From the IMG/VR virus record IMGVR_UViG_3300025466_000015: a DNA stretch of 64,000 bases; one strand, 5' to 3'. How positions within the stretch are numbered: position 1 is the first letter of the stretch; each line of letters opens with the position of its first letter. The stretch comes from a virus. Both the position numbers and the translations under genes were made by a program. Below the pieces are notes generated by a model, which did no database searches, was not told where the DNA came from, and saw only the letters and a list, made by a program, of their open reading frames with translations. Shown one piece after another: positions 1 to 64,000 of the stretch.

Positions 1-1
1 T

Positions 2-1165
2 GATGGATTAAGTTCAACCGAAAGAACAAGACGCCAAGAATTAGGTTCAGCTTGGATTTTTAGACGAGCACTAAAAGATAATAGAAGATATACTAAATGG
101 GAAGATATCACTAAAGATCCAAAATATTCTGAATTAGGTGGACCAAAGGGAATATATCCACAAATCACAGCTGATTGGTTACAAGTATTTTTTCTACAAC
201 AAGAAAAGATGTTGGAAGAATTTTCCAATTCTAAATTCACAGAATTTAACAGAGAATATGGATTTATGGATTTTATTTCCAAATTAGTTAAAGACAAATA
301 TGGAATTTCTAAAAAAGATACTTGGGATCCAGCTGATATTTGGTGTATACAGAATGAAAAAAAGGTTATTTCTGATATAGAAAAACTTGTTAAAAAAGGC
401 GATTTTGATACGATACAACAATTAAATGCTTATCTGAGAACATTATTCAAAGAAAGAAAAGTTGTTGGTGTATCGTTAAAAAAAGTGTCGGGTAAACAAG
501 CAAAATATGAAGAAGTTAATGTTAAAGATGTTGAATTTGAAGATACTAAAAAACCAAGCTTCACTTTAGACAAACTAAGAGTTGAATTGGCCTTACAAAC
601 AGGAACATCAGCAGGTAAAAGTAAGCCAGTAAGTGCTGGAGCTGAATTTTGGTTAAAAGGTGAAGAAGGTGGAAAAGAAGTTACTTATAAAATAGATATA
701 AGGGGTCAAAGTAGTTCAAAATATTCTTTTCAAAAATTTGAACCTAAATCATCTCTTGCCACGAAAGCTAGATTGGGTAAAGCTCAAGCTGATTACGTTA
801 GACAATTGTTCAGAGAATATAAAGTGCCTATATTAGACTCAGCTTTAGATTATCCTTTAGATACAGCCGAGTTCTTAAAAAGAGAAGATGAATTTGTTAA
901 AATGTTTAACACAATAAAATCCAAATCTTATATTGAAACTGGTATAAAAGATGAAAAAGAATTTATTAAAAATATGAGAGCTATGTTTGTAAATACTGAA
1001 AAAGGTAAACCAGTTACAGCAAATTCAAAATGTCAACAAGTTGCTATATTTGCTTCTTTAGCTAAATTAAGTAAGAAACAAGTCGAAGAATTGGGAACAA
1101 AACTTGTGTTTGCTGGTGCTAAAAAAGGTGGTGGTGAATACGGACCTTTTGGAAAACTATATTAA
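2..1165 (+). CDS. 5'-truncated hypothetical protein, possible PD-(D/E)XK nuclease fold
   Basis: Frame is open from base 2, upstream of the track's ATG at 209. WDPADIW...GVSLKK resembles a PD...(S/E)xK motif. Confidence 0.5.
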   Translation, partial: DGLSSTERTRRQELGSAWIFRRALKDNRRYTKWEDITKDPKYSELGGPKGIYPQITADWLQVFFLQQEKMLEEFSNSKFTEFNREYGFMDFISKLVKDKYGISKKDTWDPADIWCIQNEKKVISDIEKLVKKGDFDTIQQLNAYLRTLFKERKVVGVSLKKVSGKQAKYEEVNVKDVEFEDTKKPSFTLDKLRVELALQTGTSAGKSKPVSAGAEFWLKGEEGGKEVTYKIDIRGQSSSKYSFQKFEPKSSLATKARLGKAQADYVRQLFREYKVPILDSALDYPLDTAEFLKREDEFVKMFNTIKSKSYIETGIKDEKEFIKNMRAMFVNTEKGKPVTANSKCQQVAIFASLAKLSKKQVEELGTKLVFAGAKKGGGEYGPFGKLY

Positions 1166-1179
1166 ATTTAGGAATAATT

Positions 1180-1896
1180 ATGAATAAAGTGACTGTGATT
1201 ATACCAACAACTGGTGCACCAACTCTTAGAAGTGCTATAGAGTCTGTATTGAATCAAACCGAATCGACCACTTGTTATGTCGTTGTTGATGGTGAAAAGT
1301 TCAGGGGAGCTTCTAAGGTAATATTGGATGATTACCTTGGTAATCCTAATCTAAAGGTATCATACTTACCAATTAATGTTGGTGCTAATGGTTTTTACGG
1401 ACACCGTATATATGCTTCTTTTACCCACCTGATTGACACAGAATTTGTAGGATATTTGGATCAGGATTGTTGGTTGGAAAATAACCACATAGAAAGTTGT
1501 TTAAAAACAATGACTTCTACGAATGCTGATTGGGTTTATTCACTCAGAAAAATATGTGGTAAACTTGGCGACTACATTTGTAATGACGATTGTGAGTCTC
1601 TTGGTAAGTGGCAAACATATCATGGCATCAATCATATAGATACTAATTCATATTGCCTTAGAACAAAAGTTGCAATACAATTAGCTTCAGTATGGCATGG
1701 CGGTTGGGGCCAAGATAGAGTATTCTATTCAGCGTTACAACAATATTTCAAAAATTATGAATGTACTGGTAAATATACGGTTAATTATCGTGTTGATGGT
1801 AATGCAGGTTCTGTTAATGCCGATTTTTTCAAAAATGGTAATGAAGTGATGAATAAAAAATATAATGGAGTTTTCCCATGGCGAGCCGAGTCTTAA
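1180..1896 (+). CDS. Glycosyltransferase family 2
   Basis: N-terminal VTVIIPT...AIESVLNQT...VVVDG and a DxD motif (YLDQD). Confidence 0.85.
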   Translation: MNKVTVIIPTTGAPTLRSAIESVLNQTESTTCYVVVDGEKFRGASKVILDDYLGNPNLKVSYLPINVGANGFYGHRIYASFTHLIDTEFVGYLDQDCWLENNHIESCLKTMTSTNADWVYSLRKICGKLGDYICNDDCESLGKWQTYHGINHIDTNSYCLRTKVAIQLASVWHGGWGQDRVFYSALQQYFKNYECTGKYTVNYRVDGNAGSVNADFFKNGNEVMNKKYNGVFPWRAES

Positions 1897-2690
1897 TAGT
1901 TGGTGACAATAGTTTTATTGGCCGTAATTTCTACAATAGTATTTCTCTAGAGCATGATGATGTTCTTGCTCACATTGTACCTTATAGTCACTTACATCAT
2001 GTTGATTTAAAAAGATATGATGTGGTTATCAATTGTGCTATTGCGTATGAATATAAAACTCAAACCTATAATGAAGCCTATGACTTAGATTGGCTTGTTG
2101 GAGTGAAAGCTGCAGAATCTGGTTGTCATTATATTATGATGAGTACCAGAAAAGTTTATGGAAATTCACCTATAATAGCACGTTATAGCGAAAGGCATCC
2201 ATTAAATCCTTTTGATCGATATAGTGAAAACAAATCTCTCACAGAAAAATTCTTAACCGAAAATGTAGAAAATCTAACGATACTGAGGGGTTCAAACATT
2301 TATGGTTTTGAATTAGGTAGAAGTTCTTTTGTAGGTTATTGTATGAACCAACTAAAAGCTACTGGTACTATCAAATATGATATGGAAAAAAGTATCAAAC
2401 GAGACTTTATAAGTATAGAACGAGTTTGTGAATTGTTGAAAAAAATCTGTGAGATAAGACCAAAAGGAATATACAACTTGAGTTCTGATTTTGGATTGGA
2501 AATATCCAAGATAGCAAGAGGTCTTATTCTAGGTTATGGCCAAGGCAATTTCATTCAAGTAGATTCGCTTGCCAAGGAACAATTTATATTAGATAATACA
2601 AAGTTAGAAGATGCTTGTAATATGAAGATTAAAATTTCAAATTACAGTAATGATTTTTATAACATGGGAATAAAATTATGGATGATTTAG
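1878..2690 (+). CDS. NAD-dependent epimerase/dehydratase (extended SDR)
   Basis: VLIVGDNSFIG Rossmann-like start, STRKVYG, YxxxK (YSENK). Confidence 0.8.
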   Translation: MASRVLIVGDNSFIGRNFYNSISLEHDDVLAHIVPYSHLHHVDLKRYDVVINCAIAYEYKTQTYNEAYDLDWLVGVKAAESGCHYIMMSTRKVYGNSPIIARYSERHPLNPFDRYSENKSLTEKFLTENVENLTILRGSNIYGFELGRSSFVGYCMNQLKATGTIKYDMEKSIKRDFISIERVCELLKKICEIRPKGIYNLSSDFGLEISKIARGLILGYGQGNFIQVDSLAKEQFILDNTKLEDACNMKIKISNYSNDFYNMGIKLWMI

Positions 2691-3526
2691 TGATATCGGC
2701 TATATCGATATATGATTTTGAAAAGATTAAACATTGGGTTCATTCTTTAGAAAGAACGGGATATTCTGGTCGCAAAGGTATGATTGTGTTCAATGTCTTG
2801 GACGATACAATCGAAAAACTAAAAGATCACGGCTTTGAAATTTTTGTAGTGAGTCAACAAAGAAACAAAGAAAACAATGGATTTCATTTTGCTGATGGAT
2901 TTGGTTATCAAGTACCAACACTCAGACATTATTTCTATTGGAAATTCCTAAAAGACCTAAAAGACATTCGGTACGTCATCTCTACCGATGTTGATATTGT
3001 GTTTCAGTCTGATCCTTCTGAATGGCTGACCAAAAATATGGGTGATAAAAAACTTAATTATGGCGGTGAAGGTTTGAAATACAAAGACGAACCTTGGGGT
3101 TACGATAATATTGGTCAATGTTTTGGACCAGATATTCGAGATTACATGGCCGAAACACAAATCTATAACGCCGGATCAATGGCAGGTGAATTTAAAACAT
3201 TCATTGATTACTCTCTGACATTAGCATTAATGATTGAAGGCATCAGAAATCCTGTACCTGACCAAGCTGCTGTTAATGTGTTATTGTCAACTGAGCCGTA
3301 TAAGTCAATTACCAATTTCAATAGTGGTGATACTAATTGGGCTTGTCAATGTGGTACGATGGTTGATCCAAGTAAAATGAATCAATTTAAACCTAATCTA
3401 TTGTGTAAAGAACCAACATTTGAAGATGGATTTGTTTATAACAGTTTTGGTGAAAAATATGTGATGGTTCACCAATACAATAGGGTTCCAAATTGGAAAA
3501 AAATACTTGAGGAAAAATATGAGTGA
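2678..3526 (+). CDS. Putative GT-A fold glycosyltransferase
   Basis: TDVDIVFQ (DxD), NAG, DQAAVN and HQY motifs; cluster context. Confidence 0.65.
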   Translation: MDDLVISAISIYDFEKIKHWVHSLERTGYSGRKGMIVFNVLDDTIEKLKDHGFEIFVVSQQRNKENNGFHFADGFGYQVPTLRHYFYWKFLKDLKDIRYVISTDVDIVFQSDPSEWLTKNMGDKKLNYGGEGLKYKDEPWGYDNIGQCFGPDIRDYMAETQIYNAGSMAGEFKTFIDYSLTLALMIEGIRNPVPDQAAVNVLLSTEPYKSITNFNSGDTNWACQCGTMVDPSKMNQFKPNLLCKEPTFEDGFVYNSFGEKYVMVHQYNRVPNWKKILEEKYE

Positions 3527-4358
3527 TATTACAATTGTAACAGCATTCTTTGATATTGGCCGTGGAAGATTGCCGAAAACCAAATATGGCCGAGTTCTTC
3601 CTTTTTATGAACATAGGTCTGTTGATACCTATTTTGAATTCTTTACAAATTTAGCCAAAATCAAAAATGACATGGTGATTTATACTTCACCTGATTTTGC
3701 TGAAAAAATTTATGATATTAGAAATAAATTTGGATTAGCTGATAAGACAACTGTTGTCGTTATGGATTCTTATATGCCAAAAGGCCTTGAGATTTATAAA
3801 GAAAGAACAGAAAAGGTCATGCAATCCGAAGATTACATTTCTAAAATTCAAAGACCTGAATTGATTGAATATTGGCACGCTGATTATGTATTGGTTAATA
3901 TGTTTAAATCACTTTATGTTAATCATGCAATTGAAAGTGGCCACGTTAAGACTGATGTGACAGCTTGGATAGATTTTGGTTATTGTCGTGATGGTAACAG
4001 GTTGCCAGAAAATAATGTTTGGTCATATGATTTTAATCCAGATAAAATACACTTCTTCAATATCAAGCCTATTGAAAAAGATAGACCTATTGTAGAAATT
4101 ATATCTACGGGTGATGTTTATATTATGGGATGCCATATGGTTGCTGGTACCAAAATGTGGCCAAGAGTTAGAGAATTAATATTTGGCAACTTTGAAGTTT
4201 TGTTAAATAACAATCTATGTGATGATGACCAAACGTTATTGTTGATGTCTTACTTGGTCACACCAGAAGAATTTGAATTGAGGTTCGTAGATCCATCCGA
4301 TTGGTTTATTATATTTAAGGATTATAATGATAGCAGTAATATCTCCACGAATTCATAA
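3519..4358 (+). CDS. HtrL/YibB-family putative glycosyltransferase
   Basis: MSDITIVTAFFDIGRG, AWIDFG, DDDQTLL. Confidence 0.75.
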   Translation: MSDITIVTAFFDIGRGRLPKTKYGRVLPFYEHRSVDTYFEFFTNLAKIKNDMVIYTSPDFAEKIYDIRNKFGLADKTTVVVMDSYMPKGLEIYKERTEKVMQSEDYISKIQRPELIEYWHADYVLVNMFKSLYVNHAIESGHVKTDVTAWIDFGYCRDGNRLPENNVWSYDFNPDKIHFFNIKPIEKDRPIVEIISTGDVYIMGCHMVAGTKMWPRVRELIFGNFEVLLNNNLCDDDQTLLLMSYLVTPEEFELRFVDPSDWFIIFKDYNDSSNISTNS

Positions 4359-5076
4359 TCTAGGCGATTTTGTTCATTGTTTGCCAGTTCTTTCTGGTTT
4401 ATATAAATTTACAAATCATAAAATGTGGTTTATTATTTGTAACAGACTAAAACGATTCAAAGGAATTAAAGATTTGTTACTAGCTCAAGAAATGTTTGAG
4501 AAAGTTACATTTGTTGATGAAGAATCAGTTAATTGGGAAAGATGTATATTAATTGATGACACCGGTAGTGATATAGGCTATGGATCACGACCAATTGTTC
4601 AACAAAGATATTATAATTTCATCAAAAATAATTATAGAATTAATTTTGAATTTGATGATGATTTTGAATTACAAGTACCAAAACTTGATATTGATTACCG
4701 TGAAAAACAATTAATTGTTGGAGATCGGTGGTCACCCAAGGATGCTCCAGATGTGGATGACCGTAGGAATTTTAATGTCATTGAATCTTCTGGTATAGTT
4801 AAAGATTATAATACCTTGTATCTTGACTACAAGAACGACTTGGTGTATAATTGTTCTTTAATCAAGTATAATCCCAATCCTTTCGTCACCACAATTACAG
4901 GAATTGGTATTGTAGCCGATTTGATGAAGAAAGATACTTATGTCCTATGGGACGAAGATATGAGGACATGGCAAGGAGATCCTGTTGACCATGTATTCAG
5001 ACTTCATCATTTTGAAAACCGAAATACCAAACTTGTCTACATCAAAGATTTCATATATGAAAATCAAACTGTTTAG
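4327..5076 (+). CDS. GT9 (heptosyltransferase)-like protein
   Basis: N-terminal HNLGDFVHCLPVL resembles the GT9 xxGD motif; TGIGIVA near the C-terminus. Confidence 0.5.
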   Translation: MIAVISPRIHNLGDFVHCLPVLSGLYKFTNHKMWFIICNRLKRFKGIKDLLLAQEMFEKVTFVDEESVNWERCILIDDTGSDIGYGSRPIVQQRYYNFIKNNYRINFEFDDDFELQVPKLDIDYREKQLIVGDRWSPKDAPDVDDRRNFNVIESSGIVKDYNTLYLDYKNDLVYNCSLIKYNPNPFVTTITGIGIVADLMKKDTYVLWDEDMRTWQGDPVDHVFRLHHFENRNTKLVYIKDFIYENQTV

Positions 5077-5710
5077 CCATGCCGTATCATTAGATGGTAC
5101 AACACAAATCACAAAAACTCAAACAGATTTGCTTTTAAGTACTGGTTTAGCCGAAGCTGCTGAAATCAATATGATGTTACATTTTAAAGAAGAACCATTC
5201 TTATGGATGAAAGACAAGTTGCCTAACGCAAACTATAAAGTTTTTGATTCTTCTTATGGTCAATGGTTTGAAGGTACTACAATGCTTCATATACAAGAAT
5301 TGGTACACTCCACCGATGAAGAATTTTATGTTTGTTACATTCATCATAAAGGATTAACAAGTAATCTGACCGATTGGCGGACATATATGGAATATTGGAA
5401 CATTATTCGATGGAAAGATTGTGTTGCCAAATTAGATGAAGGTTATGATACTTGTGGTGCTTCGTTTTTAAATGATCCACCACATCCGTTCTATGCTGGA
5501 AATTTCTGGTGGGCCAGAGCTTCTTATCTTAGAAGGTGTAAAAGACTAAAAACTCCAAAAGAAAACAAGTTACAACCACAATTTTCTGGTCAACCACACC
5601 ATCGATTTGACTATGAATGTTGGCATGGTAGTGGTAACCCTAAAGCATACGATTTACATCCTGGTCCAAAAAATCGTTGGTATTGGCGTCCGGAAATGTA
5701 CCAAAAGTGA
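5057..5710 (+). CDS. Hypothetical protein, glycosyltransferase-like
   Basis: YIHHKG and FYAGNFWWA motifs; last gene of the glycosylation cluster. Confidence 0.45.
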   Translation: MKIKLFSHAVSLDGTTQITKTQTDLLLSTGLAEAAEINMMLHFKEEPFLWMKDKLPNANYKVFDSSYGQWFEGTTMLHIQELVHSTDEEFYVCYIHHKGLTSNLTDWRTYMEYWNIIRWKDCVAKLDEGYDTCGASFLNDPPHPFYAGNFWWARASYLRRCKRLKTPKENKLQPQFSGQPHHRFDYECWHGSGNPKAYDLHPGPKNRWYWRPEMYQK

Positions 5711-5763
5711 CTATGTATCAAACCGAATAATTTAAAAAATCGGTCATATGAGTTTAAAAGTTG

Positions 5764-5771
5764 TATAAATA
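5764..5771 (+). promoter_or_regulatory. T4-type late promoter
   Basis: Exact TATAAATA, intergenic, about 45 nt upstream of the ATG at 5816. Confidence 0.8.
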
Positions 5772-5815
5772 AACCTACGGACAACCATAGTGTGTTGTAT
5801 TTCTAGGGAAAATCA

Positions 5816-7027
5816 ATGAAAACTTTTATATCGTTTCTGACTGAAGAAGCTGCTGATGAAGGCGGCCAGCTCAAACACATTCACCATGCTGAAGATAGAC
5901 CTTTAATGCACGGTCATGCTGGTTTTGAACATGCTTATGGTGCTTTACAACAAGCACACGAACATATTAAGGCTGGCCACAAAAGTAGTAATTTAACAAT
6001 GAAATATGATGGTTCTCCATCAATTGTCTTTGGTCACCATCCACATACTGGTAAATTCTTTGTTGCTTCCAAATCTGCTTTCAATAAGAATCCAAAGATT
6101 AACTACTCTGAAAAAGATATTCAGAAGAATCATGGCCATGCTCCAGGCTTAGTAAAAACTCTTAAACATGCACTCAAACACCTACCAAAAGTAACACCTA
6201 AAACTGGTGTTTATCAAGGTGATGTGATGCATCATGCAGAAACTAAGACATTAAAAGAAGAACATTTGTTTGAAGCTGCAAAAAATAAAGTATCTTTTAC
6301 ACCAAATACCATCACCTATACTGCACACGGTGATGAAGCTAAGAAAATTAACAAATCTAAGATTGGTGTCGTAGTTCACCAAAAATATAGTGATGACATG
6401 AAACATGCTTCACCTCATGTTGACCACCATAACTTTAAAGAACATCCAGATGTCCATATTCATGGTGCTGAACATGATACAAGTAAGGTTCAACACAGTC
6501 CGGAGAATGAACATGAGTTTCATAAACACATGGCTGCAGCTAAAGAGATACACGACACACATGGCCACAAAATGTATGATGCCGTTCATCATGCTCATGG
6601 TGGAGAATCCGGTCATCTATCCACTTACATTAATCATACAGTAAGACACGATCAGGTTCCAAGTGTTAAAGGATTCCAAGCACACCTTTATAGCCAACAT
6701 GAAAAAATGGCATCCAAAGTAAAATCGGATAAATCTAAGAATGAAAAACGTACTGAAGGTGAACACCAGATTAAACATGTGGAAAAAAATAAATCTGCAT
6801 ATGGCCATTTGTTCTCTATGCATCACCATTTACACCAAGCCAAGAATTCTTTGGTGAAATCATTGGAAACGCATGAGGGTAAATATGAACACCATATTGA
6901 AGGTAAGAAATCTAAACCAGAAGGTTTTGTGGTAAACCATAAACCAGAAGGCGGTAAAGAAGAACCAACAAAATTGGTAAATAGAGCTGAATTCGCTAAG
7001 GCCAATCTTTTAAAAGTTAGAAAATGA
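5816..7027 (+). CDS. His-rich ligase-fold nucleotidyltransferase-like protein (DUF6267-like) with putative capsid-targeting leader
   Basis: Ligase-like motifs KYDG, YQGD, EGFVV and KLV; leader MKTFISFLTE; about 55 His in 403 aa. Confidence 0.65.
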   Translation: MKTFISFLTEEAADEGGQLKHIHHAEDRPLMHGHAGFEHAYGALQQAHEHIKAGHKSSNLTMKYDGSPSIVFGHHPHTGKFFVASKSAFNKNPKINYSEKDIQKNHGHAPGLVKTLKHALKHLPKVTPKTGVYQGDVMHHAETKTLKEEHLFEAAKNKVSFTPNTITYTAHGDEAKKINKSKIGVVVHQKYSDDMKHASPHVDHHNFKEHPDVHIHGAEHDTSKVQHSPENEHEFHKHMAAAKEIHDTHGHKMYDAVHHAHGGESGHLSTYINHTVRHDQVPSVKGFQAHLYSQHEKMASKVKSDKSKNEKRTEGEHQIKHVEKNKSAYGHLFSMHHHLHQAKNSLVKSLETHEGKYEHHIEGKKSKPEGFVVNHKPEGGKEEPTKLVNRAEFAKANLLKVRK

Positions 7028-9162
7028 AGTCGTTTTTAGATATAGTTCAAGAAGCCAAAAGTGATGAGGTGCATCATGTGATGACCTTTGGCCGGATGAA
7101 TCCGCCTACAACTGGCCACTTGAAGTTGATTGATAAAGTTAAAGATGTGGCTAAAAAGAATAATGCTGGTCACACAGTTGTCACATCACATTCACAAGAT
7201 GCAAAGAAGAATCCATTATCGGCAGCTCAGAAGATTAAACACCTAAAAAGATATTCTCCAGGTACTCACTTTGAAGCTTCCAACAAAGAACATCCAACAT
7301 TCTTACATCACGCAGCCAAAATCCACAAGAAAGGCGTAACTCACCTTCACATGGTGGTTGGTTCTGACCGTGTTAAAGAAATGAGAGAGAAGTTGCACAG
7401 ATATAATGGTACACATGAAGGTGCCTTGTATAACTTCAAAAAGATTACAGTTCACTCAGCTGGTGAAAGAGATCCTGATGCTGAAGGTGATACTGGTATG
7501 TCTGGTACCAAGATGAGAGAACATGCCAAGAATAAAGATATGAAATCTTTTAGACAAGGCGTTCCACATCATGTTTCTGATGAACATGCAAAAGAATTGA
7601 TGCATGATACTCGTAAAGGTATGGGTTTACATGAAGATATTTACCGTGGCGTATTCAAGGCCATCTTTGTAACTGGTGGACCTGGTTCTGGTAAAGATAT
7701 TGTTATTCGTGAAGCTATTGCTGAGGCCAGAGCTGTTGAATTAAACTCCGTACAAGCATTTGAATACTTGGCCGATAAACAAAAGTTATCCGAAAGAACT
7801 AATGATTTCCGTAGAGAAGCCATTAGAACAAGGTCACCATTGATTATTAATGGACCTGCTGATGATGCTCAACGTATTGTTTATGTTAAAGAAGAATTAG
7901 AAGATTTAGGTTATGAAACCATGATGGTTTTTGTTAACACAACTGATGAGGTGAGTAAAGAGAGAAACGAAAAACTTAAAAGGACAATTGGTGAATCTGT
8001 ACGTCACGATAAATGGATTCAGTCACAAAACCTTAAAGAATCATACTCTCAGAACTTTACCACTTTTATGAACTTTGATAATGATGGTTCCTATGAACAG
8101 ATAGAGGAAGACATTACTGACACATATCAAAGCATAAATCGCTTTTTTGACAAATCTCCATATAATGATGTTGCATTTTCATGGTTAGAAAATCGTGGAA
8201 AGTTAAATACTGGTGTTAACTCTAATCTTTTTAAGGAAGAAAAAAATGTTTCAAAAAATTCTAAATCTATTCAAACTAAAACCGCTGCCAAATACAACCC
8301 AGCCTATCGAGCAGCCGGCCCAAGTGACATCCCCCCAGATAACGACAAGTCCGGTGGCGGAAACCCGGACGATGTTAAATTCAACGCCGTCAAACGTACA
8401 GGTACCTATACCTTCAGAACTTACTCCGAGTCCCGTGACTCCGGCTCCTTCAATTCAGGTAACGACAACAGAAGTTACGGCACAGCCCCAACCCTCCAAG
8501 CGGGGAAGAAAGCCAAAGAATCAAGGTTCCAACAAGACAACGACAAAACGAAAAGGTTAAAAAGAGGTGATACTTCTTTAAAAGCCACTAGAGTTGGTAG
8601 GCCTGACGGTGTTGGGTCTACAATTAATACTAGAGGTTATGATGGTTTAACTGGTGGTGCAGGCCTTGGTGACGCTACATACAGAGAAGAAACGAAACCA
8701 AAATTAATCAAAAAAGATAGACTAGGTCCAGAATATTCTACAAGTAACAGACCAACTGGTGATACCGCAGGTCCAAGACCAAGTAATAACTTTGTTGGTG
8801 AAAAACGTAAGTTTAAGAGTACTGTCATTAAAGAGTTTAATGGATTCCAAAATGATGTGGAGTCTGGTGTTGGTGGTACGTTAGGTGGTTCTGGTAACAT
8901 GGAGAAAATGGACTCCTATAAAGACCAAATGCGTAACATCGGTACTGAAGTCAAAGTTAAGAAGAAGAAAAAATTAAAAGAGAATCATGTAAGAGAACTT
9001 GAAAAAGGTTTACAACAATTGAACAGTCACGATTATGACACAATTCATAATCTAATGATGAAAGTATCTAAAGACCATGGCGTAACTGGTAAACAACTTC
9101 ATAATGATTTCAAATCTGAACATGGTAAAACACCTGATAACTGGATTAAGGAAAAGAAATGA
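7024..9162 (+). CDS. HxGH nucleotidyltransferase fused to a P-loop kinase-like domain and a low-complexity tail
   Basis: FGRMNPPTTGH, VVGSDR, MSGTKMR, then AIFVTGGPGSGKD; leader MKSFLDIVQE. Confidence 0.8.
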   Translation: MKSFLDIVQEAKSDEVHHVMTFGRMNPPTTGHLKLIDKVKDVAKKNNAGHTVVTSHSQDAKKNPLSAAQKIKHLKRYSPGTHFEASNKEHPTFLHHAAKIHKKGVTHLHMVVGSDRVKEMREKLHRYNGTHEGALYNFKKITVHSAGERDPDAEGDTGMSGTKMREHAKNKDMKSFRQGVPHHVSDEHAKELMHDTRKGMGLHEDIYRGVFKAIFVTGGPGSGKDIVIREAIAEARAVELNSVQAFEYLADKQKLSERTNDFRREAIRTRSPLIINGPADDAQRIVYVKEELEDLGYETMMVFVNTTDEVSKERNEKLKRTIGESVRHDKWIQSQNLKESYSQNFTTFMNFDNDGSYEQIEEDITDTYQSINRFFDKSPYNDVAFSWLENRGKLNTGVNSNLFKEEKNVSKNSKSIQTKTAAKYNPAYRAAGPSDIPPDNDKSGGGNPDDVKFNAVKRTGTYTFRTYSESRDSGSFNSGNDNRSYGTAPTLQAGKKAKESRFQQDNDKTKRLKRGDTSLKATRVGRPDGVGSTINTRGYDGLTGGAGLGDATYREETKPKLIKKDRLGPEYSTSNRPTGDTAGPRPSNNFVGEKRKFKSTVIKEFNGFQNDVESGVGGTLGGSGNMEKMDSYKDQMRNIGTEVKVKKKKKLKENHVRELEKGLQQLNSHDYDTIHNLMMKVSKDHGVTGKQLHNDFKSEHGKTPDNWIKEKK
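8246..8560 (+). CDS. Candidate overprinted +1-frame gene (104 aa, Pro/Thr-rich, basic tail)
   Basis: AAGGA RBS before the ATG; host-frame codons shift to C-ending over this interval; MFQKILNLFK...KRGRKPK. Confidence 0.5.
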   Translation: MFQKILNLFKLKPLPNTTQPIEQPAQVTSPQITTSPVAETRTMLNSTPSNVQVPIPSELTPSPVTPAPSIQVTTTEVTAQPQPSKRGRKPKNQGSNKTTTKRKG

Positions 9163-9869
9163 TATCATTCAAAGAATTCATTACTGAAAAGTGTTGGACT
9201 GGATATAAAAGAGTTCCAGGTACAAAAGCATATTCTCCCGGTTCTTGTGAAAAAGAAGAAGTTGAAAAACCAACAGGCAAACTAAAAGATGCTTGTTGGA
9301 CGGGTTATACGGCTGTTGGAACAAAAAAGAAAGATGGTAGAACAGTTCCTAATTGTGTACCAGAAGAAGTTGAAATGGAAGCTTACCATGATCCTTGGAA
9401 AGACAAATATTTTGGTCCAGGAGAAGTAGTCAAACAAAAATATAGAGTTAAGACAGATGACAAAACATATAATGTTAGAGCTGATACCGAAAAACATGCA
9501 CACGAATTGGTAACTAAACATGCTCCTGACTCCACAATTATTTCTATTCAACATAAAGGTTCCGCAAGATGGTCGGAACAAGTTGAAATAGACGAAACTG
9601 CAGCTTGGCAAAGAAAAGCTGGAAAAGATCCAAAAGGTGGCTTAAATAGAAAAGGTATTGCTTCTTATCGTAGAGAGCATCCAGGTTCTAAACTAAGTAT
9701 GGCTGTAACAACAAAGCCATCTAAGTTAAAAAAGGGTAGTAAAGCGGCTAATCGTAGAAAATCATTTTGTGCTAGAATGTCTGGCATGAAAAGAAGACTA
9801 ACATCAGCTAAGACTGCAAGAGATCCAAATTCTAGGATCAATAAGTCATTGAGAAAATGGAATTGCTAA
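9159..9869 (+). CDS. Basic modular protein (DUF6321-like C-terminus), putative internal head protein
   Basis: Leader MISFKEFITE; CWTGY twice; GGLNRKG...RRKSFCARM...SLRKWNC. Confidence 0.65.
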   Translation: MISFKEFITEKCWTGYKRVPGTKAYSPGSCEKEEVEKPTGKLKDACWTGYTAVGTKKKDGRTVPNCVPEEVEMEAYHDPWKDKYFGPGEVVKQKYRVKTDDKTYNVRADTEKHAHELVTKHAPDSTIISIQHKGSARWSEQVEIDETAAWQRKAGKDPKGGLNRKGIASYRREHPGSKLSMAVTTKPSKLKKGSKAANRRKSFCARMSGMKRRLTSAKTARDPNSRINKSLRKWNC

Positions 9870-9888
9870 AAATTAGGAGTATAATAAG

Positions 9889-11202
9889 ATGTTCACGAAA
9901 ACACAAGTCAGCCAATCAGTTATTGATTCAGTTACCAAAATCCTTCAAGAGGATGATTGTGTAACGCCTATGCAATCCAAAAAGATTGCTGATAAAGAAG
10001 TTGATAAACATGAGAAAAGTATGCACAAAGGTAAGAAGCCTACCTTTGAAGAAAAGAAAATGAAAGAAGTAGATGAAGACAAGTTGAAAGAGACTGGTTT
10101 TCATATGGCTGCTCATGCTGCTAAGAAAGCAGGCCAACCACACTTTACATTCCAAGGTAAAAAATATCCAACCACAGCAAAATCTACAGCTGAATCTATG
10201 GACGAAGCTTCCACATTTGACTGGAAAGCAAACAAGGATGAAAAAGATCCTAAGTTTACTACCAAGAAACCTGGCGAGAGAACTGGTCACGATTCTAAGA
10301 AAACAGAAAAAGGTGTTCAATACACTAAGAAGCCACTTAGAACTGATGGCCAAGAATTCAAAAAAGAAGAAACCGAAATGGACTTCAAAGAAAGACTTCT
10401 GGAAAAAAACTGGATTGCTGGTGCTATTAAGAAACCTGGTGCTGAAACTGCTGCCGCTAAAAAAGCTGGTATGAGCGTTCAAGCATATGCACATAAACAC
10501 GCTCACGATACAGGTAAAGCTGGTAAACGTGCTCGCCTAGCAATTACTCTTAAAGGTCTACATAAAGAAGCTAAAGACCATGAGTATTCAGACCCACACA
10601 TGGCCGTTAATCAGTTGAGAACAATCATGACCAATACCGAAGAATTGTTAGGTATGTTGGGTGATACTACTGATTTGCCAGAATGGGTAGAATCTAAAAT
10701 CACTTTGGCTGAAGACTACATTATGACAGTTGCTAATTATATGCGTTCTGAATTACATGAAGACGTTGAATTGGATGAAGGCATGATGGACACCGTTAAA
10801 AAAGTTGGTGGTAAAGTATTGAAAACATTGGGACATGGTTCTGATACTGATATGCGTAAAGACCTACAACGTAAAATGGGTGTACCACAAACTGGTGAGA
10901 AACCAAAGAAAGAAGCAGTAGACCGTGCTCAAGCAACAACAGACACTTTAGCTGGTCGTGTTAAAGGCGGTAAAGATAATGAACACAGTAGCATCAAGGT
11001 TAAATTGAAAGCTGAAGCTACTGAAAAACATGATGACAAGCCACCATTTGATGGTCCTTACACAAAAGTTAAAGGTGATGTCAAAGACAAATCTGGTGCT
11101 GTTCACACACCAATGAGTCGTGCCAAACATTTGGCTAGACAAGCAATGAAAAAAGTTAAAAATGAAATGATGATTGGTAAAGCTGGCGGTACATCTGAAT
11201 GA
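9889..11202 (+). CDS. Lys/Glu-rich modular protein, putative internal head polyprotein
   Basis: GGAG RBS; short modules separated by (L/I/M/V)xE sites. Confidence 0.55.
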   Translation: MFTKTQVSQSVIDSVTKILQEDDCVTPMQSKKIADKEVDKHEKSMHKGKKPTFEEKKMKEVDEDKLKETGFHMAAHAAKKAGQPHFTFQGKKYPTTAKSTAESMDEASTFDWKANKDEKDPKFTTKKPGERTGHDSKKTEKGVQYTKKPLRTDGQEFKKEETEMDFKERLLEKNWIAGAIKKPGAETAAAKKAGMSVQAYAHKHAHDTGKAGKRARLAITLKGLHKEAKDHEYSDPHMAVNQLRTIMTNTEELLGMLGDTTDLPEWVESKITLAEDYIMTVANYMRSELHEDVELDEGMMDTVKKVGGKVLKTLGHGSDTDMRKDLQRKMGVPQTGEKPKKEAVDRAQATTDTLAGRVKGGKDNEHSSIKVKLKAEATEKHDDKPPFDGPYTKVKGDVKDKSGAVHTPMSRAKHLARQAMKKVKNEMMIGKAGGTSE

Positions 11203-12593
11203 GTAAATCCGATACATTAAAATCGGTTGTAAAAAAGGTGGCAGATAAGTCCACCTTTGGTACAAACCCAAAAGACCCATGGTCTACCAAATCTGGAATA
11301 TCTGAAGATAGATATTTGGACACTTACCTCAGCACTAGAGGTATCAATCCAAAGTTTGCTACTAAGGATGTTAAGATAGCACACTCCAAATCAAATCAAT
11401 TTTTGAATTGGAAAAGGTCTCACCTAAACATGCGTGAAGATTTGACTACTGGTAGAGAAACGACCGATGTGAGATCCAAAGTTGCACAATCACCAACTTT
11501 GAAAAGAAAAAACGAATTACAAAAGTCTGTTAAACATTATATTGTAAAAAGTCCAACAGGCAGTATGCACAAAGAAGACTTTACCGATGAAGAAGTTGAT
11601 ATATTAATTAACGAAGTTTTGGGTAAAGACGCCAAGGCTTATGATTGGATTCACCACTTTGTTCATTCAGATAATCCTAAGTTTGATGGTAAATCTAAAA
11701 AGAAACGTCAAAAGATGGCTCTTGCTGCCTACTATGCCAAACAGAATGAATCATTGGGTGATGATTTTCTAAAGATGATGAAAGACAAAGGTATCAAACA
11801 CCGTGTTCACGGTACACCTGACCAAGAGAAACAAAGAACTGCTGATAAGTTGGCTGCCAATAAAGCCAAAGCAGATGCTGCACCAAAATCAACTAAAAAG
11901 GATGACCAAGGTGGATTTGGTACACATCGTGGTTATGGACAAGGCCGTTACATGGGTGATTCGGTAGAGTTAGATAGCGATGCACTCATTAATGAATTGA
12001 GTAAAGAGAAATTGGGTGGTTTCATAAAAAAATCAAAAGAAACATTTAAAGATTTGCCTACTGAAAAGAAAGGCAATAGATTAAGAAATGTAATTAAAGC
12101 TGCAATCAAAAAAGATGCAAAGAATGAAGAAGTTGATTTGGATGAAGCCAAAATGAGTGCTTCTATGAAACTGAGCAATGCTTTAGGTCGTGAAAAGGCC
12201 AAATCTACTGCCAGTATGCAACGTGCTAAAGAAATGATGGACAAGATTAAACAGGATGTCAAAGCTAAGAGTGAAAAACCTCCTATCAAAGAAGACAGAA
12301 TCAAATCTGCTAGAATAATCAAGTCCATATATAAAAAAAAGAATATGAAAGAAGAAATGTACGACCATGAGAAAGATGACAAAGGTAGTTCATCGGTCTA
12401 TGGTAAAGCACCTAAAGTAGGTAAATCCAAAGAAGAAGGTGAAAGTACTAATAAGGCAGCTGCCGTATTAAAGGGTGGTACAACATTAACTGGTCAAAGT
12501 AGAGATACAATTGAAATTGATCCAATGATGAGAACCCGTCCAACAAATGGTGCTTCGCCTGAAGATGCCAGAAGTAAAAAGAGTATCGGATAA
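11199..12593 (+). CDS. Lys-rich modular protein, putative internal head polyprotein
   Basis: Modules follow LINE, LDE and IKE sites; DWIHHFVHSDNPKF module. Confidence 0.55.
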   Translation: MSKSDTLKSVVKKVADKSTFGTNPKDPWSTKSGISEDRYLDTYLSTRGINPKFATKDVKIAHSKSNQFLNWKRSHLNMREDLTTGRETTDVRSKVAQSPTLKRKNELQKSVKHYIVKSPTGSMHKEDFTDEEVDILINEVLGKDAKAYDWIHHFVHSDNPKFDGKSKKKRQKMALAAYYAKQNESLGDDFLKMMKDKGIKHRVHGTPDQEKQRTADKLAANKAKADAAPKSTKKDDQGGFGTHRGYGQGRYMGDSVELDSDALINELSKEKLGGFIKKSKETFKDLPTEKKGNRLRNVIKAAIKKDAKNEEVDLDEAKMSASMKLSNALGREKAKSTASMQRAKEMMDKIKQDVKAKSEKPPIKEDRIKSARIIKSIYKKKNMKEEMYDHEKDDKGSSSVYGKAPKVGKSKEEGESTNKAAAVLKGGTTLTGQSRDTIEIDPMMRTRPTNGASPEDARSKKSIG

Positions 12594-12629
12594 ATATAAA
12601 ATAAATAGGATTTCTTAAGGAGAAAAAAC

Positions 12630-13364
12630 ATGTCCTCATGGGGTAATAACGACAACGCAGCCAACGCACCATATTGGGCTGTTAATTCAACACTGGTGTC
12701 CGTAGATAGACAACCTGTAGGTACAAGACCTACAGCTGCTAACGTTGCTCTATTATATGGTAACACAACACCTGATGTTTATACAACAGGCAAAACTATT
12801 GGTTTGTTTTTGGCAGATGCTGTTGAAGAACAAGTTCAAGAGAATATTGGTTACAAACCTGCACATTCTGGTTGGAATCTGAAAACTACAGGTTCTGGTG
12901 GTCGTGCTGGTCGTATTCAATGGGAAACTTTAGTTGCTTTAGCTAACGTCACAACAGACAACAATGGTTCAGATGATGCAGTATTACCGGATGCTATCAT
13001 CACCATTTCTCAACCTATTGCTCGCAATCCTGTTCCAGTTAGTGCAGCTTCTGCTAATACAGTAACATTCTCTGTTGCTGGTACAACTGCTGTTCCAGAT
13101 TCTGCTGTATTGACATATCAATGGCAAGTTAATGCTGGTGGAATGTCTTGGGTTGACATTAATCCAGGTACCAATATTTCTACTGGCCAACCTGGCGGTA
13201 CGAATAAGACTGGCGCTAATACTGCTACATTGATCCTAGATCCAACAGATGTAACAGCAAACAACTATGTGTTCCGTGCTGTGGTGACTGCAACTAATCC
13301 AGGAATTTCAGGTTCCTCTGCTGTTGCTTACTCATCTAACGCTCAGATTATTATTGTTGCTTAA
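12630..13364 (+). CDS. Virion structural protein with C-terminal Ig-like domain
   Basis: LTYQWQ...W.DI...TATL...YVFRAVV pattern; ATAAATA late-promoter-like sites at 12590-12607; AAGGAG RBS. Confidence 0.65.
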   Translation: MSSWGNNDNAANAPYWAVNSTLVSVDRQPVGTRPTAANVALLYGNTTPDVYTTGKTIGLFLADAVEEQVQENIGYKPAHSGWNLKTTGSGGRAGRIQWETLVALANVTTDNNGSDDAVLPDAIITISQPIARNPVPVSAASANTVTFSVAGTTAVPDSAVLTYQWQVNAGGMSWVDINPGTNISTGQPGGTNKTGANTATLILDPTDVTANNYVFRAVVTATNPGISGSSAVAYSSNAQIIIVA

Positions 13365-13368
13365 TACA

Positions 13369-13386
13369 TGGGGGCTACGGCCCCCA
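13369..13386 (+). terminator. GC-rich hairpin, possible terminator or processing signal
   Basis: TGGGGGC-TACG-GCCCCCA right after the stop; no clear U tract. Confidence 0.45.
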
Positions 13387-13393
13387 ATATAAT

Positions 13394-13780
13394 ATGTTTG
13401 ATAATTTGAATGAAGATAATTTCATGATGTATGCTATGAAGTGCTATACGTCACCTCATTGTATTATGTCTGAATTTGAAAGTGATATTAAGAGAACAAA
13501 ATATCTTAAAAGACTTTTTAGAAGATATAAGATAACAAAATCTCTTAAAGAACGTTTAATTCTGAATCACATTATTTTATTGAACAATGTTTTTGGTAAA
13601 GATGCTTGTGCCAGAATATTGTTCTATAAAATAGACGAAAGAGATTATGACATATTGAAGACATTTTTAATGTACCTCAATATTATGCCTGATGGTGTTT
13701 ATGGTATTAATGGTAAGAATATCCCAGTAGCTGATATTCCAATAGATACAAATGTCGCAGAGATATTAAGCAAAATATGA
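13394..13780 (+). CDS. Conserved T4-like phage hypothetical protein
   Basis: YLKRLFRRY...ERLILNHIILLNNVFG motif. Confidence 0.65.
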   Translation: MFDNLNEDNFMMYAMKCYTSPHCIMSEFESDIKRTKYLKRLFRRYKITKSLKERLILNHIILLNNVFGKDACARILFYKIDERDYDILKTFLMYLNIMPDGVYGINGKNIPVADIPIDTNVAEILSKI

Positions 13781-13998
13781 AATCATTCAAACAGTTTAAT
13801 GAAGATGGCGGCGCAGGCGGTGGTGCTGGTGGCGGTGCCATGGGTGGTTCTGCTGGTCCAACAAATACTGTCGGTGGCGGTGCAATTGCCGGTACTGGTG
13901 GTAAAGGTGGTGAACCTGGTGTTTACCTTAATAAAAAAAGAAAAAATGATCCAAGATTACCAATGGGTATAGGTCGTAGAAAATCACCTAAGATTTAA
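13777..13998 (+). CDS. Gly-rich small protein with capsid-targeting-like leader
   Basis: MKSFKQFNE leader, PTNTVGGGAIAG, basic tail. Confidence 0.6.
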   Translation: MKSFKQFNEDGGAGGGAGGGAMGGSAGPTNTVGGGAIAGTGGKGGEPGVYLNKKRKNDPRLPMGIGRRKSPKI

Positions 13999-14415
13999 AT
14001 GTGGATTATCAAATTCTTACCTGATTGGATCTTTTACGCTATATTAGTGGCTGGCACTATTGGCCTATTGATTGGTCGTTTTATGCCTCCAATGTACAAG
14101 ACTGCTGTTCAAGTAGGTTCATTGGTTGCATTTGTATTTGGTACTTTTATGACAGGGGCTATATACGACAATAACGCATGGGTCGAAAGAGTAGATGAGA
14201 TGAAAGCCAAGGTTGCTGAGGCAGAAGCCAAAGGTAAAGAAGAAACTGTTAGAGTAGAAACAAAAGTGGTGACCAAAACACAAGTCATCAAAGAAAAAGC
14301 TCAGGTTGTCAAACAATACATTGACCGTGAAATTACAAAGTATGATAATCAATGTGTAATACCTAAAGAATTTGTAAAAGCACATAATGATGCAGCTGAG
14401 GCACCAGTAAAATGA
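13999..14415 (+). CDS. Putative i-spanin (Rz-like)
   Basis: N-terminal TM segments, helical periplasmic region, C-terminal Cys; overlaps a lipoprotein gene. Confidence 0.65.
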   Translation: MWIIKFLPDWIFYAILVAGTIGLLIGRFMPPMYKTAVQVGSLVAFVFGTFMTGAIYDNNAWVERVDEMKAKVAEAEAKGKEETVRVETKVVTKTQVIKEKAQVVKQYIDREITKYDNQCVIPKEFVKAHNDAAEAPVK

Positions 14416-14675
14416 AATATCTAATTATTACACTATTATTATGTTTGGCTGGTTGTTCTACAACAGTACCGGTTACGGCTAAGTTTCCAGAAGCATCTAA
14501 TATTTTAAAACAACAATGTCCACCTTTGGTTAAATTAAAAGATGATGCCAAATTAAGTGATGTGGCTAATACTGTCACAATTAACTATTCTACATATTAT
14601 GAATGTGCTGTAAAAGTAGATGGTTGGATAGAATGGTATGAGGTTCAAAAACAAATATTTGAATCTGTTAAATAA
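14412..14675 (+). CDS. Putative o-spanin lipoprotein (Rz1-like)
   Basis: Lipobox LAGC, Pro-rich segment, two further Cys. Confidence 0.7.
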   Translation: MKYLIITLLLCLAGCSTTVPVTAKFPEASNILKQQCPPLVKLKDDAKLSDVANTVTINYSTYYECAVKVDGWIEWYEVQKQIFESVK

Positions 14676-14718
14676 ACTAAATAAAGTACGAGTACACTTT
14701 TCAACTTAAGGAAAAATC

Positions 14719-14961
14719 ATGGCAACATCAGCAAATACATTAGCAGAAATTGCATTGTCTCTAAAAGACCAATATTATGCAAATACGATTACTCTTGCTT
14801 CTTATAAGAATCAAGTAAACACAGCAATCGTTACACAAGTAGAAAACAATCCAGATTTCAAATTGATTCAAAATGACGCAGCAATTGCTAATGTCTATAT
14901 GGTTATTTCTGACGCTAAAACGGCTGACGAAAGTACAAAACCAAAACCAAGAACGAAATAA
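14719..14961 (+). CDS. Hypothetical protein
   Basis: AAGGA RBS; CTAAATA late-like site upstream. Confidence 0.5.
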   Translation: MATSANTLAEIALSLKDQYYANTITLASYKNQVNTAIVTQVENNPDFKLIQNDAAIANVYMVISDAKTADESTKPKPRTK

Positions 14962-14970
14962 TAGTATATC

Positions 14971-15591
14971 ATGGAATTGACCAAAGAGCAGTTATCACAA
15001 CTGCTTCCTAAAAACCCATATCTTGACCATTGGTTTCATGCTCTAGAGCAGTTACTACCGGATTACGAGATTAACACACCAAAGCGCATGGCTGCGTTTC
15101 TGGCTCAATGTGCTCACGAATCCGGTAACTTTACTGCTACTAAAGAAAACCTAAACTATCGTCCCGAAACATTAGTTAAATTGTTTGGTAAGTATTTTGA
15201 TTTACCAACAGCACAAAGTTACTGTGCCTTACCTAATAAACAGGAAGCGATTGCCAACAGAATCTATGCTAATCGTATGGGTAATGGTGATGAAGCCTCT
15301 GGTGATGGTTATAGATATTGTGGTCGTGGCCTAATTCAAGTTACTGGCAAAGCAAATTATACCGACTTTGCGGATAGTTTACAAATTACTCCACAAGAAG
15401 CTTCTGAATATATGCACACCTTTGAAGGTGCAGCTCAATCAGCTTGTTGGTTTTGGGAAACAAGAAAATTAAATGATTATGCTGACCGTGGTGATATCAA
15501 AGGCATGACTAAAATTATCAACGGTGGTTATATTGGTTTAGAAGATCGTATATCTCACTTTGAACATGCATTACATATATTTGGAGAATAA
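14971..15591 (+). CDS. Glycoside hydrolase family 19 endolysin
   Basis: AAFLAQCAHES, ENLNY, YCGRGLIQVTGKANY, TKIINGGYIGLEDR. Confidence 0.9.
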   Translation: MELTKEQLSQLLPKNPYLDHWFHALEQLLPDYEINTPKRMAAFLAQCAHESGNFTATKENLNYRPETLVKLFGKYFDLPTAQSYCALPNKQEAIANRIYANRMGNGDEASGDGYRYCGRGLIQVTGKANYTDFADSLQITPQEASEYMHTFEGAAQSACWFWETRKLNDYADRGDIKGMTKIINGGYIGLEDRISHFEHALHIFGE

Positions 15592-15593
15592 AA

Positions 15594-15902
15594 GTGCATG
15601 ACCATAAGCTGTTTTTTGGGGCAGCATTATTATTGATACTGCCTCTTTCGTTGGCGTTTTTTGGCCATGACCAATTTCGCTATCCTTGTCAAGATCCACT
15701 AAATTGGGAGAAAGAGGAATGTAAATTCCCTATATGTGATGTTACTAGAACCTGTCCTGAACAAATTTTCAAAGGTCAAAGGGATCCTAGATTGGGTCCG
15801 CCACCTGCAGCAGACCAAGGTCAATCCTCTGCTCAAAGCTTTAAATCTACGCCTACACCAATTGGTCAAATCCAAGGAGCGAATTGTGGACCAACAAAAT
15901 AA
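15594..15902 (+). CDS. Exported Cys-rich hypothetical protein
   Basis: N-terminal hydrophobic helix; RYPCQDP...C...C...C. Confidence 0.55.
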   Translation: MHDHKLFFGAALLLILPLSLAFFGHDQFRYPCQDPLNWEKEECKFPICDVTRTCPEQIFKGQRDPRLGPPPAADQGQSSAQSFKSTPTPIGQIQGANCGPTK

Positions 15903-16389
15903 TGTACCGTTTATGTATACCGAAGACCAGCTTATGGCTCGTCTTAAATTTTTTATTGGTATTTGTTTAGCCTTGACATTGACAGGTATTGTTTTTGTTG
16001 TGCTCTATTCTATTATCTTTATTACTCAACCGTTGAATGCTATTAGTCCTATCGACCAAAAGTTCTTTGAGATGATTATTCCAATTGCCACATTCTTAAC
16101 AGGTACTTTATCTGGTATCATGTTGGCTGGTGGTGATAAGGATTTACAAGCAAAGGCATTAGATGCAGCAAACAGACCAACGCCAGTTTCTCCCCCGCCA
16201 TCAACGCCTAACGTATCACCAAGCTTCTCTCCAATTCCTAGCACGCCGCCAGCAGGATTCTCAAGTCCACCCAGTTTTACTCCTCCACCAGCACCCATTG
16301 ACAACTCAATTGGTGGACCAATTGGTGGACCCATACCAGGTTTTGGAGGCAAACTAGCACCTCCTCCTGCACCACAACCTCTAATTTAA
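15886..16389 (+). CDS. Two-TM membrane protein with Pro-rich tail (holin candidate)
   Basis: GTG start after AAGGAG; two hydrophobic helices; lysis context. Confidence 0.5.
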   Translation: MDQQNNVPFMYTEDQLMARLKFFIGICLALTLTGIVFVVLYSIIFITQPLNAISPIDQKFFEMIIPIATFLTGTLSGIMLAGGDKDLQAKALDAANRPTPVSPPPSTPNVSPSFSPIPSTPPAGFSSPPSFTPPPAPIDNSIGGPIGGPIPGFGGKLAPPPAPQPLI

Positions 16390-16398
16390 GGATACAAA

Positions 16399-16578
16399 AT
16401 GAAATCACTAATTTTTGCTGTTATTGTCTCTATTGCTTCTTTAAATGCTTTTGCTGAAGCTGAGACTAAAAAAGTTTGCCATGATGAAACTAAAAATGGT
16501 AAAACAACTCAAGTATGTAAAACCATCAAAGTTCATAAGAAACTTGAAGGCACAGATATTCCTGAAAAGAAAAAATAA
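16399..16578 (+). CDS. Small secreted protein (59 aa, not in ORF track)
   Basis: AAGGA RBS; MKSLIFAVIVSIASLNAFA signal peptide; two Cys. Confidence 0.6.
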   Translation: MKSLIFAVIVSIASLNAFAEAETKKVCHDETKNGKTTQVCKTIKVHKKLEGTDIPEKKK

Positions 16579-16884
16579 ATGGCAACAACAGTAGAACGAT
16601 TAGGTATTGTTGAGACCAAGGTCCAAAATCTTAATGAAAAGATGGACGACCTTAAAATTGATGTAAAAGATATGCACGATTGTCTTGATAAAACAAGAGA
16701 TGCAATCAAAACACAATTAGCTGAAATGTATGATGCGTCCTGTACTCAACATGCCGAATTGGCCAAGAAGATTTCTTCTTTGGAAAAAACAAAAGAAAAA
16801 TGGACTTGGATTATTGCTGGTATAATTGGTGCTGGTGGTTTTTTTGCTGGTCATGCCGATAAGTTACTTCAATTATTTTTTTAA
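16579..16884 (+). CDS. Coiled-coil protein with C-terminal TM segment
   Basis: Heptad pattern followed by WTWIIAGIIGAGGFFA. Confidence 0.55.
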   Translation: MATTVERLGIVETKVQNLNEKMDDLKIDVKDMHDCLDKTRDAIKTQLAEMYDASCTQHAELAKKISSLEKTKEKWTWIIAGIIGAGGFFAGHADKLLQLFF

Positions 16885-16900
16885 TTGCCATTTACTTTAC

Positions 16901-16929
16901 TTGACTTGATGTTAAATAGATGATATAAT
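16901..16929 (+). promoter_or_regulatory. sigma70-type promoter for the primase operon
   Basis: TTGACT-17 nt-TATAAT. Confidence 0.7.
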
Positions 16930-16962
16930 AACAAAACTTATTTCATCTTTTTAATTTTTATT

Positions 16963-17976
16963 ATGTCCGTTTTTATTGATAGAAATTTTCTTCTTCAAGT
17001 TTCACCTAAGTTACAGAACTTCACCCAAAAAAAGGATGACCTCTATAATTTCAGGTGTCCGCTCTGTGGCGACTCACAGAAAAATAAATCAAAATCCCGT
17101 GGATATGTTTTTCGTAAAGGTAATAATTACTTTTATAAATGCCATAACTGCCATGTTTGTATTTCCTTTTACAATTTTTTAGATAAGGTTGATCCGGAAC
17201 TAATCAAAGAATATCAACTTGAAAGATATAAAGATGGAAACAACAATAAAACCGACCATAAAGCACCGACATTTGAGGAGTTCAAAACCAAGCCTGTATT
17301 CAAAAAGGCACTCCCAATTCCTAACATTGAATCGCTTCCAGAAGAACATTATGCTAAAGCTTATGTTAGGTCTAGAAAAATCCCCGAACAGTTTTACCAA
17401 ACGCTGTATTTTGCGGAAGACTTTAAGAAGTTTGTTCAAGACCTTAAGATACCGAAAGATGGCCTCCAAGACGATGACCCTAGGCTGGTAATACCATTTT
17501 ACGACAAAGATAAAAATCTAGTTTCCTTTCAAGGCCGTGCTCTTGGTGAATCCAAACTAAGATATATCACCGTAAAGATGAATGAAGAAAGTGCCAAAGT
17601 CTATGGTCTTGATAGGATTGATGAGGAGAAGAAGATATATGTTACAGAAGGTCCTATTGACTCTATGTTTGTGGATAACTGTGTGGCTACTGCTGATGCT
17701 AATCTACCTTCAATTACCAGAATATTTGATAAATCACGGGTGGTTCTTATTTTTGATAACGAACCCCGAAACAAAGACATTGTAAAAAAAATGGAAGAAT
17801 CCATTGAAGAACATTACCAACTGGTAATTTGGCCTGAGATGATGGAAGGTTACAAAGATATTAACGAAATGATTCTAGACGGCTTTACAACAGATGAAAT
17901 TCAAGATATAATAGATAACAACACATTCGTTAACCTTAGAGCTAAAATGGAATTTATAAAATGGAAAAAAGTATGA
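16963..17976 (+). CDS. 61: DNA primase (T4 gp61-like)
   Basis: NFRCPLCGDSQKNKSKSRGY zinc ribbon, FQGR, TEGPIDSMF TOPRIM, DNEPRN, KDINEM. Confidence 0.95.
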   Translation: MSVFIDRNFLLQVSPKLQNFTQKKDDLYNFRCPLCGDSQKNKSKSRGYVFRKGNNYFYKCHNCHVCISFYNFLDKVDPELIKEYQLERYKDGNNNKTDHKAPTFEEFKTKPVFKKALPIPNIESLPEEHYAKAYVRSRKIPEQFYQTLYFAEDFKKFVQDLKIPKDGLQDDDPRLVIPFYDKDKNLVSFQGRALGESKLRYITVKMNEESAKVYGLDRIDEEKKIYVTEGPIDSMFVDNCVATADANLPSITRIFDKSRVVLIFDNEPRNKDIVKKMEESIEEHYQLVIWPEMMEGYKDINEMILDGFTTDEIQDIIDNNTFVNLRAKMEFIKWKKV

Positions 17977-18665
17977 CGGTAAAATTAATAAATTATTCAC
18001 AGGTCCCATGGGAAAATGTAATGGGGGTTGATGTAAATGATAAAATAAATTTGTTGGACCAGATTGCTTATTGTGCGAGAGTCTCCAACCCATCCAATCA
18101 AGATACAAACGCTCCATCAGATAAGTTGGTAAGATATCTCATTAAGAACCAACACTGGTCTCCGTTTGAAATGGTGAGTGCCTGTCTTGAGATTAATACC
18201 ACTAGAGACATTGCTAGACAAATTCTTAGGCATCGTTCCTTCTCGTTCCAAGAGTTTTCCCAAAGGTATGCAGATGCTTCTCAATTAGGCTTTGAACCTA
18301 GAGAGGCAAGATACCAAGACACTAAAAATCGTCAGAATAGTACCGAACTAGACTTGAATATAGATGACGATAGGAGACTGGCCTATCAATGGGAATTGAT
18401 GCAAAATGATATACTAAAAAGAATCCAATCAACATACGAATGGGCTCTTGAAAAAGGTATTGCCAAAGAGCAGGCTCGTGCTGTTTTGCCAGAAGGTATG
18501 ACCAAATCTCGAATGTACATGAACGGAACCCTCAGGTCTTGGATACACTATATACAACTCCGAAGCGGAAACGGAACTCAAAAAGAACATAGAGAAGTAG
18601 CAATTGCCTGTGCTGAAGCTTTAGAACCTGTGTTCCCTATGATTACCGAATTTATTACACAATAA
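17973..18665 (+). CDS. thyX: Flavin-dependent thymidylate synthase
   Basis: HWSPFE, RQILRHRSFSFQEFSQRY, EQARAVLP, TQKEHR. Confidence 0.95.
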   Translation: MTVKLINYSQVPWENVMGVDVNDKINLLDQIAYCARVSNPSNQDTNAPSDKLVRYLIKNQHWSPFEMVSACLEINTTRDIARQILRHRSFSFQEFSQRYADASQLGFEPREARYQDTKNRQNSTELDLNIDDDRRLAYQWELMQNDILKRIQSTYEWALEKGIAKEQARAVLPEGMTKSRMYMNGTLRSWIHYIQLRSGNGTQKEHREVAIACAEALEPVFPMITEFITQ

Positions 18666-18685
18666 CAATTATAAGGCAAGAAAAT

Positions 18686-20476
18686 ATGACAGAGAATTAT
18701 CTAGGTATTACCATAGATTATGAAAAAGATAAATTGTTTGATGAACTAGGAATAAAACGATTAAAAGAATCGTACATGAAAGATGATGAAACTTCTCCAC
18801 AACACAGATTTGCGTTCGTATCCTCCTCATTTGGATCTAATCCTGAACACTCTCAGCGCCTTTACGATTACGCCTCTAATCATTGGCTCAGTTTTAGTAC
18901 TCCAATTCTTAGCTTTGGTCGTTCTAAGCGTGGGTTACCTATTTCATGTTTTCTTAACTACATTGAAGATACTGCGGAGGGATTAGTTGATAACCTCTCA
19001 GAAACTAATTGGCTTTCTATGCTTGGCGGTGGTGTGGGTATTGGGTTTGGTATTCGTTCTGCCGATGATAAGTCTACTGGCATTATGCCTCATCTTAAAA
19101 TTTATGATGCTTCTTCTTTGGCCTATCGTCAGGGTCGGACTCGCCGTGGCTCTTATGCTGCCTATCTTGATATTAGCCATCCCGATATTATTCCTTTTTT
19201 AGAAATGAGAAAGCCGACAGGAGATCCTAATGTCAGATGCCTAAATCTACATCACGGCATTAATATCACCGATGACTTTATGACTATCATTGAGAAGTGT
19301 ATGTTGGATCCAGATTATGACGATTCTTGGAATTTAATTGATCCACATTCAAATGAAGTGAGAGAAACTGTGTCGGCCAAAATGTTATGGCAGATGATTC
19401 TAGAGCTTCGTATGCACACAGGTGAACCATACATTCACTATATTGATACAAGTAATAGAATGATGCCACAATGGTTAAAAGATAAAGGTTTGAAAATTAA
19501 CCAATCAAATCTTTGCTCTGAAATTATTTTACCTACTAATGAAGAACGTACTGCCGTATGTTGTTTATCTTCTTTGAACTTGGAGACTTATGATGAATGG
19601 AAAGATAACGAACTTTTTCTTCAGGACGTGGCTGAGATGCTCGATAACGTCCTTCAGTATTTCATTGATAATGCTCCTGATAGCATATCACGAGCAAAGT
19701 ATAGCGCCAGTCGTGAGCGCAGTATTGGTATTGGTGCACTTGGATTTCACGCTTATCTCCAGCGAAATGGAATTCCCTTTGAAGGAGTAATGGCGAAAGT
19801 AACAAACAATCAAATCTTTAATAATATAAGGACAAAATTAGATGAAGCGAATCTTCAACTCGGTACTGAGCGGGGTGAGGCCCCTGATGCTAGTGGCACT
19901 GGTAGACGTTTCAGTCATCTTATGGCTGTTGCTCCAAATGCTTCTTCGTCTATCATTATGGGAAATACTAGCCCTAGTATTGAGCCTTATCGTGCTAACG
20001 CATATCGTCAAGATACTCTATCGGGAAGCTACTTAAATAAGAATCGTTGGTTAGATAAAATCATTAAAGAGAAAGCAAAAGATGATAACGATTATAACGA
20101 TATTTGGTCTTCTATTATTGCTAACGATGGTAGTTGTCAACACTTGGATATTCTATCTGATTTGGAAAAAGGGATATTTAAAACATCAATGGAAATAGAC
20201 CAACGCTGGGTTATTGATTTAGCGGCAGATAGACAACAATATATTGACCAAGCACAATCATTGAATCTATTCTTTAGACCAGATGCTCATATCAAATACA
20301 TTCATGCTATTCATTTTATGGCATGGAAAAAAGGCGTTAAGACTCTATACTATTGCCGTTCAGAAAAGATTGGTAAGGCAGATAAAGTGTCCAAGAAAAT
20401 TGAAAGACAAGTTATCAAAGAATTGGACATGGTTGAGATTGCAGCCGGAAACGATTGTATTGCTTGTGAAGGTTAA
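18686..20476 (+). CDS. nrdA: Ribonucleotide reductase class I alpha subunit (short, no ATP cone)
   Basis: PISCF, QSNLCSEI, VAPNASSS, KTLYY, C-terminal CIACEG. Confidence 0.95.
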   Translation: MTENYLGITIDYEKDKLFDELGIKRLKESYMKDDETSPQHRFAFVSSSFGSNPEHSQRLYDYASNHWLSFSTPILSFGRSKRGLPISCFLNYIEDTAEGLVDNLSETNWLSMLGGGVGIGFGIRSADDKSTGIMPHLKIYDASSLAYRQGRTRRGSYAAYLDISHPDIIPFLEMRKPTGDPNVRCLNLHHGINITDDFMTIIEKCMLDPDYDDSWNLIDPHSNEVRETVSAKMLWQMILELRMHTGEPYIHYIDTSNRMMPQWLKDKGLKINQSNLCSEIILPTNEERTAVCCLSSLNLETYDEWKDNELFLQDVAEMLDNVLQYFIDNAPDSISRAKYSASRERSIGIGALGFHAYLQRNGIPFEGVMAKVTNNQIFNNIRTKLDEANLQLGTERGEAPDASGTGRRFSHLMAVAPNASSSIIMGNTSPSIEPYRANAYRQDTLSGSYLNKNRWLDKIIKEKAKDDNDYNDIWSSIIANDGSCQHLDILSDLEKGIFKTSMEIDQRWVIDLAADRQQYIDQAQSLNLFFRPDAHIKYIHAIHFMAWKKGVKTLYYCRSEKIGKADKVSKKIERQVIKELDMVEIAAGNDCIACEG

Positions 20477-20586
20477 ATGGAACAAAAGACTTGGTTAGAC
20501 AAATGGGAAAGAGTAATGGACAATATTCAGAGAGTACTCTGGGTATTGGTTCTTCTAATGTGGTTAGTCACGGAGTATAAATTCAA

Positions 20587-20976
20587 ATGAGAAAAGAAAT
20601 AAGATTAACTATTGAACCCGGTGGAAATATAGGTGAAGATTCTTACGTCTTGGATGTACATCGTGGAAAAGAAGAAAAAATAATATCTCGCATTGATAAA
20701 GAACATTCATTGGTTTTCACTGGTAAAAAATTTGATGTTTGTATTGAGTTTAATCTAAAAATAAAAATAAGATGGCCTAGAGCAAGACGACCATATATTA
20801 TTTTTATTGAAGGTGATAACAAAAAGAAAATTAAAATGCCTGTGAAGAAAAATGCTCATTACAAAGATAAAAATAACACCGAGTATTTAATTGTTCGTAG
20901 AACAGATACCGATTGTAAAGAATTTTTATTATTGGTAGCCGATGATAGATATAGTAGTAACTTAATAACACACTAA
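20587..20976 (+). CDS. Hypothetical protein
   Basis: 129 aa ORF filling the gap between nrdA and thioredoxin. Confidence 0.45.
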   Translation: MRKEIRLTIEPGGNIGEDSYVLDVHRGKEEKIISRIDKEHSLVFTGKKFDVCIEFNLKIKIRWPRARRPYIIFIEGDNKKKIKMPVKKNAHYKDKNNTEYLIVRRTDTDCKEFLLLVADDRYSSNLITH

Positions 20977-20986
20977 CGGAGAAAAT

Positions 20987-21232
20987 ATGAAAAGGGTAAT
21001 TAGATTTACAGCATCATGGTGTGGACCTTGTAAAGGTTTAGCAATGACATTAAACAACATTGAAACAAATATACCATTTGAAGTTATTGATATTGATGAG
21101 AAGTCTGATATAGCAAGAGACTTTGGCATTCGTTCTGTACCAACTCTTGTAATGTTGGATGAGAATACAGAAGTTAAAAGAGTATCGGGTGCATTACCAC
21201 AAGCAGAACTAGAGGCATGGTTGAATGATTAA
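20987..21232 (+). CDS. Thioredoxin
   Basis: FTASWCGPCK, IRSVPTL. Confidence 0.92.
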   Translation: MKRVIRFTASWCGPCKGLAMTLNNIETNIPFEVIDIDEKSDIARDFGIRSVPTLVMLDENTEVKRVSGALPQAELEAWLND

Positions 21233-22211
21233 GAAAAAAGATTTAAATCTTACAGAAGACAGAAGTTATTTCAAGCCTTTTAATTATCCATGGGCATATG
21301 AGGCTTGGTTGAAGCACGAGCAGTCACATTGGTTGCACACCGAAGTACCTATGATGGAGGACGTTAAAGATTGGAAAAAGAAGCTCACGAATGAAGAAAA
21401 GAAATTTCTCACACACATCTTCAGATTTTTCACTCAAGGAGATATTGATGTGGCCGGCGGGTACGTTAATAATTATCTTCCTTACTTCCCTCAGCCTGAG
21501 ATTCGTATGATGCTTCTTGGCTTTGCAGCCAGAGAAGCACTTCATGTGGCAGCTTATTCACATTTGATTGAAACACTTGGTCTTCCAGAAACAACATACA
21601 ATGAGTTTATGGAATATGCTGAGATGAAAGAAAAACATGATTATGTCATGGATATCTCCAACCAAAATACAACTAAAGAGAATACTGCAACCCACATCGC
21701 CGTGTTCAGTGCATTTACTGAAGGGATGCAGTTGTTCTCCTCTTTCATTATGTTGTTGAATTTCCTAAGACATGGTAAGATGAAAGGTATGGGTCAAATC
21801 GTTACATGGTCTATTGTTGATGAGACACAACACGCTGAGAATATGATTAAAATGTTTAGAACATTCATTGAAGAAAATCGTGAAATTTGGAATGATGAGT
21901 TAAAAGGTAAGATATATACAATTGCTGAGAAGATGGTAGAACTCGAAGATAAGTTTATTGATTTGGCCTTTAACATGGGTCCGATGGAAAACTTAACGGC
22001 TGAGGATGTTAAAAAGTATATTCGTTATATTTGTGACCGCCGATTGATTTCATTAGGACTCAAAGGTGTGTTTAAAGTGAAAAGGAATCCTTTGCCTTGG
22101 GTAGAGGAGATGATTAACGCACCAACACATACTAACTTCTTTGAGAATAGAGCAACAGACTATGCAAAAGGCGCTCTCTCAGGTGATTGGAAGGATGTTT
22201 GGGCCAATTAA
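21225..22211 (+). CDS. nrdB: Ribonucleotide reductase class I beta subunit
   Basis: FFTQGD, EALHVAAYS, TEGMQLFSSF, DETQH, NFFE. Confidence 0.95.
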   Translation: MIKKKDLNLTEDRSYFKPFNYPWAYEAWLKHEQSHWLHTEVPMMEDVKDWKKKLTNEEKKFLTHIFRFFTQGDIDVAGGYVNNYLPYFPQPEIRMMLLGFAAREALHVAAYSHLIETLGLPETTYNEFMEYAEMKEKHDYVMDISNQNTTKENTATHIAVFSAFTEGMQLFSSFIMLLNFLRHGKMKGMGQIVTWSIVDETQHAENMIKMFRTFIEENREIWNDELKGKIYTIAEKMVELEDKFIDLAFNMGPMENLTAEDVKKYIRYICDRRLISLGLKGVFKVKRNPLPWVEEMINAPTHTNFFENRATDYAKGALSGDWKDVWAN

Positions 22212-22220
22212 GGAACGACA

Positions 22221-22409
22221 ATGACAAACAAAACAATTATGGCTGAATGTGAAAGCTGTGAATCAACATATGAAGTATCTTACATGGAAGAATTAGTATC
22301 AGAAGACTTACCAGAGAGATGTCCATTTTGCGGTGAACCCATCCAAGAATTATCTGAAGACTATATAGAGGACGATGATGATTCTGAAGATGAGGACGAA
22401 TGGGAATAA
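22221..22409 (+). CDS. Small zinc-ribbon protein with acidic tail
   Basis: CESC...CPFCG. Confidence 0.65.
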   Translation: MTNKTIMAECESCESTYEVSYMEELVSEDLPERCPFCGEPIQELSEDYIEDDDDSEDEDEWE

Positions 22410-22813
22410 ACTGGACATATAATGATACTGATTTTACCGAAGAAATGATTGGTGACAATTATGGATTCGTATATTGTATAACAAATCTTACCAATGGTAA
22501 AAAATACATCGGTAAGAAATTTTTTTATTCCAGCAAGACAAAACAAGTCAAAGGCAAGAAGAAAAAATTCAAGGTTTCTAGTGATTGGCAAACTTACTAC
22601 GGATCCAACACAGAATTGAAAAATGATGTTATAATGCACGGAGAAGAAATGTTCAGTAGAGAAATCCTACACCTTTGTAAAACCAAGGGTGAATGTGGTT
22701 ATCTGGAAGCTAAGGAACAATTTGTCCGTGATGCATTAATTGGTGAAGAATATTACAATTCATGGATTATGGTTAGAGTTAGAAAATCACACATAAAAGG
22801 TTTAGAATGTTAG
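22400..22813 (+). CDS. GIY-YIG-like protein
   Basis: YGFVYCITNLTNGKKYIGKK, YYGS, YYN. Confidence 0.75.
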   Translation: MGINWTYNDTDFTEEMIGDNYGFVYCITNLTNGKKYIGKKFFYSSKTKQVKGKKKKFKVSSDWQTYYGSNTELKNDVIMHGEEMFSREILHLCKTKGECGYLEAKEQFVRDALIGEEYYNSWIMVRVRKSHIKGLEC

Positions 22814-23148
22814 ATTTGATGAAACAATTTGATGCTGATTATGACGCATTATTTTTCATGCCCCATGATGAAGATGAAAACAAAGTTGAAATCCATGCCA
22901 GAAATTTTGTTGATAAAGGAGAACCTATAGGAGGCAATCTTATTGGTCCTGCTTGGCATGTGGTATTGTTTAAGGTTAATGAAGAAGGAATGGCCAAGGA
23001 TGTTGATACATTTGATGCCATATTTGCCGAACCTAGGGAATATGTTTCGGAATTAATACCACTTAATTTTTTTGGAGTGGTAGCAAGAAAAACAACAACC
23101 TCAAAAATTTTCCTAGAAGATTTCGTTGACAAACTCAAAGGTAACTGA
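22807..23148 (+). CDS. Hypothetical protein
   Basis: ORF overlapping the upstream stop. Confidence 0.5.
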   Translation: MLDLMKQFDADYDALFFMPHDEDENKVEIHARNFVDKGEPIGGNLIGPAWHVVLFKVNEEGMAKDVDTFDAIFAEPREYVSELIPLNFFGVVARKTTTSKIFLEDFVDKLKGN

Positions 23149-23154
23149 TATAAT
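23126..23154 (+). promoter_or_regulatory. sigma70-type promoter
   Basis: TTGACA-17 nt-TATAAT upstream of rnh. Confidence 0.75.
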
Positions 23155-23180
23155 ACAGTTTTGAAACTTGAAAGTTTATT

Positions 23181-24050
23181 ATGATACTCGTTGATTTGAA
23201 TCAGGTTCTATTGTCTGGCCTGATGGCTCAAATTTCAAACCAAAAAGGTAAGAAACTTGAAGAAGATTTAATTAGACACATGGTGTTAAACATCATTAGG
23301 AACCACCTAAGAAGTTTCCGTAAAGATTATGGTGAAGTGGTTTTATGTTCTGACAACCGTAAATACTGGCGCAAGGAGTTCTTTCCTTTCTACAAAGCTG
23401 GTCGTAAGAAAACCCGTGAAAAATCCGATTTGGATTGGCACTTTATCTTTGATATGTTGGCCAAATTTAAGGTTGAGCTCAAAGAAAATTTCCCATACAA
23501 AGTATTGGATGTCGAAGGCGCTGAAGCTGATGATATTATCGGTGTATTAGCACCAATAGCAGTTAAGAATGAAAATGTTCTGATTATTTCGAGTGATGGT
23601 GACTTTCTACAATTGCAAATGTACAACAATGAATTTAATAATCCACACTCAATTAAACAATACAATCCTGCATTGAAGAAATTTCTTGTTTCTGCCAAAC
23701 CATTGGATGAATTAAAAGAGAAGATTATCAAAGGTGATAAAGGTGATGGTATCCCTAATGTATTATCACCGTCGGATTGTTTTGTCCGTGACCTAAGACA
23801 AACACCTGTCACTAAAGGTAAACTGGACAAAATGATGGCCGAAGAATATTTGGACTGGACTGATGATGTAGCCAAAACTGGTTTCTCCCGTAATCAAGTA
23901 TTGATTGACTTGAGAAATATCCCTGATGATATTAAGACCAAAATCCTAAATAGTTATGAAGAAACTGTGCCTGCTTCTAAAGGTAAAATATTAGATTATT
24001 TTATTGCTAATAAACTGAAAAATTTAATGGACGTAATTGAGGAATTTTAA
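23181..24050 (+). CDS. rnh: T4-type RNase H / 5'-3' exonuclease
   Basis: MILVDLNQ, YWRK, EADDIIG, SSDGDFLQL, GDKGDGIPN. Confidence 0.92.
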   Translation: MILVDLNQVLLSGLMAQISNQKGKKLEEDLIRHMVLNIIRNHLRSFRKDYGEVVLCSDNRKYWRKEFFPFYKAGRKKTREKSDLDWHFIFDMLAKFKVELKENFPYKVLDVEGAEADDIIGVLAPIAVKNENVLIISSDGDFLQLQMYNNEFNNPHSIKQYNPALKKFLVSAKPLDELKEKIIKGDKGDGIPNVLSPSDCFVRDLRQTPVTKGKLDKMMAEEYLDWTDDVAKTGFSRNQVLIDLRNIPDDIKTKILNSYEETVPASKGKILDYFIANKLKNLMDVIEEF

Positions 24051-24475
24051 TGAAAACTATACACGAAGTATTTGATGAATTTGAAGAAGCTAAAAATAAA
24101 AAAGAACGAATGGCGGTTATAGAGAAAAATCTATCACCAACACTCGTAAAGGTTTTAGAACTAGCTTTTAATCCTAACTACAAATGGAAAATTACAGAGT
24201 TGCCAGATTCTTATAAAATTCCAAATGACGTTTTACCTGGAATTACGTTTGATGGATTACCTTCTCAATTAAGACGCATGTATATATTTCAAGAAGGTAA
24301 TACAACGGCAGAATCATTAACACCTAAAAGACGAGAAGAATTACTTTTGCAAATGTTGGAATCTATTGAACCAAGAGAAGCAGAAATTATCATCGGTATT
24401 TTATCTAAGGACTTAGGTGTTAAAGGCCTAGATTATAAATTTGTTAAAGAAGCATTTCCACAATTATTACCCTAA
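24050..24475 (+). CDS. Conserved T4-like hypothetical protein
   Basis: RREELLLQMLESIEPREAEII...VKEAFP; follows rnh. Confidence 0.6.
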   Translation: MKTIHEVFDEFEEAKNKKERMAVIEKNLSPTLVKVLELAFNPNYKWKITELPDSYKIPNDVLPGITFDGLPSQLRRMYIFQEGNTTAESLTPKRREELLLQMLESIEPREAEIIIGILSKDLGVKGLDYKFVKEAFPQLLP

Positions 24476-24484
24476 GGAGAGAAA

Positions 24485-24664
24485 GTGTCGAAGTTTGTAG
24501 CTAAGTTCCGTAAGAATGACTATAATGATGATTATAGTTTTGGAACAAAAAAGAAACGCAGTAAATCAAATAAAGTGGTTAGAAAATCCAATACTCAATA
24601 TGAGGATTATTCGGATTTTTACAATATGGGACAAGGTAAACGCAAAGAAAAAAGAATGTCGTAA
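24485..24664 (+). CDS. Small basic hypothetical protein (59 aa)
   Basis: AAGGAG RBS and GTG start; MSKFVAKFRK... Confidence 0.5.
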   Translation: MSKFVAKFRKNDYNDDYSFGTKKKRSKSNKVVRKSNTQYEDYSDFYNMGQGKRKEKRMS

Positions 24665-24680
24665 AAAAACAACATTCTGT

Positions 24681-24709
24681 TTGACAATCCTCAATCGGTA
24701 GTATATAAT
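24681..24709 (+). promoter_or_regulatory. sigma70-type promoter
   Basis: TTGACA-17 nt-TATAAT, preceded by TGTCG-N8-CAACA. Confidence 0.75.
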
Positions 24710-24734
24710 AGAGACTGTTTGGAGGAAATTTATT

Positions 24735-25064
24735 ATGATTTATGTAAGAATCCCAAAATCTAAGCCTAAGCTAAAACCTAAAGCTGAGCGTGAACAATAC
24801 GCCGAATGGTTGAAAAGCCATGAGCCAAAAAAACCTGTGGTCTTTCCTAAAAAAGAACCTTTGCAATATAAATTGACCACGCCAGCTGGCCGTGAAACTA
24901 GGCACATTCCTTCATTAAATACTGGAGCTGGCGTTGCAACAAAGTCACCAGCTAAGGTTTATACTGGCGATAAAATGTTAGGAATTGCAACCTTACACAA
25001 ATCCAATGCTGTTCCTGTATTCAACAATCAGGATGCGGTAGATATTTCAAAAATGAGGCGTTAA
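24735..25064 (+). CDS. Conserved T4-like hypothetical protein
   Basis: YTGDKMLGIATLHKSNAVPVF; GGAGG RBS. Confidence 0.65.
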   Translation: MIYVRIPKSKPKLKPKAEREQYAEWLKSHEPKKPVVFPKKEPLQYKLTTPAGRETRHIPSLNTGAGVATKSPAKVYTGDKMLGIATLHKSNAVPVFNNQDAVDISKMRR

Positions 25065-25065
25065 A

Positions 25066-25236
25066 ATGAACAAGAAAATGAGTTTTGTAGTAAAATTACA
25101 AAAACCGGTGTGTCGTACACCAATCAAACCTGTGCAAAAGCACAAAACTGTCGCAAATTTTAGTCGAAAAGCTAAGCATAAAGCAAATTTGACGCAATTT
25201 TTTAATGAGGATCGCTCAAATGTCGCAAATTTCTAA
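25066..25236 (+). CDS. Small basic protein with ArfA-like RKxKH motif (56 aa)
   Basis: GAGG RBS; ...HKTVANFSRKAKHK... Confidence 0.45.
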   Translation: MNKKMSFVVKLQKPVCRTPIKPVQKHKTVANFSRKAKHKANLTQFFNEDRSNVANF

Positions 25237-25358
25237 TTTAGATGAAGAAAAAACCAAGGATTTAGACTTTTCCGAGGTAGAATTGGCAGTCCGAAGATGG
25301 GCTGCTCAAACCGGACATGATAATGACCAAGAATTTTATAAAAATTTAAAGGAACAAC

Positions 25359-25550
25359 ATGAGTAAGAGCAAAATGTACTCTTATGAAGAAATTTTTGAA
25401 AAAATTCCTGAGGATCCTGATAATATCTTGTTAAAATTTCCTATAGAAATCCTAGAAGAAGCTGGTTGGGATGTAGGTACAATCCTAAACATTACCGTTG
25501 AAGATACAGGATCCGGTAACGTATTGATTATAACACCTGTTGCTCCATAG
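25359..25550 (+). CDS. AbrB/MazE/SpoVT-like small DNA-binding protein
   Basis: LKFPIEILEEAGWDVGTILNITVE...LIITP swapped-hairpin pattern. Confidence 0.6.
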   Translation: MSKSKMYSYEEIFEKIPEDPDNILLKFPIEILEEAGWDVGTILNITVEDTGSGNVLIITPVAP

Positions 25551-25616
25551 TAACATTGTTATTGTTAGAATGTAAAAAGTATGTTATAATAGATACTATC
25601 AACACAAGGAGATTTT

Positions 25617-27719
25617 ATGGTTGCTAGTGAGTCTTTATCAGTATCAAAATCGTTGTTAGCCAAATTGATGGCCACAGAAAATTTAATCGTTGAAGAAAAA
25701 AATGTTCAAACGGCTTCATTTGATGTTAAAAAACGTATTTTGACAATCCCAATTTTAAACAAAGAATTGTCACCTCAACTTTATGACCTATTTACAGGAC
25801 ATGAAGTTGGCCATGCTCTCTGGACTCCAGAAGAAGGCATTAAAAAAGGCATTGATTTAAAAATTCCTGCTCAAGTGCTTAATTTGGTTGAAGATTCACG
25901 CATCGAGCGTAAGATTAAAAACAAATATCCAGGTCTCCGTAAATCATTCATTCAAGGTTACAATGAATTGATGGAACGTAATTTCTTTGGCATCAAAGAT
26001 ACTGAATACAATCAATTAAATTTGATGGATCGTATCAACATGCATTGCAAAGGCGGCGCTGGCCTTAACATTTCTTTTAATGAAGAAGAATCTTCCATAG
26101 TTAAAAAAATTGAAAATACAGAAACCTATGATGATGTTATCCGAGTTTCATTAGAGCTTTACGAATATTGTAAACAGCAAAATGAAAAAAGGAAAGCACA
26201 AAAAGATTCCGATCCGGATCAAGATGATGACTTTGAATATGATTTTGATGACAATGATGATCCAGAAGGCGAGGAGTTGGAAGCTTCTGATGTAAAAGAT
26301 CCAAATCAAGAAGATGGTGACCATGATGGTGATGAAGGTGATGAAGGTGAATCAAATTCTAAAATTGAAAGACCTACAAGTGGTCCTGAAGCTGATGACT
26401 TCCGTTCATTTACTGATGAAGCGTATCGCCAAAATGAAAAGAAGTTATTCAGTAACAGTAGTACAAATTATGTGTATTGTAACATTCCAAAAGTTGATAC
26501 AAAAGAAGCTATCATGGGTTACAAAGAATTGTACAAGAAATACAAACAAGAATGTATTGATAACCGTTATGATGGAGTTAAAAGTTTCCATGATCCAAAA
26601 TTTGATGAATACCAAAAGCTAAAACACGATACAAATAAAATTGTATCCTATTTGGTCAAAGAGTTTGAAATGCGTAAGAATGCTGACCAACTCAAACGTG
26701 CTTCTGTTGCCAAAACAGGAGAACTTAACATGAGTAAAATCTATTCTTATGGATTTAGTGAGGACATCTTCAAGAAAATCTCCGTAGTTCCTGGTGGTAA
26801 ATCCCACGGCTTGGTCATGTTCATTGATTGGTCTGGTTCAATGAACAATCACCTATACAATACAGTTAAACAATTATTGTCATTGGTGATGTTTTGTAAG
26901 AAAGTAAATATTCCTTATGATGTGTATGCTTTCTCAAATAATGATTATAATTCACTCTATCAAATTGAACGAAAAGTTGGTGATTTAAGATTACACAATT
27001 TCAAACTGTTTAATTTGTTGTCTAGTAAAATGTCAGCTGCTGAATTTACATATGCTGCCGCTGTTATAACTACAATTGCAAGTGATGAAAGATATGCTCC
27101 TACTTGGTTACGTCTTTCTGGTACTCCTTTGAATGAAGCTGTTGTTGCTTCTATGGAAATTGTTCCACAGTTTCAAAAAGACCACAAACTACAAATCGTC
27201 AATACAGTATTTTTGACTGATGGTGATGGTCACCAATTGAGAGAAGTGATTACTGAAGATAATAATGGTGGCCACTATATTTCTGGTTATGATGTTATGG
27301 TTCTCCGTGATGAGAAAACAAAACAACAAGAAATTGTTGAAAATCAAGGTTTTAGTGGTGCAGAACAAACCAAAGCTCTTGTTAAATTGTTAAAAGAGAG
27401 AACCGGTTCTAATGTGATCGGATTCTATGTCCTGTTTCCTAGAGAGTTTGGATCAACATACAAATTCTTTCCAAAAGGTGCCGACATGTATTCACTCAAA
27501 GACACATTCAAGAAAGAAAAGTTTGTTGTTGTAAAGAACTCGGGTTTCTCCGAATACTACCTTATCAAATCTGAAACCAAAGATGAAGATGAAGAAACAG
27601 GATTTACTGTTAGAGAAAATGCAACAACTAAAGGCCTTGTAAGTGCTTTCACTAAGTATACAAATGGTCGTGTTACGAACCGTGTATTATTAAATAGATT
27701 TATTGGACTAATTGCTTAA
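25617..27719 (+). CDS. HEXXH metallopeptidase-like plus VWA domain protein (CobT-like)
   Basis: HEVGH, NLVEDSRIE, acidic linker, MIDAS DWSGS, GTPLNE, LTDGD. Confidence 0.85.
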   Translation: MVASESLSVSKSLLAKLMATENLIVEEKNVQTASFDVKKRILTIPILNKELSPQLYDLFTGHEVGHALWTPEEGIKKGIDLKIPAQVLNLVEDSRIERKIKNKYPGLRKSFIQGYNELMERNFFGIKDTEYNQLNLMDRINMHCKGGAGLNISFNEEESSIVKKIENTETYDDVIRVSLELYEYCKQQNEKRKAQKDSDPDQDDDFEYDFDDNDDPEGEELEASDVKDPNQEDGDHDGDEGDEGESNSKIERPTSGPEADDFRSFTDEAYRQNEKKLFSNSSTNYVYCNIPKVDTKEAIMGYKELYKKYKQECIDNRYDGVKSFHDPKFDEYQKLKHDTNKIVSYLVKEFEMRKNADQLKRASVAKTGELNMSKIYSYGFSEDIFKKISVVPGGKSHGLVMFIDWSGSMNNHLYNTVKQLLSLVMFCKKVNIPYDVYAFSNNDYNSLYQIERKVGDLRLHNFKLFNLLSSKMSAAEFTYAAAVITTIASDERYAPTWLRLSGTPLNEAVVASMEIVPQFQKDHKLQIVNTVFLTDGDGHQLREVITEDNNGGHYISGYDVMVLRDEKTKQQEIVENQGFSGAEQTKALVKLLKERTGSNVIGFYVLFPREFGSTYKFFPKGADMYSLKDTFKKEKFVVVKNSGFSEYYLIKSETKDEDEETGFTVRENATTKGLVSAFTKYTNGRVTNRVLLNRFIGLIA

Positions 27720-27726
27720 AGGAGAT

Positions 27727-27921
27727 ATGATGGAAGTTATGGCATTGAGATATGGAAACAAATCGGTTTCCATAAAACAAAATAGTGATGTTTATTCTGT
27801 TGAGATGTTTGAGAATTCTAGGTTAATTGGAACTCTTAGAACAATCAAATTGGAAGAAGCAAGAGAAGTTGCTGAAGAATATGTATCAGACGGATCTAAA
27901 CCACAATTTTTGAGTGAATGA
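27727..27921 (+). CDS. Hypothetical protein
   Basis: AAGGAG RBS. Confidence 0.5.
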   Translation: MMEVMALRYGNKSVSIKQNSDVYSVEMFENSRLIGTLRTIKLEEAREVAEEYVSDGSKPQFLSE

Positions 27922-27924
27922 TTT

Positions 27925-28197
27925 ATGGACTATGAGATGAAAGAAATCCTGTGTATTACTCAGGAAGAATGTGCTGAGGTATCACAGGCTATTTCAAAGA
28001 TTTTTAGATTTGGTCCTGACCAAATGAAATACCAAGAGAACAGGACCAATCGTGAGCACTTAGAGGAAGAAATTGGTGACCTTCTCTGTATGATTGACAT
28101 ACTCATAGAGAAAACTCACCTATCAGATTCTTCTGTTAATCAAGCAAGAAAGAATAAACGAGACAAACTGAGACAATGGTCCAGTATTGCAGTTTAA
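27925..28197 (+). CDS. MazG-like NTP pyrophosphohydrolase
   Basis: QEECAEV...LEEEIGDLL. Confidence 0.75.
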   Translation: MDYEMKEILCITQEECAEVSQAISKIFRFGPDQMKYQENRTNREHLEEEIGDLLCMIDILIEKTHLSDSSVNQARKNKRDKLRQWSSIAV

Positions 28198-28361
28198 CAA
28201 GCACCGAATTGGCGTCTACGATTAAACATCGTAATAAGTTGTTCAACTTCTTGTGGTGATTTTGGATTTTTTGCATTGAGATACATTTCCAATTCTGATT
28301 GATACATAGATTGTTTAGTATTAAGAATTGTAGTGAAAAAACGGCCGATAGCGGATAACAT
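28194..28361 (-). CDS. Small counter-oriented protein (55 aa), DUF3563-like
   Basis: AAGGAG RBS on minus strand; MLSAIGRFF...SELEMYLNAKNPKSPQEVEQLI. Confidence 0.55.
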   Translation of the reverse strand: MLSAIGRFFTTILNTKQSMYQSELEMYLNAKNPKSPQEVEQLITMFNRRRQFGAC

Positions 28362-28573
28362 GGAAACTCCTTGTGAGATGTTGTAATAAATGGGTAGAAA
28401 CTATATTAGTGTTTCTACTAATAGTATATAGGAAGCAGATAAATTGAATAACGAGGAAGCGTTGAAACTTTACGAAAAAATGTCGGAAATATATGGTGAG
28501 CACTTACCTCACCCTATACACGAGCCTATTCGTTTCGCCTATTATGTAAGGATTTTTACGAGGTATCATAAGG

Positions 28574-28759
28574 ATGAATCCAACACAAAAGAGAATGTCT
28601 GAAATGATGGAACTGATTGACGATTCAATCATGTTAACAAACGATCCAAAAGAGATGTTGATGTTGGCTTGTGCCATGCTACAGAGGTCCACAGAAATCA
28701 TGGATTCTACAATTGGTAAACATGCAAGAAAAATTATGTTTTCTGAACTGGCCGAGTGA
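28574..28759 (+). CDS. Hypothetical protein
   Basis: ORF in the early cluster. Confidence 0.5.
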   Translation: MNPTQKRMSEMMELIDDSIMLTNDPKEMLMLACAMLQRSTEIMDSTIGKHARKIMFSELAE

Positions 28760-28793
28760 TTTTGTGTTATAATGTTATTTTGAGGAGTATATT

Positions 28794-29573
28794 ATGCCTA
28801 ATTGGTGTTCAAATGTGGTAACAATCAGCCACGAGGATAAAGAAAAGATTGATATTCTGGAAAAAGAGTTTAGAAAAGACAATGAAAATTGTAAACCTTT
28901 TACACTCCTAAGGCCAATGCCTGACGAATACAAAGAAGGTGATTCTTGGTACATGTGGAATGTCACCAATTGGGGAACTAAATGGGAACCTTCCGTTGGT
29001 GGTGATGTTACCCGTGTAGACGATAACACATTGACCGTTATCATGGACACCGCATGGAGTCCTCCGGTTACTTTGTATGAATACATGGAAACAGAATTGG
29101 ATTACACCGTTGATGCCTATTACGAAGAATGTGGTATGGCTTTCTGTGGACACTATTCCGAAGGCTTTGATGACTACTATGAATATGGTGATATGTCTGC
29201 TGATGAACTAGAAGACAACCTTCCACCCGAAATCAACGAACACTTTGGTCTTGCTGACCGTAAACGAGACGAAGAAGACGAGGAAGAATGGAATGATGAT
29301 GCTTTTGACTTTGATGAGGATGAATCCGATACAGAGGATGATCCATATTCAATGTATGATGATTGGGAAAGAACTGGTTGGTTCCCCAAGAAAATCAAAC
29401 CAGCATACCTAGGAATGTATGAGATTAAAACCGAGTCATGGCCATTTGCTCAGTTTGGCCGTTGGGACGGTAAAAAGTGGTATGTCAGAGATGTAGATAT
29501 CAATGAATATGACATAGAGGTTAAAATTGATGAGTGGAGAGGACAGACAGAAAATGATCCAAGTAGAGATTGA
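28794..29573 (+). CDS. YubB/DUF1281 ferredoxin-like domain protein with C-terminal extension
   Basis: MPNWCSN, WYMWNVTNWGTKW, DTAWSPP, YEECGMAFCG. Confidence 0.75.
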   Translation: MPNWCSNVVTISHEDKEKIDILEKEFRKDNENCKPFTLLRPMPDEYKEGDSWYMWNVTNWGTKWEPSVGGDVTRVDDNTLTVIMDTAWSPPVTLYEYMETELDYTVDAYYEECGMAFCGHYSEGFDDYYEYGDMSADELEDNLPPEINEHFGLADRKRDEEDEEEWNDDAFDFDEDESDTEDDPYSMYDDWERTGWFPKKIKPAYLGMYEIKTESWPFAQFGRWDGKKWYVRDVDINEYDIEVKIDEWRGQTENDPSRD

Positions 29574-29889
29574 CTTTTTCTGGACGCTCACCGAACAGAT
29601 ACCGTTAGACCTAGACTTTACACCCTGTGATAAATTCTCTAGACAACAGTATTTCAAATCACCGAATGCTTTGAGTTATCTGGTTTCTAATGGTGGAACT
29701 GTTGCTGCTTGGCATACTACTTCAGCACCAACCACCACCAACTTCCAAATCAAACCATCAAAGAATTATGCTGGTCATTGGGAAGTATCTGGTAAAGACT
29801 TTCGGATATTCCGAGAGAATCGTCCGTCCTGGCTTATCCGTAAGTTTAACCAATTGCTCATCGGTTGGGTTTGGGTGGACGACAAATAA
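29554..29889 (+). CDS. Hypothetical protein
   Basis: GGAGG upstream of the ATG at 29554. Confidence 0.45.
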   Translation: MIQVEIDFFWTLTEQIPLDLDFTPCDKFSRQQYFKSPNALSYLVSNGGTVAAWHTTSAPTTTNFQIKPSKNYAGHWEVSGKDFRIFRENRPSWLIRKFNQLLIGWVWVDDK

Positions 29890-29922
29890 CTTTACATTGT
29901 GACAACCACATTTAAGGACTAA

Positions 29923-29985
29923 TCTCCCCTAGATACTGGAGGATAGTATAAGTACTATTCATTTCCAACCCAGTACTAGGAGAGA
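29923..29985 (+). promoter_or_regulatory. RBS-sequestering hairpin with internal late-promoter-like site
   Basis: TCTCCCCTAGATACTGG (29923-29939) pairs with CCAGTACTAGGAGAGA (29970-29985); TATAAGTA at 29947-29954. Confidence 0.6.
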
Positions 29986-29988
29986 ACC

Positions 29989-30330
29989 ATGGCAGATACA
30001 GATAACACAGTTGATACAACAACTGATACAACGGCAGCTCCAGCTGCTGACGCTACAGTAGATACTACAACAGCACCAGCTGACGATACAACTACTGATA
30101 CAACCACAGAGACACCAGAAAATGATGATAACATTGAGGTTGAGGATGATGAAACCGATGAGTCCGATGATTCTGAAGACGATGAAGAATTCGATGATGA
30201 GGACGATTCCGATGACGAAGAAGATGATACTGACGAGGAAGAAGATGAAGATGAGGACTCAGATGACGATGAGGAAGATGAAGATGATTCCGAGGATGAC
30301 TCTGATGAGGAAGAGGATGAACAAGCTTGA
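29989..30330 (+). CDS. Extremely acidic low-complexity protein
   Basis: Thr/Asp-rich N-half, almost pure D/E C-half; no Lys or Arg. Confidence 0.7.
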   Translation: MADTDNTVDTTTDTTAAPAADATVDTTTAPADDTTTDTTTETPENDDNIEVEDDETDESDDSEDDEEFDDEDDSDDEEDDTDEEEDEDEDSDDDEEDEDDSEDDSDEEEDEQA

Positions 30331-30357
30331 CATTAAGCTTTAATTGAGATATAATAG

Positions 30358-30382
30358 AAGGACCTTTCGGGGTCCTTTTTTT
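30358..30382 (+). terminator. Rho-independent terminator
   Basis: AAGGACCT-TTCG-GGGTCCTT followed by a T tract. Confidence 0.85.
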
Positions 30383-30707
30383 ATGCTCAAGGAATCATAT
30401 GACGAATAGAGAACATCTGATACATGACATTGAATTCTACCTAATCACAGAACATGTAAAGAAAATGTCTGGTAACTATAATGAACAAAAAACGTTAACC
30501 AAAGAAGAGGTTGACACGTTGCTATCCAGAGCAGTACGATATTTGATAGAGAACAAAGGACCAGACAATGGGTAAACTGTTTCAAAGAATCATAGAGAGA
30601 ATCACAAGTTCCACTACCAGAACCACCACAAAGAACATGAAGACTGGTAAGAGAACCACTACAACTACCACAAAGAAAAGAAAAACACCTAAGAGACCTA
30701 AGAAAAG

Positions 30708-30941
30708 ATGACACCTAGACAACAAGCAATATGGGAAAAGGCTGGTAGAATGGCTCTAAGAGAAACTGAAGATATCAATGAAGGTCAATTTGATGATTTG
30801 TTTTATAGAGTCGCTCTAGACTATTATACCAATATGCTGATAGAAGATATTAAGAGAGACCAGAAAAGACAGGTGGATGAACTGAAAGAACGTAGGAGTT
30901 TATCTAAGTTGGCAAAATGGGGTCCTATTGAGAAGGCCTAG
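30708..30941 (+). CDS. Hypothetical protein
   Basis: 77 aa ORF. Confidence 0.45.
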   Translation: MTPRQQAIWEKAGRMALRETEDINEGQFDDLFYRVALDYYTNMLIEDIKRDQKRQVDELKERRSLSKLAKWGPIEKA

Positions 30942-30958
30942 GGAAAAAATTTTACAGG

Positions 30959-31594
30959 ATGAAAAAAGTGATAACGAAACAAATGATTGATGAAACAGAA
31001 GGTAGTAACGTTTATGTCTACCTTGATAAAAAGTCCGTTGCAGTCAAAATTGGTAAAGCAGATGATATTGAAGAACGTCTTTCTCAATTACAAACTGGTA
31101 ATCCAAACACACTTGAACTCCTGTATTACATTCCGTGTGATAACAAGTACGAAGCCTTTGAGTTAGAGGCAGAACTACATGCAAAGTACCAATACCTATG
31201 GATTAGGGGTGAATGGTTTATCTATGATGAAAAAGTATTCAACCAAGTACTTGCAGAGAAACTCAATACAAAACGCAAAGAAAAAAGAAAAGCACTATCC
31301 GTTAGTACGCTGTATGGTGAGGTAGAGTATTTTGGTAACAAGAATACTCCTAGATGTTTCTTTTATCCTAACCAAATGGCACAAATATTACATGGATATG
31401 AAAAGGCTTTTAATATGAAAATGCCTTATAGAACCATGGCGTATCCAACCTATGGTAAAAGAATGATAGGAACAAACGAAACCGATAGAGTGTTTATCTC
31501 AACGAAGAAACACAATGAGAACTTGGAACTAAAAAGATTCCAAGAAGAAAAATTGAAATCCTCTGAGTCTACCCTGGAAAAATTTCTAGGATAG
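30959..31594 (+). CDS. GIY-YIG / T5orf172-family protein
   Basis: VYVY...VKIGKADDIEERLSQLQTGNP...LEAELH...RGEWF. Confidence 0.8.
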   Translation: MKKVITKQMIDETEGSNVYVYLDKKSVAVKIGKADDIEERLSQLQTGNPNTLELLYYIPCDNKYEAFELEAELHAKYQYLWIRGEWFIYDEKVFNQVLAEKLNTKRKEKRKALSVSTLYGEVEYFGNKNTPRCFFYPNQMAQILHGYEKAFNMKMPYRTMAYPTYGKRMIGTNETDRVFISTKKHNENLELKRFQEEKLKSSESTLEKFLG

Positions 31595-31710
31595 AAAATA
31601 GTAGAAATTCGAAAATTGTGGGGAGCCCCAGAAAATAAATTATTGAAATAAAGAGTTTGACCATGGGGGGCTTTTTTTTAGCTCCACAGCTAGTCAACCA
31701 GCCCCCCCAT

Positions 31711-31743
31711 AAAAAAGACCGCTAGTAACCAGTACTAGCGGCC
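31711..31743 (-). terminator. Rho-independent terminator of the inverted block
   Basis: Minus strand GGCCGCTAGTA...TACTAGCGGTC-TTTTTT. Confidence 0.75.
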
Positions 31744-31786
31744 AAAAGAGTAGCGGTGTTCAGCTACCAGTACCTAGCTCACAGCC

Positions 31787-31855
31787 TTACCAGAATAATT
31801 CTAGCAAAGCAAATTTAATAGCAATAAAAGCGATAACCAAGAGTGCTATGGTCAT
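31787..31855 (-). CDS. 22-aa hydrophobic peptide
   Basis: AAGGAG RBS; MTIALLVIAFIAIKFALLELFW. Confidence 0.45.
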   Translation of the reverse strand: MTIALLVIAFIAIKFALLELFW

Positions 31856-31864
31856 AATATCTCC

Positions 31865-32158
31865 TTAAGCAGCCATACTGGTTACAACCACAGCGGATGG
31901 TTTGCGGTTGGCTTTGAGCGCCTTGGCACCAACGGGATTGGTCTTGGCGAGCAAGCGGTCAAGCTTTGCCTGTGCCTTAGCAATGGCAACCTCACGGCGT
32001 TCAGCAGCCTTGGCAGCACGGTATATCTTGGTTGCTTCCTTTTCTTGGCGGTTGTATTCCATGGTCTCTTTAATGGACATTTTAATAACCATGAGAGCTT
32101 GGCGCTTCTGGTCTAATGTGGCGGTTTTCAAACCTAAAATGGTAAATTCGGTTGTCAT
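31865..32158 (-). CDS. Basic Ala/Lys-rich hypothetical protein
   Basis: Own promoter and AAGGA RBS. Confidence 0.65.
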   Translation of the reverse strand: MTTEFTILGLKTATLDQKRQALMVIKMSIKETMEYNRQEKEATKIYRAAKAAERREVAIAKAQAKLDRLLAKTNPVGAKALKANRKPSAVVVTSMAA

Positions 32159-32254
32159 AATATGTTTCCTTTTGTTTGTTTGTATGGGTTAATTATACTG
32201 GATCCAGAGGATTTGGCAAGCATCCGTGGAATACTTGACCAAATCACTGGGTTA

Positions 32255-32455
32255 TTATCTTTTCCTATTTGGATTCCAGATGGAATCAGCAGGAAGCAAG
32301 GATAGAATTCTATCGGTGATAGCGTCACAACCAGCCATGTCGGCTTCTTCTAGCTCGCTAATGGCTTCTAAGCCTTCAGCAAGGAATTCTAATTCGGAAG
32401 CTGTCAGGGTGAGGGTCACGGTTTCGGTGGACTTGGTTCTATATGATGCTGGCAT
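32255..32455 (-). CDS. Hypothetical protein
   Basis: Cassette promoter and RBS. Confidence 0.6.
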   Translation of the reverse strand: MPASYRTKSTETVTLTLTASELEFLAEGLEAISELEEADMAGCDAITDRILSLLPADSIWNPNRKR

Positions 32456-32548
32456 TTTATTTCCTTTTTTGATTTACTATGGAATGGATTATACCGATTC
32501 TGGATGGAATGGCAACTATTGGTGGTAATAGTCTACCAAAGCTATGGG

Positions 32549-32689
32549 TTATTCCTCGGTTACCTCAATATAACGAGCAACCGTCAAAGCTTCGCCTTCC
32601 TCCAGCTGTTCAACTATGCTATTGAAAATAAAATCGGGATTGGAACCTTCAACCAATACTACCTCAATTTCCACTTTGAATTTTACCAT
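32549..32689 (-). CDS. Hypothetical protein (46 aa)
   Basis: ATG follows the cassette RBS; the track's longer start runs through the promoter. Confidence 0.55.
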   Translation of the reverse strand: MVKFKVEIEVVLVEGSNPDFIFNSIVEQLEEGEALTVARYIEVTEE

Positions 32690-32748
32690 TTGATTTCCTT
32701 TTTGATTTGATGGATCAATTATACTAAAATTGGAGGATTTGGCAACCA

Positions 32749-33501
32749 TTAGGCTGCTAACTTGACCAAAATGGTCGGGTATTTCACAAAGCCGGTAGTG
32801 TCTTTTTTGGCCTTGCCTTTAGCGTACAAACCAACAACCACACCTTTGGGGTCTAGGAAGCGGAGGTCGCTTTCATCACCATTAAACACTGGCAAACCCA
32901 TATAAGTGGATGGCATTGGTTCGGTTTTCTTAATACCGAACACCGTAGCAATATTATAACCAGAAGCGATGGCCTTGGCCACGTCCGCCTCATTACCATC
33001 AGCATTGCTAAAGGTCAATTGGTAATTGGTGATACCAGCAACCTTACGGCCAAGCACCTTGGTGTAATCATAGAATTGGACATTGGGGAAGCGAGCGAAA
33101 ATGTTTTGGTAGAATACGCCGTTATCGGTAAAACCATACTTTTCCCATGATAGGTCGCTAGTACCATTCAAGCGGATGGCGGGAATGAGACCAGCTTTAG
33201 CGGATTGCTTGATGGCCAAATTAATATCAGCAACCAACCACTCCATAAAACCATCTCGCTCTTCAAAAAAGAAGCTTGTTTTACGGATTCTAGCTTGTTG
33301 GATGACATTGGTGGTCTCGCCTTTTTTAAACATACCACCACGTCCAGCTAAATTCAAGCAAGCAACCGTGCAACCAGCAGTCCGCTTAGGACAAACCTCA
33401 TGGCCTGAAAGGTCAGCTGGTGCCAAATGTAAAATATATGTCATATAGCCTTGAGCCATACCTTTGAGGGTCTTTGGATTGCCTGTGGATAGTAATTTCA
33501 T
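32749..33501 (-). CDS. GP88-family protein
   Basis: LHLAPA, CPKRTAGCTVACL, RLNGTSDLSWE, QFYDYTK, GDESDLRFLD, GLYAKG. Confidence 0.75.
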   Translation of the reverse strand: MKLLSTGNPKTLKGMAQGYMTYILHLAPADLSGHEVCPKRTAGCTVACLNLAGRGGMFKKGETTNVIQQARIRKTSFFFEERDGFMEWLVADINLAIKQSAKAGLIPAIRLNGTSDLSWEKYGFTDNGVFYQNIFARFPNVQFYDYTKVLGRKVAGITNYQLTFSNADGNEADVAKAIASGYNIATVFGIKKTEPMPSTYMGLPVFNGDESDLRFLDPKGVVVGLYAKGKAKKDTTGFVKYPTILVKLAA

Positions 33502-33551
33502 TTTATGTCCTTTTCTTGATTTGATGGATGGATTATACCAGAATCCTAGGA

Positions 33552-33794
33552 TTAGGCAAGCGTTTTTTGGTCTTGCATTTCACAAAGTATAAATTTAGCG
33601 ACATTCAGCTTTTGACGGGTGTATTCCACAGCACGGGGACCAGCACCCATGGACAGCATTTCCTGGCAATCGGACAGGATACCCATAACCACCATTTCCA
33701 ATCCAGAGTGCTTGGCGGTCAAGCTCTCCATATACTGGCTACGGATTTCCGCTTCGGTTATACCGTACATTTTGGTTTCCATATATTGTGACAT
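33552..33794 (-). CDS. Hypothetical protein
   Basis: Cassette promoter and RBS; ILSDCQEML. Confidence 0.6.
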   Translation of the reverse strand: MSQYMETKMYGITEAEIRSQYMESLTAKHSGLEMVVMGILSDCQEMLSMGAGPRAVEYTRQKLNVAKFILCEMQDQKTLA

Positions 33795-33884
33795 TTTATT
33801 TCCTTTTTGATTTGATGGATGGATTATACCGGATTCCAGGGGATTGGTCAAGCACTTTTGGAATACTTGACCAATCCGGTGGGT

Positions 33885-34073
33885 TTAATCCAGATTTGCT
33901 TCGTGGATTTTACGGAGCACGGAATCAATGATAGAATCGGTGGTTCCGTCCGCTAGGTTGTTGTCCATGTCGGCAAGGTCAGCATTGACCGAGTATGCGT
34001 TTAAAGCATCATACAACACGTCCATTTCCGCATCGGTGAATCCAATGGTTGTCACAGCGTCTTTTAATAACAT
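33885..34073 (-). CDS. Hypothetical acidic protein
   Basis: Cassette promoter and AAGGAG RBS. Confidence 0.6.
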   Translation of the reverse strand: MLLKDAVTTIGFTDAEMDVLYDALNAYSVNADLADMDNNLADGTTDSIIDSVLRKIHEANLD

Positions 34074-34550
34074 AATATCTCCTTTTTGATTTGATGGATG
34101 GATTATACCGGATTGGTAGGAATTGTCAACCATCCAATAATACTTGACCGGAATATACTGTTGTTTTTTGGCACTTGCCTTTGGGGCTGGTTTCGGTATA
34201 ATGGACCCTATTCGAAAGCAGGACTGGGGTGGACGTGGAGGCTGGGCATCATAATAATAACCCACTCCCCCGCTGTAATACTTTTCTCTTATATTGCCAA
34301 AACCATGGATTTTAGTATAATGCCCCTATGAAAACAAAAAAAGCAATTCAAAATTTTATAATGTATACTTTTGTATTAATAGTACTTTTGTATTCATTTG
34401 ACCAAGATACTAACATTAAAGTAATCAGCGGCTCAATTGATATGGAAGTAATACTTTAATACTCCAGTAAAAATTGTGAGTACTTTTGACTACGCTTGAC
34501 AATCCTCTGGATTATGATACAATGGAATCTTAAATTGAAAAGGACACACT

Positions 34551-34721
34551 ATGACGGACAATGATTTTATAGAATTTATTAATGAGACCAATCCAGAGGT
34601 TACCATTTGCGGCTTGACCTTTTCACCTGGCGATATCTTGAAGGAAATGGATCCCGTTGCTTTCCGTTGTTTCAAGAGCAATTTTGAGGCATCCATGGAA
34701 GAAGACGAAGCCACGGTGTAA
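34551..34721 (+). CDS. Small hypothetical protein (56 aa)
   Basis: TTGACA/TACAAT promoter at 34496-34523; AAGGA RBS; VTICGLTFSPGDILKEMDPVAF. Confidence 0.55.
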   Translation: MTDNDFIEFINETNPEVTICGLTFSPGDILKEMDPVAFRCFKSNFEASMEEDEATV

Positions 34722-34912
34722 TACTTTTTTACTACTGTACCAAATCACAGTTAAAACTTTTTCATTACAAAGGACACAAAAATGAGTACTTTAGATTCAA
34801 TGGAGTATTTTGATTACTTAAGCATTAAAGAAGCCGCAGAGGACTTGGAAGAGCTTGAAGCTCTGGCTCAAGAGTGGGAACTGTACAATAACCAAGAAAG
34901 CGAGTGGGACCT

Positions 34913-35137
34913 ATGAGCCATATGAAGGACATAGCCTTTAGACTGGAAGAGCTTGAGAATGGAATTGCTGACAATAGCTGGTCGGTAGATATGGTAGTTG
35001 CTGAGATAAACTGCTTGATGGACCTTGGGCTTCACTCTGAGATGGAAAGAGCATTCAACCGTGGTATCACCCGCTGGTATAGTGCAGGTATGCCTAAAGG
35101 TACCGCTGAGGTAGCCTCTGAGATGGCTCTGAGGTAA
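34913..35137 (+). CDS. Hypothetical protein
   Basis: ORF whose 3' end runs into the GAGGT array. Confidence 0.4.
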   Translation: MSHMKDIAFRLEELENGIADNSWSVDMVVAEINCLMDLGLHSEMERAFNRGITRWYSAGMPKGTAEVASEMALR

Positions 35138-35418
35138 CGCTGAGGTAAAAAACTTGAGGTAGCTCTGAGGTGCATTGAGGTGCAACATTGAGGTAAAAAC
35201 CGTGGGGATTCTGAGGTAAAAACATTCGGAAATGCTCAGGTAAAATCTCGGCCACAGTCTAAGTGAGAATGATTATCATTTACTTTGGTATATCAGCGAG
35301 GTATCCAACGATATTTCCTGCTGATTTTCTGAGGTTCCTTGATATTTCCTGCTGAGGTATCGTATTTTGGCACAATGAGGTAAAACTGAGAGGTAAACTC
35401 TGAGGTAGCGTAGAGGTA
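35106..35418 (+). repeat. Array of (C/T)TGAGGT(A) direct repeats
   Basis: 15 exact GAGGT copies from 35108 to 35413, all on one strand; GATATTTCCTGCTGA duplicated at 35310 and 35341. Confidence 0.85.
35264..35278. promoter_or_regulatory. Fur-box-like site
   Basis: TGAGAAT-G-ATTATCA, one mismatch to the 7-1-7 consensus TGATAAT-N-ATTATCA. Confidence 0.55.
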
Positions 35419-35508
35419 AACCCAATAAAATATTGGCTTTTCCTGTATAGTACCGACTAACGTAGGTATCATTCTATTCTTAATATAAGATGCAAGAGGT
35501 AACATAAA

Positions 35509-35703
35509 ATGGCAATATTCAAGGTAAGCAAGGTTCGTATTTCTAATTATGAGCCTGAGGTATCAATTATTCTAGACTATGACGAACTGGAGCGGATATT
35601 CATAGCATTAGATGAGCAGGTAGCGATTGATGCTGAGGGTAACATGGTTTCCGTTGATAATATGTCCCTGATGGCCAAGTTGTCTCTTTTGGACAACGAA
35701 TAG
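35509..35703 (+). CDS. Hypothetical protein
   Basis: GAGG RBS. Confidence 0.5.
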   Translation: MAIFKVSKVRISNYEPEVSIILDYDELERIFIALDEQVAIDAEGNMVSVDNMSLMAKLSLLDNE

Positions 35704-35782
35704 TCTACCGGTTTGGTCGGGTATTACTTGACAAACCGAGGTAAGCCTGTATAATTGTATTTTTAGTTGATAAGGAAAGAAA

Positions 35783-35998
35783 ATGAAGTTACCCTTTAAG
35801 TGTATGGTTTTGGATAAAGAGCCTGTTCTGGTCTCTAATCCTTTTTCTGGTGAATCTTGTCTATTGACACCTGAGGCAGTTGCGGTGTATGATATGATTA
35901 AAGGTTCTGAGATGTTTGGCGACTATAAGACTGTTCGTAAAGGACTGGACTGGTTTGCTGAGAATTTTCCCTCTGAGTATATGACTTTATTGGATTGA
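35783..35998 (+). CDS. Conserved phage hypothetical protein
   Basis: NPFSGESCLLTPEAVAVYD...YMTLLD; promoter at 35728-35755. Confidence 0.6.
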   Translation: MKLPFKCMVLDKEPVLVSNPFSGESCLLTPEAVAVYDMIKGSEMFGDYKTVRKGLDWFAENFPSEYMTLLD

Positions 35999-36210
35999 TG
36001 ATGAATAAAAATGTAGCAAAATTGTTTGTCAAGGCTGGTGGTTCTATTGAGGCCATGGAGAGTGGTGATAGTTACCTGACCTATTGTGATGATGGTTTTG
36101 ATCCTGAGTTGTTTGCTGAGTTGATTATTCGTAATTGTGCTCATGTATGTTTGGAAGCAAATGATTATGAGCGTATTTTGAATCTTTTTGAAATTGGAGT
36201 GAAAGTATGA
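35995..36210 (+). CDS. Divergent member of the FAELIxREC small-protein family
   Basis: ELFAELIIRNCAHVC...ILNLFEI. Confidence 0.55.
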   Translation: MMMNKNVAKLFVKAGGSIEAMESGDSYLTYCDDGFDPELFAELIIRNCAHVCLEANDYERILNLFEIGVKV

Positions 36211-36404
36211 GTTTAGGTGTTTTTCCCATTTCTGAGTTAGATTCTTTTCGTAAGCGTATGGCTCGTGAAGGCAAGTATTATAGAATCCGTTATCGTGGTC
36301 CTCGTAATACAGTATTGGATCGTGGTCGGTCTCCTATGAGTAGAGCATCTAGCTGTCTGAAAGCCAATGCCGTTAAGTTTGCTGTTTACAATTATTATTA
36401 TTGA
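36207..36404 (+). CDS. Basic hypothetical protein
   Basis: YRIRYRGPR...FAVY; GGAG RBS. Confidence 0.5.
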   Translation: MSLGVFPISELDSFRKRMAREGKYYRIRYRGPRNTVLDRGRSPMSRASSCLKANAVKFAVYNYYY

Positions 36405-36411
36405 TGGAGTT

Positions 36412-36633
36412 ATGATGAAAAGAGATGAAATATTGGCAAAATTGTATGGCATTCAAAATGAATTGTCCATGATATATGACTATGCTAATGAGGCGAGAGA
36501 TAGTGAGTTGATGGAGCAAATTAACAATGCTGAGGTTTCTATTGAAGAAGCATTGGATGGTTTGTACATTGCCGACCGTGATTACCAACCTGATGAAGCA
36601 CAGGAATGGCATGATTTTGATCCCGAGTGTTAA
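36412..36633 (+). CDS. Hypothetical protein
   Basis: C-terminal QPDEAQEWHDFDPEC; GGAG RBS. Confidence 0.55.
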   Translation: MMKRDEILAKLYGIQNELSMIYDYANEARDSELMEQINNAEVSIEEALDGLYIADRDYQPDEAQEWHDFDPEC

Positions 36634-36851
36634 TTTTAATAGGAGTTTAAGATGAGTAAAACTGAAGCAGACTTTGTATTTTTTGATTATGTACACCTGA
36701 GGATATTGTCTTTGGATGAAAAATCCACGGATAATGTAACGGTGTTGTTGGAAATATACAACAAAGTGAAAGAAGATTTGTATGGGGCTTGACAGGACCC
36801 TAGGAACCTGTATAATTGTGTTTATCTTATTTAAATCAAGGAGTTTTTATT

Positions 36852-37196
36852 ATGTCTAATTTGTCTAACCATTCTGATTCTATCATGGCTTCTGTAGCCA
36901 ATTCATTGATGGCTGGTGTAAAATCACCAACTGCCACAACCGTTAAGACTGCCAAAGTGTCTACACCCAAAGCACCTGCAGCTCCCAAACCTGTTAAAGT
37001 GGCCAAAGTGGCAACTAACAAGCCAAGCAAGATTGTTCACCCCGATGGCACCGTGTTCTTCCGTACAGACCGTAACAAGTGGATTGCTATGGCCAATGGC
37101 AAGCAAGAGGCAGCTCGTGATACTGCTGAGAAGTGTGTACAATTCATTAACAAGAAATATCCTGGTTTGACAGCCAACATTTTACCCAAGGAGTAA
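36852..37196 (+). CDS. Lys/Ala/Pro-rich protein with possible AP2-like DNA-binding C-terminus
   Basis: GTVFFRTDRNKWIA...TAEKC; promoter at 36789-36816; AAGGAG RBS. Confidence 0.45.
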   Translation: MSNLSNHSDSIMASVANSLMAGVKSPTATTVKTAKVSTPKAPAAPKPVKVAKVATNKPSKIVHPDGTVFFRTDRNKWIAMANGKQEAARDTAEKCVQFINKKYPGLTANILPKE

Positions 37197-37199
37197 TTG

Positions 37200-37466
37200 A
37201 TGCGTACTAAGAGACTAATTCCGTATTTCAACAACAGCCAAAAAGTCCGTGTTATTGTAGACGGAGTTGGTATCTACATGACCGTTGGTCAGGTTGAAAA
37301 CTTGTTTGCCACGACCGGTCACCAAGTTGCAGTATGGAGAGCATTGGAAATCCTTGGTCTTGACAGACTGAAGAATCCGGAAATAACAGGTCTTGGCACC
37401 TCTGTTAAAATATATGACAATGCCATTCATTCAAAAACCATTCCTGTTCAGGTGGATCTATTATGA
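37200..37466 (+). CDS. Hypothetical protein
   Basis: AAGGAG RBS. Confidence 0.5.
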   Translation: MRTKRLIPYFNNSQKVRVIVDGVGIYMTVGQVENLFATTGHQVAVWRALEILGLDRLKNPEITGLGTSVKIYDNAIHSKTIPVQVDLL

Positions 37467-37632
37467 TTTTAAAAGAATTTTTATTTTTTATATCAATGGT
37501 GTTAATTGCTATTGGTCTAGCTTTGATTACCACACCAGAATACACCTGCGTTAATGGCAAAAGGTACGAAGTGACCAAAGGTATGTTGATCTCAACTGGT
37601 CAAGAATGTTTACCTATTGATAAGGACTAAAA

Positions 37633-37890
37633 ATGACAGGTTTTAATTCTAAGAAAGCCATGGCCAATGATAGAATGGCCGAATTGATTAAAGAAGCCAC
37701 AGCTCTGGCATGGGTTGACCGTGTTGCTCGTGGTCCTGTGCCAATGTATGCGGAAGAGCATATGATTAAATTGGCCGAGTTGATTGTTCGGGAATGTGCT
37801 GAATTTGCTAACGAACATAATACAGAGTCCGAAGGTGTCACTCTTGGTATAGGCAAGGCGATTAAAGAACATTTCGGAGTTGAAGAATGA
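37633..37890 (+). CDS. FAELIVREC/HFGVEE family small protein, copy 1
   Basis: NDRMAELIKEA...KLAELIVRECA...IKEHFGVEE. Confidence 0.7.
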   Translation: MTGFNSKKAMANDRMAELIKEATALAWVDRVARGPVPMYAEEHMIKLAELIVRECAEFANEHNTESEGVTLGIGKAIKEHFGVEE

Positions 37891-38090
37891 ACGAACGAAT
37901 TAGACAACTGGCTGAACAGGCTGGTGCTTCGATGTTACACGGAGGAGAACTATCATTCTTTGGTAATACCTCTATTGAAAAGTTCGCCGAGTTGATTGTG
38001 AGAGAATGTGCTGATATTGCAACAATCAATTCACACCAATGGCACTCTGCTGGCAGATTTGTACTAACACATTTCGGAGTTGAAGAATGA
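37887..38090 (+). CDS. FAELIVREC/HFGVEE family small protein, copy 2
   Basis: MNERIRQLAEQA...EKFAELIVRECA...HFGVEE. Confidence 0.75.
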   Translation: MNERIRQLAEQAGASMLHGGELSFFGNTSIEKFAELIVRECADIATINSHQWHSAGRFVLTHFGVEE

Positions 38091-38281
38091 ACGAACGAAT
38101 TCGAGAACTTGTTAAGCAAGCCACTACTATCGAAGAACATAAGTGGGGAGTAAGTTATGATAATTTCAATAAAGAAAAGTTCGCCGAGTTGATTGTGAGA
38201 GAATGTATGTCATATATGGAAGATGGTGATATTGACTTTGCCAAGTTTATGATTAAACAACATTTCGGAGTTGAAGAATGA
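38087..38281 (+). CDS. FAELIVREC/HFGVEE family small protein, copy 3
   Basis: MNERIRELVKQA...EKFAELIVREC...IKQHFGVEE. Confidence 0.75.
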   Translation: MNERIRELVKQATTIEEHKWGVSYDNFNKEKFAELIVRECMSYMEDGDIDFAKFMIKQHFGVEE

Positions 38282-38472
38282 CACCTAAATTTTTACAACT
38301 ACTTGAAAAATGCATTCTTGACGGAGTTATTCTTGGACATACAAGAGCGTACAAACACACCGATAGTCCAAGTGAATCGGATATTAACCAATCAATTGTG
38401 AATGAAGTGTTCAACGAAATACATGAATGGTTTGATTTTGATGAACAAGGCTTTAAAGGAGCAAAAGAATGA
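38278..38472 (+). CDS. Hypothetical protein
   Basis: Translationally coupled via ATGA; RAYKHTDSP...EWFDF. Confidence 0.55.
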   Translation: MTPKFLQLLEKCILDGVILGHTRAYKHTDSPSESDINQSIVNEVFNEIHEWFDFDEQGFKGAKE

Positions 38473-38675
38473 AACCGTATTATCTAATGAAAGAAACCAC
38501 TAAATGGGGTTCGTACAATGTTGGCAATGGTTTTTATATCTTTAAAGATAAACCAACCAACAAGAGAATAAACAAAGCTTTTGGTTATGTCACACCAAAA
38601 GGTGATGAATTGAAGTGGTTTACATTACCTTTGGATATTGATTTCAAAGGCCGTAAGTTTGAAGAAGTTTTGTAA
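38469..38675 (+). CDS. Hypothetical protein
   Basis: KETTKW...GRKFEEV. Confidence 0.5.
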   Translation: MKPYYLMKETTKWGSYNVGNGFYIFKDKPTNKRINKAFGYVTPKGDELKWFTLPLDIDFKGRKFEEVL

Positions 38676-38693
38676 TAACAGGAGAATAAAAGA

Positions 38694-38990
38694 ATGATAA
38701 ACACCACACATAATTTGAAGATTGTTAATATAACCGATTTTGCACCGAATACACCGCCTGCAAGTAATATATTTTTAGCGTATCAGATAGCACAAGGCTC
38801 AAATCCAGGTTCTGCCATTTTAATCAATACGCCATATTACTATCCATCCTCAACTGCTACTTTTGAGAGTGTGCTAAAACCGCCAGTTCAGCCGGTTTAT
38901 GATGCTAATTATGCTATGTTAGTTGGCACCAATCCATTAGGAGCGATCCTTGGGTATAACGCCCCACTTCTTAATCCTATACATTCATAA
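38694..38990 (+). CDS. Hypothetical protein
   Basis: AGGAG RBS. Confidence 0.45.
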   Translation: MINTTHNLKIVNITDFAPNTPPASNIFLAYQIAQGSNPGSAILINTPYYYPSSTATFESVLKPPVQPVYDANYAMLVGTNPLGAILGYNAPLLNPIHS

Positions 38991-39252
38991 AATGAGTACT
39001 TTAGTTATATTGATTGAATTACTGGTTGAATTCAGTCTAAAGTGACGTATTTTGAGCCTCTGGATGCGCTTTGGAGCGCTTTCCAGAGCCATTTTGATAC
39101 TAGGACCTACCCTACCCTGACCCTATAATACTTGACCGGACTGCTGTAATACTTTTTACTACGGTTGACAACCACACCAGTCCTGTTATAATTCTTTTAT
39201 TGATTCAGTAATTCTTACTGTTCTTTTTAAGTCTTATTTAACAGGAGTTTTT

Positions 39253-40074
39253 ATGCCAAGAGGTGTTCCAAATGCTGGTTTCCGTAGAACCAAAAACCAA
39301 AAAAACGGTCCAGTTACCACAACCAAGTATCTGAAGCCAACTGTTACATTTCAACCAACAGTTGATGCGCCAAAATGCCCCTTTTCAGTAGTTGAGCGTT
39401 TTGATTTTATTACCAAATTCGTCAAATTGCTTGCCAAAGGCACAATCAATTCTTTTGTGTTGACAGGTTCTGGCGGTATTGGTAAAACCACAACCGTGAT
39501 TCAAACGCTCAATTCGCTCGGATTGCGTGAAGATATGCCTGAGCAACCTGCTGGTGACTTCATGGTTATCCGTGGCTTCTCTACACCAAAAGCTCTGTAT
39601 GAAACACTATTCGAATTCAAGGATAAGATTCTTATTCTAGATGACGCTGACCAAGTGTTCCGTGATCCTTTGGGTTCCAATTTGCTCAAAGCGGCACTTG
39701 ACGATAAAAAAGTCCGTGTTATCAATTGGAATACATCCAGAGAAGACGCCGATGTACCATCAAGGTTCACATATACAGGCAAGATTATTTTTATCTCCAA
39801 CCTGTCCATCGCTCAATTCCCACAAGCTATTATCAGCCGTTCACAAAAGGTTGACTTGACGCTGAATATTGAGGAAAAAGTTGATATCATTACCGAGGTT
39901 TTCAAACACGTTGACAAACCTGCCAAAGTAAAAGCTGATGTATTGGCTTTTGTGAAAAAACACGCCAAGAAAGCCAACGATTTGAATATTCGTTCCGCTA
40001 TGAATTTATTTCCTTTAATCGAGGACTTTGGTTCCGATTGGGAAAGAATTGCAGAATACAGTTTTTGTAGTTAA
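39253..40074 (+). CDS. AAA+ ATPase
   Basis: Walker A GSGGIGKT, Walker B LILDDAD, IFISN sensor, AIISR arginine finger; promoter at 39165-39192. Confidence 0.85.
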   Translation: MPRGVPNAGFRRTKNQKNGPVTTTKYLKPTVTFQPTVDAPKCPFSVVERFDFITKFVKLLAKGTINSFVLTGSGGIGKTTTVIQTLNSLGLREDMPEQPAGDFMVIRGFSTPKALYETLFEFKDKILILDDADQVFRDPLGSNLLKAALDDKKVRVINWNTSREDADVPSRFTYTGKIIFISNLSIAQFPQAIISRSQKVDLTLNIEEKVDIITEVFKHVDKPAKVKADVLAFVKKHAKKANDLNIRSAMNLFPLIEDFGSDWERIAEYSFCS

Positions 40075-40152
40075 AATACAACACACCAAGGATATGCTTG
40101 CCATATCCTCTGGTTCTGGTATAATAGAGTCATAATTTAACAGGAGTAAAAC

Positions 40153-40533
40153 ATGGGTTTAGATATGTACGCATGGCGTGTTAAGGCAGAGAATGCCGTT
40201 GGTGATTTTGATTTTAATGGCAACGATGAAAACAAACCAATAGAATTGTTCTATTGGCGCAAACATCACGACCTACATGGTTGGATGGAAAACCTTTATG
40301 CAAGTAAAGGCGGTGACCACGAATTCAATTGTATTCCTGTTCGTCTTACATTAGAGGACTTGGACAATTTGGAAAAAGATATAAGAAGCAAAATGTTGCC
40401 AGAAACTAGAGGTTTCTTTTTTGGTGATAATCCTCCTGATGAGGAATCTAATCTTAGAGATTTGGATTTTATTGAAGAAGCCAGAGATGCAATCGAAGCT
40501 GGTGATGCTGTTTATTATGATTCATGGTGGTAA
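40153..40533 (+). CDS. Conserved phage hypothetical protein (MGLDMY family)
   Basis: MGLDMY, YWRKHHDLHGWM, GFFFG, VYYDSWW; promoter at 40098-40125. Confidence 0.65.
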   Translation: MGLDMYAWRVKAENAVGDFDFNGNDENKPIELFYWRKHHDLHGWMENLYASKGGDHEFNCIPVRLTLEDLDNLEKDIRSKMLPETRGFFFGDNPPDEESNLRDLDFIEEARDAIEAGDAVYYDSWW

Positions 40534-40534
40534 T

Positions 40535-40771
40535 ATGAAAAAATTTATGTTCATTGGTAAATACTGGATACCATTCCCATCCTCGGAATACGGAGGTTCT
40601 TGGTCTGTTATTGCCGCAGATAAGAGTGAGGTAGCGACCTTGCTAAGAACGCAGGTAACAGATTCCTACACCCAATATGATGACAATATGTTGGAATCTA
40701 TTGAGAAAGCCAAATACTTTGAATTGGCTTGTGAACCAAAATCCATGGTTGTTGATACGTTCTTTACCTAA
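40535..40771 (+). CDS. Hypothetical protein
   Basis: YWIPFPSSEYGG. Confidence 0.55.
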   Translation: MKKFMFIGKYWIPFPSSEYGGSWSVIAADKSEVATLLRTQVTDSYTQYDDNMLESIEKAKYFELACEPKSMVVDTFFT

Positions 40772-40845
40772 AAATGTGCTTGCCAACCACCAGCTGGTTG
40801 GTATATAATCTCGGTGTCCCCCCTTAAAATTGATTGGAGTTTGTT

Positions 40846-41997
40846 ATGACGTTTAATAAGAATGCTAAAGCTTTTATCTTAGCAGCTGAAGAAAAATTCG
40901 GTATCTCTGCCATTATCACCAGAGACGATATCAACCGAGTTGTACATGAAACTGGTGTACCATATCCCTATTGGTTGGTATCCAAAGCAGAGTATCGTGC
41001 TGGCCACGGTAAATATTCTGTACCAGATATTGGTTCTAAACCTATTGCTGTTGTTGAACCTGAACCTGAACTAGAGGTTGCTCTAATGAATTCTACTATA
41101 TTGAGACAACCAAAACTATTGGATGAATCCGATCCATCCATTCCTGATGTATACGCTGACTATGTACCATTTGGTTTCTACCATGATTTGGTCCGTATTG
41201 TAAAATCTAAAATGTATTATCCCGTGTTTGTAACTGGCCTATCAGGCAATGGTAAGACCTTGATGGTTGAGCAGACTTGTGCCAGTTTGAAACGTGAATG
41301 TATCCGTGTAAATATCTCTATTGAAACCGATGAGTCTGACCTATTGGGTGGTCCTACATTGGTGAATGGCTCTGTTGTGAATCGTGATGGTCCTGTTTTG
41401 ATTGCTATGAAACGTGGTGCCATTCTATTGATTGATGAGATTGACCGTGGTTCTAATAAACTAATGTGCTTACAAGGTATTCTTGAAGGCAAACCATATT
41501 ACAATAAGAAAACTGGCGAGTTGGTCAAACCTGCTCCTGGTTTCAATGTTGTTGCTACTGCCAATACAAAAGGTCGTGGCTCTGAAGAAGGTCGCTTTCT
41601 ATCCCAAATTCTTGATGATGCCTTCTTAGAGAGATTCCCAATTACAGTTGAACAGGAATATCCTGATGCCAAAACAGAGGCAAAGATTCTAATGCCTTTG
41701 ATTGAAGATAAAGAATTTGTAAAGTGTCTTGTCAAATGGGCTGATGTAGTTCGCCAATCGTTTGACCAAGGCGCTACTGATGAGATTATATCTACACGCC
41801 GTCTAGTTCATATTGCTAAGGCGTTTAACATATTTGGTGACCGTATGAGAGCAATTGAACTATGTGTCAATCGTTTTGATACAGAAACCAAGACAGCATT
41901 CTTAGACTTGTATTCTAAAGTGGATGCTGAAGTCAACGCACCTGTGGCCAATACTGTAACACCAACAGTTGCTACAAGTGATGAAGTACCATTCTAA
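40846..41997 (+). CDS. MoxR/CbbQ-type AAA+ ATPase (CobS-like)
   Basis: GLSGNGKT, LLIDEID, ATANTKGRG, AFLERF, ISTRRLV. Confidence 0.88.
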   Translation: MTFNKNAKAFILAAEEKFGISAIITRDDINRVVHETGVPYPYWLVSKAEYRAGHGKYSVPDIGSKPIAVVEPEPELEVALMNSTILRQPKLLDESDPSIPDVYADYVPFGFYHDLVRIVKSKMYYPVFVTGLSGNGKTLMVEQTCASLKRECIRVNISIETDESDLLGGPTLVNGSVVNRDGPVLIAMKRGAILLIDEIDRGSNKLMCLQGILEGKPYYNKKTGELVKPAPGFNVVATANTKGRGSEEGRFLSQILDDAFLERFPITVEQEYPDAKTEAKILMPLIEDKEFVKCLVKWADVVRQSFDQGATDEIISTRRLVHIAKAFNIFGDRMRAIELCVNRFDTETKTAFLDLYSKVDAEVNAPVANTVTPTVATSDEVPF

Positions 41998-42016
41998 TTG
42001 AAAAGGAAATTATATT

Positions 42017-42337
42017 ATGAAAACTATTCGCAAAGGTAAAATTAACCGCCATGAAAAAATTACTATCTTGCTCTTATCGGGAAAGCCAGTATCACCACGG
42101 GAAATATTCCATGTGTTCGAAGGCACCGACCAAGAAAAAGTCTTATACAGACTATCCACCAACATCTATAACATCCGTAAAGATGGTGGGATTATTAGAG
42201 TCATTAAAGATGGACGAAAAGTATCTGCCTATCAGTTACTTAACCCCGAAGAATTCAACCTATATGGCCGTTATGTGGGTAAACCTGTAACACCAGTACC
42301 TGTTGAAGAAACTGAAGAAGAATTGGCTGAGGTATAA
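42017..42337 (+). CDS. Putative winged-helix DNA-binding protein
   Basis: LLSGKPVSPREI...YRLSTNIYNIRKDGGII...AYQL. Confidence 0.55.
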   Translation: MKTIRKGKINRHEKITILLLSGKPVSPREIFHVFEGTDQEKVLYRLSTNIYNIRKDGGIIRVIKDGRKVSAYQLLNPEEFNLYGRYVGKPVTPVPVEETEEELAEV

Positions 42338-42338
42338 C

Positions 42339-42572
42339 ATGATTAATTTTAATGTTAAAAGTGATACTAAAACAACTGAGGCTGTGCTCAAATTAATTTT
42401 AGTAATCTGTATTGTTTCTTTACAGACATTTATTATCTATTGGTGTTGGAATAATTTCTTTGTTGGTGCCATTGATGGTGTCAAAGAAATTGGTTTCTTT
42501 CAAGCAATGTTTATCAAAGTAATGATTTCTGCTCTAACTTCTAAAGATATTAATATGGAGTATAAAGCATGA
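42339..42572 (+). CDS. Small membrane protein
   Basis: Hydrophobic helix; WCWN...EIGFFQA. Confidence 0.5.
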   Translation: MINFNVKSDTKTTEAVLKLILVICIVSLQTFIIYWCWNNFFVGAIDGVKEIGFFQAMFIKVMISALTSKDINMEYKA

Positions 42573-42793
42573 ACGAATGGGATCGTGACAATTTAGAATT
42601 CATTAAAGGTTGTGATGAAGCTGAGTTTGATGACTGGATGGATCAAGCAACTAATGATGATATTCAATATGCTCTTGAGTTGATTAAGATGGGTAAACAA
42701 GAGTTAGCTGCCAGAGCATTTCTATTGGCTGAGGATTTAGAGATAAATGATTTCTCTGATGCTCGTTCTTTTATTGAGAGGATTAAAAAATGA
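42569..42793 (+). CDS. Hypothetical protein
   Basis: MNEWDRDNLEFI...DDIQYALEL. Confidence 0.55.
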   Translation: MNEWDRDNLEFIKGCDEAEFDDWMDQATNDDIQYALELIKMGKQELAARAFLLAEDLEINDFSDARSFIERIKK

Positions 42794-43020
42794 GAACACT
42801 TATATTATGTGGATTGTTATTGAGTTTGGTTGCTTGTGCAAGTAATCCAAAGTTAGAAGGTTTTGATAAACCTAAGGTTATATCACGCAATGAAGTAATC
42901 CAAAGTGCCAAGGATTGCATCAACGCCAAAATGAAACCTACGGTTCAGTACTTGCCACAGAAGACGGATAATGGTACAATCATGTTACCAGTTGAAGTTC
43001 ATTGTGATGTTTATAAGTAA
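42790..43020 (+). CDS. Lipoprotein
   Basis: Lipobox LVAC. Confidence 0.6.
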   Translation: MRTLILCGLLLSLVACASNPKLEGFDKPKVISRNEVIQSAKDCINAKMKPTVQYLPQKTDNGTIMLPVEVHCDVYK

Positions 43021-43028
43021 GGTGTAAT

Positions 43029-43439
43029 ATGTTTGATTCTCTAGCACATTTTGGTTTAACCATTGAAGTGTTACAAGCTTTGATTATTGGTGGTGTATTA
43101 ATTGTTATCATTGGCACATTTTGGCATTATATTCTAGCAGGTTGTGCTGTTGTATTTTGCCTATGTGTATTGTGTGCAAATGTTAAACCATCGGATAAAA
43201 TAGAACAACCAGTTGCTTCTGTTAAACCAATTGTGCCGTCAACACCAGTTGAAACAGAGAAACAAAGATGGCACCGCCAGTTCATGGAAGATTGTACCAC
43301 AGTTGCTGACAATTCAACCGAGACTTGTGAAAACATTTGGAATGACCGTATGATGGATGAATCACACATTCAGGTTAATCCTGATGCTGATATTCAACCA
43401 ACATCTTTTAAAGGAATAAAAAGTGATAACATATTGTGA
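43029..43439 (+). CDS. Membrane-anchored hypothetical protein
   Basis: Two N-terminal hydrophobic helices. Confidence 0.55.
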   Translation: MFDSLAHFGLTIEVLQALIIGGVLIVIIGTFWHYILAGCAVVFCLCVLCANVKPSDKIEQPVASVKPIVPSTPVETEKQRWHRQFMEDCTTVADNSTETCENIWNDRMMDESHIQVNPDADIQPTSFKGIKSDNIL

Positions 43440-44019
43440 AAATTATTTGTATGCTTTTGAAACTAATGAAATAGATAATCAATTGCTATACAGAGATTGT
43501 GTAAAATCTGAAATGGTGATACTGAAATATTTTCCTCAAAAAGAAAATGGTTGGTATGGAAACAAAACAAGCGCAGCCAATCAGCAATACAATTTACTTA
43601 CCTTTACCTCAAAGCAACTAAATCAATTATACCATATTTTGGTTAAGAATGTAACACCATTATTAGAACAAGAAACAACTTACATGATTAAAAGTTGGAT
43701 GAATGTGTATAGAAAAGGTGATAAAGTATCGATGCATGCTCATTGGCCTTCACAGTATCGAGTTTGGCATGGATTCTATTGTGTAAATGTTGGTGAAAAT
43801 GAATCTGCGACCATCTATAAAATTCCAGGTGTAGAAGATGAAATAACTGTACCTAGTAAAAATGGATTATTGGTCATAGGTAAAAGTGATGGTGATAAAC
43901 ATCGAAGTACCGAATGGACAAGGACAGATAGTTTTAGAATAACTTTGGCTTTTGATATTGTGCCTGTACAATATTTGGATTTCTGGAAAATAAACTATTT
44001 TATACCATTTAAACCTTAA
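43423..44019 (+). CDS. Putative 2OG-Fe(II) oxygenase-fold protein
   Basis: SWMNVY...HAH...H...RITLAFD. Confidence 0.6.
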   Translation: MITYCENYLYAFETNEIDNQLLYRDCVKSEMVILKYFPQKENGWYGNKTSAANQQYNLLTFTSKQLNQLYHILVKNVTPLLEQETTYMIKSWMNVYRKGDKVSMHAHWPSQYRVWHGFYCVNVGENESATIYKIPGVEDEITVPSKNGLLVIGKSDGDKHRSTEWTRTDSFRITLAFDIVPVQYLDFWKINYFIPFKP

Positions 44020-44029
44020 GGAGAAAAAA

Positions 44030-44401
44030 ATGATTGAATTATACCGTGGAATTTTAGATAAGTACACATCTAATATCCGTAAAATGGAAGATGATTTCAA
44101 GGATTTAGTTAGAGAATCCTATGCGTCTGATCCAGCCAACACAATGCATGGTGCTTCAGGATTTTGGAATTTCCTATTGGAAATTACCTTGACATTATTC
44201 GTCAAATCGTTTATAATCCTATCTGTATTGTTAACTGTGGCATTGGCAATTCTATTCTTTCCGTTAAATGCTGTATTGAATGCTTTCATGTATGTGATGC
44301 CTAGATTTGACAATAGATTTGTTGAAGAACCTGTTAAACAAGAACCAAAGATTGATGTACCTGTGGCAATAATTAGCCAAACCGACAAGGATAAAAAATG
44401 A
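44030..44401 (+). CDS. Membrane protein
   Basis: AAGGAG RBS; long hydrophobic stretch. Confidence 0.55.
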   Translation: MIELYRGILDKYTSNIRKMEDDFKDLVRESYASDPANTMHGASGFWNFLLEITLTLFVKSFIILSVLLTVALAILFFPLNAVLNAFMYVMPRFDNRFVEEPVKQEPKIDVPVAIISQTDKDKK

Positions 44402-45213
44402 AAATCGCTCTCTGCTCAGACCTCCACTTAGAATTTGCCGACATCATTTTAAAGAATGATGAGAATGCCGATGTGTTGATTCTGGGTGGAGATATTTGTA
44501 CCGCTGTAGATTTACCTTATTCCGATTCAGATAGAGGCCAACGATTTAGAGATTTCTTTTCTCGTTGCGCCTTTCAATTTCCACATGTAATCTACATCAT
44601 GGGTAACCATGAACATTACAATGGTGATTACCAACATTCGGCTCAGTACATCAGAGCTGAAGTATGCAAGTATGACAACTTTTATTTCTTAGATAAAGAG
44701 TCTAAAGAAATTGCTGATGTTGTATTCATTGGTGGCACATTGTGGACTGATATGAACAAGGAAGATCCTATCACACTATGGGACATTAGTCGTTGTATGA
44801 ATGACTTCCGTATTGTAAAAAATTCTGCTCGTAAAGTTGGATCATCTGATAGACCTTCTAGATTCTTGCCTGAAGATGCTGTTGAAAACCATAAAGCAAT
44901 GGTGTCCTATATTGACACCACATTGAAAGATGTGGCGCCATGGAAATCTGTTGTTGTGGTTGGTCATCATGCACCATCTAAGCAATCAACTAAGCCTAGA
45001 TATAAAGATGACTATCATATGAATGGTGGTTATAGTTCTGATTTGGAATCATTCATCATTGACAGACCACAAATCAAATTATGGACACATGGCCACACAC
45101 ATGATGAATTTGATTATATGATTGGTTCTACCCGTGTTGTTTGTAACCCACGTGGTTATGATGCTTATGAAGAACAAGCAGATAGATTCAAATTAAAGTA
45201 TATTGAGGTGTGA
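44398..45213 (+). CDS. Calcineurin-like metallophosphoesterase
   Basis: SDLH, GGDI, GNHE, HHAP, HGHTH, NPRGY. Confidence 0.9.
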   Translation: MKIALCSDLHLEFADIILKNDENADVLILGGDICTAVDLPYSDSDRGQRFRDFFSRCAFQFPHVIYIMGNHEHYNGDYQHSAQYIRAEVCKYDNFYFLDKESKEIADVVFIGGTLWTDMNKEDPITLWDISRCMNDFRIVKNSARKVGSSDRPSRFLPEDAVENHKAMVSYIDTTLKDVAPWKSVVVVGHHAPSKQSTKPRYKDDYHMNGGYSSDLESFIIDRPQIKLWTHGHTHDEFDYMIGSTRVVCNPRGYDAYEEQADRFKLKYIEV

Positions 45214-45214
45214 T

Positions 45215-45553
45215 ATGGGAATGTTTGACTATGTTCACTATCAAGGTAAGGAGTATCAATCAAAAGATACTCCTAACCAATTAATAGACAATTACAAAAT
45301 TGAGGTTGACCAAGAATCTGGTCAAGAGTATCTTTGGGTTGAAGAATATGATTCTGAATATGTTGAAGAAGAAGGATATTTTCTTGGCGGTTATCTAAAA
45401 CAATTTAATGAACGATGGGTTTTTCTAGAAGACTTTGATGGTCTAATAAAGATATACCGACAGTCGGATGATAAGACAAAATGGATCACATACAAGTTTT
45501 TGTTTATGAATGGTCGTATGATTAAGAAACAATATTTTGAGGAAAATGAATGA
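45215..45553 (+). CDS. Hypothetical protein
   Basis: MGMFDY...YQSKD; GAGG RBS. Confidence 0.55.
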   Translation: MGMFDYVHYQGKEYQSKDTPNQLIDNYKIEVDQESGQEYLWVEEYDSEYVEEEGYFLGGYLKQFNERWVFLEDFDGLIKIYRQSDDKTKWITYKFLFMNGRMIKKQYFEENE

Positions 45554-45858
45554 TGAGTGATAAGAAATTGTATTTGGTTGAAACAGTATCCATGTTTCGT
45601 ATGCGTTATGTCATTGAATCTGAAGATGAGTCCCATGCTCTTGATGAAGTAACAATTCATGCCACAGGTGGTGAAACATTAAAAGAATTCTCACAGAAAC
45701 ATATTGATGAAGTCATTGTATCATCAAGAAAAATATCCAATAAATCTTATTTGAAGTTGTTTGATAAAGATAATGACTATCTTAAAAATTGGAATGAAGA
45801 ACAAAAGTTACAATATGTAAACTGGATTGACTATGAAAAGAATTCTAATAACGGGTGA
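45550..45858 (+). CDS. Hypothetical protein
   Basis: LVETVSMFRMRYVIE...EFSQKHIDE. Confidence 0.55.
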   Translation: MMSDKKLYLVETVSMFRMRYVIESEDESHALDEVTIHATGGETLKEFSQKHIDEVIVSSRKISNKSYLKLFDKDNDYLKNWNEEQKLQYVNWIDYEKNSNNG

Positions 45859-46630
45859 TAAAGGTTATATTGGCCAACATCTGCGTAAGATGTTAGAAGG
45901 TGAATATGATGTTGATGGTGTTGATATGAAATATGACAAAGACATCTTTGATTTGACATATTCTATTCATAACCAACACTATGATACTGTGGTTCATCTA
46001 GCGGCTTTTGTTAAAGTAAATCAATCAATTCATTTTCCATATCAATATTATCACAACAATATTGATGGTACCAGAGTTGTTCTTGTGAATTGTAATTATG
46101 ATAATTTCATCTTTGCTTCAACAGGTGCAGCCGAGAATCCTGTAAGTCCTTATGGATTATCCAAACGTGCAGCCGAGGATGTTGTAAAAGAATATTGTAC
46201 TCGGTATTCCAAGGATTATACCATATTCCGGTTTTATAATGTCGTTGGATCAGATGGATTTGAACCAACTAATCCAGATGGTCTAATGTTGAACCTGATG
46301 AAATCCGAAGCGTCAGGACAGTTTAATCTGTATGGATATGACTATGACACACCAGATGGTACGGCACTCAGGGATTACGTCCATGTCAATGAGATATGTA
46401 CTGCCATTAAGAAAGCCATAGAGAAACCTGCCAATGGATTAGAAAACCTAGGACATGGTGAAGGAACATCCGTATTGGATATGGTAGAGACATTCAAGAG
46501 GGTAAATTCAATTGACTTCAAGGTTAACCTGTGTGACAGGAGACCTGGAGATTTACCGGTTTCCGTTCTAAAAAATGTCTCGCCATATATGGAAAAACAG
46601 TATACAATAGAAAAATTACTGGAGATTTGA
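45833..46630 (+). CDS. UDP-glucose 4-epimerase-like SDR
   Basis: ILITGDKGYIG, VHLAA, YGLSK, FRFYNVVG, DGTALRDYVHV, RRPGD. Confidence 0.85.
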   Translation: MKRILITGDKGYIGQHLRKMLEGEYDVDGVDMKYDKDIFDLTYSIHNQHYDTVVHLAAFVKVNQSIHFPYQYYHNNIDGTRVVLVNCNYDNFIFASTGAAENPVSPYGLSKRAAEDVVKEYCTRYSKDYTIFRFYNVVGSDGFEPTNPDGLMLNLMKSEASGQFNLYGYDYDTPDGTALRDYVHVNEICTAIKKAIEKPANGLENLGHGEGTSVLDMVETFKRVNSIDFKVNLCDRRPGDLPVSVLKNVSPYMEKQYTIEKLLEI

Positions 46631-46631
46631 A

Positions 46632-47036
46632 ATGCGGGCCGATGATGTTGATAGACTGATTAAACAAGCAGAACAAGCTATCATTGATTCTAAGAAATCT
46701 GTGTTCGACCTTATTGAACACAATGAAATGTTAGATGACGATGGTTATCCTACTGATGCTTGCTTAGATGTGATTAGATTGTGGCATTGGAATGATTCGA
46801 AAGGTTGGTTTGAATTTATTAAATCTGTTTGGTGTTATACTAATTATTGGCATGAAAAATTCAATGAAGACACCTTACTCTATGAATATCATATATCAAC
46901 TGCTGGTTGGTCAGGTAATGAAGATATCATCCGTGCAATGCAAGACAATGGTATGATGTGGTATCTAAATTGGTACCAATCAAACCGTGGTGGACATTAT
47001 GTATTTCAATTAAAAGAATTTAAGGACGATGAATGA
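46632..47036 (+). CDS. Hypothetical protein
   Basis: DGYPT...STAGWSGNEDII...RGGHY. Confidence 0.55.
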   Translation: MRADDVDRLIKQAEQAIIDSKKSVFDLIEHNEMLDDDGYPTDACLDVIRLWHWNDSKGWFEFIKSVWCYTNYWHEKFNEDTLLYEYHISTAGWSGNEDIIRAMQDNGMMWYLNWYQSNRGGHYVFQLKEFKDDE

Positions 47037-47701
47037 AAGTGTATATTAGTGGCTATAGAGACCATTGGATTTCTCCGTATACAATTCTGAAAAAGGTTTG
47101 TTTTTGGGAGAAAGATGATGATGTATTCTACAACCTTGAAGACAAGCCAAACCACAAATATGATAAGTGGGTGAATCGTTTGACTCCTATTTGTATGGGT
47201 ATTCAAAAGGTGTTGAACTTAATTTATCCAAAAATCGAATATGTGAAGATTGACCGTTGGGATACATGGTCAATGGATCACACCTTGGCTTACATCATTT
47301 TACCAATGTTAAAGCAATTAAAAGAAAGTAAACACGGTGCACCTTATGTTGAAGATGAAGATGTACCAAGAGAATTGTGGTCTATCTACGCCTTTCCAAC
47401 AGAAGAATATGGTACCGATGGCAATCATTTCAAACGATGGGATTGGGTACTCGATGAGATGATTTTTGCTTTTGAATGTAAGAACGATGAGTCATGGCAA
47501 GAGGCATTTAGTTCAGGTGTATCTGACCACATAAGTGTAGCGTGTGAATGGGATGAGAACGGCAAACCTAAAATGTTCAGATTAGACGAAGGACCAAATC
47601 ATACATATAAATGTGATTATGAAGGAATGAAAGTTGTTGAAGACCGTATACAAAATGGTTTTCGTTTGTTTGGAAAGTATTATCAAAACCTGTGGGACTA
47701 A
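47033..47701 (+). CDS. Conserved phage hypothetical protein
   Basis: DTWSMDHTLA...WDWVLDEMIFAF...GFRLFGKYYQNLWD. Confidence 0.65.
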   Translation: MKVYISGYRDHWISPYTILKKVCFWEKDDDVFYNLEDKPNHKYDKWVNRLTPICMGIQKVLNLIYPKIEYVKIDRWDTWSMDHTLAYIILPMLKQLKESKHGAPYVEDEDVPRELWSIYAFPTEEYGTDGNHFKRWDWVLDEMIFAFECKNDESWQEAFSSGVSDHISVACEWDENGKPKMFRLDEGPNHTYKCDYEGMKVVEDRIQNGFRLFGKYYQNLWD

Positions 47702-47710
47702 GGAGACAAT

Positions 47711-47959
47711 ATGAGTAACGAAGAAGACAAGTTTAAACATTCAAAACGGTTACTCAAAGATGAGAACGCTATCAAAAAACAAGAGAAGATAGCACATGAG
47801 TATGGCCATGAAGTAAAAGATCCACACCGATTCGTTAAACATCATTCAATGAATTGTGGTAATCCAAAATGTGTATTGTGTATGAACCCAAGAAAATCTT
47901 TTGGTGAAAAGACAATACAAGAACAAAGGTTAGAACAAGCAAGGTTACAGGAAGAATAA
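47711..47959 (+). CDS. Hypothetical protein with Cys cluster
   Basis: CGNPKCVLCMNPRK. Confidence 0.55.
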   Translation: MSNEEDKFKHSKRLLKDENAIKKQEKIAHEYGHEVKDPHRFVKHHSMNCGNPKCVLCMNPRKSFGEKTIQEQRLEQARLQEE

Positions 47960-48186
47960 TGTTTTCTATTATGAATTATATTGAAGCTAAACGTAGGTTG
48001 GAACTATCTACTGAAACCATCCAGATGATGGGCGGTGAAATTGAATGTAATCAAATGCTGTTGGCTCAACATGAGATGATTCAATTAGAATTGGATTATC
48101 ACAAGACTGTATTTGTGAATCGTATATTAATATTAGGATTGGTTGCCATTATTAGTTTTATTGTGTTATACTTTGAGGTGCTTTGA
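47959..48186 (+). CDS. Hypothetical protein with C-terminal TM segment
   Basis: Hydrophobic C-terminus. Confidence 0.5.
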   Translation: MFSIMNYIEAKRRLELSTETIQMMGGEIECNQMLLAQHEMIQLELDYHKTVFVNRILILGLVAIISFIVLYFEVL

Positions 48187-48437
48187 TGTTTGAAATAAGT
48201 GATAGAGTTAAGTGGTGGGTTAAATCTATATTTTCAATTCTAACTTGGTGTGTTTTATTCTTGGCCTTATTTTTGGCCTATGGTAAACAACAAGAAGATG
48301 TGTTGAAGTTGAAAGATTATAAAGATGGTATACAAAATCACCTCGTTTGGGATATTAAAGGACAATGTTTCTTTGTTAGACCTCATACCGATGTGACTAC
48401 ATACCTAATTCGTGTTTCTGATTGTGATAAAAAATAA
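48186..48437 (+). CDS. Membrane-anchored hypothetical protein
   Basis: N-terminal TM segment; two Cys. Confidence 0.5.
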   Translation: MFEISDRVKWWVKSIFSILTWCVLFLALFLAYGKQQEDVLKLKDYKDGIQNHLVWDIKGQCFFVRPHTDVTTYLIRVSDCDKK

Positions 48438-48447
48438 GGAGTGATAT

Positions 48448-48789
48448 ATGAGTTTGTTTATTGAAGTGAATTCCATAGAAAAAGGTTGTCCTGTTTTGGT
48501 TAATTTGGATGAAGTAATTGAGATTGCACCTCTCGCTAGTGGTGGTTGTCATTTATTCTTTGTAGACTCTGCTTCTGTTGGTGGTAAGAATGCTATGAAG
48601 GTATCTGATTCATATGCTTTGTTCAAACAATTGGCTATGCAAATGGTAACACCTGAAGATATTGCTAAACGATTCCCAAAGAAAACGGAAACTAAACCTG
48701 AAGTTGTACACCCAGTTGTTCAACCAACAAAAGTTTTTAAAGGTAAAGGTGACATGGAAGGCCTGGACATTCCTAAACTAGGAAGTTAA
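48448..48789 (+). CDS. Hypothetical protein
   Basis: AAGGAG RBS. Confidence 0.55.
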   Translation: MSLFIEVNSIEKGCPVLVNLDEVIEIAPLASGGCHLFFVDSASVGGKNAMKVSDSYALFKQLAMQMVTPEDIAKRFPKKTETKPEVVHPVVQPTKVFKGKGDMEGLDIPKLGS

Positions 48790-48790
48790 G

Positions 48791-49084
48791 ATGAATGATT
48801 TATTGAGAGGTACCTTTGGGTGGATTCGTGATGACTGGAATAGCAATAAGTTTCGTTTTGTTATTGAGTTGTTCGCTTGGGCTATTAGTGTTGGGTGTTC
48901 GCTTACAATGGCGATTACCGTGCCTAATCCTCCCCTTATGGCTATGTATCCCATTTGGATTGCTGGTTGCTGTATGTACTCTTGGGCTGCTTATACTAGG
49001 AAATCTTTTGGAATGTTGGCTAACTACCTCTTGTTAACAACTATCGACACCATGGGTCTTATTAGGATGTTAGTGAATGGATGA
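48791..49084 (+). CDS. Small three-TM membrane protein
   Basis: Three hydrophobic helices. Confidence 0.6.
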   Translation: MNDLLRGTFGWIRDDWNSNKFRFVIELFAWAISVGCSLTMAITVPNPPLMAMYPIWIAGCCMYSWAAYTRKSFGMLANYLLLTTIDTMGLIRMLVNG

Positions 49085-49754
49085 TTTTTTATATACAAGT
49101 GAATTGAAAGATAAGTTTAAGTTTCCATTTGATGGAATTGAAACTATCAATCGTAATTGTGGTACTCTATGGCAAGATATGTTTGTTACGGCAGTATTGA
49201 ATGGTAAAAAGAATGGTACATACTTTGAGATTGGTGCTGCTGAACCATTTTGGATGAGCAACACAGCCATGCTAGAACAACTCTTTTCATGGACTGGTGT
49301 ATCTTTAGAATTGGAATATGCCAAAGTACAAAGGTTTATTTCAGAGAGAAAGAATCCTTGTTACACAGCTAATGCTTTACTTGTTGATTATAAGAGTATG
49401 CTTAGTCGTGCTAATTTATTGGGTGTTGTGGATTACTTGTCTATTGATATTGAACCACCGGAAAACACACTACAGGCTCTTAAAAGATTACCACATGATT
49501 TGGTAAAGTTCCGTGTAATTACATTTGAACACGATCTCTATAATGGTGGTCAAGCACCAAACGTCAGGACAGAAAGCAGAAGATTCCTAAAAGAATTAGG
49601 ATATCACCTGGTTGTTAATGATGTTGGCTTAAACGGTAAGAGTGTAGAAGATTGGTGGGTTCATCCTGAACTAGTTGACATGGACCGTATTGATATGTTA
49701 CAATGTGATAACGAAACAATGATTAACTTTAATGATTATATGGTGGCACAATGA
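49077..49754 (+). CDS. FkbM-like SAM-dependent methyltransferase
   Basis: GTYFEIGA...SNT...WTGVSLE, DYLSIDIE, ITFEHD, EDWWV. Confidence 0.75.
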   Translation: MDDFLYTSELKDKFKFPFDGIETINRNCGTLWQDMFVTAVLNGKKNGTYFEIGAAEPFWMSNTAMLEQLFSWTGVSLELEYAKVQRFISERKNPCYTANALLVDYKSMLSRANLLGVVDYLSIDIEPPENTLQALKRLPHDLVKFRVITFEHDLYNGGQAPNVRTESRRFLKELGYHLVVNDVGLNGKSVEDWWVHPELVDMDRIDMLQCDNETMINFNDYMVAQ

Positions 49755-50512
49755 TGTTCTTTTTTAAACCTAAGGAAATACACTTAGATTGTTTTACCAG
49801 CAGACCTGAAGTATACAAATTTTCTTCTGTTGACTATTCACACAAATTTTATCCGGAATGGTGGTTAAAATTACCAAAAACGTACCAAGCAATGATTGCT
49901 CCAGGAAAAATTAGTGAAACACCAACTATGAAAGGTTGTATTGGTTTTATAAATTATTACAAACACGGAATAACAATGCCGTTATGGTCCGATTTGAGAT
50001 TAACGTATCTTCCTGATCAAAGAGAATTTGATGTCAATTTTTCTTATAAGAAATGTACTTACACAAAACATCATATAGAACAAATGTCTGGACTTATAAA
50101 TCCTGATGAGTTCTCTCATGTTAAATTAATAAGTCCTTGGATCTTCAAGACAAAAGAAGATATTCAATGGGTTTGGTCACAAAACACTTGGAATTTTTCT
50201 CCAATTAATAAAATAATAATGCCTCCAGCAATTATTGATTTTAAATATCAACATGGAACAAATATTAATTTCTTTATTTCTAAAAAAATTAGAGAATGCT
50301 TAATACCAAATAATCAACCTTTGGTAAATATTATTCCTTTGAGTGAGAGAAAAGTTGAAATACATACACATTTGGTAGATGATAGAGAAATGGAAATTTT
50401 ATCAAATAATAGTTTTCCTACTTATTTTAAAAACAAATATAGAAAAACAAAAGAACTTATGATCAAACAGGAAAAAGAACAAAAAAAATGTCCTTTCGGA
50501 TTTGGAAAATAA
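49751..50512 (+). CDS. Hypothetical protein
   Basis: PEWW...TMKGC...PLWSD...KLISPW...PLVNIIP. Confidence 0.55.
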   Translation: MMFFFKPKEIHLDCFTSRPEVYKFSSVDYSHKFYPEWWLKLPKTYQAMIAPGKISETPTMKGCIGFINYYKHGITMPLWSDLRLTYLPDQREFDVNFSYKKCTYTKHHIEQMSGLINPDEFSHVKLISPWIFKTKEDIQWVWSQNTWNFSPINKIIMPPAIIDFKYQHGTNINFFISKKIRECLIPNNQPLVNIIPLSERKVEIHTHLVDDREMEILSNNSFPTYFKNKYRKTKELMIKQEKEQKKCPFGFGK

Positions 50513-50548
50513 TTTGACTTTTAACTTTGAATGTGATACAATTATATT

Positions 50549-50830
50549 ATGTTAATAAATCCTACTAAACAATTAGTGTATGGTGGCTATGGTGTTACCA
50601 ATTACCAAACAAACTATGGTTCTTCAAGTCCATATAAACTGGAAATTCCACAACCTTGTATTGAAGTAAATAAGACTTTACAATATGAGTTTCGTGTGTT
50701 AGAATCGGTCAAAGGTGATGAGGTAACTAAAGTTGGTCTACAAGTTAAAACTTATGAAGTAGACCATTATGGTAACCGTGTGATGATTTGTGATTGGACT
50801 GATGTTGAAAGAGTAAGACTTGAAGTATGA
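50549..50830 (+). CDS. Hypothetical protein
   Basis: TTGACT/TACAAT promoter immediately upstream. Confidence 0.45.
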   Translation: MLINPTKQLVYGGYGVTNYQTNYGSSSPYKLEIPQPCIEVNKTLQYEFRVLESVKGDEVTKVGLQVKTYEVDHYGNRVMICDWTDVERVRLEV

Positions 50831-51372
50831 ATATTTTTTATCTACATCCGGACCCCAAACAATGCGCTCAATGGCACATCAGCAAGCATACCACAAAAAT
50901 GGTAGTTGAATATGCTCAATTACTTTCTACTGCCCACCGTATTATTGATGGTACTTTGTCTACTGGCCTCTCTGAAGCTGGTCGAAAACAAACGAGATAT
51001 GTTCTTCCTGACGAGCGTGAGCATATACTGTATCGCTCTACTCATGGCAACCATCCTTCAGCTGTTTGGGTAAGACAATCAGATGCCAATTACAATTGGC
51101 TTTATCAATTATTATGTGAACTATGCGAAGAATACACATATCGTTATGGTAAAATTCACTCTACCGAACGATTGTTAGAAACACTTTGTTTTACACCCAA
51201 TAACATACCACATGGTCCATTTACACCACCCACTCCAGCTATGCCTGATGATGTAAAAATACCAAATGATTCTATGGCCTCGTACCATAATTACTACATA
51301 AATAATAAAAAGTCCTTTGCCTCATGGCAAGGTCGTGTTAACTCTCGTGATGTACCTAACTGGTTTAAATGA
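50827..51372 (+). CDS. Pyrimidine-dimer DNA glycosylase (DenV-like)
   Basis: MNIFYL...KHTTKMVVEYAQLLSTAH, HGNHPSAVWVR, EYTYRYGKIH, AMPD. Confidence 0.8.
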   Translation: MNIFYLHPDPKQCAQWHISKHTTKMVVEYAQLLSTAHRIIDGTLSTGLSEAGRKQTRYVLPDEREHILYRSTHGNHPSAVWVRQSDANYNWLYQLLCELCEEYTYRYGKIHSTERLLETLCFTPNNIPHGPFTPPTPAMPDDVKIPNDSMASYHNYYINNKKSFASWQGRVNSRDVPNWFK

Positions 51373-51938
51373 TGTTTGGTGAAGAATTTATACATCAAGA
51401 ATATCTTCACGATTTAAATATTTGTGATGATATTATAAATTATTTTGAGAATTCTGATAAAAAACACAAAGGTCAGACTAGAGGTATTGTTAAACCGGAA
51501 ATGAAAGATTCTACCGATTGTAATTTAAAACGTAACAGTTCGGAATATAAGAATTATTCTCAACAATTACAAAAAGTTGTTAACTCTTATATTGGAAAAT
51601 TTCCAAGATGTAATTCTTCTTTACCTTGGAGCGTTTTAGAAGAAATGCAAATACAAAAATATGAGCCAGGTCAGGGATATTATTCATGGCATGCGGAAAG
51701 GCCTGGTGTCACTATACCCGTGTTATCTAGACATTTAGTTTTTATGACTTATTTAAATGATGTAACTGATGGTGGTGGTGGTACAGAATTTTACCATCAA
51801 AAGTTAATAACAAAAGCTAAAAAAGGATTGACGTTAATATGGCCAGCCGATTGGACTTTTACACATCGAGGCGAAGTTTCTCCGACTCAAACTAAATATA
51901 TCATAACTGGATGGTTCAATCATCATCAAAGACCATAA
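51369..51938 (+). CDS. 2OG-Fe(II) oxygenase
   Basis: QKYEPGQGYYSWHAE, FMTYLND, GGGTEF, WPADWTFTHRG, KYIITGW. Confidence 0.88.
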   Translation: MMFGEEFIHQEYLHDLNICDDIINYFENSDKKHKGQTRGIVKPEMKDSTDCNLKRNSSEYKNYSQQLQKVVNSYIGKFPRCNSSLPWSVLEEMQIQKYEPGQGYYSWHAERPGVTIPVLSRHLVFMTYLNDVTDGGGGTEFYHQKLITKAKKGLTLIWPADWTFTHRGEVSPTQTKYIITGWFNHHQRP

Positions 51939-51942
51939 TATT

Positions 51943-52224
51943 ATGCCAACATATCAATTTTTAAATACTGAAACCAATGAAGTTGAAGAACACCGTATGT
52001 CATACACGGTGTTGGATGAATTCAAAGATAATAATCCCCACTTACAAAGACATTTCACCGTAGACGGCCTTGCTGGTCTTGGTGATGGTATGCGTATGTC
52101 AACTCCAGGTACTGGACAACCTGTCAAAGCTTTTGAACAAGGTGTGATTCAACGTATAAAAGATACCGTTCCTGGTAATAATTTACATAAATCACACAAA
52201 ACAAAAATGCCTAGAGAGTGGTGA
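51943..52224 (+). CDS. FmdB-like small protein
   Basis: MPTYQF...NPHLQR. Confidence 0.5.
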   Translation: MPTYQFLNTETNEVEEHRMSYTVLDEFKDNNPHLQRHFTVDGLAGLGDGMRMSTPGTGQPVKAFEQGVIQRIKDTVPGNNLHKSHKTKMPREW

Positions 52225-52225
52225 A

Positions 52226-52648
52226 ATGAAAGAACCTCAAATTAAAATTTTGGCCGCAGGAAATGTATTTTCTCGTATGATGTTTTTTGAAAAAAGTGGA
52301 GATACAACATATTCACATCAACACGAGTATGATCATGGAACATTATTAAGTTATGGTAGCGTTCTATATGAAGTATTAGATGAAAATAAAAATGTGGTAA
52401 AATCAAAAGAATTTAATGCACCAACTTTTATTTTTGTTCCTAAATTAACATATCATAGATTGGTAGCACTAGAAGACAATACAGTTTGTGCTTGTATACA
52501 TGCTCTAAGAACCATAGATAATGAATTATTAGATCCTGATTTTTTAATTGATAATAAAAATTTTGAATACGGTGAAATGCCATCTTTTATTCATAAAGAA
52601 ACTGGTAAACTTATGAGACCTGCTATTGTAAAGAAACCTCATGAATAA
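52226..52648 (+). CDS. Cupin-fold protein
   Basis: HQHEYDHGTLLSYGS...APTFIFVP...HRLVALED...CIH. Confidence 0.7.
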   Translation: MKEPQIKILAAGNVFSRMMFFEKSGDTTYSHQHEYDHGTLLSYGSVLYEVLDENKNVVKSKEFNAPTFIFVPKLTYHRLVALEDNTVCACIHALRTIDNELLDPDFLIDNKNFEYGEMPSFIHKETGKLMRPAIVKKPHE

Positions 52649-52853
52649 AGTGATTCAAATTCCAGCTTTATTTCTCCCAAAGAAAGGTGAGCATGAACAA
52701 AAAGCCCCCTTGAATAAATCTCCTTCCGTTAAATCTAATACTAACAAAAGGAGTCCTAATGTCCAAAAAAAGAATGATGTCAAGAGCGCAGCGTATCTAT
52801 TACGAACAATGCAAAAAGGAACGGATATTAAAGGAGTTAGCGGAATACGCTAA
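52641..52853 (+). CDS. Hypothetical protein
   Basis: Basic 70 aa ORF. Confidence 0.35.
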   Translation: MNKVIQIPALFLPKKGEHEQKAPLNKSPSVKSNTNKRSPNVQKKNDVKSAAYLLRTMQKGTDIKGVSGIR

Positions 52854-52931
52854 AGTGGTAAAAGAATTAGAATCTAAGTCGGTTTATAGGGTGGCTGATA
52901 TATAAAGAATGATTAATTAATTGGAGATATT

Positions 52932-53648
52932 ATGACTGAAACTCAAATTGTCGGTGAAGTTACATTAGAACAAGAACAACCAAAACAAGATATATTACAA
53001 ACGGAATTTCATTTTCCGTCAGCTGTCTATTGGATTGAAAAACCTGAATTTTTACAAGATGCAAGGTTTATGGCTAAGCAACACCTCAATGAAGCCAAAA
53101 AAAATAAACCTAAAGATGAATTAATGAACAAGTTATTTCCAGTAACTATGTCTTCATCCTTTTTTCATGAAGAACAAGTCGGATCTCTAGTTCAATATAT
53201 TGCTCACACATCATGGAATATTTTGGCTGGCCAAGGTTATGCAATGGAAAATCATGAAGTGTTTTTAATGGATTTTTGGGCTCAAGAACACCATATGAGA
53301 TCATCAAATGAAGAACACATACATGGTTTTGGTTCACAGATAACTGGTTTTTATATTCTTGATGCACCAGAAGACTGCTCTAGAATTACTGTTTTTGATC
53401 CTAGACCCGGAAAAAAACAAATTAATTTACCTGAAAGTGATATGAGTAAAGTTTCCCAAGCTTCACTTGCAGTTAATTATATTCCACAAGCAGGTAATTT
53501 ATATCTATTAAATTCTTGGTTACCTCATGGTTTTACACGACATGGTTCAGAAAAGCCTTTGAAATTTATTCACTTTAATGTTGGTACTAGATGGATTCAA
53601 CGACCTGTAGCTCAAAATGTAGCACCTAATACTGCCGAAATTGTATAA
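52932..53648 (+). CDS. Putative 2OG-Fe(II) oxygenase
   Basis: EEHIHG...ITGFY...FDPRP...SWLPH...IHFN. Confidence 0.7.
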   Translation: MTETQIVGEVTLEQEQPKQDILQTEFHFPSAVYWIEKPEFLQDARFMAKQHLNEAKKNKPKDELMNKLFPVTMSSSFFHEEQVGSLVQYIAHTSWNILAGQGYAMENHEVFLMDFWAQEHHMRSSNEEHIHGFGSQITGFYILDAPEDCSRITVFDPRPGKKQINLPESDMSKVSQASLAVNYIPQAGNLYLLNSWLPHGFTRHGSEKPLKFIHFNVGTRWIQRPVAQNVAPNTAEIV

Positions 53649-53926
53649 TGAATCATTACACGATTAGATTTAATAAAAGCCGAGGACAACCAAATCGTGG
53701 TTCTCTACAACACGCTTGGCGTATCTTTGAAAATGGTACCAAAGAATACTTGGTCAAACATTTTAAAGTAAATGTTCCTGTTTACGATGAAGTTACAGGT
53801 AATGGAATTGGTGGTGACGATTGGAATATGGCCTGTGATGGTGTTATTTCTTTTGATAAAGCAACATCTACAGCAACAATTAACGAAACAATATACGATG
53901 AAATTCACATACTGCCCACCTCTTGA
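53648..53926 (+). CDS. Hypothetical protein
   Basis: IRFNKSRGQPNRGS...WRIFE. Confidence 0.55.
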   Translation: MNHYTIRFNKSRGQPNRGSLQHAWRIFENGTKEYLVKHFKVNVPVYDEVTGNGIGGDDWNMACDGVISFDKATSTATINETIYDEIHILPTS

Positions 53927-54554
53927 ATTACCAAACCTAGAATCTAAAACATTTGAAGATGGAAAAAGATATTATGTAACACCTGAAGGCGAGAGATTAC
54001 CTTCTGTTACAACGATCATTGGTGCCATGAAGAAACAAGAGATTATGGCATGGCGGAAACGTGTAGGTGAACAAGAAGCAAATCGTATCTCACGACAGGC
54101 TTCTGGTCGTGGTACCAATGTACATACTTTATGTGAACGATACCTTAACAATGAGAAACTTGGCAACATTATGCCAGATGCCAAGGAAATGTTTACTGAT
54201 TTAATTCCTTATCTGGATAAAATTGATAACATCTGGTATCAAGAACAAGCACTATGGTCACACCAACTCGGCCTTGCTGGTCGTGTTGATTGTATTGGTG
54301 AATATGAAGGTGAACTCTCTGTTATAGATTTTAAAACATCTAAAAGAATTAAATCAAGAGATTCTATTCTTGATTATTTCTGGCAAACGGCAGCATATGC
54401 TTTGATGGCAGAAGAACTCACTGGTCAGCCTATAAATAATCTTGTTATTATCATGGCTGTTGACAATGAACAACCGATAATATTCAAAGAGAAGACTGAA
54501 GACCATATTGAGGGTCTAATTAAGGCGATTCAATTTTATAAGGAACAACAATGA
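53898..54554 (+). CDS. PD-(D/E)XK exonuclease (lambda-exo/Cas4-like fold)
   Basis: LPSVTTI, RGTNVH, AGRVDCI, IDFKTS, QTAAY. Confidence 0.85.
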   Translation: MKFTYCPPLELPNLESKTFEDGKRYYVTPEGERLPSVTTIIGAMKKQEIMAWRKRVGEQEANRISRQASGRGTNVHTLCERYLNNEKLGNIMPDAKEMFTDLIPYLDKIDNIWYQEQALWSHQLGLAGRVDCIGEYEGELSVIDFKTSKRIKSRDSILDYFWQTAAYALMAEELTGQPINNLVIIMAVDNEQPIIFKEKTEDHIEGLIKAIQFYKEQQ

Positions 54555-55372
54555 AAAAACTATTTGTATTATTACTAGCTCTTGTTAGTATATCATCGTT
54601 TGCTTGGACACAACGAGCACCACAAGATCCACAAACTTGTGCTGTACATGCACCATACGGATTTCCACAATCTGTAAAACCAGTTGGTGCTATCTGCCGA
54701 CAGGCTTATTTTGTAGGTTATGATGCGCCTGCCAAGTTGCCTGAATATGTTCTATACACACTTACACCACCAAATGCACTGGGTTGTGTAGCAAGAACTA
54801 ATGCCTTTGCAGCAGACCAATCCGTACAAGGTGGTGCAAGACCAGATGACTATGCAGCTACTGGTTACGATAAAGGTCATATGAGTCCTGATGGCGACCT
54901 ATCATGGGATCCACAGGTAGAGTATGAATCATTCTTGATGACCAATATGTCACCACAGGCAGGTTCATTGAATCGTGGTATCTGGAAACTATTAGAAACA
55001 TCTGTAAGAGGATGGGCAGTTCAACTCAATCAACCATTTACAATTTATGTTGGTGGCATCTATAATGCTACTGATAAGAAGATTGGTACTGGTGTTGTAG
55101 TACCACATGCTTTTTATAAGATTGTTATTGACCAAGCAACAGGTCAAGTTGCTGGTTGGGAATTTCCACACGTTGCACCATATCCAAACCTTGGTAATGA
55201 TTTGAAACCATTCCGTAAAGGTATTGCTCAGATTGAGGCTGATGCCGGAGTTCAATTTGCTTTCCCAGCTGGTGCAAAAGAACTACCTGTTGGTCAAGAA
55301 TGGCCTGTGGATTTTGGTAAGTTAACTGCTGCCAAGAAGGCCAAATGTGGTAATAATGCTTCGGATGACTAA
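54551..55372 (+). CDS. Secreted DNA/RNA non-specific endonuclease (NucA-like, His-Me finger)
   Basis: Signal peptide MKKLFVLLLALVSISSFA; YDKGHM, TNMSPQ, LNRGIWKLLE. Confidence 0.88.
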   Translation: MKKLFVLLLALVSISSFAWTQRAPQDPQTCAVHAPYGFPQSVKPVGAICRQAYFVGYDAPAKLPEYVLYTLTPPNALGCVARTNAFAADQSVQGGARPDDYAATGYDKGHMSPDGDLSWDPQVEYESFLMTNMSPQAGSLNRGIWKLLETSVRGWAVQLNQPFTIYVGGIYNATDKKIGTGVVVPHAFYKIVIDQATGQVAGWEFPHVAPYPNLGNDLKPFRKGIAQIEADAGVQFAFPAGAKELPVGQEWPVDFGKLTAAKKAKCGNNASDD

Positions 55373-55379
55373 ATACCGC

Positions 55380-55408
55380 TTGACAGTTTAAAAAAGGTAA
55401 GGTATAAT
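55380..55408 (+). promoter_or_regulatory. sigma70-type promoter upstream of tmRNA
   Basis: TTGACA-17 nt-TATAAT. Confidence 0.7.
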
Positions 55409-55540
55409 GAAGATTAAGAAACTAATAATGAAATTAAATCGTGCTGAGTTTGAACATAAACTCGACAAGGTGAAAAAGTTATGGTTTAAAATTCTAAAGA
55501 AATCTATGAAGCATAAGCACACAGAGGCCGTTAGATGATT

Positions 55541-55864
55541 ATGGTTGTATGAAGTAAATCAAAAAGTATTCTGGACGGGGGTGCGAATCCCCCCACCTCC
55601 ACCAAAGATATATTGCACCAATAACGCCACGGGGTTATCTAAGGACTGCAGCCTGAAAAGTACATAGTGAGAAGTACAGATAACAGCAATGTATCTTTGA
55701 TGGGGGTGCATAGTTTCGACAGGGTAACAAGTAGAGGCATGGACAACTCATCACAGAGAGATGTAAAAAGTAAATCAAAGTAACCGCAAACGACTCACGT
55801 TTCGCATTGGCTGCCTAAACGCAGACTAGGGTTCGGTGGATTCCTCGTAACAGAATATCCACCA
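55541..55864 (+). ncRNA. ssrA: Circularly permuted (two-piece) tmRNA; outer boundaries approximate
   Basis: T arm and CACCTCC-ACCA (ends 55604) precede the GGGGGTG strand (55702), giving a G3:U70 pair; tag ANDSRFALAA* at 55786-55818; intervening segment closed by a stem. Confidence 0.88.
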
Positions 55865-55889
55865 TTAATTTTAATAACAAGGAGTTTGA

Positions 55890-56786
55890 ATGGGAACGAT
55901 AGTAACAATTGGCCAAACGCCAATTAATGCAACATACACAGCAGTAACTGGTACAACTGGTGGTGCTGGTACAGGTGCTAAATTTGATGTAACAAAAACT
56001 AATGGTGTTTATACAACAGTAATCCAAGCCGCAAATCTTGGTGCTGGTTATGCCGTTGGAGATACAGTTATTATTGCTGGCACATCATTGGGTGGAACAG
56101 TTGCTAATCCTGATGTGATTGTAGTAACATCAATTGCAACTGGTGGTAAAATCTCCACATTTAGTGCAGCTGGTACAGGTCAGATTGGTAATGGTTTGAA
56201 TTACACCATCATTGACGTAACTGGTGTAACATCATACAACCTAGGCGACAAGAGTTCCAATTTCACCGTTGTTAATGATACGACAAACAAAAACATTCTA
56301 GTGACATCAGCATTGATGACTGCTGTTTCTTATAAACTAGAAGGTGTTAATCGTATTGCATTTACTGATAAATCAACTGCATTTGACATTACTGGTACTG
56401 CTGGTGATGTATATGCTTTGTTGAAAGCTGGATTTGGTACAGTAAGTACAACATATGAAGGCATTGGTATCAAATTGGAAGATGCAGGTACAACAAGTGC
56501 TCAGATTTCACAAGCAATCGTGACATCTGCACCGTTCATTCTTGCTAATCCAGACATTGCTACATTTGTTAACAATGTATATACTAATGTGATGGGTGTT
56601 GCACCAACACCAACACAAGCATCACCATATATTAGTGCTTTGGCAACAGGTTCTACAACTCAGGCAGCTCTATTGAATGCAGCTGCTCATCTCACTACTT
56701 TCCAACAAACTATTGGGTTAGTTGGAGTAGCGCCAGCAACAACTGGTGTTCTAGCGGCTTCAGGTATTGATTTCATACCAGCCTAA
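55890..56786 (+). CDS. Thr/Gly/Ala-rich protein with DUF4214/S-layer-like C-terminus
   Basis: VNRIAFTDKSTAFDITGTAGDVYALLKAGFG...FVNNVYTNVMGVAP. Confidence 0.55.
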   Translation: MGTIVTIGQTPINATYTAVTGTTGGAGTGAKFDVTKTNGVYTTVIQAANLGAGYAVGDTVIIAGTSLGGTVANPDVIVVTSIATGGKISTFSAAGTGQIGNGLNYTIIDVTGVTSYNLGDKSSNFTVVNDTTNKNILVTSALMTAVSYKLEGVNRIAFTDKSTAFDITGTAGDVYALLKAGFGTVSTTYEGIGIKLEDAGTTSAQISQAIVTSAPFILANPDIATFVNNVYTNVMGVAPTPTQASPYISALATGSTTQAALLNAAAHLTTFQQTIGLVGVAPATTGVLAASGIDFIPA

Positions 56787-56809
56787 ATTCATTTAAAAAG
56801 GAAAAACAA

Positions 56810-57241
56810 ATGAAAAAAGTAATCACAACTCTTGCTCTTGCCGCTTCCGCTTTAGCAGCCAATGCTTTTGAAGTTGGTGTGGAAGGTGTACATGATTATG
56901 GTGTTCACAAAAACGGTTATCGTGCAACAACTGAAATCTATGGTGTTGACCTAAGTGCCACACACATGGGTCATTCTTATAACCGTGTTACTGTTGGTAA
57001 AGATTTTGATTTGTATAAACTAGGCAACGCCACACTCTCTGCTGGTGCTGCACTTGCATATCAAAACACTTTAGTTAGTAAAGTTCAAAATGGTTACGGT
57101 GCTGTTATTGACGCTGACGTAACAATCAAAGTGAATAAGAGAATAGATGCTGTTGTGGGTGTAGAACACTTCACAGGACAAAGCCAAGTTAAATCATTTA
57201 ACGGCAATGCAGCAACAATCGGACTAAACATCAAGTTCTGA
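56810..57241 (+). CDS. Small outer-membrane beta-barrel protein
   Basis: Signal peptide ending ANA; alternating strands; C-terminal IGLNIKF beta-signal. Confidence 0.7.
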   Translation: MKKVITTLALAASALAANAFEVGVEGVHDYGVHKNGYRATTEIYGVDLSATHMGHSYNRVTVGKDFDLYKLGNATLSAGAALAYQNTLVSKVQNGYGAVIDADVTIKVNKRIDAVVGVEHFTGQSQVKSFNGNAATIGLNIKF

Positions 57242-57293
57242 TTTTAGGGTTTGGTGGGTACCTCAAAAACCCACCCAATAAACGGGAGAACCA

Positions 57294-57788
57294 ATGAAGT
57301 TTCTTTTAATAAGAACTCTAATGGTAATGCTTTCTTTAAGTTTTTTACCATTACTCGCTAATCCACTCACCAACAATCCAATATACGAAATCAGCCAAGA
57401 GTTTAACAAACAATTACTCTGTATGGCTAAAAACATTTATTATGAAGCTGGCAAAGAACCTTATGAAGGTAAACTAGCCGTAGCACAGGTGGTTAACAAT
57501 AGAGTTAATTCTCATTTGTTTCCTAAAACTGTATGTGAAGTCGTATATCAAAAGGTTAACAATACTTACCAATTCTCGTGGGTTGGAGAAAATGTATCTG
57601 AAAAGATGAACCCATATGTTTGGGAAGAATCTCTCATGGTCGCTAAGAAATCTCTTACACAGTCTAATATACATGAGTTATTGGCCAAGACTAAGGCCAT
57701 GTATTTCCATGCCACCTCGGTTGCACCTGATTGGAACCTCAAGAGAGTGACACAAATTGGCAATCATATCTTTTATGCCAAAAAATAA
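57294..57788 (+). CDS. Cell wall hydrolase (SleB/Hydrolase_2)
   Basis: CMAKNIYYEA, AVAQVVNNRV, VCEVVYQ, QFSW, IGNHIFY. Confidence 0.9.
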   Translation: MKFLLIRTLMVMLSLSFLPLLANPLTNNPIYEISQEFNKQLLCMAKNIYYEAGKEPYEGKLAVAQVVNNRVNSHLFPKTVCEVVYQKVNNTYQFSWVGENVSEKMNPYVWEESLMVAKKSLTQSNIHELLAKTKAMYFHATSVAPDWNLKRVTQIGNHIFYAKK

Positions 57789-57835
57789 CTTGACTTTATG
57801 ATTTTATGTGATATAATAACAAAATGATTACAAAT

Positions 57836-58057
57836 ATGCCAACCAAAACCGAAATAACAGAATTCAGCCTCTTGATTGAAAATATATCATATGAGGAGAA
57901 TCTGTCTTATATTGATTCTATTGTATACCATTGTGAACAAACTGGTATGGAGATAGAAATCGCCTCCACTCTATTAACTTCAATTCTTAAGGCTAAAATT
58001 CGAGAAGAAGCTGAAGAAGTTAATTTATTAAAGAAAACATCAAAGTTACCTATATGA
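57836..58057 (+). CDS. 33: Late transcription coactivator (gp33-like)
   Basis: FSLLIE...SYIDSIVYHCE...LKAKIREEAEEVNLL...KLP. Confidence 0.8.
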   Translation: MPTKTEITEFSLLIENISYEENLSYIDSIVYHCEQTGMEIEIASTLLTSILKAKIREEAEEVNLLKKTSKLPI

Positions 58058-59322
58058 AACCTTTAAGATTTGCTTTTATTGGATCAGGTACTGCTAGTGT
58101 TATCAGTATTTGTGCCTTATATCAAAATATCAAAGAAATAACTCAACAGGAAAAATGTTTAATACCTTTTGAAGTTTTTTGTATACATGATCCAGATATA
58201 AAAACTTTTCCTGTTGGTGAAGCTTTTGGTCCCGGACAAAGGCAAGTTATGGAAATCGTGTTAGGTTATGACTTAGAAAAAGGTGTCGATTTAGACGAAA
58301 CGAACAGAAAAGGATCTAAATCATATTGGGAAAAAAATGGCGGGAATAATTTTGAGATTTGGTATCCTGCCGAAGGTATGCATGTTAATGCTGCCAAATT
58401 ATCTCCTTGGTGTTTAAAAAAATTATCACTCAAAGAAAATTTCAAAGAAATACACGATAATATAATTGAAATAAAACAGTCCAATCATGAAGTGACATTG
58501 ATTGGAAAAAATAGTGAGTATTCTGGATTTGATTTTGTTTTTGATTGCACCGGATCACCATCAGAAAAAGAATTAAATCCGTCAAAATATAATTTGCCTA
58601 AATTTGAATTTGTTAATACAGCACTTTTATATCAAGACTTTAAAAAATATGATGAACCGTATTCGAGCAGTTATGTTCATGAAAATGGATGGATGTTTGG
58701 CATACCATTAAAACACAGAAAGACTTACGGTTATTGTTACAATAAAAATATGACAAGTTATGATGATGCGTTGAATAATTTTCAAGACACTTTAAAAAAT
58801 TATGTGAATATTGAAAATATAAATGTTGATGAAATTAAAAAATTGTCGTGGAAACAATACTACAAAAAAGATTTAGCGGACAATAGAGTATTAACTTTAG
58901 GCAATAAACTTTATTTGTTTGATCCTCATATGGGTCTTGCTGCTCATTTTTTCATGGTAGTCGTTAGGAAATTCACAAATAATTTTTTAAAACATCATTT
59001 ATTTGATAATTTGCCTTTTGAGAACATGATAAACTCTTTGAATACTTGGTACAGAATTAGTATAAAAGAAATTGAAGCTTTGATTGCATTAAATTATGCC
59101 ACACCAAATAAAATTGATAATCATTATTGGAATGAAATTAGCCCTAAGGCACAAAATATATTGAAAGAGTGTATAACTTTGCAGAAGTGGTTTGCTGATT
59201 GTGAAATGGGAGAAAAGGATCAATTTAATTTTCATGCGGATCGACTGATGTTTTTATATTTAAATGGTTATAACGTCAAATTAAAAGATATTTTTTATGA
59301 AAAAAATTGCAATAATCGGTAG
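58054..59322 (+). CDS. Flavin-dependent halogenase-like protein (divergent)
   Basis: IGSGTA, PVGE, FDCTG, GWMFGIPL. Confidence 0.7.
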   Translation: MKPLRFAFIGSGTASVISICALYQNIKEITQQEKCLIPFEVFCIHDPDIKTFPVGEAFGPGQRQVMEIVLGYDLEKGVDLDETNRKGSKSYWEKNGGNNFEIWYPAEGMHVNAAKLSPWCLKKLSLKENFKEIHDNIIEIKQSNHEVTLIGKNSEYSGFDFVFDCTGSPSEKELNPSKYNLPKFEFVNTALLYQDFKKYDEPYSSSYVHENGWMFGIPLKHRKTYGYCYNKNMTSYDDALNNFQDTLKNYVNIENINVDEIKKLSWKQYYKKDLADNRVLTLGNKLYLFDPHMGLAAHFFMVVVRKFTNNFLKHHLFDNLPFENMINSLNTWYRISIKEIEALIALNYATPNKIDNHYWNEISPKAQNILKECITLQKWFADCEMGEKDQFNFHADRLMFLYLNGYNVKLKDIFYEKNCNNR

Positions 59323-60499
59323 AGGGACAGCAGGCGTTCTTTCAACCGCACACTTTTCTAGGTATTGTGGCGATTGTGAAATTGAATTATATTATGATTC
59401 AAATATAAAACCTCAACCTGTAGGTGAAGGTTCAAATTTAACTTTAAGTAAATATTTGTTTGATATACTAGACTTCAAACATTCAGAATTACCTCTGATT
59501 GATGGAACATTCAAGACAGGAGTAAAAAAAATTGGTTGGGGTGAAGGAAAAGATTTTGAACACGAGGCAACTCCGCCTCACATAACATACCATTTCAATG
59601 CTGCAGCTTTGCAAGAATACATATTAAATAAATTGAAAGATAAAATTACAATTTATGATAAAAATGTTTCGTCTGATGACATTGATTCAGATTATGTTAT
59701 GGATTGTTCTGGTACACCTAAAAATTTAGATGAATTTATTATACCAGAATTTATTACAGTGAATTCAGTATATGTCACGCAATGTTATTGGGATTATCCC
59801 AGATTCTTACACACACTTAATATCACTAGACCATATGGTTGGGTTTTTGGTATACCTCTGAAGAATAGGTGTGCTATAGGTTATGTTTATAACAACAATA
59901 TTAACACATTACAAGAGGTGCAAGAAGATGTTAAAAATATTTTTGATGAATATAACTTAATACCTAGTGATAAAAATATTGCATTCAGTTTCAAAAGTTA
60001 TTATAGGAAAAATAATTTTCAAGGTAGAGTTGTTTATAATGGCAATTCATCATTTTTTCTTGAACCATTAGAGGCAACTGCTATATCTGTTATTGAAAAT
60101 ATTAATCGATATTCTTATGATATATGGTTTGATAACAATTCTATCGTACAAAAAAATAATGACTATAAACATACTTTGCAAAGAATTGAATCAATGATTT
60201 TGATGCACTATTATTCAGGTTCACCATATAAAACTGCTTTTTGGCATTTTGCTCAGGATCGAGGCCGTAAGTGTATAGAAAATTCTTTGGAAAAACATCA
60301 AGAATTAAAATTGTTAATTGAAAAACCATATTCTGATATTGATCCGAATCTTTTCACTAAAGATAGGATAAAAGGTTATGGACCTGGTTATGGACTTTGG
60401 GGTATACACGGTATGCACCTAAATTTTAATAAACTTGGACTCTACGATAAACTCAAAAGAGATTTTAACTTAAACCCTTTAAACTTGGGATATGAATAA
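59297..60499 (+). CDS. Tryptophan-halogenase-like flavoprotein
   Basis: IIGRGTAG, VGEGS, GTFKTG, MDCSG, GWVFGIPL, FLEPLEAT. Confidence 0.8.
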   Translation: MKKIAIIGRGTAGVLSTAHFSRYCGDCEIELYYDSNIKPQPVGEGSNLTLSKYLFDILDFKHSELPLIDGTFKTGVKKIGWGEGKDFEHEATPPHITYHFNAAALQEYILNKLKDKITIYDKNVSSDDIDSDYVMDCSGTPKNLDEFIIPEFITVNSVYVTQCYWDYPRFLHTLNITRPYGWVFGIPLKNRCAIGYVYNNNINTLQEVQEDVKNIFDEYNLIPSDKNIAFSFKSYYRKNNFQGRVVYNGNSSFFLEPLEATAISVIENINRYSYDIWFDNNSIVQKNNDYKHTLQRIESMILMHYYSGSPYKTAFWHFAQDRGRKCIENSLEKHQELKLLIEKPYSDIDPNLFTKDRIKGYGPGYGLWGIHGMHLNFNKLGLYDKLKRDFNLNPLNLGYE

Positions 60500-61242
60500 T
60501 GAATGAATATTGTATCGCTTTAACCAGTCGTTATGGCAATTTTATGATGGATAAATTTGATGAGCAACAACCTGCTCATATTCAAACATATGGCATACCA
60601 CACATTCATCAAGAAATTGATTTTGTTACCAACATAGTAGACAAACTACCTGATGGTTCTGTTTTTGTGGATGTTGGTGGTAATATTGGTTTGTTTTCAA
60701 TACCTGTGGCCAAAAAATTGGCTGAGAAGAATGGTAAAGTCTATTCGTTTGAGGCACAAAGAATATTTTATTATATGTTGGCTGGCAATGTGGCACTCAA
60801 CAATTTGACCAACATGTATGCTTATAATCTGGCTGTATCGGACAAAGAAGAATGGTTGCAAATACCATTAGTAGATTACTTCAGTAAGAATGACTTTGGT
60901 ACTGTTACTTTTAAGGATACACCTTCAGTAGACAACACATTCATTGGTCAAGATAAGGTTAAAACCATTCTATTGGATGACTTAGGATTGGATCGATTGG
61001 ATATGATGAAGATTGATGTAGAAGGAATGGAAACAAACGTCCTAAATGGTGCCAAGAACTCTATTGCCAAGTTTAGACCTCTTGTTTTTATTGAATACTT
61101 CTTAGCTAAACCTGAAGATGGTCTCCAGGAATTCTTCATTGAAAGAGACTACAATATTTTTGTTGCCGACAGGCAAAATTGGTTATGTGTACCTAAGGAA
61201 AAGACTACATATATGCCAAAATATTTGACACAGGTTGCTTGA
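60499..61242 (+). CDS. FkbM-family methyltransferase
   Basis: VDVGGNIG, YSFEAQ, MKIDVEGME, RPLVFIE. Confidence 0.88.
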   Translation: MNEYCIALTSRYGNFMMDKFDEQQPAHIQTYGIPHIHQEIDFVTNIVDKLPDGSVFVDVGGNIGLFSIPVAKKLAEKNGKVYSFEAQRIFYYMLAGNVALNNLTNMYAYNLAVSDKEEWLQIPLVDYFSKNDFGTVTFKDTPSVDNTFIGQDKVKTILLDDLGLDRLDMMKIDVEGMETNVLNGAKNSIAKFRPLVFIEYFLAKPEDGLQEFFIERDYNIFVADRQNWLCVPKEKTTYMPKYLTQVA

Positions 61243-61267
61243 CAGGCGCCTAAATATATTATATAAT
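61239..61267 (+). promoter_or_regulatory. gp32 promoter: sigma70 site with embedded late-like CTAAATA
   Basis: TTGACA-17 nt-TATAAT with CCTAAATA in the spacer. Confidence 0.7.
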
Positions 61268-61322
61268 GATACTTCGTGACAATACTCCGTTTATACTCCG
61301 TACATACTAGAAAGGTAAAATT

Positions 61323-62186
61323 ATGGATTTCTCTAAATTGAAAACTGGCTCAGGCAACCTCGCCAAACTAAAAGCCAAACTTGATGAACTCAGCGCTTCA
61401 TCAGAAGGAACCTCCAACAAAGACAACTACTGGAAACCAGAAGTAGATAAAGCTGGTAACGGCTCTGCTGTCATTCGTTTTCTACCAGCATCTCCAACTG
61501 ATGGTGAAGACGGACTGCCATGGGTTAAAGTGTTCTCTCATGGATTTCAGGGACCTGGTGGTTGGTTAATTGATAACTGTTTGACCACCAACAATCAACA
61601 ATGTCCTGTATGTGAACACAACAACAAATTGTGGAACTCAGGTATTGAAGCCAATAAGACTGTGGCACGCAATCAGAAACGTAAGCTAAACTACACAGCA
61701 AACATCTATGTTGTGTCTGATCCAAAGCATCCTGAGAATGAAGGCAAGGTGTTCTTGTTTAGATTCGGTAAGAAAATCTTTGATAAGATTACTGAAGCAA
61801 TGAATCCGGCATTTGAAGATGAGACACCTATCAATCCATTTGATATGTGGAAAGGTGCTGACTTCAAACTCCGTATCCGTAAGGTTGCTGGGTACCAAAA
61901 CTATGATAGTTCTGAGTTTGCATCACCAGCTGCATTGCTTGATGATGACTCTGAATTGGAAAAGATTTGGAAGTCTGAACACTCTCTCAAGGTTCTATTG
62001 GATCCAAAAGAGTTCAAGTCTTATGATGACCTCAAAGGCAGACTAGACAAAGTTCTTGGTGATGCACCAGCACCTAAGACTACTGTTGAACAAGCTAAGG
62101 CAATGCCTAAGAAACCTGTTGATGAAGAATTGATGTCTGAAGAAGACGATGACTTGGCATATTTTGCTAAGTTAGCCGAGGAATAA
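61323..62186 (+). CDS. 32: Single-stranded DNA-binding protein (gp32)
   Basis: DKAGNGSAVIRFLP, HGF...NCLTT...CPVCE, FGKKIFDKI, NYDSSEF, acidic tail. Confidence 0.95.
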   Translation: MDFSKLKTGSGNLAKLKAKLDELSASSEGTSNKDNYWKPEVDKAGNGSAVIRFLPASPTDGEDGLPWVKVFSHGFQGPGGWLIDNCLTTNNQQCPVCEHNNKLWNSGIEANKTVARNQKRKLNYTANIYVVSDPKHPENEGKVFLFRFGKKIFDKITEAMNPAFEDETPINPFDMWKGADFKLRIRKVAGYQNYDSSEFASPAALLDDDSELEKIWKSEHSLKVLLDPKEFKSYDDLKGRLDKVLGDAPAPKTTVEQAKAMPKKPVDEELMSEEDDDLAYFAKLAEE

Positions 62187-62222
62187 TCTCCTGACTTTCG
62201 TTATGATAATGTGAATTTTATA

Positions 62223-62246
62223 CCCCGCCTAGTGCGGGGTTTTTTA
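62223..62246 (+). terminator. Rho-independent terminator between convergent genes
   Basis: ACCCCGC-CTAGT-GCGGGGT followed by a T tract. Confidence 0.85.
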
Positions 62247-63935
62247 TACCAGCCTCAGGTTTTGTTTCTGTACCTTCTGTAATGTTGGATCATCCGTTCT
62301 AACAGGTATAGAGGTGTCTAGTACAATATCACTACCTTTTGAACCAGATTTTGCAACAATATTTTTAGAGTTGTCAATATTAATCACTTTTGGTTGAGAC
62401 TCTTTCATTTGTAAATCAGTATTTTGTGCCATTGCATTTTGTGCTCTCTCACCAATTGGATTTGGTGCTGGTGGTGCCATTGATGCTGTTGATGTTGATG
62501 GTGCTGAAGCGGTTGATGTTGATGGTGACATTGAATCACCTGATGGCGCTGAGGCTGGTGCTACTGATGTTGTTGATGTTGCAGCTGGACTAACGGATGA
62601 TGGTGTTGCAGCTGCAGCTGTTGATGTAGATGTTGCCTGTGTCGTTTTTGGTGTACCATCTGTATTGTATTTTTCTCCGAATTTTTTGTCCCAATTCTCT
62701 TGTTCAAGTTTCAATTTACTACCAGCAGGACTTCCAGCATCTATATCTTTTTGTGTTACATTTTTGTGTCTTGCATCACCAGCTTTTGGTCTAGGTGGTT
62801 GTTTTGGTAATTTATCATTTGTTGATTTCGGTACAGCAACATCTGGTCCTTCAGCTATTTGTTTAACCATTTTCAAACCACCCATATCAATAATGGCTTG
62901 TTTGTTAGATTCGGGATCTTTTAGAAGTTCTTGTGCTCGGGCTTTACTATTTTTAATCACATCGGTCAAATAATCTTTACCGCTTTGTGTAACTTTTCCG
63001 TCTTTATCTTTTTGGTCATATACAGCAATATCATTTGCCGAACCATTCTCTAATACAGCAGCGGCCTCTTGTGGAGTCATTGCTTTCATATTTGGTATGT
63101 TTTCTTTGACCAACTTTGTTAAAGCATCAGACATTAAACCTGCCAAATATACAGCTAATGTGCCAGCTGCAGCAACACCTAAAATGGCTAAAACATAGGG
63201 ATTAACCAAAAAACGACCTAGTGTTTTCAATAAATTTTTACCAATAATTTCAGCAAACTCCAATAATGGTTTTAATATTTCTTTCAAAGCATCGATTGCT
63301 GTACTTATCGTCTTCTCAATGTTTTTTAACAAATCACCAAGTCCACTAAACAAACCTTTTCCTTTTGGTTTAGTTACTTTTGTTGCCGAACCAGTAACTT
63401 TCATGCCAGTTATAGCAGAAAGTAATTCTTTGTGCCATGTTTCTTTTTGTTTTTCTTGTTTATACTTAAAGTTTATATCAAGTTCTCTACGTTTTTCTTC
63501 TTCAGTATAATTGGATTTCATTAGGTTGTATAATTTACCTAATACACTAGCAACACCCTCACCTTTTTTCATTCGTTGATTCTGACCTTCAGCCACTTTG
63601 GTGTATAATGCTGGTTGTATAGCACTTAAATCACTATCTTGTGTAATGTTGCCAGCATAGTTGCCTCTACGACCACCAGCAAAATACTGAATATCTTTAT
63701 CACTTCTACCTGTCAAACGACCAAGAACGGCTGCACCAAGATTACCTGTTAAAGCTTTGGCAATGTTTAACGGATCAAATTTCTCTTTGATACCGGTTAC
63801 TCTGGCTCTAAGTGATTGTGATATAGAAGAACGAATAGCTTTACCAACACCTTGACCTGAAACGATGTTTTGTGTTATTAGTTCTTTAAGACCTGTATCT
63901 CTAATTCTACGGCCTTGTTGATATGACATTGCCAT
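62244..63935 (-). CDS. Putative virion protein (tail/baseplate-associated, helical with Ser/Thr/Ala-rich tail)
   Basis: 563 aa, convergent with gp32, central hydrophobic helices; call is inferred from position. Confidence 0.45.
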   Translation of the reverse strand: MAMSYQQGRRIRDTGLKELITQNIVSGQGVGKAIRSSISQSLRARVTGIKEKFDPLNIAKALTGNLGAAVLGRLTGRSDKDIQYFAGGRRGNYAGNITQDSDLSAIQPALYTKVAEGQNQRMKKGEGVASVLGKLYNLMKSNYTEEEKRRELDINFKYKQEKQKETWHKELLSAITGMKVTGSATKVTKPKGKGLFSGLGDLLKNIEKTISTAIDALKEILKPLLEFAEIIGKNLLKTLGRFLVNPYVLAILGVAAAGTLAVYLAGLMSDALTKLVKENIPNMKAMTPQEAAAVLENGSANDIAVYDQKDKDGKVTQSGKDYLTDVIKNSKARAQELLKDPESNKQAIIDMGGLKMVKQIAEGPDVAVPKSTNDKLPKQPPRPKAGDARHKNVTQKDIDAGSPAGSKLKLEQENWDKKFGEKYNTDGTPKTTQATSTSTAAAATPSSVSPAATSTTSVAPASAPSGDSMSPSTSTASAPSTSTASMAPPAPNPIGERAQNAMAQNTDLQMKESQPKVINIDNSKNIVAKSGSKGSDIVLDTSIPVRTDDPTLQKVQKQNLRLV

Positions 63936-64000
63936 TTTTTATCCTTGTTGATGTGCTGGTAAATCTGGTGAACTACCTTGTGCGAGTGTTTTTTGTTTAG

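Follow-up and report, generated by a model that had tools for sequence, protein, structure and literature searches.

Background

Few viruses on Earth are as abundant as the T4-like cyanophages and pelagiphages. Packaged cargo of the T4 style is a known kind: the T4 internal proteins IPII and IPIII both begin with MKTYQEFIAE, a leader in which positions 4 and 7 have been mapped to targeting and positions 8 and 10 to processing (PMC9026906). Homologues of the transferase described below have been detected in the virions of four cyanophages, in three isolate papers: S-SZBM1 (S-SZBM1_140), S-SCSM1 (ORF91, within the virion-protein block ORF89-93), S-CREM2 (ORF154-156, the transferase homologue included) and, as related by a citing paper, S-CBWM1. 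The 2010 table of 16 cyanomyophage genomes lists T4-GC190 in all 16 and flags it with proteomic data. The cyanophage papers annotate the transferase homologues as NMNAT and propose a role in NAD+ supply, and delivery of the transferase in the virion has already been proposed in print; the proteome papers themselves caution that abundant proteins may have been carried over. The leaderless DUF6267 genes of marine cyanophages (S-SZBM1_141, S-SCSM1_257 and T4-GC71) are not reported in virions. A literature search found no paper on DUF6267, and none of the full texts searched ties a capsid-targeting sequence to the cyanophage transferase proteins.

The window analysed here is a 64-kb stretch of viral DNA. 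An earlier note, made from its letters, had proposed that a late promoter is followed by two coupled genes with T4-type capsid-targeting leaders, encoding a ligase-fold protein and an HxGH transferase joined to a P-loop kinase, and had likened the set to NadR on the one hand and to ligase-kinase RNA repair on the other. Every sequence feature that it claimed was found in the window (Table 1).

Table 1. Features of the block (window coordinates; aa, amino acid positions)
Feature	Position	Strand	Basis
Late promoter, T4-type, TATAAATA	5764-5771	+	Exact match; gene 1 starts 45 nt downstream
Gene 1, DUF6267, 403 aa; predicted covalent nucleotidyltransferase of RNA-ligase fold	5816-7027	+	Pfam PF19782, E 1e-91
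Gene 1 leader, aa 1-10, capsid-targeting-like, ends L-x-E	5816-5845	+	T4 comparison; pLDDT low at 13-16, just past leader
Motif I, K63-x-D65-G66, candidate adenylated lysine	6002-6013	+	Nearly invariant, 78 homologues
Motif III-like Q134-G135-D136, beta strand	6212-6223	+	Homologue conservation, AlphaFold model
Exposed loop, aa 141-157, two L-x-E sites (146, 151)	6236-6286	+	pLDDT <50 at 148-154
Motifs IV (E369-G370) and V (K386...R390), adjacent strands	6920-6985	+	Homologue conservation, AlphaFold model
Gene 2, 712 aa: leader, HIGH nucleotidyltransferase, P-loop kinase, disordered basic tail, small C-terminal domain	7024-9162	+	
Gene 2 leader, aa 1-10, capsid-targeting-like	7024-7053	+	Similar leaders on homologous transferases
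HIGH-motif (T-x-G-H ... S-G-T-x-x-R) nucleotidyltransferase domain, aa 15-204	7066-7635	+	PF01467, TIGR00125
L-H-E linker site, aa 202-204, transferase/kinase boundary	7627-7635	+	Conserved, 120 close homologues
P-loop NMP/polynucleotide-kinase-like domain, aa 208-379	7645-8160	+	Fold matches
Low-complexity tail, Gly/Lys/Asn/Ser/Thr-rich, aa 400-652	8221-8979	+	Composition
Small C-terminal domain, aa 653-712	8980-9159	+	phrog_10346, E 4e-10
Gene 3: Lys-rich, two Cys-Trp-Thr-Gly-Tyr repeats, C-terminal DUF6321; third leader-bearing protein	9159-9869	+	

Late operon and capsid-targeting-like leaders

The promoter match TATAAATA sits inside the 105-nt gap that precedes gene 1, and downstream of it lie three translationally coupled genes (starts at 5816, 7024 and 9159), the first two overlapping by ATGA and the second and third overlapping in the same way. 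The match is meaningful because the ATAAATA core is strongly avoided in the window, where it is observed 5 times, always on the + strand, against an expected count of 28, a more than five-fold depletion; three of the five sites (5765, 12590 and 12601) flank the block. The late transcription unit that had been claimed is upheld by the exact promoter, the coupled genes and the depleted core motif.

In the leaders MKTFISFLTE (gene 1), MKSFLDIVQE (gene 2) and MISFKEFITE (gene 3), position 4 is aromatic, position 7 hydrophobic and position 8 aliphatic (Ile and Val at 7 and 8 in gene 2), and position 10 is Glu; they fit the roles mapped for these four positions in T4. A strict leader pattern, applied to the 215 open reading frames of the window, matches exactly these three. 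The leader is present in 54 of 103 mutually distant DUF6267 cluster representatives and cleanly absent from 17 others, and it therefore behaves as a module; proteins in which DUF6267 is fused to the transferase carry a single leader for both domains, and leaders like that of gene 2 stand on the transferases of S-SCSM1, S-RIM8, S-SZBM1 and S-CREM1. The T4-type leaders that had been claimed withstand comparison both with IPII/IPIII and among homologues. Because the ten-residue head-loading tag of T4 is found on both, the proteins of genes 1 and 2 probably travel inside the capsid and are injected along with the DNA. A scan with PF03420, the family of gp21-type proteases, covered four related phages and T4 and gave a match in each; among the genes of the 64-kb window no protease was recognised.

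Presence in virions, a suggested check, has been observed by mass spectrometry for the cyanophage transferase homologues, and ORF89-93 of S-SCSM1 is syntenic with the window block. The virion protein S-SZBM1_139 shares part of gene 3. Delivery is not essential to the DUF6267 family, because the leaderless genes are not reported in virions and the S-SCSM1 copy is located among non-structural genes.

Gene 1 protein

Three independent fold searches with the AlphaFold model of the gene 1 protein (pLDDT 92, pTM 0.90) are headed by ligases. The best matches are ATP-dependent RNA ligases from five RNA-ligase families (Z 8.0-8.8, rmsd about 4 Å over 176-200 residues), and DNA ligases match at Z 6.0-6.6; the ligase match is moderate, with Z below 9 and a Foldseek E of 0.04. 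The ligase motifs that had been read from the translation are present in the claimed order, KYDG (63-66), YQGD (133-136), EGFVV (369-373) and KLVNR (386-390), and are conserved across 78 homologues, with at least 90% conservation of K63, D65, G66, Q134-G135-D136, E369, G370 and K386; motif III has Asp in place of Glu, and motif V reads K-x-x-x-R. Between motifs IIIa and IV the protein has a helical insert of ~120 residues (229-350) which is missing in some relatives, the family carries a conserved N-terminal H-x-x-H-x-E-D motif, and no OB domain is seen past motif V in the model. The exposed loop is a split point in relatives, in which five clusters of C-terminal halves begin with Met.

Comparison of the gene 1 sequence with family models in Pfam yields DUF6267 alone, searches against the sequences of solved structures (PDB) with the single sequence and with a 78-sequence profile gave nothing relevant, alignment of the DUF6267 profile with T4 Rnl1 and Rnl2 by hhalign gave probabilities below 1% and a non-significant pairing confined to motif IV, and a look-up in the ESM Atlas returned only unnamed viral clusters. 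The predicted ligase fold, which structure prediction and fold search recovered with RNA ligases as the best matches, is supported by structure rather than by sequence statistics. Fold models, profile matches and residue conservation together support a predicted covalent nucleotidyltransferase of RNA-ligase fold, with K63, D136, E369 and K386 as candidate catalytic residues.

Gene 2 protein

The first domain of the gene 2 protein passes the transferase models PF01467 (25.8 bits, cut-off 21) and TIGR00125 (31.1 bits, cut-off 27.7), and carries TTGH (29-32), GSDR (113-116) and SGT (160-162), the HIGH-type motifs being nearly invariant. Its Rossmann-like fold gives matches at Z 12-13.8, among them NadM (13.8), the NMNAT of M. 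jannaschii (13.2) and PPAT (12.7); PPAT, NadD and FAD synthetase score close behind NMNAT, and the best match in a sequence-profile search of the PDB is a TmcAL-family protein. As a whole the protein matches NadR and ATP sulfurylase/APS kinase in Foldseek (E about 1e-6 to 6e-6), in agreement with the claimed succession of a HIGH-type transferase and a P-loop kinase. A narrower identification of the transferase as NadR or NMNAT is not supported by the curated models: TIGR01526 scores 16.9 bits (cut-off 341), TIGR00482 14.2 (112) and NF002243 13 (127).

The kinase domain matches, at Z 11.8-12.0, a fungal kinase solved with GDP (9drz), a putative kinase (2rhm), guanylate kinase and the polynucleotide kinase of C. 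thermocellum, and it scores 17.9 bits with Pfam AAA_33, below the cut-off of 27. Instead of the Walker A pattern G-x-x-x-x-G-K-[ST] and the Walker-B Asp, the P-loop (218-225) ends in G-K-D and the strand LIINGP (273-278) presents Asn276 at the Asp-equivalent position, both invariant in close relatives. In line with the caveat attached to this strand in the earlier note, the activity of the kinase is uncertain because Walker A ends in Asp and the Walker-B equivalent is Asn. The L-H-E site, through which the earlier note had the two domains joined, lies in an exposed stretch of low confidence (pLDDT below 50 at 205-207), and at the aligned position phage HTVC008M begins a kinase gene of its own. 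The tail is poorly conserved and indel-rich and has no match among family models, and the C-terminal domain is missing from most close homologues, where the family alignment has a gap. The same three kinds of evidence as for gene 1 support an NMNAT/PPAT-like HIGH-motif transferase joined to a P-loop kinase like adenylate kinase and polynucleotide kinase.

Distribution of the family

Of 150 sequence clusters, 38 have DUF6267 fused to the transferase, in both domain orders and with linkers mostly of about 10-35 residues, and because they are so often fused the ligase-like and transferase domains are taken to be one functional unit. None of the 38 fusion representatives has the P-loop kinase, and neither does any cyanophage record of the phage collection. 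Ligase and kinase as a conserved pair, the logic earlier borrowed from T4, was rejected on this ground; since the kinase is missing from most relatives, the conserved unit is ligase-like protein plus transferase. The genes that neighbour kinase homologues in Atu_ph07 and Melnitz are uninformative. Pfam scans of 20 long fusion relatives found, beyond the transferase, one polymerase-beta-type domain (P0160) and one LysM domain only. Among 185,579 prokaryote genomes scanned there are four loci, at least two of which appear to be contigs of phages that were binned with cells (132 kb and 189 kb); this leaves no cellular context from which a function could be borrowed. Histidine richness was considered as a catalytic feature and rejected; family members vary between 1.4% and 14% histidine, and those homologues from marine isolates that were checked have about 1%.

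Discussion

The explanation that we favour, and consider probable, is that genes 5816-9869 are the start of a late operon for head-internal cargo in a T4-like (Kyanoviridae-type) phage, in which a ligase-like protein and a transferase/kinase are made late and packaged. By analogy with T4 IPI-III and Alt, the leader would dock each protein onto the scaffolding core of the prohead, a gp21-type prohead protease would cut it off after Glu10 and may also cut the L-H-E linker of gene 2 and the exposed loop of gene 1, and the mature proteins would be ejected along with the DNA. Very early in infection the kinase may then phosphorylate 5' ends, the ligase-like enzyme may seal broken RNA or possibly DNA, and the transferase may make or handle an adenylate donor, its role in repair being a guess. 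Such healing and sealing of broken ends at the start of infection is our preferred assignment of the substrate, held tentatively; that no enzyme removing 2',3'-phosphates was found in the block counts against it. It is rather doubtful, though conceivable, that DUF6267 and the HIGH-type transferase form an unrecognised two-enzyme system for modifying nucleic-acid ends or nucleotides, a core of Kyanoviridae-type phages which is injected or made early according to lineage and which acts in the first minutes as a delivered counter-defence; it might reseal host-cleaved tRNA or phage RNA, or attach a group derived from adenylate to the ends of RNA or DNA.

We regard as unlikely a supply of NAD+ in the manner of NadR, whereby an NMN adenylyltransferase and a nicotinamide-riboside kinase would be injected so that NAD+ is raised or restored, perhaps in answer to defences that deplete it, and the ligase-like partner would take NAD+ as adenylate donor. 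This is exactly the role proposed in the cyanophage papers with their NMNAT annotation, and it accords with NadM and archaeal NMNAT as the top structural matches of the transferase (Z 13.8 and 13.2) and with the whole-protein match to NadR (Foldseek E about 6e-6). It is at odds with the 13-17 bits reached in curated NMNAT and NadR models with cut-offs of 112-341, with the nearly equal standing of PPAT, NadD and FAD synthetase, with the TmcAL-family protein as best PDB profile match, and with the kinase-free fusion representatives and cyanophages. Defences that deplete NAD usually fire late, which makes pre-loading less plausible.

A packaged kit for nicks and gaps in DNA, in which a pre-adenylated ligase-like enzyme and a 5'-kinase would mend sunlight-damaged phage DNA on entry (compare the repair enzymes of some large viruses), is very unlikely: DNA ligases are indeed matched and one relative (P0160) adds the polymerase-beta-type domain, but RNA ligases lie about 2 Z units higher, the model lacks a visible OB domain past motif V, and no polymerase or nuclease was found in the block. 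Least probable is that the proteins are not cargo and act late in the cytoplasm, their N-terminus being conserved for some other purpose, such as regulation or help in assembly like that of T4 gp63/Rnl1, which has a late morphogenetic role though it is not known as a virion protein; many DUF6267 genes have no leader, and such genes are not detected in virions, but the leader differs little from a T4 signal that was defined by experiment, it stands as a module on three consecutive genes with no detected common family, and several independent studies found leader-bearing transferase homologues in purified virions.

If the block encodes packaged cargo, as we prefer, its T4-type loading tag offers a mechanistic explanation for the repeated detection of the transferase in purified virions. 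DUF6267 and its partner are listed for every one of the 16 genomes compared in 2010, yet the first is still a domain of unknown function and the second goes by the wrong label "cytidyltransferase"; the predicted ligase fold, together with the transferase fusion, would turn an "auxiliary metabolic gene" into a concrete question of enzymology, and should the pair prove to repair or modify nucleic acids as it enters the cell, the short list of phage-injected enzymes would grow.

Comparison with known systems

As in T4 Pnkp with Rnl1 and in fungal Trl1, a P-loop kinase is encoded alongside a ligase-fold enzyme, and alignments of the kinase model to the Trl1 kinase domain and to bacterial polynucleotide kinase reach Z 9.8-12; the window block differs in having no phosphatase or cyclic phosphodiesterase module, in fusing the kinase to a HIGH transferase rather than to a ligase, and in expression that is late, with probable packaging, rather than early. 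Gene 2 resembles NadR and the ATP sulfurylase/APS kinase fusions in placing a HIGH-type transferase before a P-loop kinase in one chain; unlike NadR, it fails the curated models, its P-loop, which resembles the adenylate-kinase type, ends in Asp, and the fusion is limited to a minority of relatives.

Gene 1 shares with ATP-dependent RNA ligases (Naegleria Rnl5, the fungal Trl1 ligase domain, trypanosome REL1, T4 Rnl2 and Rnl1) the predicted adenylyltransferase-domain fold, the order and strand placement of motifs I, III, IV and V and the nearly invariant Lys, Asp and Gly of motif I, the OB domain not being seen; it departs from them in its lack of significant sequence similarity, in motifs III (Asp for Glu) and V (K-x-x-x-R for K-x-K), and in its 120-residue helical insert and N-terminal H-x-x-H-x-E-D.

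With T4 IPI-III and Alt the block has in common a ten-residue leader almost identical to that of IPII/IPIII, a late promoter, a gp21-type protease (here in relatives), enzyme cargo as in Alt, and basic Lys-rich companions. The proposed cargo of the window has folds unrelated to the T4 proteins, is much larger than IPI-III and includes multidomain enzymes. Also close are the cyanomyovirus virion proteins annotated as cytidylyltransferase or NMNAT-like (T4-GC190, S-SCSM1 ORF91, S-SZBM1_140 and S-CREM2 ORF154), which have a homologous transferase of about 40% identity, the same kind of leader and the same synteny, with helicase/MazG genes on one side and primase/nrdA genes on the other; unlike them, the window protein continues into a P-loop kinase, a disordered tail of 250 residues and a C-terminal domain, and its neighbouring DUF6267 gene carries a leader of its own.

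The late promoter, the candidate cargo genes and their leaders

The window comes from an uncultured T4-like phage whose gene content is of the Kyanoviridae type (it includes nrdA/nrdB, cobS, a primase, tryptophan-halogenase-like genes and a large peptidase), and whose closest cultured relatives are cyanomyoviruses, the Pelagibacter phage HTVC008M and the Methylophilales phage Melnitz. An earlier note, made from the sequence alone, had proposed that a late promoter here precedes a packaged ligase-fold protein (gene 1) and a HxGH transferase joined to a kinase (gene 2); all of the motifs that it named were located at their positions, and the promoter, which lies inside the 105-nt gap before gene 1, proved exact. 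The promoter core ATAAATA is more than 5-fold depleted in the window, with 5 sites in 64 kb compared to 28 expected, and all five are on the plus strand. Three of them flank the cargo block, one before gene 1 and two ahead of a head-protein-like gene at 12630. The five sites serve as a short list of candidate late promoters across the window. ATGA overlaps join gene 1 to gene 2, gene 2 to gene 3, and the two Lys-rich genes to each other. Overlapping genes with no clear role lie directly upstream of the block (1180-5710); one encodes an HtrL/YibB-family protein (PF09612, E 4e-52), and the run may be a sugar-modification cluster.

Features of the candidate cargo block and candidate late promoters
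Feature	Position	Strand	Basis
Late promoter TATAAATA	5764-5771	+	exact match
Gene 1	5816-7027	+	ORF call
Disordered loop of gene 1 with two L-x-E sites	6236-6286	+	AlphaFold model and motif positions
Gene 2	7024-9162	+	ORF call
Gene 3	9159-9869	+	ORF call
Two Lys-rich genes	9889-11202 and 11199-12593	+	ORF call
ATAAATA sites, candidate late promoters	5765, 12590, 12601, 51298, 54432	+	motif count over window

The products of genes 1, 2 and 3 begin MKTFISFLTE, MKSFLDIVQE and MISFKEFITE respectively; the T4 record, when translated, gives MKTYQEFIAE as the start of both internal proteins IPII and IPIII. The first ten residues of IPIII are enough for loading into the T4 head, targeting depends on residues 4 and 7 and cleavage on residues 8 and 10, and foreign proteins that bear the tag are packaged and delivered (PMC9026906, a review of T4 head assembly). 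All four key positions are kept in kind in the three leaders: position 4 is Phe, position 7 is Phe or Ile, position 8 is aliphatic and position 10 is Glu. A strict leader pattern is matched by 3 of the 215 ORFs in the window, which are genes 1, 2 and 3. Conservation of the leader in homologues had been set beforehand as a test of the proposal, and the leader is present in 54 of 103 representatives of DUF6267, the family of gene 1, no two of which share more than 50% identity; 17 begin directly at the conserved core without a leader, and many others have a degenerate one. Since natural fusion proteins also carry a single leader ahead of both enzyme domains, the leader behaves as a separable conserved module. 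In the AlphaFold models of genes 1 and 2, low-confidence segments, which are presumably exposed, directly follow each leader and also occur at the L-H-E linker of gene 2. A further ORF (13777-13998; 73 residues, 30% Gly) has a leader-like N-terminus with Asp instead of Glu at position 10, a residue which in the T4 leader permits targeting and blocks cleavage (PMC9026906).

A predicted ligase fold for DUF6267

The product of gene 1 matches Pfam DUF6267 (E 1e-91), a family with about 1,760 clusters in a library of 1.8 billion proteins that also matches 468 phage records, of which almost all are cyanomyoviruses; a literature search found no paper that mentions it. The AlphaFold model, built from a 78-sequence alignment (pLDDT 92, pTM 0.90), and three fold searches, each with ligases on top, agree with the ligase fold proposed earlier. 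All of the top 20 Foldseek matches in the PDB are DNA or RNA ligases, although these are weak (best E 0.04). Exhaustive alignment to 48,161 chains, in which the ligases align over some 180-200 residues at about 4 A, ranks Naegleria RNA ligase first (Z 8.6-8.8), followed by the fungal Trl1 ligase domain (8.4-8.6), trypanosome REL1 (8.1), T4 Rnl2 (8.0), T4 Rnl1 (7.4-7.6) and the DNA ligases (6.0-6.6), and in a library of viral models, once members of the family are set aside, the top matches are annotated as RNA ligases. Positions with at least 90% conservation among the 78 sequences (K63-x-D65-G66, Q134-G135-D136, E369-G370 and K386...R390) coincide with the ligase motifs, in the correct order and on beta strands of the model. 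Because sequence methods (PDB searches, and hhalign against T4 Rnl1 and Rnl2) give no significant ligase match, gene 1 is classed on its predicted structure as ligase-like, and is not assigned to any named ligase family.

Two features are distinctive of gene 1. One is a helical insert of some 120 residues (229-350), which separates motif IIIa from motif IV; the other is an exposed loop (141-157) that bears two L-x-E sites. Short forms of about 300 residues which lack part of the insert are found in the isolates S-SCSM1 (loci L012/L013, 221412-222266) and S-CREM1 (L011/L014). In five distant clusters (P0142, P0212, P0219, P0225 and P0226) the C-terminal half is a separate gene whose Met lies at the loop, just before the F-T-P-N-T-I-T-Y strand, which suggests that a chain break is tolerated there. 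His makes up 13.6% of gene 1 and 10.7% of the gene 2 transferase domain (5816-7640), against 0.5% of the kinase domain. DUF6267 homologues vary in His content between 1.4% and 14%, and those checked from marine isolates (HTVC008M and S-SZBM1) have about 1%. The enrichment is accordingly a surface trait specific to the lineage, and its interpretation as a catalytic trait was rejected.

The transferase partner, its kinase and gene 3

DUF6267 is fused to the transferase in 38 of 150 cluster representatives, usually with DUF6267 first (one case is reversed) and with linkers mostly of about 10-35 residues; the S-PM2 protein is a DUF6267-transferase fusion as well. The two genes are adjacent in most cultured relatives. 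This is strong evidence that they share a function.

The kinase of gene 2 (residues 208-379) is predicted to have a P-loop NMP-kinase fold, with a fungal kinase solved with GDP (9drz), guanylate kinase and bacterial polynucleotide kinase tied at Z of about 12; Foldseek ranks adenylate and thymidylate kinases highest. Its Walker A motif ends in Asp, and Asn occupies the usual position of the Walker-B-type Asp; both residues, together with several Arg, are invariant among 120 close relatives. The domain looks like a conserved variant. It is absent from all 38 fusion relatives, and among cultured phages occurs only in HTVC008M, Melnitz and two jumbo phages; judged from these sequences, it is not in the conserved core of the module. 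In HTVC008M a separate kinase gene begins five residues before the position equivalent to L-H-E.

The remainder of gene 2 consists of a basic, low-complexity region (400-652) and a small domain (653-712) which in other phages is attached to DUF6321, the domain found in gene 3. PHROG family 10346 (525 positions) spans both this domain (8980-9159) and the gene 3 DUF6321 (9600-9866), and small modules have therefore been shuffled between cargo proteins. Gene 3 has a C-terminal DUF6321 and carries two copies of a Cys-Trp-Thr-Gly-Tyr...Cys motif, which it shares with the virion-detected S-SZBM1_139 and with S-CREM1_219.

Evidence for packaging

The expectation that both proteins enter the virion stands for homologues of the transferase, which are detected in published proteomes, but not for the leaderless DUF6267 proteins of marine cyanophages. 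Detected proteins include S-SZBM1_140 (PMC9146016), S-CREM2 ORF154-156 (PMC10665884) and S-SCSM1 ORF91 (PMC9602691). The last is one of the contiguous virion proteins ORF89-93, after which come a holin-like gene, primase and nrdA, and the window has this order too. T4-GC190 is listed in 16 of 16 cyanomyophages and marked with proteomic data in the 2010 16-genome comparison (PMC3037559 supplement), and an NMNAT-like virion protein of S-CBWM1, a non-T4 cyanomyovirus, is cited in PMC10665884. BLAST identifies the S-SZBM1, S-SCSM1 and S-CREM1 proteins as homologues of gene 2, with leaders of the same kind, and the S-RIM8 protein annotated as cytidyltransferase also begins with such a leader. The authors of the cyanophage proteomes already suggest that virions carry the enzyme into the host, and caution about carry-over.

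DUF6267 has no leader in S-SZBM1_141, S-SCSM1_257, S-RIM8 gp183 and S-WAM2; these marine proteins are not among the virion proteins listed in the cyanophage proteomes examined, and T4-GC71, which is DUF6267 by its coordinates, has no proteomic flag (PMC3037559 supplement). Tagged proteins are thus detected in virions and untagged ones are not, a pattern of few cases which fits a role of the tag as a putative loading signal. The leaderless forms also show that DUF6267 need not be delivered from the virion; in S-SCSM1 it lies among non-structural genes, far from the transferase gene and preceded by a sigma-70-like -10 element. Most simply, the pair would be needed early, with lineages using either injection or early expression. 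A gp21-type protease was found in T4 and in each of the four related phages that were tested. In the present phage the tagged proteins would be loaded into the head, their leaders trimmed, and the proteins ejected from the virion.

Candidate functions

The transferase (residues 15-204) passes the generic HIGH-type models PF01467 and TIGR00125 and keeps the T-x-G-H and S-G-T-x-x-R motifs. Among solved structures, its sequence profile finds a TmcAL-family protein first (E 1.4e-5) and PPAT second, and its best structural matches are NadM (Z 13.8), archaeal NMNAT (13.2), PPAT (12.7) and NadD enzymes. The folds, the conserved candidate catalytic residues, the link through fusions, the late promoter, the leaders and the virion detection of transferase homologues have support from models, from profile matches or from what has been published on homologues; for genes 1 and 2 in this phage, we infer catalysis and substrate. 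Three weak pointers favour RNA as the target: RNA ligases outscore DNA ligases in the gene 1 fold search, the best matches of the kinase include polynucleotide and tRNA-related kinases, and TmcAL is a tRNA-modifying family. That the two enzymes would heal and seal RNA (or DNA) ends is the preferred but tentative reading, itself less likely than not. A NadR-like role of gene 2 in NAD+ metabolism is unlikely. The likeness to NadR drawn in the earlier note was borne out for the whole chain, which Foldseek matches to ATP sulfurylase/APS kinase and NadR (E of about 1e-6); the transferase scores far below the cut-offs of the curated NMNAT and NadR models. The rest of the probability falls to some function other than these two.

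Comparison with known systems

Tagged, protease-processed and injected cargo of the T4 style is already known as a kind, and the virion association of the transferase has been published. A search of the full-text literature found no link of a capsid-targeting sequence to these cyanophage proteins, and the tag on these proteins is, as far as could be found, new. Also new are the predicted ligase-fold assignment of DUF6267, its fusion link with the transferase, and the kinase-bearing variant.

Follow-up and report, generated by a model that had tools for sequence, protein, structure and literature searches.

An apparent protein-coding gene overprinted in the +1 frame of a cytidylyltransferase-kinase gene in uncultured T4-like phages

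The Rz1 gene of lambda, a dsDNA phage, lies wholly inside Rz in the +1 register, carries its own Shine-Dalgarno (SD) sequence and start codon, and encodes a small proline-rich product. The Rz1 protein carries a signal peptide and a lipobox Cys, is secreted as a lipoprotein, and takes part in lysis together with the product of the gene that contains it (the i-spanin). Overprinted accessory genes of small viruses, including phiX174 E and K and many RNA-virus genes, have been reviewed (PMC8227390, PMC6195259), and among proven overlapping genes of viruses an enrichment in C, Pro and Ser has been reported (PMC6195259).

Here, a related arrangement was analyzed in a 64,000-nt stretch of viral DNA (IMG/VR record IMGVR_UViG_3300025466_000015; hereafter, the window), in which an open reading frame (ORF) is embedded in the +1 frame of a cytidylyltransferase-kinase gene (hereafter, the host gene). 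Based on the comparison with homologous loci, positions 8246-8560 probably represent a genuine protein-coding gene overprinted in +1 on the disordered linker of the host protein (estimated probability of about 0.8). Gene finders bar long out-of-frame overlaps, so that such genes go unseen, and a full-text literature search returned no description of this embedded gene. The likeness to Rz1/Rz lies in a complete +1 gene within another gene of a dsDNA phage, with its own SD and start and a small proline-rich protein. In contrast to Rz1, the embedded family is Cys-free in 51 of 56 distinct proteins, shows no signal peptide and starts with a charged 10-residue helix, and the host gene encodes an enzyme. 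An Rz1-type embedded o-spanin was ruled out on these grounds, given the absence of a lipobox and signal peptide and the nature of the host protein as a cytidylyltransferase-kinase.

The comparison set comprised 71 homologous loci from uncultured viral contigs, with host protein identities of 42-93%; homologues of the host protein numbered more than 180, and 592 candidate loci came to light. The host protein begins with MKSFLDIVQE, similar to the T4 capsid-targeting leader. In the phage collection, no isolate carried the overlap region of the host gene, and cyanophage proteins matched the host protein only over its last ~55 residues. The type of tmRNA and the closest phages suggest bacterial hosts of the Methylophilales or Pelagibacter type. 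The host segment beneath the embedded ORF corresponds to the predicted disordered linker (Table 1), the kind of segment that most readily takes up a second frame. A frame switch as the origin of the two types of host segment, KKRGSYTFRTYSE and PRKDPNGRGHSGGAWSG, was also considered and rejected, as cross-frame alignments scored at background level.

Table 1. Features of the host gene and of the embedded ORF (nucleotide positions in the window; aa, residues of the host protein)
Feature	Position	Strand	Basis or remark
Host gene, 712 aa	7024..9162	+	ORF list, Pfam, homologues, alignment
Host domain, cytidylyltransferase-like	aa 21-120		Pfam PF01467, E 1.4e-5
Host domain, P-loop kinase (GGPGSGKD)	aa 212-320		AAA_33 match under its cut-off
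Host linker, long, predicted disordered	aa 391-652		AF2 pLDDT <50
Host C-terminal domain, small, helical	aa 653-712		
Embedded ORF, 104 codons + TAA	8246..8560	+	+1 frame of host gene; open with ATG in 60/71 loci; family alignment
Shine-Dalgarno AAGGA	8233..8237	+	8 nt ahead of ATG; within host codons Lys-Glu
Exact T4-type late promoter box TATAAATA	5764..5771	+	Ahead of the 5816 gene; likely mRNA start for host and embedded gene (inferred)
TTAAATA	8203..8209	+	Within host codons Lys-Leu-Asn-Thr; promoter role not supported
N-terminal leader MFQKILNLFKLKP	8246..8284	+	Short, cationic, moderately amphipathic helix; AF2 helix at residues 2-8
P/T/S/Q-rich disordered core	8285..8482	+	Coincides with host C3 spike; coil in AF2
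Polycationic tail	8483..8557	+	Net +9 in last 25 residues; overlaps host motif KExxFxxDxDKxK

In order to evaluate whether the embedded frame was kept among homologues, its start signals and stops were compared across loci. An ATG followed by 77-124 open codons in +1 was found at the same place in 60 of the 71 loci, and an SD core preceded the ATG in 56 of these 60 (at 8-nt spacing in 42), while the +2 frame at the embedded ORF contained 3-14 stops across the compared loci. The 11 loci lacking the ORF carried 2-6 stops each, and their distribution on a quick tree required at least four changes. Frequent +1 stops, or loss of the ATG or the ribosome-binding site, were thus not the rule in homologues, and the central claim of the original prediction, a second selected frame overprinted on the enzyme gene, was supported. 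In the window, the predicted AAGGA ribosome-binding site and ATG were both located (8233-8237 and 8246, respectively), and the initiation region at 8246 was similar to those of real gene starts at 44030, 12630 and 9159. Both the SD and the ATG of the embedded ORF fall in a semi-conserved host motif, KE(E)xNV. Taken by itself, the open frame of a single genome was unremarkable given the host protein: synonymous resampling of the window's host sequence alone yielded a mean of 0.81 +1 stops (p = 0.37 for an open frame), so that the case rests on comparison. When the resampling was applied to each host sequence, about 0.5-5 stops were predicted per lineage, and on Fisher combination 14 deep lineages gave p = 5e-13, whereas 31 lineages gave p = 7e-21.

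The same region also bears on whether the +1 frame could instead supply the enzyme with a different C-terminus, in which case +1 ribosomal frameshifting, or slippage of transcription at the A-run before 8246, would fuse the enzyme to a basic tail. A run of 6-7 A lies directly upstream of the ATG in the window and in about one quarter of homologues, and the 13 +1 codons that precede the window's ATG contain no stop. However, most lineages lack the A-run (e.g. aaggaaaatgaaaATG), the upstream open stretch is short and variable (0-35 codons), no conserved slippery motif was found, and the conserved element is instead the SD at 8-nt spacing followed by the ATG, which makes the fusion very improbable. 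For the embedded gene, ribosomes would most likely initiate internally and independently, using the SD and ATG that the gene itself carries.

Regarding transcription, the sequence TTAAATA, described in the original prediction as late-like, was present at about 8203, but a promoter role was not sustained, since it does not match TATAAATA and occurred upstream in only 19 of the 60 homologues. Exact copies of TATAAATA numbered two in the 64 kb, vs. 6.3 expected by chance, and none was found within 80 nt upstream of the embedded ATG in any of the 60 loci. The embedded ORF was consequently rejected as a separately transcribed T4-type late gene, the nearest exact TATAAATA being at 5764; it would probably share with the host gene a late mRNA that begins near that position.

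A marked change in host codon usage accompanied the embedded ORF. The fraction of host codons ending in C (C3) rose from ~0.07-0.17 to 0.50-0.53 in 30-codon sliding windows between 8284 and 8464, and 60-codon sliding windows peaked at 0.55 with respect to a window-wide mean of 0.14 (sd 0.06). The peak over the embedded ORF ranked first of 2428 sliding windows from 57 ORFs in the 64 kb. The switch to C-ending host codons that had been predicted was therefore observed in the sliding analysis, yet its reversion was not located after 8560, as C3 was already at baseline by ~8510-8550, inside the ORF. In all ORF-bearing loci, host C3 in the region was 0.31-0.47 vs. 0.08-0.21 elsewhere in the gene, while in the 11 ORF-less loci it was no higher in the region (0.06-0.18) than in the rest of the gene (0.23 vs. 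0.19 in locus L077). Moreover, ORF-less locus L036 showed baseline C3, although its host protein there is closely similar to that of ORF-bearing L022.

At four-fold degenerate host codons within the ORF core, T decreased from 0.456 to 0.168 and C increased from 0.138 to 0.424, while A remained unchanged (0.336 vs. 0.361, p = 0.15) and G was slightly reduced. A shift from T to C only, with A untouched, points to avoidance of hydrophobic (xTx) codons in the +1 frame, rather than to a general demand for C, and backs the earlier interpretation of the codon switch as selection for a Pro/Thr/Ser-rich second frame. Selection thus acts mainly on the character of the polypeptide, by keeping the frame open and by replacing T with C at the middle position of codons in +1; the C-ending host codons of this region result from that replacement. 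Residues that would otherwise be hydrophobic in the +1 product would become Pro, Thr, Ser or Ala. The enrichment in C, Pro and Ser in the embedded region agrees with the pattern reported for proven overlapping genes (PMC6195259).

Since +1 stops cannot arise where the host third position is C, an open frame follows by itself from high C3, so that the two do not count as separate evidence and a single cause could produce both signals. A C-rich nucleic acid could itself be the target of selection, as a Rho-utilization-like or protein-binding RNA element or a signal at the DNA level, with the open +1 frame as a by-product. In line with this, GC skew turned negative (-0.21 to -0.28) exactly at the region, which is variable in length and sequence, as a compositional signal would be. 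On the other hand, replacement at four-fold codons was confined to T, with A untouched and overall G close to its normal level; an SD and an ATG at fixed spacing mark the 5' edge in 56-60 of the 60 loci; and the ORF stays open for ~60 nt past the C-rich part, into the A-rich tail. In addition, no Rfam family was found in the region, and its fold was no more stable than that of shuffled sequences (z = +0.42). A nucleic acid signal was considered improbable on this balance, and the reading as a second coding frame was preferred.

Selection was further evaluated by means of substitution rates. In the synonymous-site test suggested in the original prediction, synonymous sites of the host gene were constrained: the host-synonymous rate over the overlap was 0.63 of that in the flanks (CI 0.54-0.75; 21 sister pairs), being reduced in nine of nine ORF-bearing clusters and raised in two of three ORF-less clusters. 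An OLGenie-like dNN/dNS for the +1 frame gave a non-significant overlap/flank ratio of 0.92 (CI 0.81-1.04), with 0.80 for the non-coding +2 control. Identity of the +1 translation strongly exceeded the synonymous-resample null (z = 17-31); its excess of 0.083 was nearly equaled by that of +2 (0.071), so that this measure reflects nucleotide constraint and not the frame. Constraint at the nucleotide level, not singling out +1, is also what a selected C-rich nucleic acid would produce. Against such a signal, the +1 motif [KR]HPLD was kept in eight distinct lineages from both deep clades, persisting through +1-synonymous changes that alter host residues. At the level of local residues, support for the +1 frame came from two observations only, the HPLD motif and the T-to-C-only composition shift.

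The non-significant +1 dN/dS, together with the 37% of synonymous resamples in which the window's frame stayed open, would also suit a non-functional accident, in which the composition of the host linker rarely generates +1 stops and a local quirk of codon usage is superimposed. This explanation was judged the least probable of those considered. It leaves unaccounted for a 3- to 4-fold local C3 excess in ~60 diverged lineages, which vanishes in exactly the 11 lineages that bear stops, as well as the combined p of 5e-13, the synonymous constraint and the specific replacement of T.

The 104-aa product of the putative embedded gene has a pI of 10.8 and a net charge of +9, and is predicted to be disordered, the AF2 model being of low confidence (pLDDT 66). 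Across the family, products would be ~80-124 aa long, disordered and strongly basic. The predicted layout starts with a short cationic helix at the N-terminus, continues through a hydrophilic spacer of Pro/Thr/Ser/Gln and ends in a polycationic tail of Lys/Thr/Ser/Pro. The organization proposed in the original prediction was retained as to the short N-terminal helix, the P/T/S/Q-rich coil and the basic end; amphipathicity was only moderate, and KRGRKPK was limited to close relatives. The hydrophobic moment of the leader was 0.43 in the window, with a family mean of 0.56 and 0.36 in shuffles. The leader follows the family motif M-[LF]-[KQ]-[KRA]-[IL]-x-x-[LF]-[LF]-K-x-K-P, and shares nucleotides with a conserved host motif, NV(K/S)KNSKSIQxKT, so that its conservation is not creditable to the +1 frame alone; the N-terminal similarity imposed by the host protein partly survives in ORF-less loci. 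No other N-terminus in the window was found to share the leader. In the core, the family motif TPSEPT (PSELTPS in the window) was present in 38 of 56 proteins and overlaps host YTFRTYSE. The tail reads KRGRKPK...KTTTKRKG in the window and mostly SKS..K..TS.KTKKK across the family. Pfam gave no match for 43 family members, and a language-model atlas returned only viral clusters without names.

A profile search of 1.84 billion protein representatives yielded 17 matches to the embedded family. The two that were examined were both embedded in the host gene, one in a scaffold with an N-gap and the other in a short, probably chimeric contig of 1x coverage; both had been called because the host gene was unreadable, due to a run of N in the former and to truncation in the latter. 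On five ORF-less contigs no second copy was found elsewhere; the sole match was interrupted and fell on the corresponding position of L036, where it may reflect host-imposed similarity. Given that no stand-alone relatives were found, a de novo origin of the embedded gene within the host gene is probable. This origin would predate the divergence of the sampled phage lineages, with at least ~4 losses since then.

As to function, composition and the low-confidence AF2 model tentatively suggest that the basic tail may bind nucleic acid, probably phage/host DNA, and that the N-terminal helix may dock to a partner. The embedded protein may act together with the adjoining capsid-targeted enzyme module; as its gene sits in a late block whose enzymes are apparently capsid-targeted, it is a candidate for a part in the very beginning of infection. 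A more elaborate scenario, which we regard as unlikely, is that of a DNA-coating or DNA-condensing polycation similar to a histone H1 tail, born in an enzyme linker and lasting in a widespread aquatic clade of T4-like phages, made late with a set of capsid-targeted enzymes, and perhaps carried in the virion and delivered along with the genome. The role of membrane-DNA tether offered in the original prediction found no support and is a guess. Were the polycation scenario true, the protein would define a class of DNA-associated phage proteins not described before, and the locus would be one of the rare dated cases in which overprinting gave rise to a gene in a large dsDNA virus. The comparative signal is unusually clean, as the frame persists in dozens of diverged lineages and several independent losses act as internal controls; together with the directional codon shift, this makes the locus a good model for the birth of a protein inside an old gene. 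It may likewise serve as a model for two disordered polypeptides sharing one sequence and for the hidden coding capacity of large phages. At other loci, dual coding could be distinguished from compositional RNA signals by testing four-fold codons for the same T-to-C-only shift.

Among known proteins, the tails of HMGA (AT-hook) and histone H1 (SPKK) resemble the predicted end of the embedded product in being cationic, disordered and rich in Lys/Arg/Ser/Thr/Pro, with TSPKTKKK-like strings in many relatives. The AT-hook-like character originally assigned to this end did not hold, however: the defining GRP core occurred in none of the 56 distinct proteins and RGR in seven, with no Pfam match, and the basicity of the tail is partly forced by A-rich host codons for KExxFxxDxDKxK. 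With regard to the internal proteins of T4 (IPI-III), the host gene and both its neighbors start with MK(S/T)F...E leaders like T4 MKTYQEFIAE, after a late promoter, and the embedded protein is also small and basic; its own leader, MFQKILNLFK, differs in lacking an (L/I)xE cleavage site. Finally, the embedded gene shares with the overprinted genes of small viruses an apparent de novo origin, orphan status, predicted disorder and enrichment in C, Pro and Ser. Unlike those, it lies in the large genome of a T4-like myophage, where space is not limiting, in the disordered linker of an enzyme gene, and it is old (host protein identity down to ~42%) and has been lost repeatedly.

An ORF in the +1 frame, with its own ATG and AAGGA, was present inside the cytidylyltransferase-kinase gene (hereafter the host gene) as proposed in the original prediction (see Table). 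The predicted switch in codon usage was also real and large: in sliding windows, the frequency of C at host third codon positions (C3) was 0.07-0.17 before position 8239, 0.50-0.53 at 8284-8464 and 0.07-0.20 from approximately 8510, so that usage did revert, but before the ORF end at 8560 where the reversion had been placed. Among 2428 windows of 60 codons taken across 57 ORFs of the 64 kb (mean 0.14, sd 0.06), this region ranked first with a peak of 0.55; its overall G+C climbed from 0.30 to 0.56, with a turn to negative GC skew. The next-highest C3 values belonged to a gene assigned to Pfam family GP88. When the host protein was kept fixed and synonymous codons were redrawn from the remainder of the gene, the +1 frame was open in 37% of resamples; as the open frame is unremarkable in this one genome, the evidence must come from comparison with relatives.

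Table. Coordinates of the features discussed
Feature	Position	Strand	Remarks
Late box TATAAATA	5764	+	exact; heads region 5764-9869
Genes of the late-box region	5764-9869	+	DUF6267 protein with KYDG ligase-type motif; host enzyme; DUF6321 protein
Host gene	7024-9162	+	encodes 712 aa
Shine-Dalgarno (SD) AAGGA	8233-8237	+	8 nt upstream of embedded ATG
Embedded ORF	8246-8560	+	+1 frame, 104 codons, inside disordered linker at host aa 408-513
Small helical C-terminal domain of host protein	8980-9159	+	host aa 653-712
Second-highest C3	33111-33246	-	0.35-0.43 in 60-codon windows; in ORF 32749-33501
Phage tmRNA	55492-55877	+	Rfam beta_tmRNA 115.8 bits, tmRNA_permuted 122.6 bits
Two adjoining genes	58054-60499	+	PHROG family annotated tryptophan halogenase (E 1.5e-41, 1e-64)

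Two scans of viral contigs yielded 86 homologous loci, 71 of which covered the region. In 60 of the 71, with host-protein identities from 93% down to approximately 42%, the corresponding position carried an open +1 frame of 77-124 codons, while the +2 frame held 3-14 stops. All 60 ORFs started with ATG, preceded by an SD core in 56 (8-nt spacing in 42), and host C3 was 0.31-0.47 in the region vs. 0.08-0.21 in the remainder of the same gene. The other 11 loci had 2-6 stops in the +1 frame, retained a +1 stub of 10-20 codons starting MKKL or MKVL, and showed no C3 elevation over the remainder of the gene (0.06-0.18; 0.23 vs. 0.19 in locus L077). One of them, L036, encodes a host protein closely similar in this stretch to that of the ORF-bearing L022 using codons ending in A/T, indicating that the host protein does not need C-ending codons. 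A quick maximum-likelihood tree built from the first 400 aa of the host protein placed the loci lacking the ORF at four or more separate points inside groups that carry it, which fits an old gene with several losses, their number being approximate given the quick tree and its midpoint root. Combined resampling p-values were 5e-13 (14 deep lineages) and 7e-21 (31 lineages); shared ancestry makes these values too small, yet the signal across the sequences is not marginal.

Within the overlap, host-synonymous substitutions occurred at 0.63 times the flanking rate (CI 0.54-0.75; 21 sister pairs), in agreement with the expected constraint; the rate was reduced in 9/9 ORF-bearing clusters and raised in 2/3 clusters without the ORF. 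The overlap-to-flank ratio of dNN/dNS, an OLGenie-like measure of selection on the +1 amino-acid sequence, was 0.92 and not significant (CI 0.81-1.04; +2 control 0.80). Similarity of +1 translations between lineages exceeded synonymous resampling by 0.083 vs. 0.017 in the flanks, with 0.071 for the +2 frame. A large part of the +1 conservation seen coincides with conserved host motifs, NVKKNSKSIQ underlying the N-terminal motif, YTFRTYSE the TPSEPT motif and KExxFxxDxDK the basic tail. Selection on composition and on the open frame is well supported by these comparisons, and selection on particular +1 residues is demonstrated only locally. In most lineages, selection is shown to keep the frame, its start signals and the hydrophilic composition.

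Since C at host position 3 rules out a +1 stop, the open frame and the C-richness are one observation, not two, and the overlap could in principle reflect a demand for C at the RNA or DNA level instead of a protein. Within the ORF core, four-fold host codons showed a drop in T from 0.456 to 0.168 and a gain in C from 0.138 to 0.424; G decreased slightly and A remained steady at 0.34-0.36 (p = 0.15), whereas a general demand for C would replace A too. Host position 3 is +1 position 2, so that each T-to-C change replaces a +1 xTx codon (Leu, Ile, Val, Phe or Met) with an xCx codon (Pro, Thr, Ser or Ala), while hydrophilic xAx codons are untouched; this shift is what selection for a soluble, unfolded polypeptide would predict, and it matches the Pro/Thr/Ser-rich second frame originally envisaged. 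A nucleic-acid signal is further opposed by the +1 motif [KR]HPLD, kept in 8 distinct lineages that span both deep branches, with codons varying at +1 third positions, while the same changes alter the host residues, read (A/T)(S/P)(T/S)(G/R). Moreover, the 5' edge is set by SD and ATG at fixed spacing, the ORF stays open for approximately 60 nt more where the C-rich part gives way to an A-rich tail, predicted RNA folding was no better than that of shuffled sequence (z +0.42), and the region matched no Rfam family.

The host protein carries a cytidylyltransferase-like domain (Pfam, aa 21-120) and an invariant P-loop, GGPGSGKD; its match to the AAA_33 kinase model was below that model's cut-off. 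An AlphaFold2 model based on 21 homologues showed folded enzyme domains up to approximately aa 390, a long low-confidence stretch (aa 391-652, pLDDT <50) and the small helical domain. The latter was missing in 7/21 aligned homologues, most database homologues covered only approximately 79% of a C-terminal query, and the domain matched short segments of cyanophage proteins, tail-fibre annotations among them. The linker at aa 455-500 has two versions that are unrelated to each other, a KKRGSYTFRTYSE-type and a PRKDPNGRGHSGGAWSG-type (e.g. L041 vs. L017), sometimes in otherwise near-identical proteins (P0011, P0012), each seen with and without the embedded ORF; that they are frame-shifted copies of each other was ruled out.

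The embedded products (77-124 aa, pI 9.8-11.7) are rich in Lys (15%), Thr (14%), Pro (12%), Ser (12%) and Gln (8%), with Cys and aromatic residues nearly absent, and their charge runs from approximately +3 in the first 13 residues through approximately zero or negative values in the middle to between +6 and +11 over the final 25. AlphaFold2 on 43 family sequences predicted a helix at residues 2-8 and otherwise coil (mean pLDDT 66). The N-terminal stretch MFQKILNLFK had been described as amphipathic; the predicted helix is so to a moderate degree. The AT-hook-like KRGRKPK was confined to close relatives of the window, and no family member has a GRP core. Pfam and the atlas gave no functional lead, and a profile run against 1.84 billion representative proteins returned 17 hits, of which the two examined both lay inside the host gene; this appears to be an orphan family that arose in situ. 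The polycationic tail might bind nucleic acid and the N-terminal helix dock to a partner, a guess that we would put at roughly 35-40%, with membrane binding or a role with the host enzyme or capsid core as alternatives. The membrane-DNA tether originally suggested would likewise be a guess.

The TTAAATA at 8203, regarded as late-like, does not fit the late consensus and occurs in only 19/60 relatives. The only exact late box nearby lies ahead of a run of three genes with the product N-termini MKTFISFLTE, MKSFLDIVQE and MISFKEFITE, which resemble the T4 capsid-targeting leader (MKTYQEFIAE). This region may be an injected enzyme module. The embedded gene would be translated by internal initiation on late mRNA. 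The box occurs twice in the AT-rich 64 kb vs. 6.3 expected from shuffles (sd 2.5), a shortfall not significant alone that would fit motif avoidance outside real late promoters.

Elsewhere in the window, the tmRNA (tag peptide ANDSRFALAA, ARAGORN) is of a betaproteobacterial type that hints at the host group, and, among phage auxiliary functions, tryptophan halogenase is unusual.

Among cultured phages, the closest are T4-like myophages infecting Pelagibacter and Methylophilales, matching only the first 204-388 residues of the host protein; no cultured phage in the collection carries the overlap region, and full-text literature searches yielded no description of this embedded gene. Embedded out-of-frame genes are already known, including lambda Rz1, phiX174 genes and many from RNA viruses. 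The comparative signature obtained here is unusually clear. In its composition, the embedded gene resembles known overlapping genes, matching the C, Pro and Ser bias reported for those embedded out of frame (PMC6195259).

Follow-up and report, generated by a model that had tools for sequence, protein, structure and literature searches.

What use might a virus make of a short sequence repeated many times, always in the same direction, in a stretch of its genome that carries no genes? The question is raised by a locus within a 64,000-nucleotide stretch of viral DNA (the window, by which we mean the whole of this stretch), where same-direction copies of the short motif CTGAGGTA lie in a gene-free region around a predicted Fur box. 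Annotation identifies the window as part of the genome of a large freshwater phage of the T4 type that is uncultured, as is its host: its genes include those for a ribonucleotide reductase, a CobS-type ATPase and a peptidase that are shared with T4-like cyanophages at 35-37% identity, it contains many strong sigma-70-type early promoters together with small early genes, and the sequencing runs that contain the phage are all freshwater or aquatic metagenomes. DNA searches of a cultured-phage collection with positions 34500-36000, in near and distant modes, gave zero matches. Judged from its sequence, the array would most likely be a platform on which a DNA-binding protein docks, and it is a candidate replication or control site.

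The array, its motif and its setting

The array was first noticed in a preliminary description of the sequence, which listed 15 exact copies of GAGGT that all point one way. Every one of these copies is present at its listed position on the + strand (35108-35417), and there are zero copies on the - strand from 35000 to 35800. When the strand-specific density of the motif is surveyed across the rest of the window, the pentamer occurs 34 times on the + strand and 40 times on the - strand, which sets the expectation at 0.18 copies per 313 nt per strand; outside the array it is neither enriched nor strand-biased. In 100 first-order Markov simulations of the window the maximum count in any 313-nt span was 2-4, compared with the 15 observed. 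The copies form two clusters. The left cluster (35097-35241, + strand) holds eight exact copies, at 35108, 35131, 35142, 35156, 35167, 35177, 35190 and 35213, as well as four degenerate units (AAGGT at 35097, GAGAT at 35120, GGGGA at 35203 and CAGGT at 35237), giving a mean period of about 11.7 nt. The right cluster (35298-35417, + strand) holds seven exact copies, at 35298, 35331, 35354, 35377, 35390, 35402 and 35413. Although both clusters are present as first described, expansion of the second is confined to this phage and its nearest variant, the corresponding position in other relatives having 2-4 boxes. The right cluster also contains a 15-nt exact direct repeat (35310-35324 and 35341-35355) that is specific to this lineage, and in the RNA fold the copy at 35310-35324 forms a hairpin with 35289-35304.

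The spacings between copies, reported at first as mostly 10-14 or 23 nt, are indeed of these lengths, with 33 nt occurring once. Across the sequences compared, 73 of 119 spacings are 10-14 nt, with a mode of 11, and a further 19 are 23-25 nt. The 23-nt gaps are mostly filled by degenerate units such as GAGAT at 35120 and GGGGA at 35203, and these sites are occupied by perfect or near-perfect boxes in relatives. Where iterons call for at least three same-direction repeats at about helical spacing, the array has 15 exact and about four degenerate units with a mode of 11 nt. Weaker copies of the form NAGGTA widen the field to 35085-35742, and outlying boxes are found on the + strand at 35496, in the ribosome-binding site of an open reading frame at 35509-35703, at 35557 within the same frame, and at 35738 in the spacer of an early promoter (35728-35755). 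This frame is swapped for other genes in several relatives and so is not part of the module considered here.

The pentamer proves to be the correct core of a wider unit. When 80 distinct units from the window and its relatives are combined in a logo, the motif reads CnCTGAGGTAa, with information at -4, -2, -1, +5 and +6 in addition to the core: T at -1 is present in 81% of units and A at +5 in 79%, the two C positions, -2 and -4, are filled in 62% and 56%, respectively, and among units with A at +5 the next position is a purine in 89%. The information spans about 10-12 positions (-4 to +7). In the 11 sequences examined for them, inverted copies of this box number 0.

The surroundings of the array place it, by prediction, within an early transcription unit. 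Consensus scans identify two strong sigma-70-type early promoters on the + strand, at 34294-34321 and 34496-34523, each with 11-12 of 12 matches, that would drive transcription rightward through the gene cassette and the array, and no terminator is predicted between them and the array. With the leftward early promoters at 34129 and 33851 (- strand), they would form a point of transcriptional divergence about 0.8 kb to the left of the array, and one relative (L331) has the identical divergent promoter layout. Three small acidic open reading frames lie downstream of the rightward promoters. The second to last encodes a very acidic protein of 44 amino acids (34782-34916, + strand), has no family match and is coupled through an ATGA overlap to the last; a gene of 44 or 45 codons precedes the 74-codon gene in four relatives as well (L323, L325, L332 and L333). 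The last, which we call ORF74 for its 74 amino acids (34913-35137, + strand), ends inside the array. The array had been described as lying in mostly non-coding DNA, which is correct: its first two boxes sit in the last codons of ORF74. An alignment of 10 homologs shows that the C-terminal (x-S-E-V)n tail of ORF74 is the translation of the first boxes and that its stop codon is the TAA of a box.

ORF74 itself is modelled by AlphaFold2 as an acidic bundle of three helices with a disordered tail (pLDDT 83.5). The model has no fold match in the PDB and gave no atlas lead beyond chance, the sequence has no Pfam or PHROG match, a tblastn search of the cultured-phage collection found no match, and homologs number only a few among 1.8 billion representatives. 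ORF74 has no DNA- or RNA-binding relative. Nonetheless, the homolog of ORF74 is the only gene that is always linked to the array, and it is worth considering whether its product binds the boxes. This does not look likely: the box stays GAGGT(A) even where the ORF74 gene has diverged to 63% DNA identity, so the protein is unlikely to set box specificity. Because the box does not co-vary with ORF74, its reader would be something conserved, be it a factor of the host, the ribosome or a protein that the phage encodes at another locus.

A conserved module with drifting linkers

The array belongs to a module that we find in 13 metagenome contigs from relatives of the phage. These were located through two flanking small proteins in ENA, JGI and Logan assemblies and include near and more distant relatives; five JGI contigs were added by an exact scan for part of the core described below, so that in these five the core is present by construction, while the others were not selected in this way. 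In every contig that reaches the region the order is the same: a homolog of ORF74, 6-11 left boxes, a core containing the Fur box, about 115-137 nt of variable sequence in which 2-7 boxes lie, and an element at the right end. The 6-11 left boxes are found in all 13 related contigs, and the array as such, whose absence from close relatives had been named as a sign against it, is present in every relative that carries the cassette.

Within this order the boxes persist while the linkers and the copy number vary, both among relatives and within populations, in agreement with the earlier proposal that the motif itself is selected. In one alignment of the module (A2), 36 of the 45 box columns are invariant (80%), as against 122 of the 220 other columns (55%; Fisher p = 0.002). 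The comparison errs on the cautious side, since the highly conserved core is counted among the other columns. In contigs of four additional sequencing runs, all 22 of the 22 listed single-nucleotide differences inside the array fall outside the GAGGT cores; since the differences are clustered, they represent about a dozen independent events. At the joints in these contigs whole units are lost or replaced, and in a near-identical variant (L321) linkers have changed and boxes have been restored. The linkers are heterogeneous, as had been noted. Whole-unit deletions or replacements occur at 35122-35161 and 35151-35205 in contigs from other runs, and numerous metagenome contigs (L323, L324, L329, L330 and L332) end within the array; box number is thus polymorphic in natural populations, and it disrupts assemblies.

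Two parts of the module, its almost invariant core and its right end, stand out by their conservation. The core (35199-35285) comprises the last three box units of the left cluster and a unique segment, and in relatives with 63-81% identity in the ORF74 gene it retains 86-91% (alignments A2 and A4). It contains the Fur box (35264-35278), a 15-bp inverted repeat that matches the 7-1-7 consensus at 14 of 15 positions, holds a 13-bp perfect palindrome (35268-35280) and is the sole hit with one mismatch or fewer in the 64-kb window. It is invariant in every relative that reaches the site, including those found by protein homology. Fur would be expected to bind at 35264-35278 on the strength of this match, although the site does not resemble an operator of the usual kind, in that no promoter overlaps it on either strand to be repressed. 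A site resembling that of IHF, in a match read by eye, overlaps the Fur box. The 100-nt windows at the array centre have a G+C content of 39-41%, compared with about 36% for the window, and a 29-nt patch around the palindrome is at 24%; the GC skew of the array does not differ from that of its flanks.

The right-end element (35410-35461, + strand) is 52 nt long and consists of the last box and an imperfect 15-bp inverted repeat; the corresponding hairpin has a predicted energy of -16.4 kcal/mol (z -2.5), and the element is neither a standard terminator nor a promoter. In L333, the most diverged relative, this element is 100% identical and the core 86% identical, compared with 63% for the DNA of ORF74, such that the non-coding parts of the module are better conserved than the gene next to them. 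Immediately past the right end, four relatives (L325, L326, L328 and L331) have two perfect tandem DnaA boxes, in which TGTGGATAA occurs twice as part of a 13-nt direct repeat (at 2120-2150 in L325), and L333 has a DnaA box matching at 8 of 9 positions (985-994) between its right-hand boxes. In the window itself there is no DnaA box near the array.

The module is not found throughout the clade. In 80 more distant relatives from IMG/VR, identified through a GP88-like gene that is 74-82% identical, there is no GAGGT array and no DNA match to 34300-35750, and a k-mer cluster scan of the same 80 turned up coding or AT-rich clusters alone and nothing comparable built from a different motif. When IMG/VR was scanned for exact matches to the array, core and right end, there were 0 hits. 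A search of IMG/VR for a paired-box pattern did return sequences, and these were pentapeptide-repeat genes with a 15-nt period and other coding repeats, which are unrelated; likewise, five in-frame GAGGT(A/G) units within a gene of a prophage-like contig (L207) and 14 units in a coding repeat (L281) are not homologous to the module. Its absence from the 80 distant relatives indicates that the module is an accessory cassette of a hyperplastic early region rather than a clade-wide feature and, by the same token, that it cannot be an essential origin.

A probable protein-binding DNA array or a possible RNA-level element

The explanation that fits these observations best, to which we give slightly less than even confidence, is that the array is an iteron-like set of protein-binding sites on DNA that forms an origin or control complex gated by host factors through its connections to Fur and DnaA. 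Specifically, a sequence-specific protein encoded by the phage or its host would bind head-to-tail on the 8-10-bp boxes (CnCTGAGGTAa), which recur about every 11-12 bp, or roughly once per helical turn, and flank the conserved core with its putative host Fur site. In some relatives, sites for the host initiator DnaA would then lie next to this Fur-centred array. In the early region of the phage, the resulting multi-protein complex would designate a site of accessory control. Lying 0.8 kb from the divergence point, with early promoters upstream of it, this site would most likely act as an auxiliary replication origin or initiator-loading site; second in likelihood is a switch or titration site by which early development would be coupled to the iron and replication status of the host.

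Several features argue for this explanation. The motif extends over about 10-12 positions, a width usual for the footprint of a protein and greater than that of the 5-nt Shine-Dalgarno core, its copies are strictly head-to-tail with a modal spacing of 11 nt, and the boxes are under selection, as seen in the excess of invariant columns (80% versus 55%). The module includes predicted sites at which host proteins would bind double-stranded DNA (Fur here, DnaA in relatives), the core (86%) and right end (100%) are kept where ORF74 is at 63% DNA identity, the array is close to the predicted point where early transcription diverges and has early promoters upstream of it, and there is a possible precedent in the origins of SaPI elements (PMC9371898), to which we return below. 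Among the options first put forward for the array, that of iterons or a loading site therefore holds up best as an iteron-like protein-binding array, with its wide motif, 11-nt mode and central Fur box, whereas its assignment to replication or packaging is conjectural; from these features we infer both that the reader of the boxes is a DNA-binding protein and that it has any role in replication.

Other observations weigh against a DNA-level function. No initiator (Rep) gene that would recognise the repeats, or other DNA-binding gene, is linked to the array, the flanking open reading frames being small, acidic and of no assigned family. With a variation of +/-2 nt, the spacing is loose for cooperative binding to phased sites, the centre is not clearly AT-rich, and both the lack of a nearby DnaA box in the window and the lack of the module in the 80 distant relatives count on the same side. 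In addition, the confinement of the copies to the sense strand and the start of the array exactly at a stop codon are both predicted by a function at the level of RNA.

Such a function, which we regard as possible but rather unlikely, would make the array the 3′ untranslated part of the early ORF74 message. Each unit would then consist of a UGA stop, the Shine-Dalgarno core GAGGU and a UAA or UAG stop, read by 30S subunits, by ribosomes or by a sequence-specific RNA-binding protein, and at the level of the ribosome the array might be a standby or trap site, a stabiliser of the mRNA or a re-initiation relay towards the next gene. All copies lie on the sense strand of the predicted early transcription unit, with no terminator predicted ahead of them, and the array starts at the ORF74 stop codon in every relative. 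The sequence GAGGTAA serves as the ribosome site of the next gene (at 35496) here and in relatives, and a box with the Shine-Dalgarno core is a real ribosome site twice in the vicinity. The conserved flanks also acquire a meaning, in that T at -1 yields TGA (81% of units) and A at +5 with a purine at +6 yields TAA or TAG, closing two of three frames in each unit. As read from the sequence, a period of 11-14 nt leaves the end of each box 4-7 nt before the YTG of the next, a workable distance between a Shine-Dalgarno sequence and a start; furthermore, variable spacing is easier to accommodate in RNA than in phased DNA sites, and the + strand folds somewhat better than shuffled sequence (z -2.4).

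The same flanks, however, are not those that a ribosome would favour. G before and G after the core would extend pairing with the 3′ end of 16S rRNA, but the conserved bases are T and A, and the C residues at -2 and -4 have no ribosomal explanation. The phage's own ribosome sites favour AAGGA or AGGAG, with GAGGT in 5 of 106 and GAGGTA in 2 of 106, and the possible starts among the 80 units are CTG in 46, TTG in 15 and ATG in only 3, making an array of minigenes unlikely. No Rfam family matches (two snoRNA hits with E above 3 are at chance level), RNAalifold finds no covariation that would support a conserved fold in the core, and the Fur and DnaA boxes of the module would act on double-stranded DNA. 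These results also weaken the earlier suggestion that the array is a Shine-Dalgarno decoy; its companion, an antisense RNA with multiple anti-Shine-Dalgarno sequences on the opposite strand, is disfavoured as well, there being no promoter for such an RNA and no antisense or late promoter nearby.

Known elements that act through ribosome binding include STAB-SD sequences and the lambda bar minigenes, which are untranslated Shine-Dalgarno-like sequences or two-codon minigenes in the transcripts of phages or bacteria. Each of those occurs singly and either pairs well with 16S rRNA or starts with AUG, whereas here there are at least 15 units with flanks that do not pair and starts that are mostly CTG, and we know of no described precedent for an array of multiple Shine-Dalgarno sequences. 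A more specific version, in which 15-20 units of stop, Shine-Dalgarno core and stop capture host 30S subunits or ribosomes without productive translation, and the embedded Fur box adds an iron input at the level of DNA, seems to us improbable. If true, this trap or relay would serve takeover of the host or control of the flanking early genes, and an array acting as RNA on ribosomes would be a new kind of translational takeover element.

Known systems and weaker alternatives

It is informative to examine the preferred explanation, an iteron-like array read by a protein on DNA, in light of known systems. In the iteron origins of plasmids (R6K gamma, pSC101, P1 and RK2) and in the ori and crr octamers of P4, same-direction repeats bind an initiator, and DnaA boxes and an IHF site lie near. 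Plasmid iterons are 17-22 bp long with a spacing of about 22 bp and a linked rep gene, whereas the boxes here measure 8-10 bp with a spacing of about 11 bp, and no rep gene turned up; the R6K iteron origin is also cited in work on T4 replication origins (PMC3016281). The origins of SaPI elements, the staphylococcal pathogenicity islands, are similar in layout: they have 6-12 iterons of five or six nucleotides directly downstream of an open reading frame, split around a central region (PMC9371898), much as boxes with a 5-nt core start at the end of ORF74 here and flank a central core. In SaPIs, however, the upstream gene encodes a large Rep helicase with a winged-helix domain rather than an acidic helix bundle of 74 amino acids, and their iterons include copies in the opposite direction and flank an AT-rich segment, while here all copies point one way and the centre, with its Fur box, is not clearly AT-rich.

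Within the T4 group, oriE has evenly spaced short direct repeats, of unproven role, in an early-promoter-dependent origin near a switch in transcription direction (PMC3016281). These repeats have a 24-nt period, lie in late gene 5 and encode the beta-helix repeats of gp5 (L320:5403-5570). The array here is not syntenic with gene 5, repEA or repEB; it is non-coding, has an 11-nt period and lies among small early genes beside the GP88-like gene, and the 12-nt repeat at a 24-nt period that characterises oriE was not found. The hexamer AGGTAA, common to the oriE repeats and the boxes, is probably a chance likeness, and we regard oriE as a loose analogue only. A further comparison is offered by the injection stop signal region of T5, which is non-coding and contains repeats, palindromes and 8 DnaA boxes (bioRxiv 10.1101/866236). 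Both are non-coding stretches of virulent phages packed with repeats, palindromes and boxes for host factors, but there is no sequence relationship between them, and the array has a single Fur box and a much denser set of non-palindromic boxes. The phage studied here is T4-like, with no known terminal repeats, which also sets it apart from T5.

Replication of T4-type phages is thought to start from R-loops and through recombination. To our knowledge, the so-called iterons of oriE, of doubtful meaning, are the only ones known in these phages. If the DNA-level explanation is true, the array would be the first clear candidate among T4-type phages for an origin or control site that is nucleated by a protein and gated by the status of the host.

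The boxes might instead serve another polar function of DNA, either as a pac-like recognition site for packaging or as a one-way barrier or loading site for a translocase, a nuclease or a replication fork, with oriented boxes arranged around a bend site. The short boxes all strictly face one way and form two groups about a central palindrome or IHF-like site, a layout that recalls the pac site of P1. T4-type phages, however, package by a headful mechanism without a fixed site, the module sits with small early genes and most relatives lack it, and the motif is neither enriched nor strand-biased elsewhere in the window (34 versus 40 copies); we consider this quite improbable.

Least probable of all, and largely refuted, is that the array has no function, being either the decayed remains of a coding repeat that persists in the tail of ORF74 or a selfish minisatellite growing by slippage. 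The tail does translate two or three boxes as x-S-E-V repeats, the copy number is variable among strains and assemblies break within the array, and 42 nt of the left cluster resemble, at 71%, a segment of the right cluster. A degenerate coding repeat, also considered from the start, is contradicted by the modal period of 11 nt, which is not a multiple of three, by the stops in two frames of every unit, by the lack of a conserved open frame on either strand and by indels among relatives that are not multiples of three. Heterogeneous linkers between kept boxes are the opposite of what slippage copies would leave, which argues against a minisatellite, and the module is better conserved than the gene beside it.

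A number of other candidates were compared with the array and rejected: a CsrA/Rsm sponge (the boxes have no GGA motif), PhoB, CpxR and other OmpR-family boxes (the 7+4 layout is similar and the recognition bases differ), Arg(AGG) minigenes like those of lambda bar (the start position is mostly CTG), a Rho loading site or R-loop-promoting G-cluster (the GC skew is that of the flanks), the elemental pause consensus (a position that requires a pyrimidine has a purine), promoters of the MotA or late type (none matched), a decoy for BREX or Type III restriction (the motif is only partly similar and the clustering would be left unexplained), and a CRISPR-like or anti-CRISPR repeat (the units are too short).

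The region to the left of the divergence point has features of its own. A block of leftward early genes with their own promoters, including the GP88-like gene, occupies 32219-34265. In the 80 IMG/VR relatives the GP88-like gene is co-oriented with the small genes, which suggests that a local inversion or insertion in this lineage created the divergence point beside the array. Five of the early promoters, at 34496 and 40098 on the + strand and at 32219, 32745 and 33851 on the - strand, have in common a palindromic element of approximately ATCC-TCT-GGAT in the spacer between -35 and -10, as well as a conserved block about 20 nt upstream of -35; the spacer element may be the operator of a shut-off factor or a piece of a mobile promoter cassette. 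Elsewhere in the window, ARAGORN identifies a permuted, two-piece tmRNA at 55512-55909, with the tag ANDSRFALAA.
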